A stretch of DNA of 43,907 nucleotides from assembly GCA_029567095.1 (NCBI GenBank), contig JAKQLP010000077.1:1-43907 (forward strand), in the 5' to 3' direction. Below, one piece after another: positions 1-43,907 of the stretch. The position numbers and the translations under genes are program-made. Source of the stretch: a bacterium. Its GTDB lineage: Bacteria; Patescibacteriota; Dojkabacteria; B142; OLB20. The notes below the pieces were generated by a model that ran no database searches, was not told where the DNA came from, and worked only from the letters and a program-made list of their open reading frames with translations. Each line of letters opens with the position of its first letter. Positions within the stretch are counted from its first letter, which is position 1.

Positions 1-251
1 ATTAATAATAAAGTATAAAAGTTACTTAAATATTACTGAAAAAGTAGGTAAATAGTTATATAAAGTTATAAGCAATTATTATAAAGCACTGTATTAAAAT
101 TTAATTATCATTAATTTAACAGGTGTGAAACGTTTATATATAAGATATTATCACAATTTTGTATAAATATATTATCTAATTAAAATTAAAAACATTAATA
201 CATACTATTCAATATTAATTATTTTTATTATATCTAATTTTTGGCCTAGAA

Positions 252-1703
252 TTATTTACGCAAATTCCTAGTTAAATCTAATAGTATTTCCTTTTTATTC
301 AATTTTGGATCGTCAATAACCCTCTGTAATAGAATTTCTAATGTTTTTCCTACTTCTGGTCCTGGTTTTACACCAATTTCTATTAAATCGAAGCCATCAA
401 TATCAAGATCTGTAATTTTTAAGACCATATCCTTAGCTTTAATACTTGCGATACGTTTTTGTAACGCTTCAATTTCTATATTATTAAATAGAGATTTACT
501 ATTTGACGTAGCATCTGCTATCCTTAATCGAAATAAATCATCAACATTTTCTTCACCTACGCTTCTAATAAATCTTCTTACAGCACCATCACTCCATCCC
601 CCTATGTTTATTTCTTCATCTTTTTCAATTTCACTGATCTGCTTATCCTTTCTCCATTGTGCTGAAGGATAATAGAACATATGATGTTTAATTAAATTTG
701 TTATTCTTTTTATCTCCTGATTTGAATATTTCATTCTAGTCAATATTTCTTTTACCATATCCGCTCCTACTTGATCGTGTCCATAGAAATGAACTCTCCC
801 ATCTTCACCTACTGATTTAGTTCTTGCTTTACCAATATCATGAAATAATGCCGCTAATTTTACTGTATCTTCTGCTTTATCAAGCACTTTTAATGAATGA
901 GTATAAACATCATCTTCGTGATATTCGGGCTGAAATATTCCAATGCACTCAATTAATTCTGGAATAAACAATTCCAATAATCCGCTTTTAAGCATTAAAT
1001 TTATTCCCCTAGAAGGCTTTGCAGAATGGAAGAGCATTTTATTGAATTCATCCCTAATCCTTTCCATTGATATCATTTTTGCAACATTTAGGCTCTGTTT
1101 AATCGCCTCAAAAGTTTGTACATCAAGGGTAAATTGCAATTCAGAAGCCATTCTGCAAGCTTTATATGCTCTTAAGCCATCTTCAGTAAATCTCTCCAAT
1201 GGATCTCTAACAGCCCTTACAATCCTTTTGTCTAAATCTGCCATACCATCAAAAGGATCGATTAATATTTCCTCTTGGATTGTCGAGATCTCCCCTATCT
1301 TGGTAAGGTCTATAGCCATAGCGTTAATTGTAAAATCCCTTCTAGATAAATCATCAATTATATCTGATGTAAATTCTACGCTTGCCGGCCATCTTCCATT
1401 GTAATAATTCTCTTCTTTCCTAAAAGTTGTGACTTCTACATCAAACCTTTCATAGGATTCATCCTCCATAACTACTAGTACAGTACCAAATCTAGCATTA
1501 GTGGTTATGCATCTTGGGAATATAGCTTCCATTTGCTCTGGTAAAGCATTTGTTGCAATATCATAATCCTTGGGGGCTTTATTTAAGATCAAATCCCTCA
1601 CTGCCCCACCAACCAGATAGGACTTGAAACCGTTATCTTTTAAAATATCACTAACGTTGAATACATATTGAGGTATCTTTTTTGATAAATCCTTAGGTAT
1701 CAT
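252..1703 (-). CDS. cca: CCA-adding tRNA nucleotidyltransferase with HD domain
   Basis: Class II NTase motifs VGGAVRD..DYDIAT, RRDFTINA and EDGLR; HD domain (AALFHDIGK). Confidence 0.9.
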   Translation of the reverse strand: MIPKDLSKKIPQYVFNVSDILKDNGFKSYLVGGAVRDLILNKAPKDYDIATNALPEQMEAIFPRCITTNARFGTVLVVMEDESYERFDVEVTTFRKEENYYNGRWPASVEFTSDIIDDLSRRDFTINAMAIDLTKIGEISTIQEEILIDPFDGMADLDKRIVRAVRDPLERFTEDGLRAYKACRMASELQFTLDVQTFEAIKQSLNVAKMISMERIRDEFNKMLFHSAKPSRGINLMLKSGLLELFIPELIECIGIFQPEYHEDDVYTHSLKVLDKAEDTVKLAALFHDIGKARTKSVGEDGRVHFYGHDQVGADMVKEILTRMKYSNQEIKRITNLIKHHMFYYPSAQWRKDKQISEIEKDEEINIGGWSDGAVRRFIRSVGEENVDDLFRLRIADATSNSKSLFNNIEIEALQKRIASIKAKDMVLKITDLDIDGFDLIEIGVKPGPEVGKTLEILLQRVIDDPKLNKKEILLDLTRNLRK

Positions 1704-1791
1704 GCTAAAAAATGTACATAGGATATTATACCCTTTTTTAAATCAGTGTATATAAGTGGGGGTACAAATAAAATTTCCGTGAAACAATTTA

Positions 1792-2406
1792 TTAATATTC
1801 TACTCTGCCTTGAAGAGATTTTAGAAGTGTTACTTTGTCTGCATAATCTAAATCGGCACCGGTTGGTAGACCTCTAGCGATTCTGGAAATCCTTAAACCC
1901 TCTAGAGACAACTTCAAGAGCTCCCCTTTTATATAAGAAGCCGTAGCCTCCCCTTCCAGATTAGGATTCATCGCCAAAATCATCTCACCGATACCTCCCT
2001 TACTATCCTTCACCCTCTTGATCAACATACCCGAAGTCAAGTCATCAGGCCCAATCCCCTGTATAGGAGCAATCACTCCACCAAGAACATGGTATAAACC
2101 GTGATAATCACCCATACTTTCAAAAGCGAAAAGATCTAATACGTCCTCAACCACCATAATTTTATCCCCTTCCCTACTCTCATCCTTACAAATAGAACAA
2201 AGATCATCTTCGGCAAGGTTAAAGCATCTAGTGCAAAATCTCACTTTTGATTTCAAATCACTCAAAGTTTGAGCAAAATCAACCACGAAGGAATCTGAAG
2301 AATGTAACAAATATAGAACCAGTCGAGAAGCCGTCTTAGGGCCGATCCCTGGAAGTCTTACGAAGTGGTCAATTAATTTTTGAACATTTTTCGGTAGAGA
2401 GTGCAC
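1792..2406 (-). CDS. recR: Recombination mediator RecR
   Basis: LPGIGPKTASRL HhH, C4 zinc finger CTRC..CSIC, TOPRIM (YHVLGG, NPNLEGEATA); GTG start. Confidence 0.97.
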   Translation of the reverse strand: MHSLPKNVQKLIDHFVRLPGIGPKTASRLVLYLLHSSDSFVVDFAQTLSDLKSKVRFCTRCFNLAEDDLCSICKDESREGDKIMVVEDVLDLFAFESMGDYHGLYHVLGGVIAPIQGIGPDDLTSGMLIKRVKDSKGGIGEMILAMNPNLEGEATASYIKGELLKLSLEGLRISRIARGLPTGADLDYADKVTLLKSLQGRVEY

Positions 2407-2413
2407 AATTTGC

Positions 2414-2719
2414 TTAAGAAGCTCCTAACATACTTTTAATTTGAGATACATCCATATCCTTGGCCATCTCCTTCTGTAATCTCTTTTGGGCATCTTTTAC
2501 AGCTTGAATAAATGCTTTAATTAACTCCTTTTTATTTTCGACACTCATTAGCTCATCATCAATTTCTATGCTTTCTATCTCCTGAAGCCCATTCATCTTG
2601 ATCTTAACATCCTCATCATCTGAATAGCCTTCGACCATAATCTGCTTCATCTTCTTCTGCATCTCTTTTGCTTCTTTTTGTAGTTTATATAAATCTTTAA
2701 TCTGATCGAACATTCCCAT
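2414..2719 (-). CDS. ybaB: YbaB/EbfC nucleoid-associated protein
   Basis: 101 aa with family-like VKIKMNG..IESIEID; conserved position between dnaX and recR. Confidence 0.9.
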   Translation of the reverse strand: MGMFDQIKDLYKLQKEAKEMQKKMKQIMVEGYSDDEDVKIKMNGLQEIESIEIDDELMSVENKKELIKAFIQAVKDAQKRLQKEMAKDMDVSQIKSMLGAS

Positions 2720-2736
2720 TTGAATAATATTAAAAA

Positions 2737-4224
2737 TTAAGAAAAAAATTCTTCTACTAATTTCGAATTGGATTTATCTTCTTTGTCTTTACCCTTTGCT
2801 ACTTCAATTACACATTTATAGTCCACATCAAAGCCACAATTCTCGATGAACAATCCAGATAATATCTTCCTAGTTTCCTTACTCTCGAGCCTTTTCTTAT
2901 GAAAGGTCGATCCTACCTTAAATACTATTACACCAGCATCTAGATCTGCCTCCAGTTGAACCTTAGCTAGTATAGCCGTTAAAAAATGATTGTATTTCTT
3001 TGCAGCATTTAATATCGATTTCCAATGCTCGTTAAGAACAGCAACTTGCTTTTCAGCATCCTGATTCACATTATTATTGGATTGTTTTTCCTGCTTTGGC
3101 ATATTACTAATGGGTTCGACAAACTCATCCTTGACTTTTTCCACCATCTTTACTATTGGCTTCTCTTTTAGACCTGAGCTTCTTGTTATTGGTTTATCTA
3201 AAGTCAAATTGGTTATAGCCACCTCTATAGATAAAATCGGAATTAAACTAGTACGCATCTCGATAGAGGCAGTATTAAATTCTTTAACAATTTTCAAATA
3301 TTTTTTAATATTCTCGCTATTACCAGCAGTTTTTATCTCAGACATCATTTGTAATCTGACCTCTTCTAAGATCTCCTTAATAAAATAGGACAAATTAACT
3401 CCTCCCTCTTCAACTCTAGCTAGTATCTCGAACGACTTTTCCCTATCACCTTTTAATAAAAGTTCAATGAAAGATTTAACTAAATCTTGGCTTGCAAGAC
3501 CTAAAATATTCTCTACATCACCTTGCGCAATCTCTTGTTCGAAGTTCAAACCCGATATTACTTTTTCCAAAACTGTTTCAGCATCTCTAAAGCTACCCCG
3601 GCCAGCTTTAACAATAATCTCAAGTGCTGCGGGCGCAATTGTTCTCTTTTCGCTTTCAATTATTTTTTTAAGCTTCTTTAATAAAGCATTTTCATCTGCT
3701 AGTTTGAAATCAAATCTTTGAGTTCGAGATATTATTGTTAATGGTATTTTTTGAGGCTCAGTAGTGGCTAGAATGAACAAAACTTTCTGAGGTGGCTCTT
3801 CAATTGTCTTTAATAAAGCATTGAAGGCAGGCTCAGTTAACATATGAACTTCATCGATGATGTAAACCTTATGCTTTCCCTCCACTGGCAGAAACCCGAC
3901 ATTATTCTTTAATTCCCTAATCTCATCGATGCCTCTATTTGAAGCAGCATCAATTTCAATCAGGTCTAAAAAATTGCCTTTATTGATTGCTTTACAATTA
4001 TGACATTTATTACAAGGTTCTCCGTCTTTAAGCTCCAAACAATTAACTGCTTTCGCAAGAATTCTGGCCATACTAGTTTTACCAGTGCCTCTAGGACCGG
4101 AAAATAAATAGGCATGGGATATCTTTCCATCATGAACAGCCTGCTTGAGTACAGATACTACATGATCCTGCCCAATAATTTGAGAAAAATTTTTAGCTCT
4201 ATACTTACGATAAACTGTAAGCAT
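2737..4224 (-). CDS. dnaX: DNA polymerase III subunit gamma/tau
   Basis: YRKYR, GPRGTGKT, EIDAASN, IIDEVHML, LLKTIEEPP. Confidence 0.98.
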   Translation of the reverse strand: MLTVYRKYRAKNFSQIIGQDHVVSVLKQAVHDGKISHAYLFSGPRGTGKTSMARILAKAVNCLELKDGEPCNKCHNCKAINKGNFLDLIEIDAASNRGIDEIRELKNNVGFLPVEGKHKVYIIDEVHMLTEPAFNALLKTIEEPPQKVLFILATTEPQKIPLTIISRTQRFDFKLADENALLKKLKKIIESEKRTIAPAALEIIVKAGRGSFRDAETVLEKVISGLNFEQEIAQGDVENILGLASQDLVKSFIELLLKGDREKSFEILARVEEGGVNLSYFIKEILEEVRLQMMSEIKTAGNSENIKKYLKIVKEFNTASIEMRTSLIPILSIEVAITNLTLDKPITRSSGLKEKPIVKMVEKVKDEFVEPISNMPKQEKQSNNNVNQDAEKQVAVLNEHWKSILNAAKKYNHFLTAILAKVQLEADLDAGVIVFKVGSTFHKKRLESKETRKILSGLFIENCGFDVDYKCVIEVAKGKDKEDKSNSKLVEEFFS

Positions 4225-4251
4225 TTCCCTTTGAAAAGTCAGAAACAGAAA

Positions 4252-4488
4252 TTATCTATAGTAAATTTGCAAAAAAGTTTTGTTTTTGCCTTCTAGTCTG
4301 CGTTTTGCAGTTCTTCTTCTGCGTTTCATCTTGCTCCAGACCTTATTAGCTTCATGTTTAATAGCCGTTGGTTTTACACGGTATCTGATCTTTTGTAAGA
4401 CCTTAGGAACATCTTCCCTATTGGCTTCACGCCATAACATTTTTAAAGCCTGGTCTATAGGCATATCATTGTGAACTATTACTGCCAT
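4252..4488 (-). CDS. rpsU: 30S ribosomal protein bS21
   Basis: 78 aa basic protein; IDQALK..REA..YRVKP..Arg-rich tail pattern of S21. Confidence 0.85.
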   Translation of the reverse strand: MAVIVHNDMPIDQALKMLWREANREDVPKVLQKIRYRVKPTAIKHEANKVWSKMKRRRRTAKRRLEGKNKTFLQIYYR

Positions 4489-4495
4489 TTGAAAA

Positions 4496-4505
4496 CACCT
4501 CCTTA
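4496..4505 (-). promoter_or_regulatory. Perfect Shine-Dalgarno TAAGGAGGTG of rpsU
   Basis: Reverse complement of cacctcctta, 7 nt upstream of the ATG. Confidence 0.9.
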
Positions 4506-4532
4506 AAGTGTTGTGTGAATTTTGAACTAGAA

Positions 4533-4561
4533 ATTATATCAGAAGATATTATTAAATCCAA
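4533..4561 (-). promoter_or_regulatory. Sigma70-type promoter for rpsU
   Basis: TTGGAT-17 nt-TATAAT with extended TG. Confidence 0.7.
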
Positions 4562-4566
4562 TAGAA

Positions 4567-6186
4567 CTACGGCCCAATAATTTCAGTAAAAAGGTCCCCT
4601 ATCCTTTGAATAAAATTAAACTGCCATACATCTTTGAATATTACTAATACCGAAAGGACTATCAATCCATAGAAGGCAACCGTAGCAATTCTCTCCTGCA
4701 CATTATCTGATATCTTCCGTCCTCGGACCTTCTCTAAGATCAGGAAAAAAATATGACCACCATCAAAAAGAGGTATGGGTAAAAAATTCATTATTGCCAA
4801 ACTAAGACTTACCAGAGCTGTCAAATTGATAATATTTACAAAATCATCAACTTTAACAAGGTTATATACAAAATCACTAACTCCTACTATACTACTCACT
4901 CCCGAAGAGACAGGCTCTATGCTTCTTTGAGCTAAGGACTGTTTTACCAGCTCAAACAGTCCACTAAAATTGTAAACAGTCATATTTATTGAATGATTAA
5001 TACCACTAAAGATCTTATTACCAGAGTAATCAAGTCTTAATAAGGCATCTGGGAAGGAATCAAAGTAATAATAAGATATACCTAATAAAACTTTACCCTC
5101 CTGATCTTTATTTAAATATGCTTCAGCGAGTACCTCTTTTAATGCGCTATTAACAAATTTAATATTTACAAAGTTATCAGCATTATCATTCAATAATTTA
5201 CTTAAATCAGTAGCGCTAGTGAGCTCTTGTCCGGCTATTTCAATAATGAAATCGCCAGGTTCAAGACCAATACGCTCAGCCAAACTGTTTTCGTTGACTA
5301 CGGTAACATAGGGCTTATCTTGAAGGTCTGAATCAAAGTTGCTTTTTATACCATCTCCATTTAAGATCAATTTGGCATCGACGTAATAATATCCAGATTC
5401 GGTCAGTTTTTGTAAACCCAGATCTACCGGTATATTAGGATTATTTGCTATGTACTCCTTAAAACTTTCCTCGGAATTTACCAATTGTCCGTTAAGCTTT
5501 ATGACTAAACTGTCTGAATAAAGAGTATTGTCGGTTCCATCCACAAAACTTAGATAAGGTGGATTAGTTACCTCAACCCCCCAAAAGTTTGGGGTACCAA
5601 TTTTTCGGATATCGGTATAAAACCCAGTTAATAGAAAGAAAATGTAAAAAAGTACAACAGCTAGTATCATATTCATTACTACGCCTGCAGATATTACCAA
5701 GGCCCTTTTCCCTATACTGACATTATCAAAATTTCCTGGATGATTAGGAATGTAATCGTAAATCAGATAATTCTGTAATTTATGATATTCTACATCGCTG
5801 AGCTCTTTACTCATTCTATGTCCGAATTTTTCGATCCTGTAATAACTCGCTTTTTGGGGGTCTAGATTATTCTTTTTAAGAAGTTCTAAGGCAAATTCCT
5901 TGTCAGTCCTATCATATTTCTTTTTTGTATATCTAAGAAAACTACTGCCGTCTTGGTCTCCTAACATTTTTACATAACCCCCTAAGGGTATCAGATTTAT
6001 ACGATAATCTGTTCCTTTATATCTTTTCTTCCAAATGGCTCTTCCAAATCCAAAAGCAAATTCTTGAACTACAACTCCAACTTTTTTAGCGGCATAAAAA
6101 TGCCCTAACTCATGTATAAATACAACTAAGCCAATTAGGAAAATGAATATAACACCAGAAAGAATAATGTTTAGAATAACTTCCAT
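4567..6186 (-). CDS. rseP: RseP-like M50 intramembrane zinc metalloprotease with PDZ domains
   Basis: HELGH, AFGFG, IPLGGYVKM, AGVVMN, NFLPIPLFDGGH. Confidence 0.93.
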   Translation of the reverse strand: MEVILNIILSGVIFIFLIGLVVFIHELGHFYAAKKVGVVVQEFAFGFGRAIWKKRYKGTDYRINLIPLGGYVKMLGDQDGSSFLRYTKKKYDRTDKEFALELLKKNNLDPQKASYYRIEKFGHRMSKELSDVEYHKLQNYLIYDYIPNHPGNFDNVSIGKRALVISAGVVMNMILAVVLFYIFFLLTGFYTDIRKIGTPNFWGVEVTNPPYLSFVDGTDNTLYSDSLVIKLNGQLVNSEESFKEYIANNPNIPVDLGLQKLTESGYYYVDAKLILNGDGIKSNFDSDLQDKPYVTVVNENSLAERIGLEPGDFIIEIAGQELTSATDLSKLLNDNADNFVNIKFVNSALKEVLAEAYLNKDQEGKVLLGISYYYFDSFPDALLRLDYSGNKIFSGINHSINMTVYNFSGLFELVKQSLAQRSIEPVSSGVSSIVGVSDFVYNLVKVDDFVNIINLTALVSLSLAIMNFLPIPLFDGGHIFFLILEKVRGRKISDNVQERIATVAFYGLIVLSVLVIFKDVWQFNFIQRIGDLFTEIIGP

Positions 6187-6240
6187 ATGGAGATAAATAA
6201 TCTATCTACTTTATCACATACAAGAATATAAATGCAGTAA

Positions 6241-6795
6241 TTACACGGACATTAATTCTTTTTCTTTCTCTTTCACAGTCTTTTCAATTAATTGATTTGC
6301 TGAATCGACCTTCTTTTGTACCTCTTTTTGTAATCGCACCATTTCATCTTCACCAATTAGGCCCTGTTTTTTATCATCCTCTATGGTCTCCATTAAATCC
6401 TTTCGAATTTGCCTGATAACCACTTTCGCCTCTTCAGCTTTTGTATGGAGGACTTTTACAAATTCCAACCGTCTCTCTTCTGTTAAAGGAGGAATAGGTA
6501 ATTTAATAATATCTTTATCTTGATTGGGATTGATTCCCAACTCACTTGCTTGAACTGCTTTAATAATAGCTGGAATATTGTTCTTGTCCCAAGGACTTAT
6601 GGTTATTAACGTCGGATCTACCATAGCAATTCCTGCTATCTGATTTAAAGGCATGGATTGACCATAGACTTCAGCTCTGATCCCTTCAATCATTTGCATT
6701 GCTCCCCTACCGACTCGTAATGAACTTAGATTGTTCTTGAAATGTTCAGTAGCTTCATCAAACTTAACATCAGCCTCGGAGAAAGGTATCCTCAT
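6241..6795 (-). CDS. frr: Ribosome recycling factor
   Basis: LRVGR, ISPWDK, PPLTEERR, VIRQIR. Confidence 0.97.
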   Translation of the reverse strand: MRIPFSEADVKFDEATEHFKNNLSSLRVGRGAMQMIEGIRAEVYGQSMPLNQIAGIAMVDPTLITISPWDKNNIPAIIKAVQASELGINPNQDKDIIKLPIPPLTEERRLEFVKVLHTKAEEAKVVIRQIRKDLMETIEDDKKQGLIGEDEMVRLQKEVQKKVDSANQLIEKTVKEKEKELMSV

Positions 6796-6817
6796 TAATG
6801 ATTGATTAAGAAATAAA

Positions 6818-7429
6818 TTATAAGTTACAGCTTACTGCTGAACCGGCTAATTTAAACCTACAGAATCTACCAATTTCGATCTTCTCACCTAAAACAGCAA
6901 CATAGTCATTTATCAAATCCTTTATCTTCTTGGATTCATCCTTGAAGTATGGTTGTTCTAACAAAACGAAATCGAGGTAATATTTTTGCAATTTACCTTC
7001 AATGATTTTCTCCCTAACTTGTTGTGGCTTTTTAGGATCAATATCTTTTATTGCTAAATCCTTCTCTCTCTCCATTACCTCAGCAGGAATATTTTCTATA
7101 GCAATGTATTCAGGATTATTTGCTGCAATTTGTAAAGCTATCTCATGAGCCAACTCCTGAAATTTCTCACTCTTAGCAGCAAAGTCGGTTTCAGAGTTTA
7201 ATTCTAAAAGCACACCTAGACTTCCATTACCATGTATATATGAAACAATTAAGCCATTAGCTGCTCTTTTTTCTGCTCTTTTTAATGCTTTAGCTAAGCC
7301 TTTCTCTCTCAAAAAGATTAACGCCTTCTCCGGATCTCCATCATACTTTTCCAATGCCTGTTTAACCACTGTAATTCCAGCACCGGTTTTATTTCTTAGA
7401 TCCTTAATCATTTCAAGTGTAATTTTCAT
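6818..7429 (-). CDS. tsf: Elongation factor Ts (short form)
   Basis: IKDLRNKTGAG, ELNSETDF, LLEQPY; follows rpsB. Confidence 0.97.
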   Translation of the reverse strand: MKITLEMIKDLRNKTGAGITVVKQALEKYDGDPEKALIFLREKGLAKALKRAEKRAANGLIVSYIHGNGSLGVLLELNSETDFAAKSEKFQELAHEIALQIAANNPEYIAIENIPAEVMEREKDLAIKDIDPKKPQQVREKIIEGKLQKYYLDFVLLEQPYFKDESKKIKDLINDYVAVLGEKIEIGRFCRFKLAGSAVSCNL

Positions 7430-7456
7430 TTTAGTAATCCAATAATTTAATAAGAT

Positions 7457-8473
7457 TTATTTTACCTTTTTAACAGACTTCTTTGAAGCTGGTTTTTTTG
7501 TTGATTTAGCTACTTTAGTTTCTTTAGCTTCAACAGCATCACTTTTTTGGCCCTTAGCAGCCTCCTCCTTCACTAACTCTAAAATTCCTTTTTGAGCTAG
7601 GTTCTTTTTACTAGGTCTTGGTTTTGCTTTGACAACAGGCTCACTCTTTTGGGTATCTGAAAGTGCGACTTTTTCTTCAACAGCATCAACCTCAGCTTCT
7701 TTTTTAATTATCTGAATCTCCTGATTGGAATAATCCTTGAATACATGCTTGACACCTCTTCCACCATTCCCAATTTTAATAGCATTTGAAAGCACACCTA
7801 AAATCAAATCTAGAGATTTAAGAGCATCATCATTGGAGGGGATTACATAATCTACTAAATCCGGATCTGAGTTTGTATCTACCATTGAAATGATGGGAAC
7901 ATTTACCGCCTTTGCTTCCAGAACAGCCCCTTTCTCATAATGACAATCAACAACAATTACCGCAGAAGGAAATCTGTCCATCGTCTTAACACCTTTATAT
8001 ATTCTGTTCATTCTCTCCCACTCTTTCTTCAGCTGATTAATTTCAAATTTAGTTCTATTTACAACACCTTTCTCAAACTCTTGTTCTATTTCATTAAATC
8101 TAGCTAAGGACTTCTTTACCATTTTGAAATTTGTAAGAAGACCACCCAGCCATCTGTACGTAACAAAATATGAGCCCGATTCAACAGCATACTTCTCTAC
8201 GATTTCCCTGGCTTGCCTTTTGGTTGCTATAAATAATATTGGGCCTCTTTTTGCAGCTTCAGTCAAAAACTTAGCAGCTTCTTCCAGCATGGGAATTGTT
8301 TTCTGGACGTCAATAATATGGATCTTGTTCTTAACGCCATAGATATATGGCTTCATTTTGGGATTCCATCTGACGGTTTCGTGTCCAAACTGAACTCCGG
8401 CTTTTAATAAATCTTTAATCTCTGGGATAGTGACCTCTTGAGGCACTAAATTATTTGAAGTTTTTTCTTCCAT
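7457..8473 (-). CDS. rpsB: 30S ribosomal protein uS2 with long C-terminal extension
   Basis: LLKAGVQFGH, WNPKM, RWLGGLLTNF, VDTNSDP, PSNDD. Confidence 0.98.
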   Translation of the reverse strand: MEEKTSNNLVPQEVTIPEIKDLLKAGVQFGHETVRWNPKMKPYIYGVKNKIHIIDVQKTIPMLEEAAKFLTEAAKRGPILFIATKRQAREIVEKYAVESGSYFVTYRWLGGLLTNFKMVKKSLARFNEIEQEFEKGVVNRTKFEINQLKKEWERMNRIYKGVKTMDRFPSAVIVVDCHYEKGAVLEAKAVNVPIISMVDTNSDPDLVDYVIPSNDDALKSLDLILGVLSNAIKIGNGGRGVKHVFKDYSNQEIQIIKKEAEVDAVEEKVALSDTQKSEPVVKAKPRPSKKNLAQKGILELVKEEAAKGQKSDAVEAKETKVAKSTKKPASKKSVKKVK

Positions 8474-8479
8474 GTTATT

Positions 8480-8547
8480 CTCCTTTATACCTCCACCCTT
8501 TCAGCTCTTTATGAGCAAGGATAAATTAAAATGGGTGTGTGAATTTT
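8480..8547 (-). promoter_or_regulatory. rpsB (S2) leader RNA
   Basis: Reads UUCACACACCC...GGGUGGAGG then SD AAGGAG, resembling the conserved S2-leader ends; extended -10 TGATATAAT at 8552-8560. Confidence 0.7.
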
Positions 8548-8765
8548 CGATATTATATCATATTTCCAATCAAATTGAAGAGCCGGCATTAAATATCGTA
8601 TCAATACAACAACGCCAACACCCATTCATTCGTTCGTCAATTATCAAATTTATTAAACAATGCCGTCGGACATATTGATGATAGGCCGCAAAACAATCAC
8701 CAATTTTTCAATATAGCGCCATATTATTATTTACAAAAGTGGGAAAATACAAAAAAGCTGCGAGA

Positions 8766-11009
8766 TCAGATACCAATCAATCCTAAGTCTTTAGCTTTGA
8801 TTCTGATAGCTTTGGAGTTAATTTTTACAATTGATTTTACTTTTGGATAGTCTGGATGGGCCCAAAAATAACCGAATTTACTCTTTTTCAACTCATAACG
8901 TATCCCCTTCTCGACTGGATTATCTCCAAATAAAACCTTCTGCATCTGACTAGTTAACTCAAGAGGTTTAGCATCTTTAATTTTTGGATAATCCGGATGA
9001 GCCCAGAAGTATCCAAACCTACTTTTTTTAAGATTATAGTCTCTGCCATCATCTGTTTTGGGACCAGGATTATATTTTGATAAGAAATCTGGTGATTTAA
9101 CGTCAATACTTTCTTGCTCCTTATTATTTAAAGGTAAAATGCCCTTACACTTAGGGAATTTTGAACATGATTGAAATGGACTAAATCTTCCAAGCTTAAT
9201 TACCATTTTTGAACCACACTCTGGGCATTTTTCATCAGAATTTCCCACTATATTATATTTATCTTTTTCAATGATCTTTTCAGCTTTGAGCAAGCCTTTT
9301 TCAAATGGAGTATAAAAATCCACTAATGTTCCAACCCAATCCTTTTTACCATTAGCGATATCATCCAGGTCATCCTCCATCTTAGCTGTAAATCCAACAT
9401 CCACGATAGAAGGAAAATGATCAATTAACAATTTGATCAAACTCCTTCCCACCAATGTAGGTACAAGATATTTACCATCCTTTTCAATATACTTTCTAGA
9501 TAAAATCGTGGTTAAAATTGGAGCATAAGTCGAAGGCCTACCTATTCCAAATGCCTCAAGAGCCTTAATCAATGAAGCTTCAGTAAATCTAGCAGGAGGT
9601 TCTGTAAATTTCTGATAACCTTCCAACTTCTCTAAGAATAAAATTTGGCCTTCTTGATATTGAGGGACGACGGATTCCTTAACTTTGTCCGATTTCGCAG
9701 CTAGAAATCCTGGGAAAATAATTTTTATCCCTTCTGCCTCAAAATCATAATTATCAACATTTACATTGATCTTATTGGACTCAACCCGAGCATCGGCCAT
9801 TTGACTAGCTAATACCCTTTTATATATTAGGTCATATAACTTCTTTTGATCTGTATTTAAATTTAGAGTCAGCGAATTCTTCTCAATATTTACAGGCCTT
9901 ATAGCTTCATGAGCCTCTTGTGCTACCTTAGATTTTGTTTTAAATATTCTTGGGATTGAGGGCAAATAATCTGACCCAAACTCTGATTTAATAAACTTAG
10001 CTATTGAGGCCCGCGCCTGTTCAGACAGATTAAAGGAATCGGTTCTCATATAAGTAATATGCCCCTGTTCATAGAGCTGTTGAGCGATCTTCATTGTTCT
10101 ACTGGCACTATATCCAAGCTGAATTGCAGCAGACTGTTGCAAAGATGAAGTATTAAAAGGAGGACTAGGACTTCGAGTCCCGACCTTTTTAATAATTCCT
10201 TTAACAACCCATTGACCCGACTTCACTTTATCAATAATGGACTTAACATCTTCTTCATTTTTAATCTTTGTCTTTACCCCTTTCTCCTTTACCATCTGAA
10301 ATCTGATTGCCTTACTATCAATATTATTGGCTTCATTTTCCTCACCAGCTTTGTTTATCACAATCCTCAAGGGCTTATTAATCTTAGATTCCAAAAGATA
10401 GGCATATATATTCCAATATTCTTCACTCTTAAAAGCCTCACGCTCCTGCTCTTTCTCCACTATTAACCTCAAAGCAACAGATTGCACTCTGCCTGCAGAT
10501 AACCCAAACATCAACTTTTTCCATAGTAAAGGAGATAATTTGTACCCTACCAGCCTATCTAAAACGCGACGTGTTTGTTGCGCATTAACTAGATTGATAT
10601 CAATATCTCGTGGCGCACTTAAAGCATTTACCACTGCGTCTTTTGTAATTTCTGTAAAAACGATCCTTTTGACTGGTAACTTTAATTTCGCTCGTGTATT
10701 TACTAAACCATTCTTATCAATTAATTTAAGCTCACGTGCTATATGCCACCCAATAGCCTCACCTTCTCTGTCAGGGTCAACTGCTAATAATAATGAGTCA
10801 GCGTTCTTTAATTCATTTCTGATACTTTTTAATACTGCCGGGTTCTTAACTTCATATTCAGGAGCAAAATCATGCTCTACATCGATGGCTAGGGATGACT
10901 TAGGCAAATCCACAACATGCCCCTTAGAGGCCAATACCTTGTATGATTTACCTAAATATTTCTCAATTGTCTTCGCTTTTGAAGGCGATTCTACTATTAC
11001 AATATTCAT
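8766..11009 (-). CDS. topA: DNA topoisomerase I
   Basis: IVESPSKAKTI, DPDREGE, SAGRVQS, ITYMRTD (catalytic Tyr), GIGRPSTY; likely start MNIVIVES at 11009. Confidence 0.98.
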   Translation of the reverse strand: MNIVIVESPSKAKTIEKYLGKSYKVLASKGHVVDLPKSSLAIDVEHDFAPEYEVKNPAVLKSIRNELKNADSLLLAVDPDREGEAIGWHIARELKLIDKNGLVNTRAKLKLPVKRIVFTEITKDAVVNALSAPRDIDINLVNAQQTRRVLDRLVGYKLSPLLWKKLMFGLSAGRVQSVALRLIVEKEQEREAFKSEEYWNIYAYLLESKINKPLRIVINKAGEENEANNIDSKAIRFQMVKEKGVKTKIKNEEDVKSIIDKVKSGQWVVKGIIKKVGTRSPSPPFNTSSLQQSAAIQLGYSASRTMKIAQQLYEQGHITYMRTDSFNLSEQARASIAKFIKSEFGSDYLPSIPRIFKTKSKVAQEAHEAIRPVNIEKNSLTLNLNTDQKKLYDLIYKRVLASQMADARVESNKINVNVDNYDFEAEGIKIIFPGFLAAKSDKVKESVVPQYQEGQILFLEKLEGYQKFTEPPARFTEASLIKALEAFGIGRPSTYAPILTTILSRKYIEKDGKYLVPTLVGRSLIKLLIDHFPSIVDVGFTAKMEDDLDDIANGKKDWVGTLVDFYTPFEKGLLKAEKIIEKDKYNIVGNSDEKCPECGSKMVIKLGRFSPFQSCSKFPKCKGILPLNNKEQESIDVKSPDFLSKYNPGPKTDDGRDYNLKKSRFGYFWAHPDYPKIKDAKPLELTSQMQKVLFGDNPVEKGIRYELKKSKFGYFWAHPDYPKVKSIVKINSKAIRIKAKDLGLIGI

Positions 11010-11056
11010 AGTCCATATAAAAATACTGCATCTAAAGGATATTTGCAATTAAAATA

Positions 11057-11719
11057 TTAAAAACCATAATCCTGCATTATCTCATTGAGATCTATTAACA
11101 TGTTAGCTTTTAATTCCTTAATCAACATATTTGTTCCCATAGAGAAATGATTAAGCGGGGATCCAGGATAAGCGAAAACCGTTCGATTTTCATTAAAAGC
11201 CAAATCGGCCGTAATCAACGCTCCACTTTTTATTCCGGCTTCAATAACTATTGTTACCCTACTTAAACCGGCAATAATTCTATTCCGTCTTGGAAATAAA
11301 TACTTATTATATTCTTCAACTTGGCAATCTTCAGAGATACATAAACCTCTTTTATTAATAATTTCCCAATAAAGATCTTTATTTGATTGAGGCGTTATTT
11401 TGAGCAGCCCCATTGGCATCACCGCCAATGTCCGAATAGAATTATTCAGACACTCCCTATGGACTAAAGTGTCAATGCCTGAAGCTAGACCACTAACAAC
11501 ACTAATATTTTTTGGTGCTAAAAATTCAATAAGCTCTCGAACTAAAAATTCTGCATCCTTTGAATGAACCCTCGACCCAACAATACTGATGCATTTATTA
11601 AAATCAATATCTCTGAAATTTCCATGATAATATAACTGCCGAGGTGGATTATGAATATATTTTAATAATTTGGGATAATCATCATCATAGATCTCGCATT
11701 TCCCAATTTTTAGTGTCAT
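11057..11719 (-). CDS. dprA: DNA-processing protein DprA (core SMF domain only)
   Basis: IVGSR, VVSGLASGID, FPRRNRIIAGLS, SGALITA; adjacent to topA. Confidence 0.95.
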   Translation of the reverse strand: MTLKIGKCEIYDDDYPKLLKYIHNPPRQLYYHGNFRDIDFNKCISIVGSRVHSKDAEFLVRELIEFLAPKNISVVSGLASGIDTLVHRECLNNSIRTLAVMPMGLLKITPQSNKDLYWEIINKRGLCISEDCQVEEYNKYLFPRRNRIIAGLSRVTIVIEAGIKSGALITADLAFNENRTVFAYPGSPLNHFSMGTNMLIKELKANMLIDLNEIMQDYGF

Positions 11720-13626
11720 ACATCTTTACAATCATCCTTGAAGTCAGTATAAACACAATTTATGAATTTTTTCATAATTGGAACCGTTTTATAACCTCTT
11801 CCTCCCCATTGCTGCATGACTGTAAAACAATACCACTCATCCTGGTAGTCAAAACATCCCATAACCCAGGAATGTGCTCCACTGTAATATTTACCCTCTA
11901 TCCACTCACCAGCATCAGAAGAACCAGTCTTTACCATCATATCCGCCTCTAGTCCCTGTAACCCTCCTGCCGTTCCTGCAGCAACTCCCAGCCTTAATCC
12001 GTCCTGTAGGGTGGTTAACGTCGAATTTGATAAATTCAAATTATTAACTATTTGTTTTTGATTAGTTAATACAACCTGCCCTTCTTGAGACCTTGCCTCA
12101 GCAACAATATATGGTTTTAATAAATATCCGCCATTTGCTATTGCGGAAGCGACCATCGTCATCTGCAGAGGCGTAACAGTGACGTAACCCTGACCAATTA
12201 CGGTATTACACTCATCACCAATATACCAAGGCTCTTTGACAACCCTTAATTTATACGACTCATCTGGGATAAGGCCACTAGCCTCACCAGGTATATCAAT
12301 TCCTGTTTTAGTTCCCAGGCCATAACTTTTTGCAATATCGAAATAATATGAATAGCCCATCTTAGCCCTCAGATCTTGCATAACCTGACAAAAAAACAGA
12401 TTGCTTGATCTAGCCAAAGCTTCTTCCACATTAACCCACCCGATATATGATCTATCTGCCTCACAAAAAACTATCCCGCCAGGAAGATCCATACATCTAT
12501 CAGATAATTTCTCTGTGTCAGCACTAATCACACCCGATTCAAGCCCGGCCGTTGCCCCCACTACTTTAAGTATTGATCCGGGAGGCAATTGTAACGCTAT
12601 TGGCCTATTAAATAATGGTCTTTTAGGATCATTTAAATATTTATTATATTCAGTCGCACTTATTCCTTGAGCGAATAGATTGTTATCATAACTAGGACTT
12701 GTAACTAGAGCCATAACCTCACCCGTGGAACTCTTAACAATAGCTCCGGCTCCAGCAAAAGCATTATTTTTATTAATCGATTCATCCAGAATTGTTTTTA
12801 AATATTGCTGCCACCTGCTATCTACGGTTAATACAATATTATTCCCGGGGACAGATTCAAAAGCCTCATAGTTTACAGATTGACCCGATACAACCTCTTT
12901 CTCTTCAACCCTTAAGCCATCTTTTCCCCTTAATTGTTGATCATACCAAGCTTCAATTCCCGTTTTCCCGACTTGCGATTGGGGATAAATTCCTTTATCT
13001 ATATCGGCTTGAGAAGGATCACCTAAATAACCAACGATATTTGAATAGACTAACGGGTCGTGATAATTTCTTATTGCCTCAACATTAAGTATCACTCCCG
13101 AAAGATCTTCAATCCTGCTCAATACAGCATAATATTGATCATACGTCAGATTATTTCTAAGGGTTACTCTTGATGATGTGATCCTCTCTCCATTAACATA
13201 AACCTTCTGATCGAATGTTGCCTTCAATTCTTCTGAATCTAGGGATAATAAATCAGCCAAGAGCATAATTACTTCATTTTCATTTTCCGCTTTAATGGCA
13301 TTTACATCTAAAGATAGAGAATATGACGGATCATTTGTAGCTAATTTAATTCCGTCTGAAGAATAAATTAACCCCCTCGAAGCTAAAGTCTTTACCTGCG
13401 CTTGATTCGTTCTTTTAGCTAAGGTGAAATTGACACCCCCTTTAACAATCTGAAGTTCGAAAGCCCCAAGCACTAAGTAAACAAAACTAAAAGCCAACAA
13501 GGCATAGGGCAACATTACCCTCCAAGAAAAATCGTCGGTATCTATAACAAACCCAATCGTATCACTCTGATTTATTATATTTTTATCCTTTGATCCTCTT
13601 CTAGATAACATAGCGACTTGGGGCAA
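11716..13626 (-). CDS. mrdA: Penicillin-binding protein 2 (class B)
   Basis: N-terminal TM, RGLIY, GKTGIE, SxxK (GSILK), SxN (SSN), KTG; alternative ATG at 13611. Confidence 0.93.
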   Translation of the reverse strand: MPQVAMLSRRGSKDKNIINQSDTIGFVIDTDDFSWRVMLPYALLAFSFVYLVLGAFELQIVKGGVNFTLAKRTNQAQVKTLASRGLIYSSDGIKLATNDPSYSLSLDVNAIKAENENEVIMLLADLLSLDSEELKATFDQKVYVNGERITSSRVTLRNNLTYDQYYAVLSRIEDLSGVILNVEAIRNYHDPLVYSNIVGYLGDPSQADIDKGIYPQSQVGKTGIEAWYDQQLRGKDGLRVEEKEVVSGQSVNYEAFESVPGNNIVLTVDSRWQQYLKTILDESINKNNAFAGAGAIVKSSTGEVMALVTSPSYDNNLFAQGISATEYNKYLNDPKRPLFNRPIALQLPPGSILKVVGATAGLESGVISADTEKLSDRCMDLPGGIVFCEADRSYIGWVNVEEALARSSNLFFCQVMQDLRAKMGYSYYFDIAKSYGLGTKTGIDIPGEASGLIPDESYKLRVVKEPWYIGDECNTVIGQGYVTVTPLQMTMVASAIANGGYLLKPYIVAEARSQEGQVVLTNQKQIVNNLNLSNSTLTTLQDGLRLGVAAGTAGGLQGLEADMMVKTGSSDAGEWIEGKYYSGAHSWVMGCFDYQDEWYCFTVMQQWGGRGYKTVPIMKKFINCVYTDFKDDCKDV

Positions 13627-14071
13627 GCTTATTAATTATTTTGTATATAATAATGTATAAGAATAAATTTCCTAGCAACCCTAATAAATTGAGATTAACA
13701 CTTCCCATTAATTCATAGGATCTAAAAACTGAAACAATACTTATACTTAAAAAAATAATTATTAGAATCTTCAAATCTTTATTGTTTGCCAGACCTTTAA
13801 AATTGACAAATATCAAATTTACCATTAAATACACTAATGTCAGTATAAACCCCCTCATAGCTACTAACTCAAAACTTACAGCCTCTAAAATAATTGAAAA
13901 CAACAAAAAAACAAGATATATTCCGAAGTCTCTACCCTGTAATTCTTCAATTATTACAATACCAATAATAAGCAGCTCAATATTTGAAAATATATCGATA
14001 CCCGAACTTTTTAATATCAGCTCAACCAGAAAAAAAATTATTAACAAAATTGATTTATTTCTAAAACTCAT
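13601..14071 (-). CDS. mreD: Probable MreD-like membrane protein
   Basis: Very hydrophobic 156 aa between mreC and pbp2; assigned mainly by synteny. Confidence 0.6.
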   Translation of the reverse strand: MSFRNKSILLIIFFLVELILKSSGIDIFSNIELLIIGIVIIEELQGRDFGIYLVFLLFSIILEAVSFELVAMRGFILTLVYLMVNLIFVNFKGLANNKDLKILIIIFLSISIVSVFRSYELMGSVNLNLLGLLGNLFLYIIIYKIINKLAPSRYVI

Positions 14072-14860
14072 TTAATTAATTATCACAAATACGTCTGTTA
14101 GCTGATTCAACCTAATCAGAGGCTCAATTGATGCAGTCTGCACAAGATCTGTTTGGTTAGATGTGAGCTCACTTACCTTCCCAATTAACAAGCCATAAGG
14201 TATTTGAGTATCTGATCCTGCTGTAATCACCAAAGAACCAATGGAGATATTATTTGTATTTGGGATATCATCAATTTGAACTTTACCAGCTCCATCCCCG
14301 CCCACAAACCCCCTCAAGTTATCCACAACAATCACAGCGGGTATATTATTATCTGGATGAGACACCAGCCTAACCTCAGATGAGTTTTGATACGCCTTCT
14401 CTACCCTTCCGAGAAAAACATCGTTTAGTATTACTGCCGATCCAGGAGTCACATTTTGAGCCACCCCCTTATTGATTACTATTAAATTTTGACCTGAAGC
14501 ATAGTATAAAACCCTAGCCGGTAATGTTGTATATGGCAAATCAAAATACTGCTGTTCTACTATTTTAGACAGATCGGCTATATCGCCTGTCAATCTTTCG
14601 TTCTCTACTTTATAAAATTCCAACTCTTTCTCTGCCGACTCAAGCCTTGATCTAATTAACGCAATATTTGCGATAAAATCCAAATCAGATTTAACAGTTA
14701 AAAAAACCTGAGAGCTACTCTGTTGCATCGAGCTGAAAATATTTGAAAGAGCTGAATAAGCAGGGCTCAAGACTCCTAAACGGTCAAAGATCATTACGAC
14801 TACACAGATCAAAACTCCAATAATTAGATCCCCATTTTTTAATCCGTTTACCGTTTTCAT
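14072..14860 (-). CDS. mreC: Rod shape-determining protein MreC
   Basis: TM + coiled coil + INKG, GRV, VITAG..IPYGLLIGKV. Confidence 0.93.
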   Translation of the reverse strand: MKTVNGLKNGDLIIGVLICVVVMIFDRLGVLSPAYSALSNIFSSMQQSSSQVFLTVKSDLDFIANIALIRSRLESAEKELEFYKVENERLTGDIADLSKIVEQQYFDLPYTTLPARVLYYASGQNLIVINKGVAQNVTPGSAVILNDVFLGRVEKAYQNSSEVRLVSHPDNNIPAVIVVDNLRGFVGGDGAGKVQIDDIPNTNNISIGSLVITAGSDTQIPYGLLIGKVSELTSNQTDLVQTASIEPLIRLNQLTDVFVIIN

Positions 14861-14862
14861 AA

Positions 14863-15918
14863 TTAAATAATTTCATCCCTAGAAACCTGTATCCTCTCTA
14901 AAAGGTTTATTTCTTCTAATAGTATCTCCGTTCCTCTAACCACCGCCTTAATTGGATCATCAGTGATGATTACAGGGGTTTTCAATCTATCCTCGAAGAA
15001 TTTATCTATTCCATAAATTAGAGCCCCTCCTCCAGCTAATACTATTCCTCTTTCTAATAGATCTGCCAAAATTTCAGGAGGAGTCTTTTCTAAAGCAGCC
15101 TTAATGGCGTCAGCGATCTTTTCTAATACTTTAGCCATTGCCTCCCGGACCTCTAAGCTTGATAGTTTAATTATCCTAGGAAGCCCGGTCAGCATATCCC
15201 TGCCTTTAACATCAAGTTCTTTTTCTGTCTTTAAAGGAATGGCTGAACCGATAGCAATCTTAACGTCCTCAGCCATCTTTGTTCCTATCAATAAATTATA
15301 TTTATACTTGATGTAATTCAAGATCTCTTCATCCAGCTCGTTCCCGGCTATTCTAATAGTATTATCAACCACAATTCCCCCTAAGGAAATTACGGCAATA
15401 TCTGTGGTTCCACCTCCGATATCTACGATCATGCTTCCGGCAGCATCATCAATCGGCAACCTCGAGCCTATCGCAGCAGCCATAGGCTCTTCAATAATGT
15501 AAACCTTCCTGGCACCTGCGGATACAGCCGCATCAATAACTGCTCTAGCTTCCACTTCGGTAATTGCAGAAGGGATGCCAATAACAACCCTAGGTTTAGT
15601 TAACTTAAACATTTTTGGATACATTTCATATACTTTATATATGAAGTACCTAATCATTGCCTCAGTCGAATCAAAATCTGATATTACTCCATCAGCAAGA
15701 GGCTTGACCGCAACAATGCTAGCAGGTGTTCTGCCTATCATTCTCTTAGCATCTACACCCACGGCTAATACTTTCTTAGTATTTTGATTCACTGCCACCA
15801 CTGAAGGCTCGTTAATTACAACACCATGACCTTTAACAGCGACCAGGGTCGTAGAGGTACCTAAATCTATTCCAATATCATGAGTAAAAACAGACAATAA
15901 TCTGTCAAAAATCGGCAT
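14863..15918 (-). CDS. mreB: Actin-like MreB
   Basis: IGIDLGT, NEPSVVA, EEPMAAAIG, VDIGGGTT, LAGGGAL. Confidence 0.97.
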   Translation of the reverse strand: MPIFDRLLSVFTHDIGIDLGTSTTLVAVKGHGVVINEPSVVAVNQNTKKVLAVGVDAKRMIGRTPASIVAVKPLADGVISDFDSTEAMIRYFIYKVYEMYPKMFKLTKPRVVIGIPSAITEVEARAVIDAAVSAGARKVYIIEEPMAAAIGSRLPIDDAAGSMIVDIGGGTTDIAVISLGGIVVDNTIRIAGNELDEEILNYIKYKYNLLIGTKMAEDVKIAIGSAIPLKTEKELDVKGRDMLTGLPRIIKLSSLEVREAMAKVLEKIADAIKAALEKTPPEILADLLERGIVLAGGGALIYGIDKFFEDRLKTPVIITDDPIKAVVRGTEILLEEINLLERIQVSRDEII

Positions 15919-16027
15919 TTGGGGTATCTTGTAAAATCGTTTAATTGTAGCATTGATATATGAATATTGTATAGATTAGCAACTTTAAACAGTAGTTTCT
16001 TAAACTAAAAAATGCTATACTTAAAAT

Positions 16028-16178
16028 GCCCTATCTTGTTAGTAGAATAAGTTTCATTGAACTCTACAAGCAATTAAAAGGGAGGCCAAAATCTCATTAG
16101 GATATTATATTTTAATGCTGAGGTCACCCACCTAACTTGAAAGCGGTTTCAAGTACTTATTCGAAAGACGGATAGGGT
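16028..16178 (+). ncRNA. ssrS: 6S RNA
   Basis: Terminal stem GCCCUAUC/GAUAGGGU, inner GAAUAAGU/ACUUAUUC, 6S-like GGGAG...CACCCACC...GCGGUUUCAA; extended -10 TGCTATACT at 16013-16021. Confidence 0.75.
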
Positions 16179-16188
16179 TTATTATTGC

Positions 16189-16217
16189 TTGATAATTAAT
16201 AGATAATACTTTAAAAT
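16189..16217 (+). promoter_or_regulatory. Promoter for tRNA cluster
   Basis: TTGATA-17 nt-TAAAAT. Confidence 0.6.
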
Positions 16218-16236
16218 CTAGCTGCACATCTATCAA

Positions 16237-16312
16237 GCTGGAATAGCTCAGTTGGTAGAGCACACCCATGGTAAGGGTGGGGTCAAGAGTTCAAATCTCT
16301 TTTCCAGCTCCA
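16237..16312 (+). tRNA. tRNA-Thr(GGT), CCA encoded
   Basis: Cloverleaf GCTGGAA/TTCCAGC; anticodon arm CACCC-ATGGTAA-GGGTG; T-loop TTCAAAT. Confidence 0.96.
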
Positions 16313-16320
16313 TTAATAAT

Positions 16321-16403
16321 GCAAGGGTGGCAGAGCGGTCAATTGCTCCAGACTGTAAATCTGGCGCCGAGAGGCTACGGGGGTTCGAATCCCTCCCCTT
16401 GCA
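16321..16403 (+). tRNA. tRNA-Tyr(GTA), CCA not encoded
   Basis: GCAAGGG/CCCTTGC; CCAGA-CTGTAAA-TCTGG; long variable arm. Confidence 0.96.
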
Positions 16404-16406
16404 AAT

Positions 16407-16479
16407 GCCGAGATAGCTCAGTTGGTAGAGCAACGGTTTTGTAAACCGTCGGTCAAGAGTTCGAGTCTCTTTCTCGGCT
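16407..16479 (+). tRNA. tRNA-Thr(TGT), CCA not encoded
   Basis: GCCGAGA/TCTCGGC; ACGGT-TTTGTAA-ACCGT. Confidence 0.96.
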
Positions 16480-16505
16480 TAGAATAGTTAGTTAATATTA
16501 TAAAC

Positions 16506-16673
16506 ATGGCGAAAAAAGGTAATAGAATCCTGATCAGGCTAAGAAATAAAGAGACTGGAGCTTTTTATACTACTAGCAAGAACAGGATTAATTCAAAAGA
16601 AAAGCTGAAATTGAAGAAATTCGATCCTAAGCTTAAGAAGCATATTGTTTTTGACGAAGATAAGGTAAAATAA
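16506..16673 (+). CDS. rpmG: 50S ribosomal protein bL33, Cys-free form (not in ORF track)
   Basis: Hand translation MAKKGNRILIRLRNKETGAFYTTSKNRINSKEKLKLKKFDPKLKKHIVFDEDKVK (55 aa). Confidence 0.96.
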   Translation: MAKKGNRILIRLRNKETGAFYTTSKNRINSKEKLKLKKFDPKLKKHIVFDEDKVK

Positions 16674-16705
16674 GCCCAATCTAATCCAGGCTTTATTATC
16701 CATAT

Positions 16706-16777
16706 AGAGCCATGGTGTCAATGGTAGCACAGCGGTCTCCAAAACCGTTAGTAGAGGTTCAAATCCTCTTGGCTCTG
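16706..16777 (+). tRNA. tRNA-Trp(CCA), 3' CCA not encoded
   Basis: AGAGCCA/TGGCTCT; anticodon loop CTCCAAA; typical position before secE. Confidence 0.95.
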
Positions 16778-16824
16778 TATTGATTTGGCTTTAATCTTTA
16801 TTTAATTATTGATATAATCAGTCT

Positions 16825-17031
16825 ATGTTCTTGAAATTGCCAAAACAATTATTAGGCTTTATCAGATCTGCGATTGCGGAGCTAAAATTTATTAGTTTCC
16901 CAACCAAAGCTGATACTTTCAAATTAGGTACTGTTGTAATAACGACCTCATTGGTCCTATCAATACTACTCTATTTTACAGATTGGCTTTTTCAAATATT
17001 AAGGAATCTACTTACAAGTATTAATATTTAA
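16825..17031 (+). CDS. secE: Preprotein translocase SecE
   Basis: AELKFISFP motif + single TM; upstream of nusG. Confidence 0.92.
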   Translation: MFLKLPKQLLGFIRSAIAELKFISFPTKADTFKLGTVVITTSLVLSILLYFTDWLFQILRNLLTSINI

Positions 17032-17032
17032 A

Positions 17033-17593
17033 ATGAATAAGGAACAAAAAAACAAAACAGAAACTCAAGGCACCCAAGAATGGTATATTGTAAATGCCTA
17101 TTCAGGACATGAAAAAAGAGTTGCGAATCAAATACAACAAAGAGCAAAAGCAAATAATCTGGAAGATTTGATAACAGAAGTTTTAGTACCTATCCAAAAT
17201 AAGATTGTTGTTTCAGAAGGCAAAAAACGAACTGTTGAGGAAAAAATATTCCCAGGCTATGTTCTCGTAAAAATGATTATGAATGATCAGACATGGCAGA
17301 TAATCAGAAATACTGAAGGTGTAACTGGATTTGTCGGCACAGAAAGAAAACCTACCCCATTAAACCCAGAAGAAGTTAAAAGTATTCTGGCTTATATGAA
17401 AGTTGAACAACCATCTTACCAAGCCTCTTTTGCAGTTGGCGACGCTGTTAAGGTAATGGATGGTCCTTTTAAGGATTTTGTCGGATCAATATCTGAAATC
17501 AATGAAGATAAAGGCCAGGTCAAAGTCTTATTATCAGTGTTTGGTCGCGAGACACCAGTGATTTTGGACTTCTTACAAATCACCAGATTATAA
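17033..17593 (+). CDS. nusG: Transcription factor NusG
   Basis: WYIV..YSGHE, IFPGYVLV, GVTGFVG, KOW DGPF, FGRETPV. Confidence 0.98.
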   Translation: MNKEQKNKTETQGTQEWYIVNAYSGHEKRVANQIQQRAKANNLEDLITEVLVPIQNKIVVSEGKKRTVEEKIFPGYVLVKMIMNDQTWQIIRNTEGVTGFVGTERKPTPLNPEEVKSILAYMKVEQPSYQASFAVGDAVKVMDGPFKDFVGSISEINEDKGQVKVLLSVFGRETPVILDFLQITRL

Positions 17594-17612
17594 TTTTTCT
17601 TTAATTGAAATC

Positions 17613-18044
17613 ATGGCTAAAGTAAAACAAATAAAAGCGATTCTTAAACTTGCAATTGAAGCTGGAAAAGCAACACCCGCTCCCCCTATCGGTCCTGCAC
17701 TGGGACAACACGGAGTTAATATCCAGGAATTTGTGACTCAATATAATGATAAAACAAGAGATAAAATGGGTGATGTTATCCCCTGTATCTTAACTGTTTT
17801 TGATGACAGAAGCTTTACTATTGAACTTAAAACACCCCCAGTAACTAGTTTACTATTAAAAGCAACAGGAATTAAGAAAGGTTCTGCTAAACCAAATCTT
17901 GTTAAGATAGGAAAAGTTAAAAGAGCTCAAATCAAAGAGATTGCCGAGAAAAAAATGGCAGACATTAATGCTATAAGTCTGGAATCTGCAATGAAGATTG
18001 TAGAGGGCTCAGCAAAAAGCCTGGGTTTAGAAATTATTGATTAA
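17613..18044 (+). CDS. rplK: 50S ribosomal protein uL11
   Basis: AGKATPAPPIGPALGQHGVNI. Confidence 0.98.
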   Translation: MAKVKQIKAILKLAIEAGKATPAPPIGPALGQHGVNIQEFVTQYNDKTRDKMGDVIPCILTVFDDRSFTIELKTPPVTSLLLKATGIKKGSAKPNLVKIGKVKRAQIKEIAEKKMADINAISLESAMKIVEGSAKSLGLEIID

Positions 18045-18054
18045 CATTACAATT

Positions 18055-18735
18055 ATGAAAAGATCAAAAAAATATACACAAATATTATCAAAGGTTGATT
18101 CTGAAAAAAGATATGCCCCAAGTGAGGCTTTAGCTCTCTTACCTGAGATTTCCTATACCAAGTTCCCAGGCAGTGTTGAATTAAAAATCTTTCTGAATCT
18201 AAATGAAAAACAGAAAAAAGAGAGCATTCGTGGAAGCTACACTCTCCCCCACTCTTTTGGTAAATCACTAACAATATTAGCCATAGTTGATAAATCTGAA
18301 GTAGAAAAAGCAAAAGACGCTGATATAGTTGGAGGTGAAGAATTGTTCAAGGATATTGAAAGTGGCAAACTAAATTTCGACATGGTTGTTACCACACCAA
18401 TGATGATGCCAAAGATAGCAAAGCTCGGGAAATTCTTAGGTTCAAAAGGTTTAATGCCTAATCCAAAAAATGGAACAATAACAAATGATCTAGGAGCAAC
18501 AATCAAGAAATTTAAGCAAGGTTTAAAAAACTTCAAATCTGTTAATGGTGAGCCTATCAATGCTGTTATTGGTAAAACTGACATGGGTGTTGAACAGTTA
18601 AAAGAAAATCTAGACTCATTTATTAAATCCGTAATGAATGAGACCAAGAAATTCAACTCAAATCCAATCAAAAGAGCAATAATTGCTCCAACCATGGGAC
18701 CAAAGCTGGAACTTGATACTACTAGATTAAGTTAA
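18055..18735 (+). CDS. rplA: 50S ribosomal protein uL1
   Basis: LPHSFGK, LGSKGLMPNPKNGT, PTMGP; likely ATG at 18055. Confidence 0.96.
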   Translation: MKRSKKYTQILSKVDSEKRYAPSEALALLPEISYTKFPGSVELKIFLNLNEKQKKESIRGSYTLPHSFGKSLTILAIVDKSEVEKAKDADIVGGEELFKDIESGKLNFDMVVTTPMMMPKIAKLGKFLGSKGLMPNPKNGTITNDLGATIKKFKQGLKNFKSVNGEPINAVIGKTDMGVEQLKENLDSFIKSVMNETKKFNSNPIKRAIIAPTMGPKLELDTTRLS

Positions 18736-18740
18736 TTGGA

Positions 18741-18769
18741 TTGACTTTAGGGATAAAATAGTTTATTAT
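18741..18769 (+). promoter_or_regulatory. Promoter for rplJL
   Basis: TTGACT-17 nt-TATTAT. Confidence 0.7.
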
Positions 18770-18775
18770 CAACTT

Positions 18776-18882
18776 AATTTCGTTTAAGACAATAGGCTTT
18801 ATTCGTAAGAATATTTAAGACCTATCGAGACGGAGCAAAAGATCTTAATTTGTCTTGTGCCGTCTTTTTAGCGGCACTTTTT
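18776..18882 (+). promoter_or_regulatory. L10 leader RNA with attenuator-like hairpin
   Basis: AAGACAAUAGG...UUAA..CCUAUCGAG L10-leader pattern, then GUGCCGU/GCGGCAC + U5 before rplJ. Confidence 0.8.
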
Positions 18883-18890
18883 ATTTAATA

Positions 18891-19418
18891 ATGGCAAAAA
18901 ACAAACAACAAAAAAAAGAATTGGTGTCTCTTTACAGCACTAAGCTCGAGCAAAATCCAACTTTTTTCGTTGTAAAACCTCTAGGAATTAATCCTAATGA
19001 GGCAACAGCAATGAAAAAGGAATTGTCAGAATTAGGCTCCAGTTACAATCTTGTAAAGAATACTCTATTCCAGATTGCTTTAAAAGAAGCAAATTTCCCT
19101 CTAACTGAACTTGGAGATGGACAACATTCGATTATTTTTTCCAGTGAAAAGGTAAGCGAAACAGCAAAAGTAATCAATAAATTTAGTAAGAATAAAGATA
19201 TTGATAGATTAGAGATCATTGCTGGTGTATATAATATGAAGCTGATCAGCAAGGATGAAGTTAAAGCAATTGCCGACTTACCAAGTAAGGAAGCATTGAT
19301 CGGACAATTACTAAGTGTTATGGTCGGTCCAGTAAGGAATCTTATGTATGTTCTTAAGGGCAATGTACAGGAATTCACTTACTTATTAAATTCAATACAG
19401 GAAAAGAAAACAGCTTAA
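18891..19418 (+). CDS. rplJ: 50S ribosomal protein uL10
   Basis: VKNTLFQIAL, IADLPSKEALIGQL; likely ATG at 18891. Confidence 0.95.
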   Translation: MAKNKQQKKELVSLYSTKLEQNPTFFVVKPLGINPNEATAMKKELSELGSSYNLVKNTLFQIALKEANFPLTELGDGQHSIIFSSEKVSETAKVINKFSKNKDIDRLEIIAGVYNMKLISKDEVKAIADLPSKEALIGQLLSVMVGPVRNLMYVLKGNVQEFTYLLNSIQEKKTA

Positions 19419-19453
19419 ATTCTTTTAATTATTTATTTATTAATTAACTTAAA

Positions 19454-19852
19454 ATGGCAGACGAAAAAAAAGTGGAATTATCAGCTGATGCAGCAAAAAT
19501 AGCAGAGATGCTTGAAAAAATGACTGCATTAGAAATATCCCAATTAGTCAAAGCATTAGAGGAAAAATTCGGTGTTTCAGCAAGTGCACCAGTTGCAGTA
19601 GCAGCAGCTCCTGCAGCAGCCACTGAAGCAGCAGAAGAAAAAACCTCTTTTGATGTAGAACTAACAGAAACCGGAGCAAATAAGATCGCAGTCATCAAAG
19701 TAGTCAAAAACGCTACTGGACTAGGTCTTAAAGAAGCTAAGGATCTAGTGGATGGAGCTCCTAAAATTGTCAAAGAGGAGATGAAAAAAGAAGATGCAGA
19801 AGCTCTAAAGAAAGAGCTTGAAGAAGCTGGAGCAAAGGTTACTTTGAAATAA
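19454..19852 (+). CDS. rplL: 50S ribosomal protein bL12
   Basis: [28 protein letters not shown]. Confidence 0.98.
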
Positions 19853-19873
19853 GTAATTGCCTTAAAGCAAAAT

Positions 19874-19899
19874 AAAAACCCCCTTTAATGGGGGTTTTT
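19874..19899 (+). terminator. Intrinsic terminator after rplL (bidirectional form)
   Basis: AAAAACCCCC-TTTAAT-GGGGGTTTTT. Confidence 0.9.
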
Positions 19900-19956
19900 C
19901 TTTAATAGACTATTGGTTTTGCTTCCTATATAATACTTGCAGTTAAACTAGATAAT

Positions 19957-20637
19957 ATGGGAGAAATATTCATTCAAAGTGGACTTGATAAAAATGTGGT
20001 AGTGATAATACTATTATTGCCTGTCGTTGCTACAATGATAGGAATTTCCAGACATATTTTCGGGCTTCGTTCCCTTGGCATATATCTTTCACTTGTGATT
20101 ACATTCATATTCTTTAAGTTGGGAGTACCTCAACATGAATCGGCCTACCTATCAGAACCAATTGAAGGTTTGAAATATGGAATTCCTCTAGTCCTACTTG
20201 TGTTCAGCTCCACCCTTCTTTGTTATCTGGCTGTAAAAAAATGGGCTCTACACTATTATCCCAAGCTTTCCATAGTCATAACTGGAGTAACAATGATTTT
20301 AATTCTAGCCATTATTCTCTTAGCATACTTTGATTTTAAGAACGTACTAAGAATTGAAACCTTTACTTTGATACTAATTGTTTCAATAACTGAAAAATAT
20401 TTTAGTATCTTATCAAGAAAGAACTTCAAGACCACCCTATTTATCTCAATCGAAAGCATAATTTTAGCAGCTATTTGTTATCTGATAATCAGCGCTCCTT
20501 TTTTTATAGATACTCTCCTGCTATATCCATATATAATACTCGCTTTACTCCCAGTGAATTACCTGGTTGGTAAATTTAGTGGTCTAAGATTTAGTGAGTA
20601 CCTTAGATTCTGGGATATACTTACGGAAAGAGATTAA
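19957..20637 (+). CDS. 7TM membrane protein of the type associated with RimK-like ATP-grasp ligases
   Basis: LLLPVVAT..RHIFGLRSLGIY; C-terminal GKFSGLRFSEYLRF typical of the 7TM_transglut family; no transglutaminase domain. Confidence 0.75.
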   Translation: MGEIFIQSGLDKNVVVIILLLPVVATMIGISRHIFGLRSLGIYLSLVITFIFFKLGVPQHESAYLSEPIEGLKYGIPLVLLVFSSTLLCYLAVKKWALHYYPKLSIVITGVTMILILAIILLAYFDFKNVLRIETFTLILIVSITEKYFSILSRKNFKTTLFISIESIILAAICYLIISAPFFIDTLLLYPYIILALLPVNYLVGKFSGLRFSEYLRFWDILTERD

Positions 20638-20652
20638 TAAAACGTTCTAACA

Positions 20653-22074
20653 ATGCTCGAAAATCTTTTCAAAGTACTGAAAAATAAAAGAAAAGTTCTG
20701 GGGATGAACGAACGTAATCTCGAATATATTAGGAAGTATAATAAAAGAAAAGCCATTGAAATTGCTGACAATAAGATATTAACCAAGGAAGTCCTTACCA
20801 AAGCGCAAATTCCTACTCCAAAATTAATCAATGTGATTAAATCCTATCAAGAACTTGAAAAGTTTGATTTTAACTCTCTACCTAATTCATTTGTATTGAA
20901 ACCTGTATCCGGGTTAGAAGGTGGGGGTATAGATATATTTTACAATCAAGATAAATCTGGCAGGTGGATTAGAGCTGATAAATCCAAAGCCACCGTAAGT
21001 GATCTAAAGAAACAAATCACAGACATTCTTGATGGTAAATACTCTTTAAATCAAACACCAGACTTCGCTCTATTTGAGGAAAGGATTAAAACACATAAGG
21101 CATTCAAATATTTTACATATAAAGGGACTCCGGATATTCGCTTGATTTCATTTAACCAGATCCCAGTAATGGCATTTCTTAGACTTCCAACTAGGGAATC
21201 TAACGGTAAGGCCAATCTGGCATTAGGGGCAATAGCCACAGGTATTGATATTGCCAATGGTGTAACTACTTTTGCTATTCATGGTAAAGCCGGCTACATT
21301 GAATATATTCCAGGTACCAAACTCGAAGTTAGTGGCTTAAAAATTCCTTATTGGGATAGAATGCTGCGCTATGCAATAGAAGCCCAAAAAGCTTCTGGAT
21401 TAAACTATCTAGCTATTGATTTCCTTATTGATCGCGAACAAGGTCCTGTTATAGTTGAACTTAATGCTAGACCCGGTCTATCTATCCAATTAGCGAACAA
21501 AGATGGTCTTAGATGGCGCCTCAAAAAGACCCAAGACTTGAAAGTAACTTCAACTGAGAAAGGTATGAAGCTCGCAAAATACCTGTTCGGAGGCGAAATT
21601 GAGAATGAAATTGAATCTATTTCAGGTAAAGATGTAATTGGAATTTACGAAAATATTACTTTGTACAATGAGACAATGCAAGAGATCCAAACAAAAGCAA
21701 AGATCGATACTGGAGCGGACAGCACGTCTATAGATAAATCGTTCGGTGTAAAGCTCGGTTTTGGCGATATTATTAAAGCTTTTGAGAATGAAAACATTCC
21801 CGAAGATTTAAATAGAGACGAAGGGTTAAAATTGATGGAAAAGCTTCGTAATAAATTCCTTCCAATGTATCCTGAGAGATTAATAGATGTGCAATTCGTT
21901 AAATCAAGTCATGGTTCAAGCCTAAGGCCATACGTTAAGATCAAAGTCAAAATCAAGGATACAATATTCGAAACAAATGCGACAATCTTTGACCGCTCAA
22001 AGTTAGTATATCCTGTTATTGTGGGTAGAAAATCCTTAACGAAATTTCTTATTGACCCGAGTAAGTCAAAATAG
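20653..22074 (+). CDS. Alpha-L-glutamate-ligase-like ATP-grasp enzyme fused to retropepsin-like protease
   Basis: LGMNERN, FVLKP, PDIR, GKANL, ELNARPGL; C-terminal AKIDTGADSTS and YPVIVGR. Confidence 0.85.
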   Translation: MLENLFKVLKNKRKVLGMNERNLEYIRKYNKRKAIEIADNKILTKEVLTKAQIPTPKLINVIKSYQELEKFDFNSLPNSFVLKPVSGLEGGGIDIFYNQDKSGRWIRADKSKATVSDLKKQITDILDGKYSLNQTPDFALFEERIKTHKAFKYFTYKGTPDIRLISFNQIPVMAFLRLPTRESNGKANLALGAIATGIDIANGVTTFAIHGKAGYIEYIPGTKLEVSGLKIPYWDRMLRYAIEAQKASGLNYLAIDFLIDREQGPVIVELNARPGLSIQLANKDGLRWRLKKTQDLKVTSTEKGMKLAKYLFGGEIENEIESISGKDVIGIYENITLYNETMQEIQTKAKIDTGADSTSIDKSFGVKLGFGDIIKAFENENIPEDLNRDEGLKLMEKLRNKFLPMYPERLIDVQFVKSSHGSSLRPYVKIKVKIKDTIFETNATIFDRSKLVYPVIVGRKSLTKFLIDPSKSK

Positions 22075-22075
22075 C

Positions 22076-23074
22076 TTAGCCCCTAAGAATTCTCTGAATA
22101 TGTTCCAGATTATTGAGGGCATATATTATGCCTCTTATCACAGCTAATTCAGGCTCCTCAACTACATGTGCCGAAACTCCAGTTGCTTTAGTAAAGAGAT
22201 CATCGATATTTCTTAACATTGCAGTACCTCCTGTTAGCACCATTCCCCTATCTATTATATCCGAGGACAATTCAGGTGGAGTCCTCTCTAACACCTCTTT
22301 AATTGAAGCAATAATTTCACTTAGGACAGGTTTAAAGCCCTCAACAACATCATTGGTCTTCAATTCAATAGATGTCGGCATGCCTGTAGTTCCATCTCTT
22401 CCTCTTACCTCCATTGTCAATTCCTCCTGAACTGGTACAGCCGAGCCAATTTCGATCTTGATACGCTCGGCCATCTGCTCTCCAATTACTAAGCCTGTCT
22501 TTTTCCTAATGAAATTGATCATTGCCTCATTCAAAGCATCCCCTGCCAATCTTTTGGATTCGTAGGTTACTATACCATTCATAGACATTACGGCAATTTC
22601 AGAAGTTCCGCCTCCCATACTTATTATCATATTCCCTGCTGAACCTGAAATTGGCATATTTGCTCCAATTGCAGCTGCTATAGGTTCAGGAATCAGAAAC
22701 ACTTTCCCAGCTCCTGCCTGGACACATGCTTCGATCACAGCTCTTTCTTCTACTGAGGTAATACCTGCGGGCACACTGATCATGACCTCAGGTTTGAAAA
22801 ACCTCACTTTGCCCAGAACTTTTTGCATCAGGTGAGAAATGATCATTTCAGTAAGTTTATAACTAGCGATCACCCCCTGACGAATAGGTCTCCTAGCCTC
22901 AATATCAACAGGGACTTTCCCCAACATGCCTTTAGCCTGGTTTCCTATAGCCACAACTTTTTTATCTTTAGTGGAAATTGCTACAACTGTAGGTTCGGAT
23001 ATTATTTCTTTCTTACCTACTACAGCGATAATGGAATTTGAAGTTCCAAGGTCTAAACCAATTCTCGTAGCCAT
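22076..23074 (-). CDS. mreB: Second MreB/Mbl paralog
   Basis: IGLDLGT, EPIAAAIG, GGGTSE, LTGGTAML. Confidence 0.92.
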   Translation of the reverse strand: MATRIGLDLGTSNSIIAVVGKKEIISEPTVVAISTKDKKVVAIGNQAKGMLGKVPVDIEARRPIRQGVIASYKLTEMIISHLMQKVLGKVRFFKPEVMISVPAGITSVEERAVIEACVQAGAGKVFLIPEPIAAAIGANMPISGSAGNMIISMGGGTSEIAVMSMNGIVTYESKRLAGDALNEAMINFIRKKTGLVIGEQMAERIKIEIGSAVPVQEELTMEVRGRDGTTGMPTSIELKTNDVVEGFKPVLSEIIASIKEVLERTPPELSSDIIDRGMVLTGGTAMLRNIDDLFTKATGVSAHVVEEPELAVIRGIIYALNNLEHIQRILRG

Positions 23075-23131
23075 TTGGATTTTATTGAACTAATATAGAA
23101 CTATTGCTATACTTCAAAGTATAATATAGCA

Positions 23132-24628
23132 ATGAAAAAACGCAAAATAACTTCAAGTTTATACCTTTTTTTAGCAGCTCTTTTTATTTTTGGGGCAACT
23201 TTTCTTGCAATTATTATATCACAAGGGGGCTCAGTCTCAGATGACGGCGTATTCACAAATTCTGGTGTACTAAGAGTTAATGTTGCGCCTGAAAATGCAA
23301 CATATACTCTATTTGTAGATGATAAACAAATTGATAATCTCGTAAATAAAGGAACAAATTTAGAAGCCGGTATTCATACTATTAGGATTGAATCTCCCGG
23401 GATGTTGAATTGGGAAAAGAAAGTGAATATTAGACAGGGCATTGTTACAGACATATTAGCAAAACTATTTCCCTTAGATTTAAAACTTGAACAGATCACA
23501 AGCAGCAACATTTCAAAGGCAGTATTCTCGCCTTTCGGTGATTATATTTACTATATCATTAACGATACAGAAGTCCCTGCAGACATTGGGATCTGGAGGC
23601 TGCAAATAGGTCAAAACGGACTTTTCTTCTTTAATACCCCATCTGTCCCAATAAAATTTGCTGAGATCGATCCCGAAGTCTCCGAACTATTACTTGACCC
23701 AGGACTGATACTCAAACCCAGCCCTGATCATAACCGCATGCTGGCAATTTCACCATTAACGCAAAAAATCTACCTATTTAATAGCTTAAATGGAACTGAG
23801 CCTCTTAAAAAAATCGATCTACTCTCTGAAATTGGGTTCTTCCCAAAAAATGTTGACTGGTTAAATGATTCAATATCTTTACTTATTGATGATGATAAAG
23901 CACTTTACGAGTTAGATCTTACAAATCAAAGAACCACACTTATTAAATACGATCCTCAACAGTCCATAATATATAGCCACAATCAGTCACACTTAATATG
24001 GTTTGACCGAATCAAAAGATCGTTAAATATATATAAGAATCAACTAAATACAAAACTAGAACTGGGTTCTATAGATTTAAGCCCATATAATGTTTTAGGT
24101 ATAGATTTGCCAAAAAACAGCTCGAGATATATTACAATTAAAACCGACATCAATTACTTACTTATAGATATTGAGGATACAAAGTTATATATTTTTGACC
24201 TGCCTGTCGCAAACTATTCTTTGCTAGAAATTAGCCCAGACTCTACCACTTTTCTTTTTAAAGATAACCAACAACAATTACATACTATAGTAGCTAAGGA
24301 GAATCTAGGTCTTGACCAAATGGAAATAAAGAATTACGACTTGAAAATAATACTTTCAGAATCGGACAAAATTCACTTTGGCCCTACTGGATCGAATGTT
24401 TTCATGTTTAACAATCAAGATAGAACTATAATTAGTTTTGAACAAGATGGAGCTAACTTTACTACACTTATCCAAAACGAATTCATTAACCCGACTTTTG
24501 ACTTGGATAGCCAATTACGATCGCTATACATTTTACTTCAGGACGGAAATAATAAGATTGAGGACCTGGAATCCCCCCTACCCCTTACTACTAATCTATA
24601 CCGAATAGGGTTAGAAGTAGGAAATTAA
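23132..24628 (+). CDS. Membrane-anchored PEGA-domain protein with probable beta-propeller
   Basis: N-terminal TM; PEGA-like SGVLRVN..LEAGIHTIRIESPG..WEKKV; repeated SP[DF] propeller-like motifs. Confidence 0.7.
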   Translation: MKKRKITSSLYLFLAALFIFGATFLAIIISQGGSVSDDGVFTNSGVLRVNVAPENATYTLFVDDKQIDNLVNKGTNLEAGIHTIRIESPGMLNWEKKVNIRQGIVTDILAKLFPLDLKLEQITSSNISKAVFSPFGDYIYYIINDTEVPADIGIWRLQIGQNGLFFFNTPSVPIKFAEIDPEVSELLLDPGLILKPSPDHNRMLAISPLTQKIYLFNSLNGTEPLKKIDLLSEIGFFPKNVDWLNDSISLLIDDDKALYELDLTNQRTTLIKYDPQQSIIYSHNQSHLIWFDRIKRSLNIYKNQLNTKLELGSIDLSPYNVLGIDLPKNSSRYITIKTDINYLLIDIEDTKLYIFDLPVANYSLLEISPDSTTFLFKDNQQQLHTIVAKENLGLDQMEIKNYDLKIILSESDKIHFGPTGSNVFMFNNQDRTIISFEQDGANFTTLIQNEFINPTFDLDSQLRSLYILLQDGNNKIEDLESPLPLTTNLYRIGLEVGN

Positions 24629-24658
24629 AGATGAGGATGATATAATCTTCTTTATTAT

Positions 24659-24732
24659 GCACTAGTAGCTCAGACGGATAGAGCAAGGCACTCCTAACGC
24701 CTAGGTCAGAGGTTCGACTCCTCTCTAGTGCA
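24659..24732 (+). tRNA. tRNA-Arg(CCT), CCA not encoded
   Basis: GCACTAG/CTAGTGC; loop CTCCTAA; T-loop TTCGACT; TGATATAAT promoter just upstream. Confidence 0.92.
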
Positions 24733-24733
24733 T

Positions 24734-25330
24734 TTATTTCAACTTGCCAGATACTCCACTAAAATCACCTGAGTAAACATTGTAATCAAACACTTCCCTA
24801 TTTTTAAACCACAAAGCAATCTCTTCCTTAGCTTCTGCTAATTCACCAGAAGCATGAATAATGTTGTAAATTGGTCTTTGTTGAGAATTAGCAAGCTCGG
24901 CACTATCGATGCCATAATCTCCCCGGATGCTTCCCACCACTGCATTAGCCGGTATGGTATCTCCTACCAACTTTCTACAAACATGTACTGCATTCGGCCC
25001 TTCCCAAACCATAGCTAATACTGGACCAGCACTCAAATAATCAATTAACCAGCCTTTAACTAATTGCCCGATCTTGATTGGATCCATTGTTCCTAATTCC
25101 TTTACTGGATCCAGATCTTTATCTAAATACTCTTTTAAGGTCCTTTCACCTACTTTTTGCAACCATTTTTTAGTATGGGGATAATGTGAATCCCCCATAT
25201 CTCTAGTTGATTTTAAAAATTCCATTGCCACCAACTTCAAACCAACTCTTTCAAACCTTTTGATAATCTCGCCCATCAACCCTCTGGCCACTCCATCATG
25301 TTTAATTACGATCAATGTCCTCTCTGTCAT
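24734..25330 (-). CDS. ndk: Nucleoside-diphosphate kinase (paralog 2)
   Basis: ERTLIVIKHDG, GPVLAMVWEG, GSIRGDY, NIIHAS. Confidence 0.93.
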   Translation of the reverse strand: MTERTLIVIKHDGVARGLMGEIIKRFERVGLKLVAMEFLKSTRDMGDSHYPHTKKWLQKVGERTLKEYLDKDLDPVKELGTMDPIKIGQLVKGWLIDYLSAGPVLAMVWEGPNAVHVCRKLVGDTIPANAVVGSIRGDYGIDSAELANSQQRPIYNIIHASGELAEAKEEIALWFKNREVFDYNVYSGDFSGVSGKLK

Positions 25331-25348
25331 GATTAATAAAACTAATAA

Positions 25349-25960
25349 TTAATATGCTTCATAAATACCTGTATAATCGAGCCTATGGTAATCACTGAGA
25401 TCTTTAAAATCTTTGCCAAACCAATGCTCTATCTCCCTTTTAGCCTCTGAAGCTGCGTCTGATCTATGAACAAGTGTCTTGAAAACAATTCTTCCTGATC
25501 TAACAGCAAGCCTAGGAGTATCAAACCCGTAATCGCCTCGAACTGTTCCCACATCAGCTAACACTGGATCTGTCTTACCCATTAACTTAGCTACCACATC
25601 TACAGCATGATTTCCCTCCCAAACACTTATAACGACAGGTCCTTCTGTCAAATATTGAACCAGAGAGTCATAAATCATTTGACCAATTTTCAATTTGTCA
25701 GTTGTACCCAAATCCTTTAATAATGCCTTTTCATCATTATTATAGTTTTGATAAGTTTTATCCCCCATCTTCTCAAGCCATTCTTTTGTACCGGGATAGT
25801 TTTTTCTGGCTTGTTCTTTACTAGGCCATATCATCCTACAGGCGACCATTTTCAAGCCTATTCGTTCCAACCTATGGAATATTTCTCCAATTAAGCCCCT
25901 TCTCACACCATCAGGCTTTATCATTAGAAATGTTTGTTCAATACTATCAAAGTCATGCAT
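25349..25960 (-). CDS. ndk: Nucleoside-diphosphate kinase (paralog 1)
   Basis: QTFLMIKPDG, GPVV..WEG, GTVRGDY, LVHRSD. Confidence 0.93.
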   Translation of the reverse strand: MHDFDSIEQTFLMIKPDGVRRGLIGEIFHRLERIGLKMVACRMIWPSKEQARKNYPGTKEWLEKMGDKTYQNYNNDEKALLKDLGTTDKLKIGQMIYDSLVQYLTEGPVVISVWEGNHAVDVVAKLMGKTDPVLADVGTVRGDYGFDTPRLAVRSGRIVFKTLVHRSDAASEAKREIEHWFGKDFKDLSDYHRLDYTGIYEAY

Positions 25961-25977
25961 TTTTGAAATAATAAAGA

Positions 25978-26613
25978 TTAAATTACTATTAAACCACTTT
26001 CATTGAGTTCCTTTATAATTTCTTTCTTAACCTCCTCAATGCTACCCCGCCCATTAACAACTATCCACTGCCCAAAGACATTACCTTTAATTAATTTTTG
26101 AAACCCCTCTCTAATTTTATACTGCTTTTTAATGTCCTTCTCATTAATGTCTAATCCCTTATCATGTCCAGTTTCCTTGGATTTTCTGGAAAGAGCTATT
26201 TCAGGTTCGACATCAATAAAGATATTCAGATCTGGAATTGGAATATGAAAATCCGAGGCAAACTTCAAAGCTTTTTCTAAAGACAGGAACTCATCAACTA
26301 AACAGTTATATACTAAATTAGTTGTATAATATCCATCACAAATGAAATGATTAGTTTTGTTCCCTTTAGCTTTTAAAATCCTAGCCTCGAACAATAGTTG
26401 ATCAAGGGCAAAACTGAGAAATAATGCGGATTTGGGGATTTGAATTTCACTTAATAAATACGGCTTGATCAAATTCTTATACTGCACTCCTTGATGATCC
26501 GGGAATTCGGTCCCATCTAACTTCCCAACACCTTTCTTTTCCATATAATCGATCAGCTCTAATCTTTGTCTGCCTTTTCCGGCACCATCGATACCTTCAA
26601 TTACAATAAACAT
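25978..26613 (-). CDS. tmk: Thymidylate kinase-like protein
   Basis: FIVIEGIDGAGK P-loop, FP motif, PDLNIFIDV; DR motif altered. Confidence 0.8.
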   Translation of the reverse strand: MFIVIEGIDGAGKGRQRLELIDYMEKKGVGKLDGTEFPDHQGVQYKNLIKPYLLSEIQIPKSALFLSFALDQLLFEARILKAKGNKTNHFICDGYYTTNLVYNCLVDEFLSLEKALKFASDFHIPIPDLNIFIDVEPEIALSRKSKETGHDKGLDINEKDIKKQYKIREGFQKLIKGNVFGQWIVVNGRGSIEEVKKEIIKELNESGLIVI

Positions 26614-26643
26614 GGCTTTTGGAAATTAATTGAGAGTATTTTA

Positions 26644-27531
26644 TCATAAATAATTCAGAGATTGATCAGATAACAGTAATTTCTTTAAAAAGATCAAATA
26701 TGAACAGTATTGCTCACATCCATCACTTGAAACCAATTCCATTGTGATCCCATCGCTTATTAACACTTGAGTACCATCAATATCAGTTCTTTCTACAGCT
26801 ATCTTATTCATATTAAAGATATCCAAAACCTCCTTATGCGGATGCCCATAAGTGTTATTCCTACCTGCAGAAATTATAGCCACTTCGGGCTTTATTGTAT
26901 CCACGAAATATTTTGAAGTACTATTCCTACTTCCGTGATGACTTACTTTTAATACATCGATATCCCCTATTGCTGAGGCTATTAAATCCTCCTCGGGGCT
27001 GGGCAGATCACCCCCAAAAAAGAAACTTAAACTTTGATAATCAACCCTAAAAGCTAGACTAGCCTCGTTTGATTCTCTACTATCAACAACCGGATTCTCA
27101 AAAAAACTGATCATAACACAACAGCCGACTTTGATATCTCCTTGAACCCTATTATATGGCTGAAGGTAATTTTCCCAATCATCCTTATAATCTGGATCCC
27201 CTTCATTATATATGACTCCATTAACTCTGTATGACTGTAAAATTAAAGGCAGAGCTCCGATGTGATCATTATCAAAATGGGAGATGATCAGAAGATCTAT
27301 AGTATTTTCCCCAAAAGGGAAATATCGGGACAATTCTTCATAGGCGGCCCTACCAGGACCGGTGTCAATCAAAACATATCTACCCTCAGGAGTCCGTAAC
27401 AAGGTCGCTTCACCCTGCCCTACATCAAGAAAATAAGCATAAAAAGATCTATCCCTGTACCCAAATATTAGATCAAAGATCAATAATATTATTAATACAA
27501 CAAATAAATACCTATATTTTGCTGCTTTCAT
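26644..27531 (-). CDS. ComEC-type metallo-beta-lactamase nuclease domain protein
   Basis: LDVGQG, LIDTG, SHFDNDHIG, KVSHHGS, NTYGHP, RTD..G. Confidence 0.9.
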   Translation of the reverse strand: MKAAKYRYLFVVLIILLIFDLIFGYRDRSFYAYFLDVGQGEATLLRTPEGRYVLIDTGPGRAAYEELSRYFPFGENTIDLLIISHFDNDHIGALPLILQSYRVNGVIYNEGDPDYKDDWENYLQPYNRVQGDIKVGCCVMISFFENPVVDSRESNEASLAFRVDYQSLSFFFGGDLPSPEEDLIASAIGDIDVLKVSHHGSRNSTSKYFVDTIKPEVAIISAGRNNTYGHPHKEVLDIFNMNKIAVERTDIDGTQVLISDGITMELVSSDGCEQYCSYLIFLKKLLLSDQSLNYL

Positions 27532-27550
27532 ATCTTGAGATGTTAGGTTC

Positions 27551-28690
27551 TCATATTATATTAGCAATACCAACTATAAAGAAAATCATATCCAATTGCA
27601 GGTCAGTAATTAAATTGAACAATCCCGCACTCGGGATCAAAAATAACGAGGAGATAATTGCAAGTAATCCAGAAGTAATTACTAAAGGTATCAAGGGTGC
27701 AATAAGAATATTGGCTATTAGCGAACCTAATGTAGGAGCGTTACCAAATCTAATTATGATTGGTAACACAAAAACATTGCATAACAAATTAGCTATTAAT
27801 CCTTCAATGAGCCAATTAGGTTTAAATATTTTTTTGATATAGCCTGCGCAAATCATACCTGCTGATGCTAAAAACGATAGCTGTAAACTAATTTCATTTG
27901 CATTATGTGGATTTAATATGAGAAGGACCATTAAAGCCAATCCCCATATCTGAAACTTCTGTACTCTTCTTTGGATCAATTTGGTGAAAATACTAATAAA
28001 GGTCATAATAAACGCCCTCTGACAAGGTATATTATCAATACCAACAATTAAACAATAAAAGACCATAATAAACATACTAATAAGATATGTCTTCTTTCTG
28101 CCAAATAGCACTGAAAGTCGCATAATAGATCCATGAAGGAATTCAATATTAAAACCCGAAACCACTAAAATATGCATTGTTAAAGTGTTTTTAAATCGTT
28201 CTATGACCTTAGGGCTATAATCATAATCAGCCCCAATTAATAATCCTGAAAACAGAGCCGCATTTTGCCCATGCCAGTTTTTATGTATTGTTTTTAATAG
28301 ATCAGACCTGAAGCGACTTATCTCATATAGAATACCTTCACCTTTCTTATGTTCAATTATTAATGGATCAGTGACAAAGCCCACTCTAGTTATTGAGTTT
28401 AATTTTACTCGCCCTTCAATAATTAGTTTGTCATCTACATGAATCTCTTTATCAAGCTTGGTAATAACCTTAATCTTTTGATTAAAGCCAGTGTTATTAA
28501 GTTGTACATAGAACTCCTGCCCTACCCCCTTATATTGAGGGTAAGAAATTACGCGAACCTCTCTTGGAGATCTATCTTCGTTAATTAAGAAATTCATAGG
28601 ATAATCCTGCTTTGCTATTTGAAGGCTCCCAAACAGAATTACTGATAGGATGAATAGAGAATGCTCTTTGATAATCCCGCTGAGATGCAT
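27551..28690 (-). CDS. comEC: ComEC/Rec2 competence membrane channel domain
   Basis: HILVVSGFN, RAFIM, SLQLSFLA, ANILIAP. Confidence 0.9.
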   Translation of the reverse strand: MHLSGIIKEHSLFILSVILFGSLQIAKQDYPMNFLINEDRSPREVRVISYPQYKGVGQEFYVQLNNTGFNQKIKVITKLDKEIHVDDKLIIEGRVKLNSITRVGFVTDPLIIEHKKGEGILYEISRFRSDLLKTIHKNWHGQNAALFSGLLIGADYDYSPKVIERFKNTLTMHILVVSGFNIEFLHGSIMRLSVLFGRKKTYLISMFIMVFYCLIVGIDNIPCQRAFIMTFISIFTKLIQRRVQKFQIWGLALMVLLILNPHNANEISLQLSFLASAGMICAGYIKKIFKPNWLIEGLIANLLCNVFVLPIIIRFGNAPTLGSLIANILIAPLIPLVITSGLLAIISSLFLIPSAGLFNLITDLQLDMIFFIVGIANII

Positions 28691-29247
28691 TAGATAGTGC
28701 TACTATCTTTAAGAATTTGAATTATATCGCTTCTTATTTCAGTTCGTTGTTTTAAATCTTCCCAATCTAGAAAAGGCCTATGAGCTATGATCTTATCTGC
28801 TGTAGCCTCACCAATGCCTTTTATGGAAATAAGGGCATCTCTTGTTGCATAATTCAAGTTAATTAAGCCTAATTTAGCGTTCTCGTTATTAGAATCCATG
28901 AATGGGATATATACTTTCATTTCAGAGGAAACCTTTTTGGAAAGTGTAATGTTCTTTTCCGCAAAAACATGATCGGCATTATCAGTGAAGCCCCCGGCTA
29001 AATTAACAAGATCAATAACCAGAATATTATCAGTAACTTCATACACACCTGGATATTTAACACCTCCCCAAATTTCAACAAAAATTATAGGAGTAATTGA
29101 ATTCAAATCCTTAACTAAAGGCGCAATAATCGTCTCCGTATGCTCCTCTTTCTGAGCTACTGAGTAATATACCCGAATAGATATTAATGCAATTAGTAAT
29201 ACAACTGTAATAATGATGGATTTGTGCTGTTCAATAAAGGAAGCCAT
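28690..29247 (-). CDS. comEA: ComEA DNA receptor (SLBB + HhH)
   Basis: N-terminal TM, GGVKYPGVY, AGG, INLNYAT..IKGIGEATADKII. Confidence 0.9.
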   Translation of the reverse strand: MASFIEQHKSIIITVVLLIALISIRVYYSVAQKEEHTETIIAPLVKDLNSITPIIFVEIWGGVKYPGVYEVTDNILVIDLVNLAGGFTDNADHVFAEKNITLSKKVSSEMKVYIPFMDSNNENAKLGLINLNYATRDALISIKGIGEATADKIIAHRPFLDWEDLKQRTEIRSDIIQILKDSSTI

Positions 29248-29280
29248 AAGATATATTAAAAGTAATCTCTTAATATATCC

Positions 29281-30054
29281 TTAATCGTAATATCCTATTG
29301 TAACGTTATAAAGGATCAGGAAAGAAGGCCTAGATTCACCCATAGCATCAATTACTGTAGGAGTTTTATTGATCTCATTTACTACATCAAATCCCCCAAT
29401 AACATGCCCAAACACAGTATGGCGCCCCTCCAGATTCTGAAGCCTAGGATCATTGTTTTCAGCCAAAACAATGAAAAATTGTCCTCCTCCTGTATCTGGG
29501 CCATTAGCTGCTAAACATACTGAGAACTTACCCATCTTCCTAGATTGAATATTCTCAGTACTACTATATCCCTGAGCTTTTAATATGGATTTTAAATTTT
29601 CATCATAATCCAAACTTTCCCAGTTGATTTCATGAGGGATCGTATAACCAGGGCCTCCTAATGCATCATCATTCGGATCATCATTTTTCATTGTACTGCT
29701 CCCACCTTGTAACAAGAAGCCAGGAATAAACCTATGAAATTGAACATTATAATAATAATTCTTATTGGCTAAATGGATAAAATTGGCAACAGTATTAGGA
29801 GCATTTGCCTCAAGCAGGTCTATTGTAATATTCCCTTTATTTGTTCTAAGCACAGCATAATAATCTACATTGGTATCTAATTCCTGAGCAGGTTTTTCGA
29901 TTATTGATTGCTCTTCTTGAAATAAATTAAATGGGAATGCTGAAAAAGTGTATGAGCTACTAGAAAAACCATTTTGTAGGATCCCAAAAATAAAGAAGAA
30001 TAAGAGTATAACTCCAAGAAAATACAACCAAAATTCTCTATTTTGTTTGAACAT
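29281..30054 (-). CDS. Membrane-anchored cyclophilin-type peptidyl-prolyl isomerase
   Basis: APNTVANF, FHRFIPGFLLQGG, GGPGY, QFFI, HTVFGHV. Confidence 0.92.
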   Translation of the reverse strand: MFKQNREFWLYFLGVILLFFFIFGILQNGFSSSSYTFSAFPFNLFQEEQSIIEKPAQELDTNVDYYAVLRTNKGNITIDLLEANAPNTVANFIHLANKNYYYNVQFHRFIPGFLLQGGSSTMKNDDPNDDALGGPGYTIPHEINWESLDYDENLKSILKAQGYSSTENIQSRKMGKFSVCLAANGPDTGGGQFFIVLAENNDPRLQNLEGRHTVFGHVIGGFDVVNEINKTPTVIDAMGESRPSFLILYNVTIGYYD

Positions 30055-32669
30055 TATCTCACGATTACATTTATGATCTTCCCAGGCAAATATATTACTT
30101 TATATATCTTGCCTTGATCCATATAGCTTTTAATTTTCTTATCTTTTTGGATCAAACTAAGTAAAGCCTCTTCCTGAATTTGTTTTGAAACGTGCACGAC
30201 TCCTCTTAACTTTCCATTAATTTGCACTGGTAATTTAACCGTATCCTTAACTAATTTTGTCTTATCGTAATCGGGCCAAACTTGTAAATGGACGCTGGCG
30301 TTATTACCGCAAATGCTCCAAAATTCCTCAGCCAAATAAGGCATAAAGGGAGCCAATATTAGAGCTAATTTACCTAAATATTCTTTACGGGTTGGCAATG
30401 ACAAGGACTTCATATTTTCACTATACCAATTAACAAACTCCATTATTCTTGCAACAGCTGTATTAAATTTTAACGATTCCAAATCCTCTCCAACCGATTT
30501 GATAGTCTTGTGTACAATCGCGTCATCAACTTCGGACTCAGTATCTGGGGCATCATCTTCAATATTTTTATATAAACGCCACAATTTACTAACGAATTTG
30601 AACATGCCTGACATTCCTGAGTCTCTCCAATCCCCTGAAGAGTCAAATGGACCAATAAATCTTAAATACATCCTAACTGAATCAGCACCATACCTATCAA
30701 TAAATTCATCAGGATTAACAACATTACCTTTGGATTTACTCATTTTAGCCCCATCTTTCGTTATCAAGCCATGTCCAAAGAATCTTGAGAATGGCTCCTC
30801 AAAATCTAGATAACCCAAATCAAAAAGCACCATTGTAATAAACCTGGCATAGAGTAAATGTAATACTGTGTGTTCTTTACCCCCGATATAGGAAGTAACA
30901 GGCCCCCACTTCTTCATCCTGTCTTTTAATCTATTGCCCTCTTGCTGTGTTAATCCAGGATTAAATAATGAATTCTTTGAGGAAAAGTCCCCACCAAATG
31001 GGACATTATCAAATTCAGTAAAAGGATATCTCAAAAAATACCAGCAAGAATCAACAAAAGGATCTGAAACATCGCTTTCTCTTTGTGCTTCATGTCCACA
31101 ATGAGGACAAATGGTATTAATAAAATCAGTCTGTTGAGCAAGTGGGCCTCTTCCAGATCCATCGGGCTTTATCTTATCTAATTCAGAAATTTCTGGTAAC
31201 CTCACTGGAAGCTCATCATCCGGATACCATCCCTTCATCTGCTCAATGAGTAATTTCAAATCTACTTTAGAAATATTTTTAGAAGAATCAGGACTTGTAT
31301 TAAACCAGCTTAAACCTTTATCAGCACATTGCTGACAATAGATCATGGGTATAGGAGGACCCCAATACCTTTGGCGACTGACACACCAATCTCTTAGATT
31401 ATAGTTAATTACTTTATTTCCCCAGCCCTTGGCTTCAATATAATCCATTATCTTAATGGTTGCCTCATGAATATCTAAGCCATTTAAAAATTCAGAATTC
31501 ACCATTTTCCCCTCATCTTCCTGAACTTGCTCTATAGTCTCAATTGGAGATATATCCCCTTCTCGACTTACAACTCTTAGCACTTCTAAATTAAACTCTT
31601 TTGCGAATTCAAAGTCTCTCTTATCATGCCCAGGTACACCTACTACAGCTCCTGTTCCAAAATGACCTAGTACGAAATCTGAAATATAGATCGGTAATTC
31701 TTTACTATTTAGATTATTAATAGCAACAAATCCAGTGTCGACCCCAGTCTTTTTCCTTCCTTCAGCGATCCTTTCAATATCGGATTTACCTCTGACATCT
31801 TGGACATATTTTTCGATCTTACTAAAAATAGCAGGATTAACAGGAATTTTACCTTCAATTATTGATCTAACAAGTGGGTGTTCAGGTGCTATAACAATGA
31901 AGGTTGCTCCAAAATTCGTATCCGGTCTAGTAGTAAAGCATGTTACCTCAAGCCCAGTCCCTTTGATTTTATAACGGATATTAATACCTTCTTTCTTTCC
32001 TATCCAATTCTTCTGCCCTAACTTAACGTCATCGACCCAATCAATTTTCTTAAGATTCTTATCCAATCTGTCGGCATAATTGGTAATCTTAAAAAACCAT
32101 TGCTTTAAAGCCTTAGTCTCCACAACACTTGAGCACCTCTCACATTTATCATCAATAACCTGCTCATCAGATAATACAGTCTTACAGCTAGGACAATACT
32201 TAACATTAGCCTGTTTCCTATACGCTAGCCCTGCTTTAAAGAACTGGATGAATAACCACTGGGTCCATTTATAATAATCTGGTTCATTAGTCTCAACAGT
32301 TCTATCCCAATCATACATATTACCCATCATATGCAACTGTTCAAAGAAATGCCGATGTGTCCTTTCTGAGACGGTTTTAATATGTTCGCCTATCTTTAAT
32401 GCATAGTTCTCACTATGAATACCAAAAGCATCCAATCCAATAGGTTCAAATACATCATATCCTTTCATTCTCATAAATCTGCCATAGGTATCGACACCGG
32501 TAAAAGTATACATTCCACCTATATGTAGGCCTTCTGCGGAAGGATAAGGAAACATCATAAGGTTATAGAAAGGCTTTTCAGCTTTATCAAGATCTAGTTT
32601 GTAAATTTGATTTTCTTGCCAATATTTCCTCCATTTTGACTCTACGGCCTTTGGATCATACTTTTCCAT
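30054..32669 (-). CDS. leuS: Leucine--tRNA ligase
   Basis: MFPYPS, HIGG, FTTRPDT editing domain, SRQRYWG, GGKEH, KMSKS, VQINGKLR. Confidence 0.97.
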   Translation of the reverse strand: MEKYDPKAVESKWRKYWQENQIYKLDLDKAEKPFYNLMMFPYPSAEGLHIGGMYTFTGVDTYGRFMRMKGYDVFEPIGLDAFGIHSENYALKIGEHIKTVSERTHRHFFEQLHMMGNMYDWDRTVETNEPDYYKWTQWLFIQFFKAGLAYRKQANVKYCPSCKTVLSDEQVIDDKCERCSSVVETKALKQWFFKITNYADRLDKNLKKIDWVDDVKLGQKNWIGKKEGINIRYKIKGTGLEVTCFTTRPDTNFGATFIVIAPEHPLVRSIIEGKIPVNPAIFSKIEKYVQDVRGKSDIERIAEGRKKTGVDTGFVAINNLNSKELPIYISDFVLGHFGTGAVVGVPGHDKRDFEFAKEFNLEVLRVVSREGDISPIETIEQVQEDEGKMVNSEFLNGLDIHEATIKIMDYIEAKGWGNKVINYNLRDWCVSRQRYWGPPIPMIYCQQCADKGLSWFNTSPDSSKNISKVDLKLLIEQMKGWYPDDELPVRLPEISELDKIKPDGSGRGPLAQQTDFINTICPHCGHEAQRESDVSDPFVDSCWYFLRYPFTEFDNVPFGGDFSSKNSLFNPGLTQQEGNRLKDRMKKWGPVTSYIGGKEHTVLHLLYARFITMVLFDLGYLDFEEPFSRFFGHGLITKDGAKMSKSKGNVVNPDEFIDRYGADSVRMYLRFIGPFDSSGDWRDSGMSGMFKFVSKLWRLYKNIEDDAPDTESEVDDAIVHKTIKSVGEDLESLKFNTAVARIMEFVNWYSENMKSLSLPTRKEYLGKLALILAPFMPYLAEEFWSICGNNASVHLQVWPDYDKTKLVKDTVKLPVQINGKLRGVVHVSKQIQEEALLSLIQKDKKIKSYMDQGKIYKVIYLPGKIINVIVR

Positions 32670-32837
32670 GGGATGAACACTAATAATGCTGTAATTATAA
32701 TACTTTTGAATTTTTTCTACTATATATTAACAAGTTACGCACAAGCGGCAGGGCTGTGTGACGCAAAAATTGTTCCACGAAATATTTGTTTAGATCTATA
32801 AAATGTAAAGAAATTTTACATTTCGTAAAATATAAAA

Positions 32838-32860
32838 AATGACCTCATAAAAAGGTCATT
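32838..32860 (-). terminator. Probable terminator after tRNA-Ala
   Basis: AATGACCT/AGGTCATT inverted repeat followed by a T-run on the minus strand. Confidence 0.6.
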
Positions 32861-32864
32861 AATT

Positions 32865-32941
32865 TGGTGGAGCTGAGGGGAATCGAACCCCTAACCTTTG
32901 CTATGCCATAGCAACGCTCTAACCAATTGAGCTACAGCCCC
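32865..32941 (-). tRNA. tRNA-Ala(GGC), CCA encoded
   Basis: Reverse complement GGGGCTGTAGCTCAATTGG...TTGCT-ATGGCAT-AGCAA...CAGCTCCACCA; G3:U70. Confidence 0.96.
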
Positions 32942-32998
32942 AAACATGCAGAAATTATAAATCAAACTTAGGAAATAATAAAGCCCTTTCGTTGGAAA

Positions 32999-33532
32999 CT
33001 AAAATTCATGCCAAAACTTTGCTGCTTCTTGCAGTATTCTCAACTCTCTCTGCTTAATAAAATGCGATTCATAATCTGGAAAAGGATAATTCTTTACAAC
33101 ATCCAGAGCCTCATCTTTTGGAAGCCAGATCACAGAGGCTCCCTCAGACTGCTCCTCCTCAGTAAAATCAGCTACACCCTTTTCACCTTTCAACTTGACC
33201 AAATAAGCATAAGTCATTTGAAATAAGCCATGATCATCACCTTCATAATATCTGCTCTCTAAGGTAATACCTAATTCCTTGAACTCTCCGAACCCTACTC
33301 CCACCTCTTCTTTAACCTCTCTGATTAAAGCTTGCATTATTGTCTCCCCCCTATCTACCCCACCCCCAGGAAGTTTATATATACCACGCTTTTTAAGGTG
33401 CATTAAACCAACCATACCCTCATGATCGAGAATAACGGCTCGCGCGGCTTTCCGGAATAAAAAGTGCCTGGAAGTTAGATCAAAATCCTTACCCCCTACC
33501 GACCTATCATTCTGCTCTAATAATACCTCCAT
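32999..33532 (-). CDS. NUDIX hydrolase
   Basis: Nudix box GGGVDRGETIMQALIREVKEEVG. Confidence 0.92.
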   Translation of the reverse strand: MEVLLEQNDRSVGGKDFDLTSRHFLFRKAARAVILDHEGMVGLMHLKKRGIYKLPGGGVDRGETIMQALIREVKEEVGVGFGEFKELGITLESRYYEGDDHGLFQMTYAYLVKLKGEKGVADFTEEEQSEGASVIWLPKDEALDVVKNYPFPDYESHFIKQRELRILQEAAKFWHEF

Positions 33533-34716
33533 TATCTTAGCTTAACATAATACTCCGGATTAATTTTTCTTCCATTAACCTGGATCTCCAAGTGAAGATG
33601 AGTTCCAAAGGAATATCCGGAATTACCCATATACATAATATCTTGACCGGCTTTTACGTAATCCCCAGCTTTGACATTAAATTTTCCCGTCCCATGGCCA
33701 TATATTGAAACTATCCCACCACCATGATCAATAATAGTAGTAAATCCCCAACCTCCCCAGCCGGCCTTCTTAACATAACCATTGCCTATAGAATTTATCC
33801 AGCACCCTCCGGCTTTGGCCATATCCACTCCACCGTGATAACTACTAAATCCCCTAGACCAAGACCAACCCGAACAGTGCAGCAAGGGATGCACAAAAGC
33901 TCCAGAAGGAACCACTAAACCCCCACTTGGTGTTCCTTTCGAACTTGCAGTAATTACTTTGGGAGGAGGTGTTGGAATTACACCATTAGGCACAAATAAC
34001 TCCATGCCTTCAGCTAAAACTGGGTTGTCATAATCAATAATATTACTATTAAGGTCCCAAATATCGATAGCATTACTATTGGTATATTTAGCGATCTTTT
34101 CTAATGTATCGCCCTTCTTGACTGTATAATAAGCGCCGTCTATTGCCGGTATTCTTAATACCTGACCTACTTTCAAAATTGCATCCTTGCTAGATAAGTT
34201 ATTTGCCCAGACCAATGTAGTTATATTCTTGTTGTAGATTTTCGCTATCGAAGATAACGTATCCCCCTGCTGGACAACGTATTTATAGACCTCAATATCT
34301 GCATCGTTCTCGGATATCACGGACAAGGCCTCAGCCGTACCCGCCTGATAAATAAGATCCTTTCTGCCTATAGCAGCTTCATTAAGGGCTAAGCCATTAC
34401 TTTGAGCGCTGATGTTCAATCTGGTAGAGACTCCAGATACCACTATCAGAAGAGTTAAAGCAAAAATCACAATATGAAATGACGTTCTATACAAGGAGCC
34501 CCTTCCCCAGAACATCCTTTGCACAATAAAGTCTTTAGCCCCCTCAATTAGAGTAACCAACAAACTTATTAATGCAAAAGTATAGAAGAAAAGCTGTCTA
34601 CCCCTGAGCAACATATAGGAAATTAAATCCCTAACGAAAGCCAGGGGCAGGAAAAGATCCTTACTTGTTTCTGTATAAACTATTTCTTCGTTATTATTTC
34701 CTAACTCTTGAGACAT
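33532..34716 (-). CDS. LysM x2 / M23 peptidoglycan endopeptidase
   Basis: YVVQQGDTL and YTVKKGDTL LysMs; HGGVD, YGH, HLHLE. Confidence 0.92.
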   Translation of the reverse strand: MSQELGNNNEEIVYTETSKDLFLPLAFVRDLISYMLLRGRQLFFYTFALISLLVTLIEGAKDFIVQRMFWGRGSLYRTSFHIVIFALTLLIVVSGVSTRLNISAQSNGLALNEAAIGRKDLIYQAGTAEALSVISENDADIEVYKYVVQQGDTLSSIAKIYNKNITTLVWANNLSSKDAILKVGQVLRIPAIDGAYYTVKKGDTLEKIAKYTNSNAIDIWDLNSNIIDYDNPVLAEGMELFVPNGVIPTPPPKVITASSKGTPSGGLVVPSGAFVHPLLHCSGWSWSRGFSSYHGGVDMAKAGGCWINSIGNGYVKKAGWGGWGFTTIIDHGGGIVSIYGHGTGKFNVKAGDYVKAGQDIMYMGNSGYSFGTHLHLEIQVNGRKINPEYYVKLR

Positions 34717-34758
34717 ATAAATATAATATCATATTTTATTATCCCGATCTTGACCCCC

Positions 34759-36204
34759 TTATAAATCTTCGTGCAGAGTGGCTAAGAATTCTTTATTGGT
34801 TTTAGTCTTCTTCAACCTGTCGATCAACATCATTGTCGCCTCATCTTCTTTGAAGATATCCAACATTCTTCTAACTCTCCAGGATGAGTTTAAGACCTCC
34901 TTAGAAAGCAACCTGTCTTCATTTCTAGTACCAGATGCTTTAACATCGATAGCGGGAAAAACTCTCTTCTCAGCCAAACGCCTGTCTAGCTTCAATTCCA
35001 TATTGCCCGTACCTTTAAACTCTTCAAAGATAACCTCATCCATTCTACTACCAGTTTCAACCAGAGCCGTAGCAATTACTGTTAAGCTACCACCTTTTTC
35101 AAAGTTTCTGGCAGCACCAAAAAACCTTTTTGGTGGATAAATTGCAACAGGATCAAAACCTCCGGATAAAGTCCTTCCAGAAGGAGGAGCAGTTATATTA
35201 TATGCTCTAGCCAATCTAGTTAAACTATCCATTAAAATTACCACATCATTACCTAGCTCGACCAACCTTTTAGCTCTCTCAATAGCCATTTCTGCTATTT
35301 TAGTATGCAACTCTGGAGGTTCATCAAAATTAGCTGCCACAACCTCACCTTTAACAGATCTTTCCATATCAGTCACCTCTTCTGGTCTTTCCCCAACCAA
35401 TACAACCATCAAATGAATTTCGGGATGATTTTTTGTGATGCCATCTGCTATCTCTTTTAACAACCAAGTCTTTCCTACTTTCGGGGGGGCAACAAGCATT
35501 CCTCTTTGCCCCTTTCCGATAGGTGAAAGCAGATCGATCAACCTTGTAGAAAGGATATGAGGTTCAGTCTCCAATTTGATCATCTCATCAGGAAAGATGG
35601 GGGTTAATCTATTAAAACTGGGTCTAGTTAAGGCATCATCAGGGCTCGTATTGTTAATTGCTTCTATCCTCAACATGGACAAGTATCTCTCGCCCTCTTT
35701 TGGAGCACGAGCCTGACCGGAAATGAAATCACCCTGCTTAAGATTAAACCTTTTAATTTGAGATCCAGAGACATAAACATCATTATCTCCCGGCAAAAGC
35801 TTTAAAGTTCTTAATACACCGTGAGACCCATCATTAATGATCTCTAATACACCTTCTGCGAAAATATTACCTCCTCTTTTTGTCTGCTCTTCTAAGATCC
35901 TAATTATCAGATCATTTTTATTGTAATTTGCATTATCAGTAATATTCAGCTTCTCAGCTATATTTCTAAGTTCCATCAAAGATTTCTCATCGAGCTCTTT
36001 AAGGGTCATAGCTTTAGCTATCTTATCTTTTTCGAAGCCATTGGTTTTTACAGCAACAACAGGCTTAGCAGCAATTGCTGTTTCTTCCTTTGAAGGAATA
36101 ACTGAACCACCTTCTTCAACTAAGGGTAATTTAACTGATTCTTCAGCCATTTTGGGCTGCTTGGTTAATCTTGCGCCAATACGCTTTTTCTGTGCATTCT
36201 CCAT
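34759..36204 (-). CDS. rho: Transcription termination factor Rho
   Basis: [50 protein letters not shown]. Confidence 0.98.
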
Positions 36205-36299
36205 GTCGGTATAGATGTATATGAATTAAATGATGGAAAGGAAAGTCATAAATATATGAATGAAATTGTTGGGAAATTACTTGGTAGTTAATCTAAAAA

Positions 36300-36328
36300 A
36301 GTATAGAAAAATGGGAAATGGATGTCAA
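36300..36328 (-). promoter_or_regulatory. rho promoter
   Basis: TTGACA-17 nt-TATACT. Confidence 0.8.
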
Positions 36329-36331
36329 GGT

Positions 36332-36517
36332 TTTAATAATTAGGGATCGGCACTGCCCCCACCGACCCCTATTAAAACCCCTAATGTATTAGGACTTTGC
36401 ATAGGAACCGGTGCTACTTATCTTCAAATCCAAGAGCCCAGTTGATTTCAATTCTGATTACAGAACTGGATGTACGCGAACCAGACTCTGGGAACTAAAG
36501 ATAAGCAAATTATTAAA
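36332..36517 (-). ncRNA. Unassigned structured non-coding RNA (~186 nt)
   Basis: 10-bp closing stem, 29-bp arm with 6 G-U pairs, three further hairpins, own consensus promoter. Confidence 0.7.
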
Positions 36518-36527
36518 GAACAGCTAT

Positions 36528-36556
36528 ATAATATCCTATAATAAAATAACTGTCAA
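36528..36556 (-). promoter_or_regulatory. Promoter for the unassigned ncRNA
   Basis: TTGACA-17 nt-TATTAT. Confidence 0.8.
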
Positions 36557-36617
36557 GCCCATAGTAAAAGAAATTAATGGAATGATACAGCCACCAACTT
36601 AAATTGATCTTAACTGG

Positions 36618-37916
36618 TTATTTAAATACTAACCCGAGTTGCCCTACATGGGAAATTTGAGGAAATTTCTGCCTGAATGTTGAATACCCCAACCTCTTGC
36701 ACTCTTTTTCCATCTGTACAGCTCGCTTATTGACCCTTATCTGCCCTGTTAACGATATTTCTCCAAACGCAATCATATTATCTGGCAATGATTTGCCCAC
36801 TACCGAGGAAATGATAGCCAACACAGCCGGCAGGTCCAACAAAGGCTCAGACGCTTTTAATCCTCCAGCTATGTTCAAATATACATCTTTGTCATATAGA
36901 TCAAATTTTGTGTACTTAGCAATAATAGCGGCCAGGACCTCTAACCGGGTACGAGACACTCCTTCTGCAACCCTTTTTGGTAATGGAAAGAATGTTTTAG
37001 AACTCAAAGCTTGCATCTCGATCAGCATCAATCTATCACCCTCCCTGATCACCCCCGGACAAACTCCAACCGGCTGCTTCTCTTTATTCTCCAAGAAATA
37101 CAAAGACGGATTACTTACCTCTTGCATGCCCTCCTCTGTCATCTCGAATACTCCGATCTCATTTGTGGGCCCGAATCGATTTTTCAAGCAACGCAATATT
37201 CTAAAATCCATCTTTTGATCTCCCTGCAACTCAAGCACGATATCTACCAAATGCTCCAGCAACTTAGGCCCAGCAACAGCTCCTTCTTTTGTAACCTGCC
37301 CTACTAGGAACAGAATCACTCCATGCTCTTTGGCAAATTTGATCAACTTAGAAGACACTGCTTTTATCTGAGCGATCCCTCCTGGTAACCCTCTAACCTC
37401 CTCTGAATATACGGTTTGAATAGAATCAATCACTACAACCTGAGGATTGGTCTCTTTTATCTTCCTGATTATTGATCCTACTTCAAAGCCACTTAGGATC
37501 TGCAAGCCTTCATAGTTACTCAACTTCAAGCGCTTTCCCCTTAAAGCAACCTGCTGTAAAGACTCCTCAGCACTGACATAAAGCGAGCTCGAAGAAGCTG
37601 CTATGACCTGCATTAATAAAGTTGATTTTCCAATTCCGGGTTCGCCACTTATTAAGACCACTCCTGAAGGCACTAATCCTCCCCCCAAAACCCTATCAAA
37701 CTCATTGAAGCCAGTTGAGATCCTTTCTAAGGCTTCATCACTAACATCCTTTAGATGTTTCAACTTTAATTCACTTCCCCCTATTTCCTCAACTCCAATA
37801 GAAGCATCAGTTTCATCGAAAGTATTCCATTCTTTACAATTGGGGCACTGCCCCATCCACTTCAAGGATTCATAGGAACAGCTATTGCAAACAAAGATCT
37901 TGGAATTTTTACTCAT
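36618..37916 (-). CDS. radA: DNA repair protein RadA/Sms
   Basis: C4 zinc finger, GEPGIGKSTL, IDSIQT, KNRFG, Lon-like GEISLTG. Confidence 0.97.
   Translation of the reverse strand: MSKNSKIFVCNSCSYESLKWMGQCPNCKEWNTFDETDASIGVEEIGGSELKLKHLKDVSDEALERISTGFNEFDRVLGGGLVPSGVVLISGEPGIGKSTLLMQVIAASSSSLYVSAEESLQQVALRGKRLKLSNYEGLQILSGFEVGSIIRKIKETNPQVVVIDSIQTVYSEEVRGLPGGIAQIKAVSSKLIKFAKEHGVILFLVGQVTKEGAVAGPKLLEHLVDIVLELQGDQKMDFRILRCLKNRFGPTNEIGVFEMTEEGMQEVSNPSLYFLENKEKQPVGVCPGVIREGDRLMLIEMQALSSKTFFPLPKRVAEGVSRTRLEVLAAIIAKYTKFDLYDKDVYLNIAGGLKASEPLLDLPAVLAIISSVVGKSLPDNMIAFGEISLTGQIRVNKRAVQMEKECKRLGYSTFRQKFPQISHVGQLGLVFK

Positions 37917-43907: not shown

Follow-up and report, generated by a model that had tools for sequence, protein, structure and literature searches.

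An extended Shine-Dalgarno sequence singles out rpsU in SD-poor Dojkabacteria and may serve bS21 feedback of the Bacteroidota kind

The DNA analysed here (43,907 nucleotides, referred to throughout as the window) carries the genes rpsB-tsf-frr-rseP-rpsU-dnaX-ybaB-recR-cca in that order, with dnaX starting 27 nt past the rpsU stop codon. It also contains mreBCD-mrdA, a tRNA cluster and rpmG-secE-nusG-rplKAJL, and has a G+C content of 34-39%. Neither rpsR nor rpsF was found within the window, no paralogue of bS21 was seen in its 44 kb, and Rfam models at gathering score recovered nothing but tRNAs. A preliminary description of this DNA had placed a 10-nt Shine-Dalgarno sequence (SD) 7 nt ahead of the rpsU ATG, and the sequence confirms it (Table 1). 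The decamer TAAGGAGGTG and the next two bases, TT (4495..4494), make up GGAGGTGTT, the form typical of the clade, and 9 nt lie between the last G of GGAGG and the ATG. Farther upstream, TATAAT at position -50 relative to the ATG belongs to a probable extended -10 promoter element, and in 47 of 60 rpsU genes, the window and its relatives together, TGnTATAAT is present no more than 80 nt upstream. This element would give rpsU a transcript start of its own, predicted near 4526, with a leader some 38 nt long. Requiring a -35 box, a consensus promoter scanner reported nothing on the minus strand before rpsU.

Table 1. Positions of the rpsU and rpsB features in the window
Feature	Position	Strand	Details
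rpsU (bS21), 78 aa	4252..4488	minus	ATG 4488..4486; stop codon ends at 4252
Shine-Dalgarno sequence TAAGGAGGTG	4505..4496	minus	read from the sequence
SD-to-ATG spacer ttttcaa, 7 nt	4495..4489	minus	read from the sequence
Hairpin AACACUUU/GAGGUGUU	arms 4512..4505 and 4501..4494; loop 4504..4502	minus	minimum-energy fold
Probable extended -10 promoter element TGaTATAAT	4541..4533	minus	sequence and recurrence
rpsB (uS2)	7457..8473	minus	SD-like GGAGGT 8494..8489 and AAGGAG 8485..8480

The rpsU product scores 19.9 bits against Pfam PF01165, below the cut-off of 27, and has no NCBIfam match. Despite the sub-threshold Pfam score, its homologues, PDB profile matches and predicted fold identify it as bS21. 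A database search returned 103 homologues (E ≤ 0.001; 104 candidates), many of them named bS21 or carrying PF01165 and several from Candidatus Dojkabacteria. The family profile built from 28 of these 103 matches 27 bS21 sequences of ribosome-bound chains in the PDB at E ≤ 1. Plastid bS21 is the best match (E = 6.9e-6), E. coli bS21 scores 1.8e-4, and bS21 of F. johnsoniae (7jil_z) is the weakest, with E = 0.12 over residues 5-46 only. The AlphaFold2 model has a mean pLDDT of 86 and consists of helices spanning residues 11-24, 27-35 and 40-77. Foldseek identifies bS21 chains as 20 of the 21 matches to this model, with E-values that are weak (≥0.047), in keeping with the small size of the protein. 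The translation ends in TFLQIYYR, and residues from about 68 to 78 (...GKNKTFLQIYYR) form a lineage-restricted C-terminal extension.

Relatives were collected by a one-genome-per-species scan for the window's bS21 type, which gave 98 pattern matches, 60 of them confirmed, and 59 loci. Nearly all of these loci come from metagenome-assembled genomes, and the lineage labels, where given, are mostly Dojkabacteria or WS6. Homologues and loci alike point to Candidatus Dojkabacteria (CPR/Patescibacteria), in agreement with the earlier suggestion that the DNA belongs to a lineage other than Bacteroidota. The neighbourhood is recurrent: across the 59 loci, rseP is found around rpsU in 52, dnaX and frr in 47 each, and rpsB, tsf and recR in 39 each.

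Pairing to the anti-SD was scored with ViennaRNA duplexfold for positions -22 to -3 against an assumed canonical 13-nt 16S tail, GAUCACCUCCUUA. The window contains no 16S rRNA, and the conserved 16S 3' motif (≤2 mismatches) has no match in the 926 kb of window and loci. Scored in this way, the rpsU SD attains -16.0 kcal/mol, the strongest value among the window genes. Second best, among the 38 other window genes of at least 80 aa, is rpsB with -10.7 kcal/mol. The remaining ribosomal protein genes score far less (rplJ -4.5, rplA -4.1, rplK -0.9, rpsA -0.3, rpmG +0.8 and rplL +1.3), and tsf, frr, nusG and rho fall between -0.2 and -3.1. These energies agree with the preliminary observation that, among the genes checked, only rpsB shares an SD with rpsU.

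The paucity of SDs extends to the relatives. The background set comprises 847 other genes of at least 80 aa from the window and the 59 loci (about 2-38 genes per genome), with starts taken from the longest open reading frame. Only 8.7% of these starts pair at -6 kcal/mol or better (median -1.4), compared with 6.8% of shuffled upstream stretches (n = 4235) and 25.7% of in-frame internal ATGs (n = 3271). In a 50-kb E. coli control, 51% of annotated starts (n = 43) reach the same threshold, and 28% (n = 46) do so with the same crude longest-ORF pipeline; such starts are thus error-prone, roughly halving the signal in this control. Because longest-ORF starts may be wrong, starts were also fixed by homology to the window proteins. 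In the strict homology-guided subset (n = 163), 8.0% pair at -6 or better, with a median of -1.5. The tsf, frr, rseP, dnaX, ybaB, topA, mrdA, dprA and cca families have medians of -0.2 to -3.2 and 0-2 members each that reach -8; for recR the median is -4.0, and 4 of 39 reach -8. A measure based on the best of all candidate starts gives 38% at -6 or better and is kept as an upper bound only, since it inflates SD counts and most of its matches are internal codons. GGAGG itself is present at -20 to -4 of 6 of the 847 genes, with 2.6 expected from shuffles. No alternative SD-like motif was detected upstream of the 847 genes, the top enriched 5-mers occurring in at most 8% of them. Several of these 5-mers probably derive from orthologous leaders.

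As the preliminary description had stated for the window, then, Dojkabacteria are SD-poor, with SDs at about chance level among the sampled genes. At homology-guided starts, G accounts for 12% of upstream bases, and A occupies position -3 in 58% of cases against 35% A overall. The best reading of these data is that most Dojkabacteria genes have short A/U-rich leaders with a preference for A at -3 and are initiated independently of SD-ASD pairing. This paucity matters for gene calling in Dojkabacteria genomes. Genomes without an SD at rpsU have slightly more SDs elsewhere (11-14% at -6 or better vs 7.5-8%).

Against this background, rpsU is an outlier across the relatives as well, a check proposed at the outset. 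The window and 57 loci provide 58 evaluable rpsU leaders, one locus being masked (L022) and another cut by a contig end (L041). With the assumed canonical tail, 37 of the 58 pair at -12 kcal/mol or better and 41 at -8 or better, and in 15 the SD is absent (weaker than -6). Among the 54 loci with at least five other genes, 39 have their strongest SD at rpsU, and 32 of them do so even when the alternative start codons of all genes are included in the comparison. GGAGG precedes 37 of 58 rpsU genes and 6 of 847 others (Fisher's p = 2e-44, a count that is not independent because the genomes are phylogenetically related). In the 36 SD-bearing relatives, 5-13 nt separate GGAGG from the ATG, which is within the working range of an SD.

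A FastTree tree of 50 rows was computed from a concatenation of six neighbouring proteins, leaving out 9 loci that had fewer than three of them. It resolves two deep clades, and the rpsU SD is present in both. In clade 1 the SD is strong in 18 genomes and missing from 3, which form a single subclade. In clade 2 it is strong in 14, weak in 3 and missing from 11, with 1 leader masked, and both basal branches of this clade have no SD. At least eight gains or losses are needed to explain this distribution. Two almost identical loci, L057 and L058, encode the same bS21 protein and differ in their upstream DNA: L057 has no SD, and that of L058 pairs at -12.8 kcal/mol. The absences, the number of changes on the tree and this pair indicate that the rpsU SD is dispensable in many lineages.

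Where it is retained, the SD is conserved beyond its core. GGAGGT is the sole invariant block in the 18 aligned clade-1 leaders (18/18), the flanks having diverged. What follows GGAGG depends on the clade: the 10 genomes of the window's group have TGTT, 7 genomes in two neighbouring groups have TGA and then A or T, and 15 genomes (clade 2 and L020) have TAA. Such clade-wise conservation suggests selection on a helix that extends past the core. A possible lead comes from GATTACCTCCTTTCT, the tail printed for two Saccharibacteria in the supplement of PMC10783764, which contains no Dojkabacteria. With U at 1533, as in these two organisms, the clade-2 pairing would become contiguous and reach about -14 to -16 kcal/mol. 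From sequence comparison, the rpsU element is best read as a genuine, selected, extended SD that serves rpsU almost alone.

A comparable arrangement has been described in Bacteroidia. Jha 2021 (PMC7797042) characterises Bacteroidia bS21 by Tyr54 and by a C-terminal part that is less basic than in other bacteria. Tyr54 stacks on A1534. F. johnsoniae ribosomes without bS21 are reported to translate rpsU faster, and Arpin 2026 (PMC13000457) describes a 13-bp SD-ASD helix and bS21 as sterically excluding each other. McNutt 2023 (PMC9976891) looked for rpsU leaders with the strongest SD among ribosomal protein genes and a pairing energy stronger than -13 kcal/mol; the window's rpsU has both properties (-16.0), as scored with a different program and an assumed tail. 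The same study finds the rpsU SD in about 80% of Flavobacteriales and in none of the Bacteroidales, and describes the signature for Bacteroidota only. Dojkabacteria resemble F. johnsoniae and other Bacteroidia in that the genes are SD-poor, rpsU is the lone outlier with an extended SD, and conservation is patchy (here 37/58). The preference for A at -3 also echoes the A-3 contact reported for F. johnsoniae (Arpin 2026, PMC13000457). They differ in phylum, in the length of the SD (10-12 nt in Dojkabacteria, 9-13 bp in Bacteroidia), in the second gene to bear an SD (rpsR in Bacteroidia, rpsB in Dojkabacteria) and in the protein itself.

The bS21 C-terminus does not follow the Bacteroidia pattern. 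The preliminary description had regarded the aromatic C-terminus as a Bacteroidia-like feature and had proposed a comparison of C-termini, and both fail to uphold the parallel. Only the window and L001-L003 (4 of 60 genes), together with the closest database homologues, have the aromatic tail, whereas the SD is present in 37 of 58 leaders. Its last residues have a pLDDT of about 55 in the AlphaFold2 model, and E. coli bS21 likewise ends in Tyr. The tail was accordingly rejected as a functional analogue of Tyr54. Moreover, all 60 genes give a predicted pI of 11.7-12.0 for the part from residue 43 onwards (E. coli, 11.9), a strongly basic C-terminus unlike the less basic Bacteroidia type. Position 51, which lies on the long C-terminal helix of the model, is often aromatic (W, Y or F). 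The profile match to F. johnsoniae bS21 aligns no residue with Tyr54. As the Bacteroidia signature is missing from this bS21, any such control would be of independent origin or depend on a different contact.

We favour a bS21 feedback similar to that of Bacteroidota, in which 30S subunits free of bS21 would translate rpsU through an extended SD-ASD helix, without the Bacteroidia protein signature. By analogy with the systems above, we give this reading a probability of about one half. In subunits that have yet to receive bS21, or have lost it, the 16S 3' tail would be accessible and could form a helix of 10-12 bp with the rpsU leader, such that rpsU would be translated preferentially. Once bS21 is bound, this helix would be blocked, whether by keeping the tail out of reach or through a clash between the long helix and the C-terminal helix of bS21, and synthesis would drop. 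We infer a complementary 16S tail, control of access to it by bS21 status, and the feedback loop that would result. Feedback of the same logic is favoured because all of the genomic features tested are present here, though the bS21 signature is absent. A long helix fits, given the clade-conserved bases past GGAGG amid diverging flanks. The earlier idea of bS21 feedback may thus be called plausible, in a form that no longer involves the aromatic tail.

Other known systems share parts of this arrangement. The nearest logical parallel is found in Chlorobia, where, as described by McNutt 2023 (PMC9976891), rpsU is an outlier in an SD-poor group and bS21 has no Tyr54. The mechanism there is termed 'similar but not identical', and 11 other residues in contacts among bS21, bS18 and bS6 are reported as conserved or conservatively substituted. 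Chlorobia, however, belong to Bacteroidota. E. coli-type bS21 shares the N-terminal helical part and the long basic C-terminal helix, with similar charge, but in E. coli the SD-ASD helix is described as running between the two helices of bS21, so that both coexist (Arpin 2026, PMC13000457). The E. coli rpsU gene has an ordinary SD (-8.5 kcal/mol vs a regional median of -6.0). In Francisella, reports on bS21 paralogues (PMC9578407, PMC13374519) similarly indicate that ribosomes translate different leaders depending on their bS21 content. That system works through exchange of paralogues, whereas the 44-kb Dojkabacteria window contains none.

A more far-reaching version, possible but only tentatively held, is that Dojkabacteria ribosomes became SD-blind independently. 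In such ribosomes, bS21, with its basic C-terminal helix and often aromatic position 51, would gate the 16S 3' tail, and the rpsU SD would sense bS21-free subunits. If so, specialised ribosomes governed by bS21 would have evolved at least twice in bacteria, and the SD extensions GTGTT, GTGA and GTAA would track clade-specific 16S tails. The prediction is then that genomes with GGAGGTGTT carry A at position 1532 of the 16S rRNA and those with GGAGGTGA carry U there, with U possibly at 1533 in the GGAGGTAA group.

No bacterial case shows more clearly how ribosome composition can choose an mRNA than the autoregulation of bS21 by way of a single extended SD, which we found described only for Bacteroidota. 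In a literature search that mostly covered sources outside subscription journals, neither an rpsU SD outlier nor a paucity of SDs was reported for Dojkabacteria or other CPR. Tsurumaki 2022 notes loss of the anti-SD only for a Parcubacteria subgroup. The same signature in a CPR class would suggest that the logic, by which ordinary genes drop their SDs and one is kept for a protein adjoining the anti-SD, is more general than one protein pocket. It would also help to explain why SD-poor lineages retain an anti-SD.

The most serious alternative, although an unlikely one, is that the rpsU SD is simply a strong ribosome-binding site with no feedback. On this account, the anti-SD is free but unused by most genes, and rpsU and, with a weaker element, rpsB keep an SD for efficient initiation, which for rpsU would take place on a short transcript of its own. 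The normal spacing and the promoter-like element of rpsU's own are in accord with it, as is a bS21 C-terminus with the charge found in SD-using bacteria. The SD has also been lost several times on the tree, and between L057 and L058 it is lost with no change in bS21. Yet rplK, rplA, rplJ, rplL, rpmG and rpsA, which need equal output, have no SD, and neither do tsf, frr, nusG and rho. The rpsU SD is, besides, far longer than such a site needs, with an extension that shows clade-wise conservation. Since initiation in E. coli is generally slower on very long SDs, yield does not explain the length seen here.

It is less probable still that rpsU and rpsB share a sensor of late 30S assembly, such that the regulated unit is the maturity of the subunit and not bS21 alone. 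The premise is that bS21 and uS2 both join the subunit late, at sites close to the mRNA exit and the 16S 3' tail, and that immature subunits missing either would use SD pairing to make the protein they lack. Apart from rpsU, rpsB is the only gene with a recurrent SD-like element: two purine boxes are conserved, and the 39 orthologues have a median pairing of -7.4 kcal/mol, with 19 of them at -8 or better. Basal clade-2 genomes that have no SD at rpsU have a strong one at rpsB (L056, AAAGGAGGTA, -13.0; L032, -11.6). In other Bacteroidia orders, moreover, the SD is reported on rpsU and/or rpsR, showing that the regulated gene can shift. The rpsB elements are nevertheless weaker than the rpsU SD, one of the boxes is too far upstream for normal SD spacing, and they may instead represent a classical uS2 autoregulatory leader.

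Very improbable is autogenous repression by mimicry, in which free bS21 would bind a leader hairpin that imitates the SD-ASD helix and so block initiation. In the window, AACACUUU can pair with GAGGUGUU. The claim of the preliminary description that the SD folds into a hairpin is correct insofar as this is the minimum-energy fold, but at -5.6 kcal/mol (z = -0.13) it is matched or bettered by 85 of 200 shuffles. In a clade-2 subgroup, pairing is possible between GGAGG and a CCUC farther downstream, and L038 and L039 contain what appears by eye to be a compensatory change (GGAGA with UCUC). In L048 and L051, the SD core is mostly paired, with unpaired probabilities of 0.08 and 0.02. Yet the 18 clade-1 leaders yield 0 consensus pairs, and over 36 leaders the unpaired probability of the core is 0.46 in the native context vs 0.50 with shuffled flanks (p = 0.19). 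For the window's GTGTT group, these values are 0.54 and 0.49. With this z-score, no consensus pairs and no excess pairing of the SD, a sequestering hairpin was rejected as a general functional part.

Finally, a relic or chance feature with no present function, such as an SD that arrived with a horizontally acquired rpsU, would account for the repeated losses, but is scarcely credible: it is contradicted by conservation of the SD amid diverged flanks (GGAGGT in 18/18 clade-1 leaders; GGAGG in 37/58 rpsU leaders vs 6/847 others), and rpsU resides in the class-wide conserved order rpsB-tsf-frr-rseP-rpsU-dnaX-ybaB-recR.

Of 60 rpsU genes (window and 59 related loci carrying this bS21 type), 47 have, in the 80 nt ahead of the gene, the motif TGnTATAAT. 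In clade 2, one of two deep clades in the tree of six concatenated neighbouring proteins, its position is nearly fixed, at -36 to -44. Judged from sequence, this recurrence and placement imply that rpsU would have its own promoter, giving a leader of approximately 25-30 nt. The loci L057 and L058 come from nearly identical genomes (branch lengths of 0.03 and 0.02) and encode identical bS21 proteins. Their rpsU upstream DNA is nonetheless unrelated, with AAAGGAGGTTAAT in L058 and no Shine-Dalgarno (SD) sequence in L057, which suggests that the leader has recently been replaced within this pair.

In a clade-2 subgroup (L038, L039, L042, L048, L049 and L051), the 20 nt before the rpsU ATG contain the SD followed by an anti-SD-like CCUC immediately 5' of the start codon (GGAGGUAAACCUC). 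For the leaders of L048 and L051, folding predicts a mostly paired SD core, with unpaired probabilities of 0.08 and 0.02, respectively. In L038 and L039, GGAGA occurs with UCUC, an apparent compensatory pair as read by eye.

Besides rpsU, only rpsB has a recurrent SD-like leader (window and rpsB orthologues in 39 loci). It comprises two purine boxes, the first GAGGT or AGGTGA and the second AAAGGAG or AAAGGAA. Pairing to an assumed canonical 16S tail has a median of -7.4 kcal/mol and reaches -8 or lower in 19/39 orthologues; the strongest rpsB leaders are those of L056 and L032, both of which lack the rpsU SD. The element may be a leader through which uS2 controls its own synthesis, or it may belong to the same SD-based control.

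Across 163 homology-guided start sites from the window and loci, A occupies position -3 in 58% of starts, versus 35% A overall, and G makes up 12% of upstream bases. Both features resemble the start context that has been described in Bacteroidia for SD-independent initiation.

Positions of the rpsB leader, the compared rpsU upstream regions and other genes of the window
Feature	Position	Strand	Remark
rpsB leader with SD-like sequence	8474-8495	minus	upstream of rpsB (7457-8473)
rpsU upstream DNA	L057:9956-10000; L058:6973-7017		compared pair
mreB paralogues (two)	14863-15918; 22076-23074		
tRNA-Thr, Tyr, Thr cluster, rpmG, tRNA-Trp	16237-16778		ahead of secE-nusG-rplKAJL
7TM transglutaminase-associated membrane protein and ATP-grasp (RimK-like) ligase	19957-22074	plus	immediately after rplL
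Nucleoside-diphosphate kinase (NDK)-like genes (two, tandem)	24734-25330; 25349-25960	minus	NDK profile matches
ComEC (two separate ORFs)	26644-27531; 27551-28690	minus	downstream of comEA
comEA	28690-29247		

Elsewhere in the window, no tuf gene separates the tRNA/rpmG cluster from secE-nusG-rplKAJL, and rpoB is not next after rplL. The ATP-grasp ligase carries a C-terminal retropepsin-like part (RloB- and RloA3-like matches). One mreB paralogue leads mreB-mreC-(156-aa ORF)-mrdA; the other is solitary. The ComEC ORFs divide the N-terminal competence domain from the C-terminal metallo-beta-lactamase-like part. Each NDK-like gene encodes approximately 200 aa and matches the ~140-aa NDK profile in two stretches, indicating an insertion in each.

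Follow-up and report, generated by a model that had tools for sequence, protein, structure and literature searches.

The 413-nt gap between radA and rho on the minus strand of this dojkabacterial contig holds an RNA and two near-consensus promoters, and raises the question of whether the RNA is a gene of its own, a leader of rho, or something of both. It precedes a gene that controls transcription termination genome-wide, in a group of organisms, the CPR bacteria, for which we know of very few regulators and almost no described non-coding RNAs. We analysed the locus within a window of 43,907 nt (the whole stretch of DNA under study), which belongs to a host genome (G000) of 1.04 Mb in 143 contigs that is 94.9% complete. 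The features are collected in Table 1, in which the start of the RNA is inferred from the promoter, at about 7 nt after the −10 box.

Table 1 Positions of the RNA, its parts and its neighbours in the window
Feature	Position	Strand	Details
radA, 432 aa	36618-37916	minus	upstream neighbour of the RNA
Promoter P1 of the RNA, TTGACA-17 nt-TATTAT	36556-36528 (−35 36556-36551, −10 36533-36528)	minus	score 11/12
RNA	~36521-36332, ~190 nt	minus	between the two promoters
boxA-like element GUUCUUUAAUAA	36510-36521	minus	predicted transcript start
Long arm (module A)	36415-36507	minus	proximal 12 bp covary; distal stem UCCCAGAGUCUGG / CUGGGCUCUUGGA nearly invariant
Internal loop of the arm, 5′ side UUCGCGUACA	36471-36480	minus	invariant; within the invariant block 36494-36472
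Apical hairpin of the arm, variable	36449-36468	minus	absent in L007, L010, L014 and L020
Alternative (antiterminator-like) helix, 5′ strand CACCGGUUCCUAU	36401-36413	minus	predicted to pair with 36372-36360
Small variable hairpin enclosed by the alternative helix	36379-36394	minus	present in the fold; 70% paired on the MAFFT alignment
3′ hairpin (module B)	36342-36370	minus	10-bp stem; loop GGGGGCAGU at 36360-36352
A/U-rich tail after the 3′ hairpin, probable 3′ end	36331-36341	minus	includes the partner strand of the first proposed closing stem
Promoter P2 of rho, TTGACA-17 nt-TATACT	36328-36300	minus	score 11/12
5′ leader of rho from P2, G-poor	36293-36205	minus	
rho, 481 aa	34759-36204	minus	downstream neighbour of the RNA

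A first-pass annotation, made from the sequence of the window, had proposed a structured RNA on the minus strand with its own promoter before it and a separate promoter of rho directly after its 3′ end. Both promoters were borne out, and the fold of the minus strand (−72.8 kcal/mol, z = −6.19, with 0/200 shuffles as good) was far more stable than that of the plus strand (−46.6 kcal/mol, z = −2.15). The arm of 29 positions that it had described (36507-36479 paired with 36443-36415) was recovered exactly, with 21 Watson–Crick pairs, 6 G-U pairs and 2 mismatches, and the asymmetric loop, the apical hairpin and the two smaller hairpins downstream of the arm were all present where it had placed them. 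A promoter scoring at least 10/12 precedes the RNA at 26/33 loci of the host's class, and a promoter of rho lies between the RNA and rho at 26/33; the latter type of promoter is absent from six of the seven class loci at which rho is not downstream. In two true metatranscriptome runs, contigs from the region cover only codons of rho (35900-36221); the other two sequencing runs in the set of RNA runs are probably DNA.

Homologues support the two main modules of this fold. Pairing in the arm reached 95% across 37 model-aligned homologues, with 17 of 24 pairs changed on both sides, a level of covariation that 0/500 shuffles attained; controls in which the strands were slid against each other were 30-49% paired. 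Aligning 20 homologues recovered a consensus made up of the arm and the 3′ hairpin. Within the class the 3′ hairpin is invariant, and across lineages 7 of its 10 pairs show compensatory changes, with 95.7% paired; its loop, GGGGCAGU, is likewise invariant, and the loop core GGGCAGU never varies. The 5′ side of the internal loop and the distal stem of the arm are invariant save in one family (f4). Two other elements of the first proposed fold fared less well. The closing stem (36517-36508 with 36341-36332) was paired in only 59.8% of cells among 20 homologues and was weak outside the genus, and for the suggested pseudoknot between GGGGGC and GUUCCU no conserved loop partner was seen by eye in 30 homologues, GGUUCCUAU pairing instead with the 5′ half of the last hairpin.

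A DNA search found the RNA region, with two almost invariant blocks, in 45 of 61 related genomes, which are not independent of one another, so that all counts given here overstate the support. In a phylum sample of 151 genomes, the full-length covariance model matched 7/7 members of the class and 8/144 others, and a hairpin-only model matched 17 genomes, 6/7 class members and 11/144 others; the full-length model also matched 3/3 genomes of family f4. Genomes outside the class have the hairpin alone, which by eye starts about 7-9 nt after a −10 box, with no space ahead of it for a boxA or an antiterminator. In family f13 the arm occurs without the 3′ hairpin, and three genomes of one genus subclade (G011-G013) lack the RNA altogether, with neither module found. 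Titles of sequences matched in an exact-pattern scan name Dojkabacteria/WS6, WWE3, CPR3, Microgenomates, 'Saccharibacteria' and the Patescibacteria group.

No Rfam family (Rfam 15) reached its gathering score at the locus, and the whole window yielded only six tRNAs; a search of the locus with its flanks also gave no match. Over positions 36150-36700, searching at E ≤ 10 returned no bacterial family, only miRNA, snoRNA and lncRNA noise with a best E value of 0.49. The RNase P RNA and tmRNA of the host genome lie at other loci. Full-text searches of the literature on non-coding RNAs, structured RNAs, T-boxes and SRP, Ffh or FtsY in CPR bacteria, Patescibacteria and Dojkabacteria found no description of the RNA, and passages of PMC8155191, PMC10768705, PMC8321541 and bioRxiv 10.64898/2026.10.21.760802 hold nothing relevant to it. 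Taken with conservation and covariation, the absence of an Rfam match supports the earlier proposal of a novel or highly diverged class: the RNA is a genuine new family in Dojkabacteria/WS6-type CPR bacteria, now described by an alignment, two covariance models and a defined set of parts, among them two invariant loops and a candidate switch.

The 3′ hairpin with its run of U has the form of an intrinsic terminator, with at least 5 U in the 8 nt after the stem in 16 of 21 representatives. The copy in the window is borderline: its tail, UAAUUAUU, has 5 U in 8, and a terminator scan of the window did not flag the hairpin. The pattern of the hairpin loop, GG..GGGGCAGTGCC, occurs once inside radA (37858, minus strand), probably by chance, and the 25 genome-wide sites of GGGGCAGT, considered as other matches to the loop, also look like chance. 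As a separate observation, three loci outside the class (L051, L052 and L055, family f43) carry a second covarying hairpin directly after the conserved one, which reuses the CCCUU of the first and has the −35 box of the rho promoter in its loop.

A second helix may compete with this terminator. In the minimum-energy fold, the alternative helix takes the 5′ half of the terminator stem, and it was favoured over shuffles at p ≤ 0.05 in 15 of 27 homologues (median z = −1.98), the other 12 being not significant. On the MAFFT alignment 75.5% of its cells are paired, compared with 70.0% after shuffling and 38-52% after sliding, and one pair switches from UA in eight sequences to GC in seven; on the same alignment, double changes were not above those of shuffles, 93/500 of which reached the same count. 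By these sequence comparisons, a helix that would compete with the terminator is moderately supported.

At its predicted start the RNA carries a dodecamer that we take to be boxA-like, from its resemblance to the boxA consensus and to an element of the genome's own 16S leader, where GCUCUUUAACAA (C4:15884) differs from it at 2 of 12 positions. Such an element, with at most 3 mismatches and at a fixed distance from the arm, was found in 14 of 32 homologues, against 3.1% of random 43-nt windows; it is poor (at least 4 mismatches) in the other 18. A loose form of the boxA-like pattern occurs 34 times in the genome.

Gene order ties the RNA closely to rho. In the same orientation as the RNA, rho follows it at 36 of 44 loci (35 of 43 distinct places), and it stays there while the upstream neighbour changes (radA, clpC and others). 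In an independent pattern scan, rho was found 86-1020 nt downstream on the same strand at 66 of 79 loci that were CPR-named or unnamed, and 8 of the remaining 13 are cut near the end of the locus; chance hits in genomes named for other phyla had rho downstream in 0/40 cases. Four genomes of family f10 and at least one of family f16 nevertheless carry the RNA with no rho downstream, at scores of 102-148 bits and with both modules in the four f10 genomes and at 72.8 bits in the f16 genome. In three of these f10 genomes and the f16 genome (G029, G047, G055 and G050), rho is on another contig; no copy of the RNA was found beside the relocated rho genes, and unrelated genes follow the RNA (unknown ORFs, an MFS transporter and enzymes on the opposite strand). 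An element that served rho purely in cis would be expected to have decayed in such lineages, which favours autonomy of the RNA. The earlier view of a free-standing RNA gene rather than a leader thus holds in part: its own promoter, the U-rich tail, the separate promoter of rho and retention of the RNA without rho speak for it, but the constant neighbourhood of rho, the competing helix and the boxA-like start speak for a leader.

We therefore put first, tentatively and at a little under an even chance, a reading that combines the two: a rho-coupled leader with a conditional terminator, the released product of which has an autonomous role as well. Its own σ70-type promoter would drive the RNA, and the 3′ hairpin would act as an intrinsic terminator that ends most transcripts, giving the product of about 190 nt. 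Should the alternative helix form instead, polymerase from the upstream promoter would read on into rho, and with this read-through beside its own promoter rho would receive a regulated input as well as a constitutive one. In its boxA-like start and its arm the RNA is reminiscent of nut/rrn-type antitermination sites, and such a site could make read-through transcripts Rho-resistant in the G-poor leader of rho. As selection still maintains both modules in genomes where rho is no longer next to them, the released RNA probably also acts alone; it may do so by using its two invariant loops to bind a protein or a second RNA, and we favour Rho and the Nus factors as candidate partners. The strong promoter of rho itself makes read-through unnecessary for rho expression. 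If the RNA does gate or buffer rho or titrate termination factors, it would be a lineage-specific means of Rho homeostasis. By eye, the leader of rho downstream of P2 is not only G-poor but C/U-rich and rut-like, and an AUUUCCC motif recurs near P2 or near the start codon of rho in relatives.

The closest parallels are nut/rrn-type antitermination leaders, in which boxA and an adjacent hairpin are read by NusB–S10 and partners. As in these, a boxA-like dodecamer stands at the predicted start of the transcript, a hairpin comes next and a G-poor untranslated stretch follows downstream. Here, however, over half of the homologues have a degenerate form of the putative element, which is separated from the gene by a terminator-like hairpin and a second promoter; boxB-type hairpins, moreover, are far shorter than the arm of the RNA. 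With terminator/antiterminator attenuators and riboswitch platforms the locus shares predicted mutually exclusive helices that use the same 5′ half of a GC-rich hairpin before a U-rich tail, and with the autoregulated rho leaders of enterobacteria and Bacillus it shares a position in front of rho. In those leaders, autoregulation works through Rho-dependent attenuation and is not known to use an intrinsic terminator. From both kinds of system the locus differs in that rho retains a promoter of its own beyond the candidate switch.

The strongest alternative, unlikely in our judgement though one to be reckoned with, is a purely trans-acting small RNA or RNP component, for which adjacency to rho would be inherited gene order and the terminator constitutive. 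The RNA's own promoter and terminator-like 3′ end, together with the promoter that rho has to itself, would suit such a gene, as would the high-scoring copies of both modules in f10 genomes without rho downstream, the rho genes found on other contigs and the heterogeneous genes that follow the RNA there. G044 adds a second copy of the arm module, with a promoter-like site of its own, before a gene for a CsoR-type repressor and then an HMA-domain gene (L217, contig C97). What this reading leaves unexplained is that rho stays constant downstream across distant lineages while the upstream gene changes, that the alternative helix overlaps the terminator, and that the product outside the class would be only about 35-45 nt long; boxA, furthermore, acts in cis in the systems known to have it, and the RNA has a boxA-like start.

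The released product might also be a trans-acting regulator of an undescribed kind, a quite unlikely proposal as it stands: either a decoy for Rho or the Nus factors, which would do for termination what 6S RNA does for initiation, or a small RNA that docks by 12-19 bp on the apex of Stem I of the serS T-box or, in another family, on the dnaA leader. Docking of this sort would mean a small RNA acting on a riboswitch-type leader and so tied to tRNA sensing.

The opposite extreme, a purely cis-acting leader or attenuator of rho with a functionless released RNA, is improbable. It would account for the linkage to rho, for the competing helix, for the boxA-like start and for a hairpin close to the promoter in genomes outside the class, but both invariant modules have been retained where rho is elsewhere, with no common gene after them, and a promoter of rho lies downstream of the element.

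We also consider it doubtful, to much the same degree, that the RNA is a base-pairing small RNA with the invariant internal loop as its seed and, as its target, the apical loop of the serS T-box Stem I or, in another family, the dnaA leader. The serS leader of the host genome (contig C56, about 8412-8668, plus strand; locus L192) is T-box-like, with a GGUGGCACC motif, a terminator and a U-run, and its Rfam score is sub-threshold; a short Stem I is capped by a 14-nt apical loop, GUACGCGAACCAGA, to which 17 nt of the RNA (36485-36469) are perfectly complementary. Complementarity to the serS leader extends over 16-19 nt in G001, G002, G007 and G017, and the 12-mer was found in 14 of 45 serS leaders examined, 13 of them from family f1 and the other from G017. 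Across the 61 genomes this 12-mer has 70 sites in 36 genomes, compared with 2 for a reversed control. Two f10 genomes (G047 and G038) have 14-17 nt of complementarity about 75 nt before dnaA, which by eye extends into positions that differ between their small RNAs, and in G020 both partners have changed at the same paired positions, one change being compensatory and one not.

Several results count against such targeting. A 17-mer repeated elsewhere was found for 475 of 3000 random 190-nt segments, and because 16% of random segments hold one, the 17-nt match is statistically weak alone. Half of the proposed seed is taken up by pairs of the arm itself. In G011 and G012 the serS leader retains the motif with the small RNA absent, and in family f2 the motif upstream of serS has the same sense as the small RNA and is not complementary to it. 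Similar ...GAACC distal loops occur in other T-box leaders of the host genome, so that the motif could be a property of T-boxes as such; besides the serS leader, G000 has three weak T-box matches, on contigs C70, C66 and C126. The RNA shares with T-box Stem I (RF00230) this motif of 12-17 nt, in complementary sense to the serS apical loop, but its own locus has no RF00230 match at E ≤ 10, and no specifier loop, T-box sequence or aminoacyl-tRNA synthetase gene was seen there, the downstream gene being rho.

Three further observations concern these motifs. As a partner of the T-box apex, tRNA-Ser was set aside, with only 6-7 nt complementary. About 180 nt upstream of serS in family f2, loci L233-L235 have a conserved hairpin that contains the 12-mer in the module A orientation and resembles the f1 T-box Stem I in reverse complement; no T-box sequence follows this hairpin. 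In f10, loci L216 and L218 carry a 13-mer about 75 nt upstream of a dnaA-like start, beside ...TTGTGGATAA..., which resembles a DnaA box.

That the RNA is a strongly diverged universal RNA, SRP RNA or 6S RNA, is very improbable, since even at E ≤ 10 the locus matches neither SRP model (RF00169, RF01854) nor the 6S model (RF00013), and the architecture is branched rather than a rod with a central bubble. Its size of about 190 nt would suit either. SRP RNA is a tempting identity because neither the host genome nor any genome of the 151-member phylum sample matches an SRP model, and the RNA resembles bacterial SRP RNA in having a conserved hairpin with G-rich invariant loop residues. It has, however, no GNRA-type tetraloop hairpin, and SRP RNA is unlikely because the SRP proteins that would bind it were not found: neither Ffh nor FtsY was found in the genomes searched, the Ffh M domain was found in 0/151 phylum genomes, no SRP54-type GTPase scored over the cut-off in G000 or five other genomes, and no ORF contained a DTAGR-type motif. 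SecY is present in the genome. Absence of the SRP pathway, if not a search artefact, would be remarkable for a whole phylum.

With 6S RNA the new RNA shares its length, a promoter of its own and a conserved vicinity to one gene, but not the fold. The first-pass annotation had placed 6S RNA elsewhere in the window, at 16028, and a match to the Rfam 6S model does lie at 16025-16182 (plus strand), just before a tRNA cluster; it is nonetheless sub-threshold, at 30.9 bits against a gathering score of 46.4, with an E value of 1.5e-4 that comes from a 501-nt search. A search of the whole genome at E ≤ 0.001 returned no 6S RNA and missed this match, a result that taken alone would speak for a 6S identity of the new RNA. 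In three other genomes that carry the RNA (G017, G044 and G052), 6S matches occur at loci of their own.
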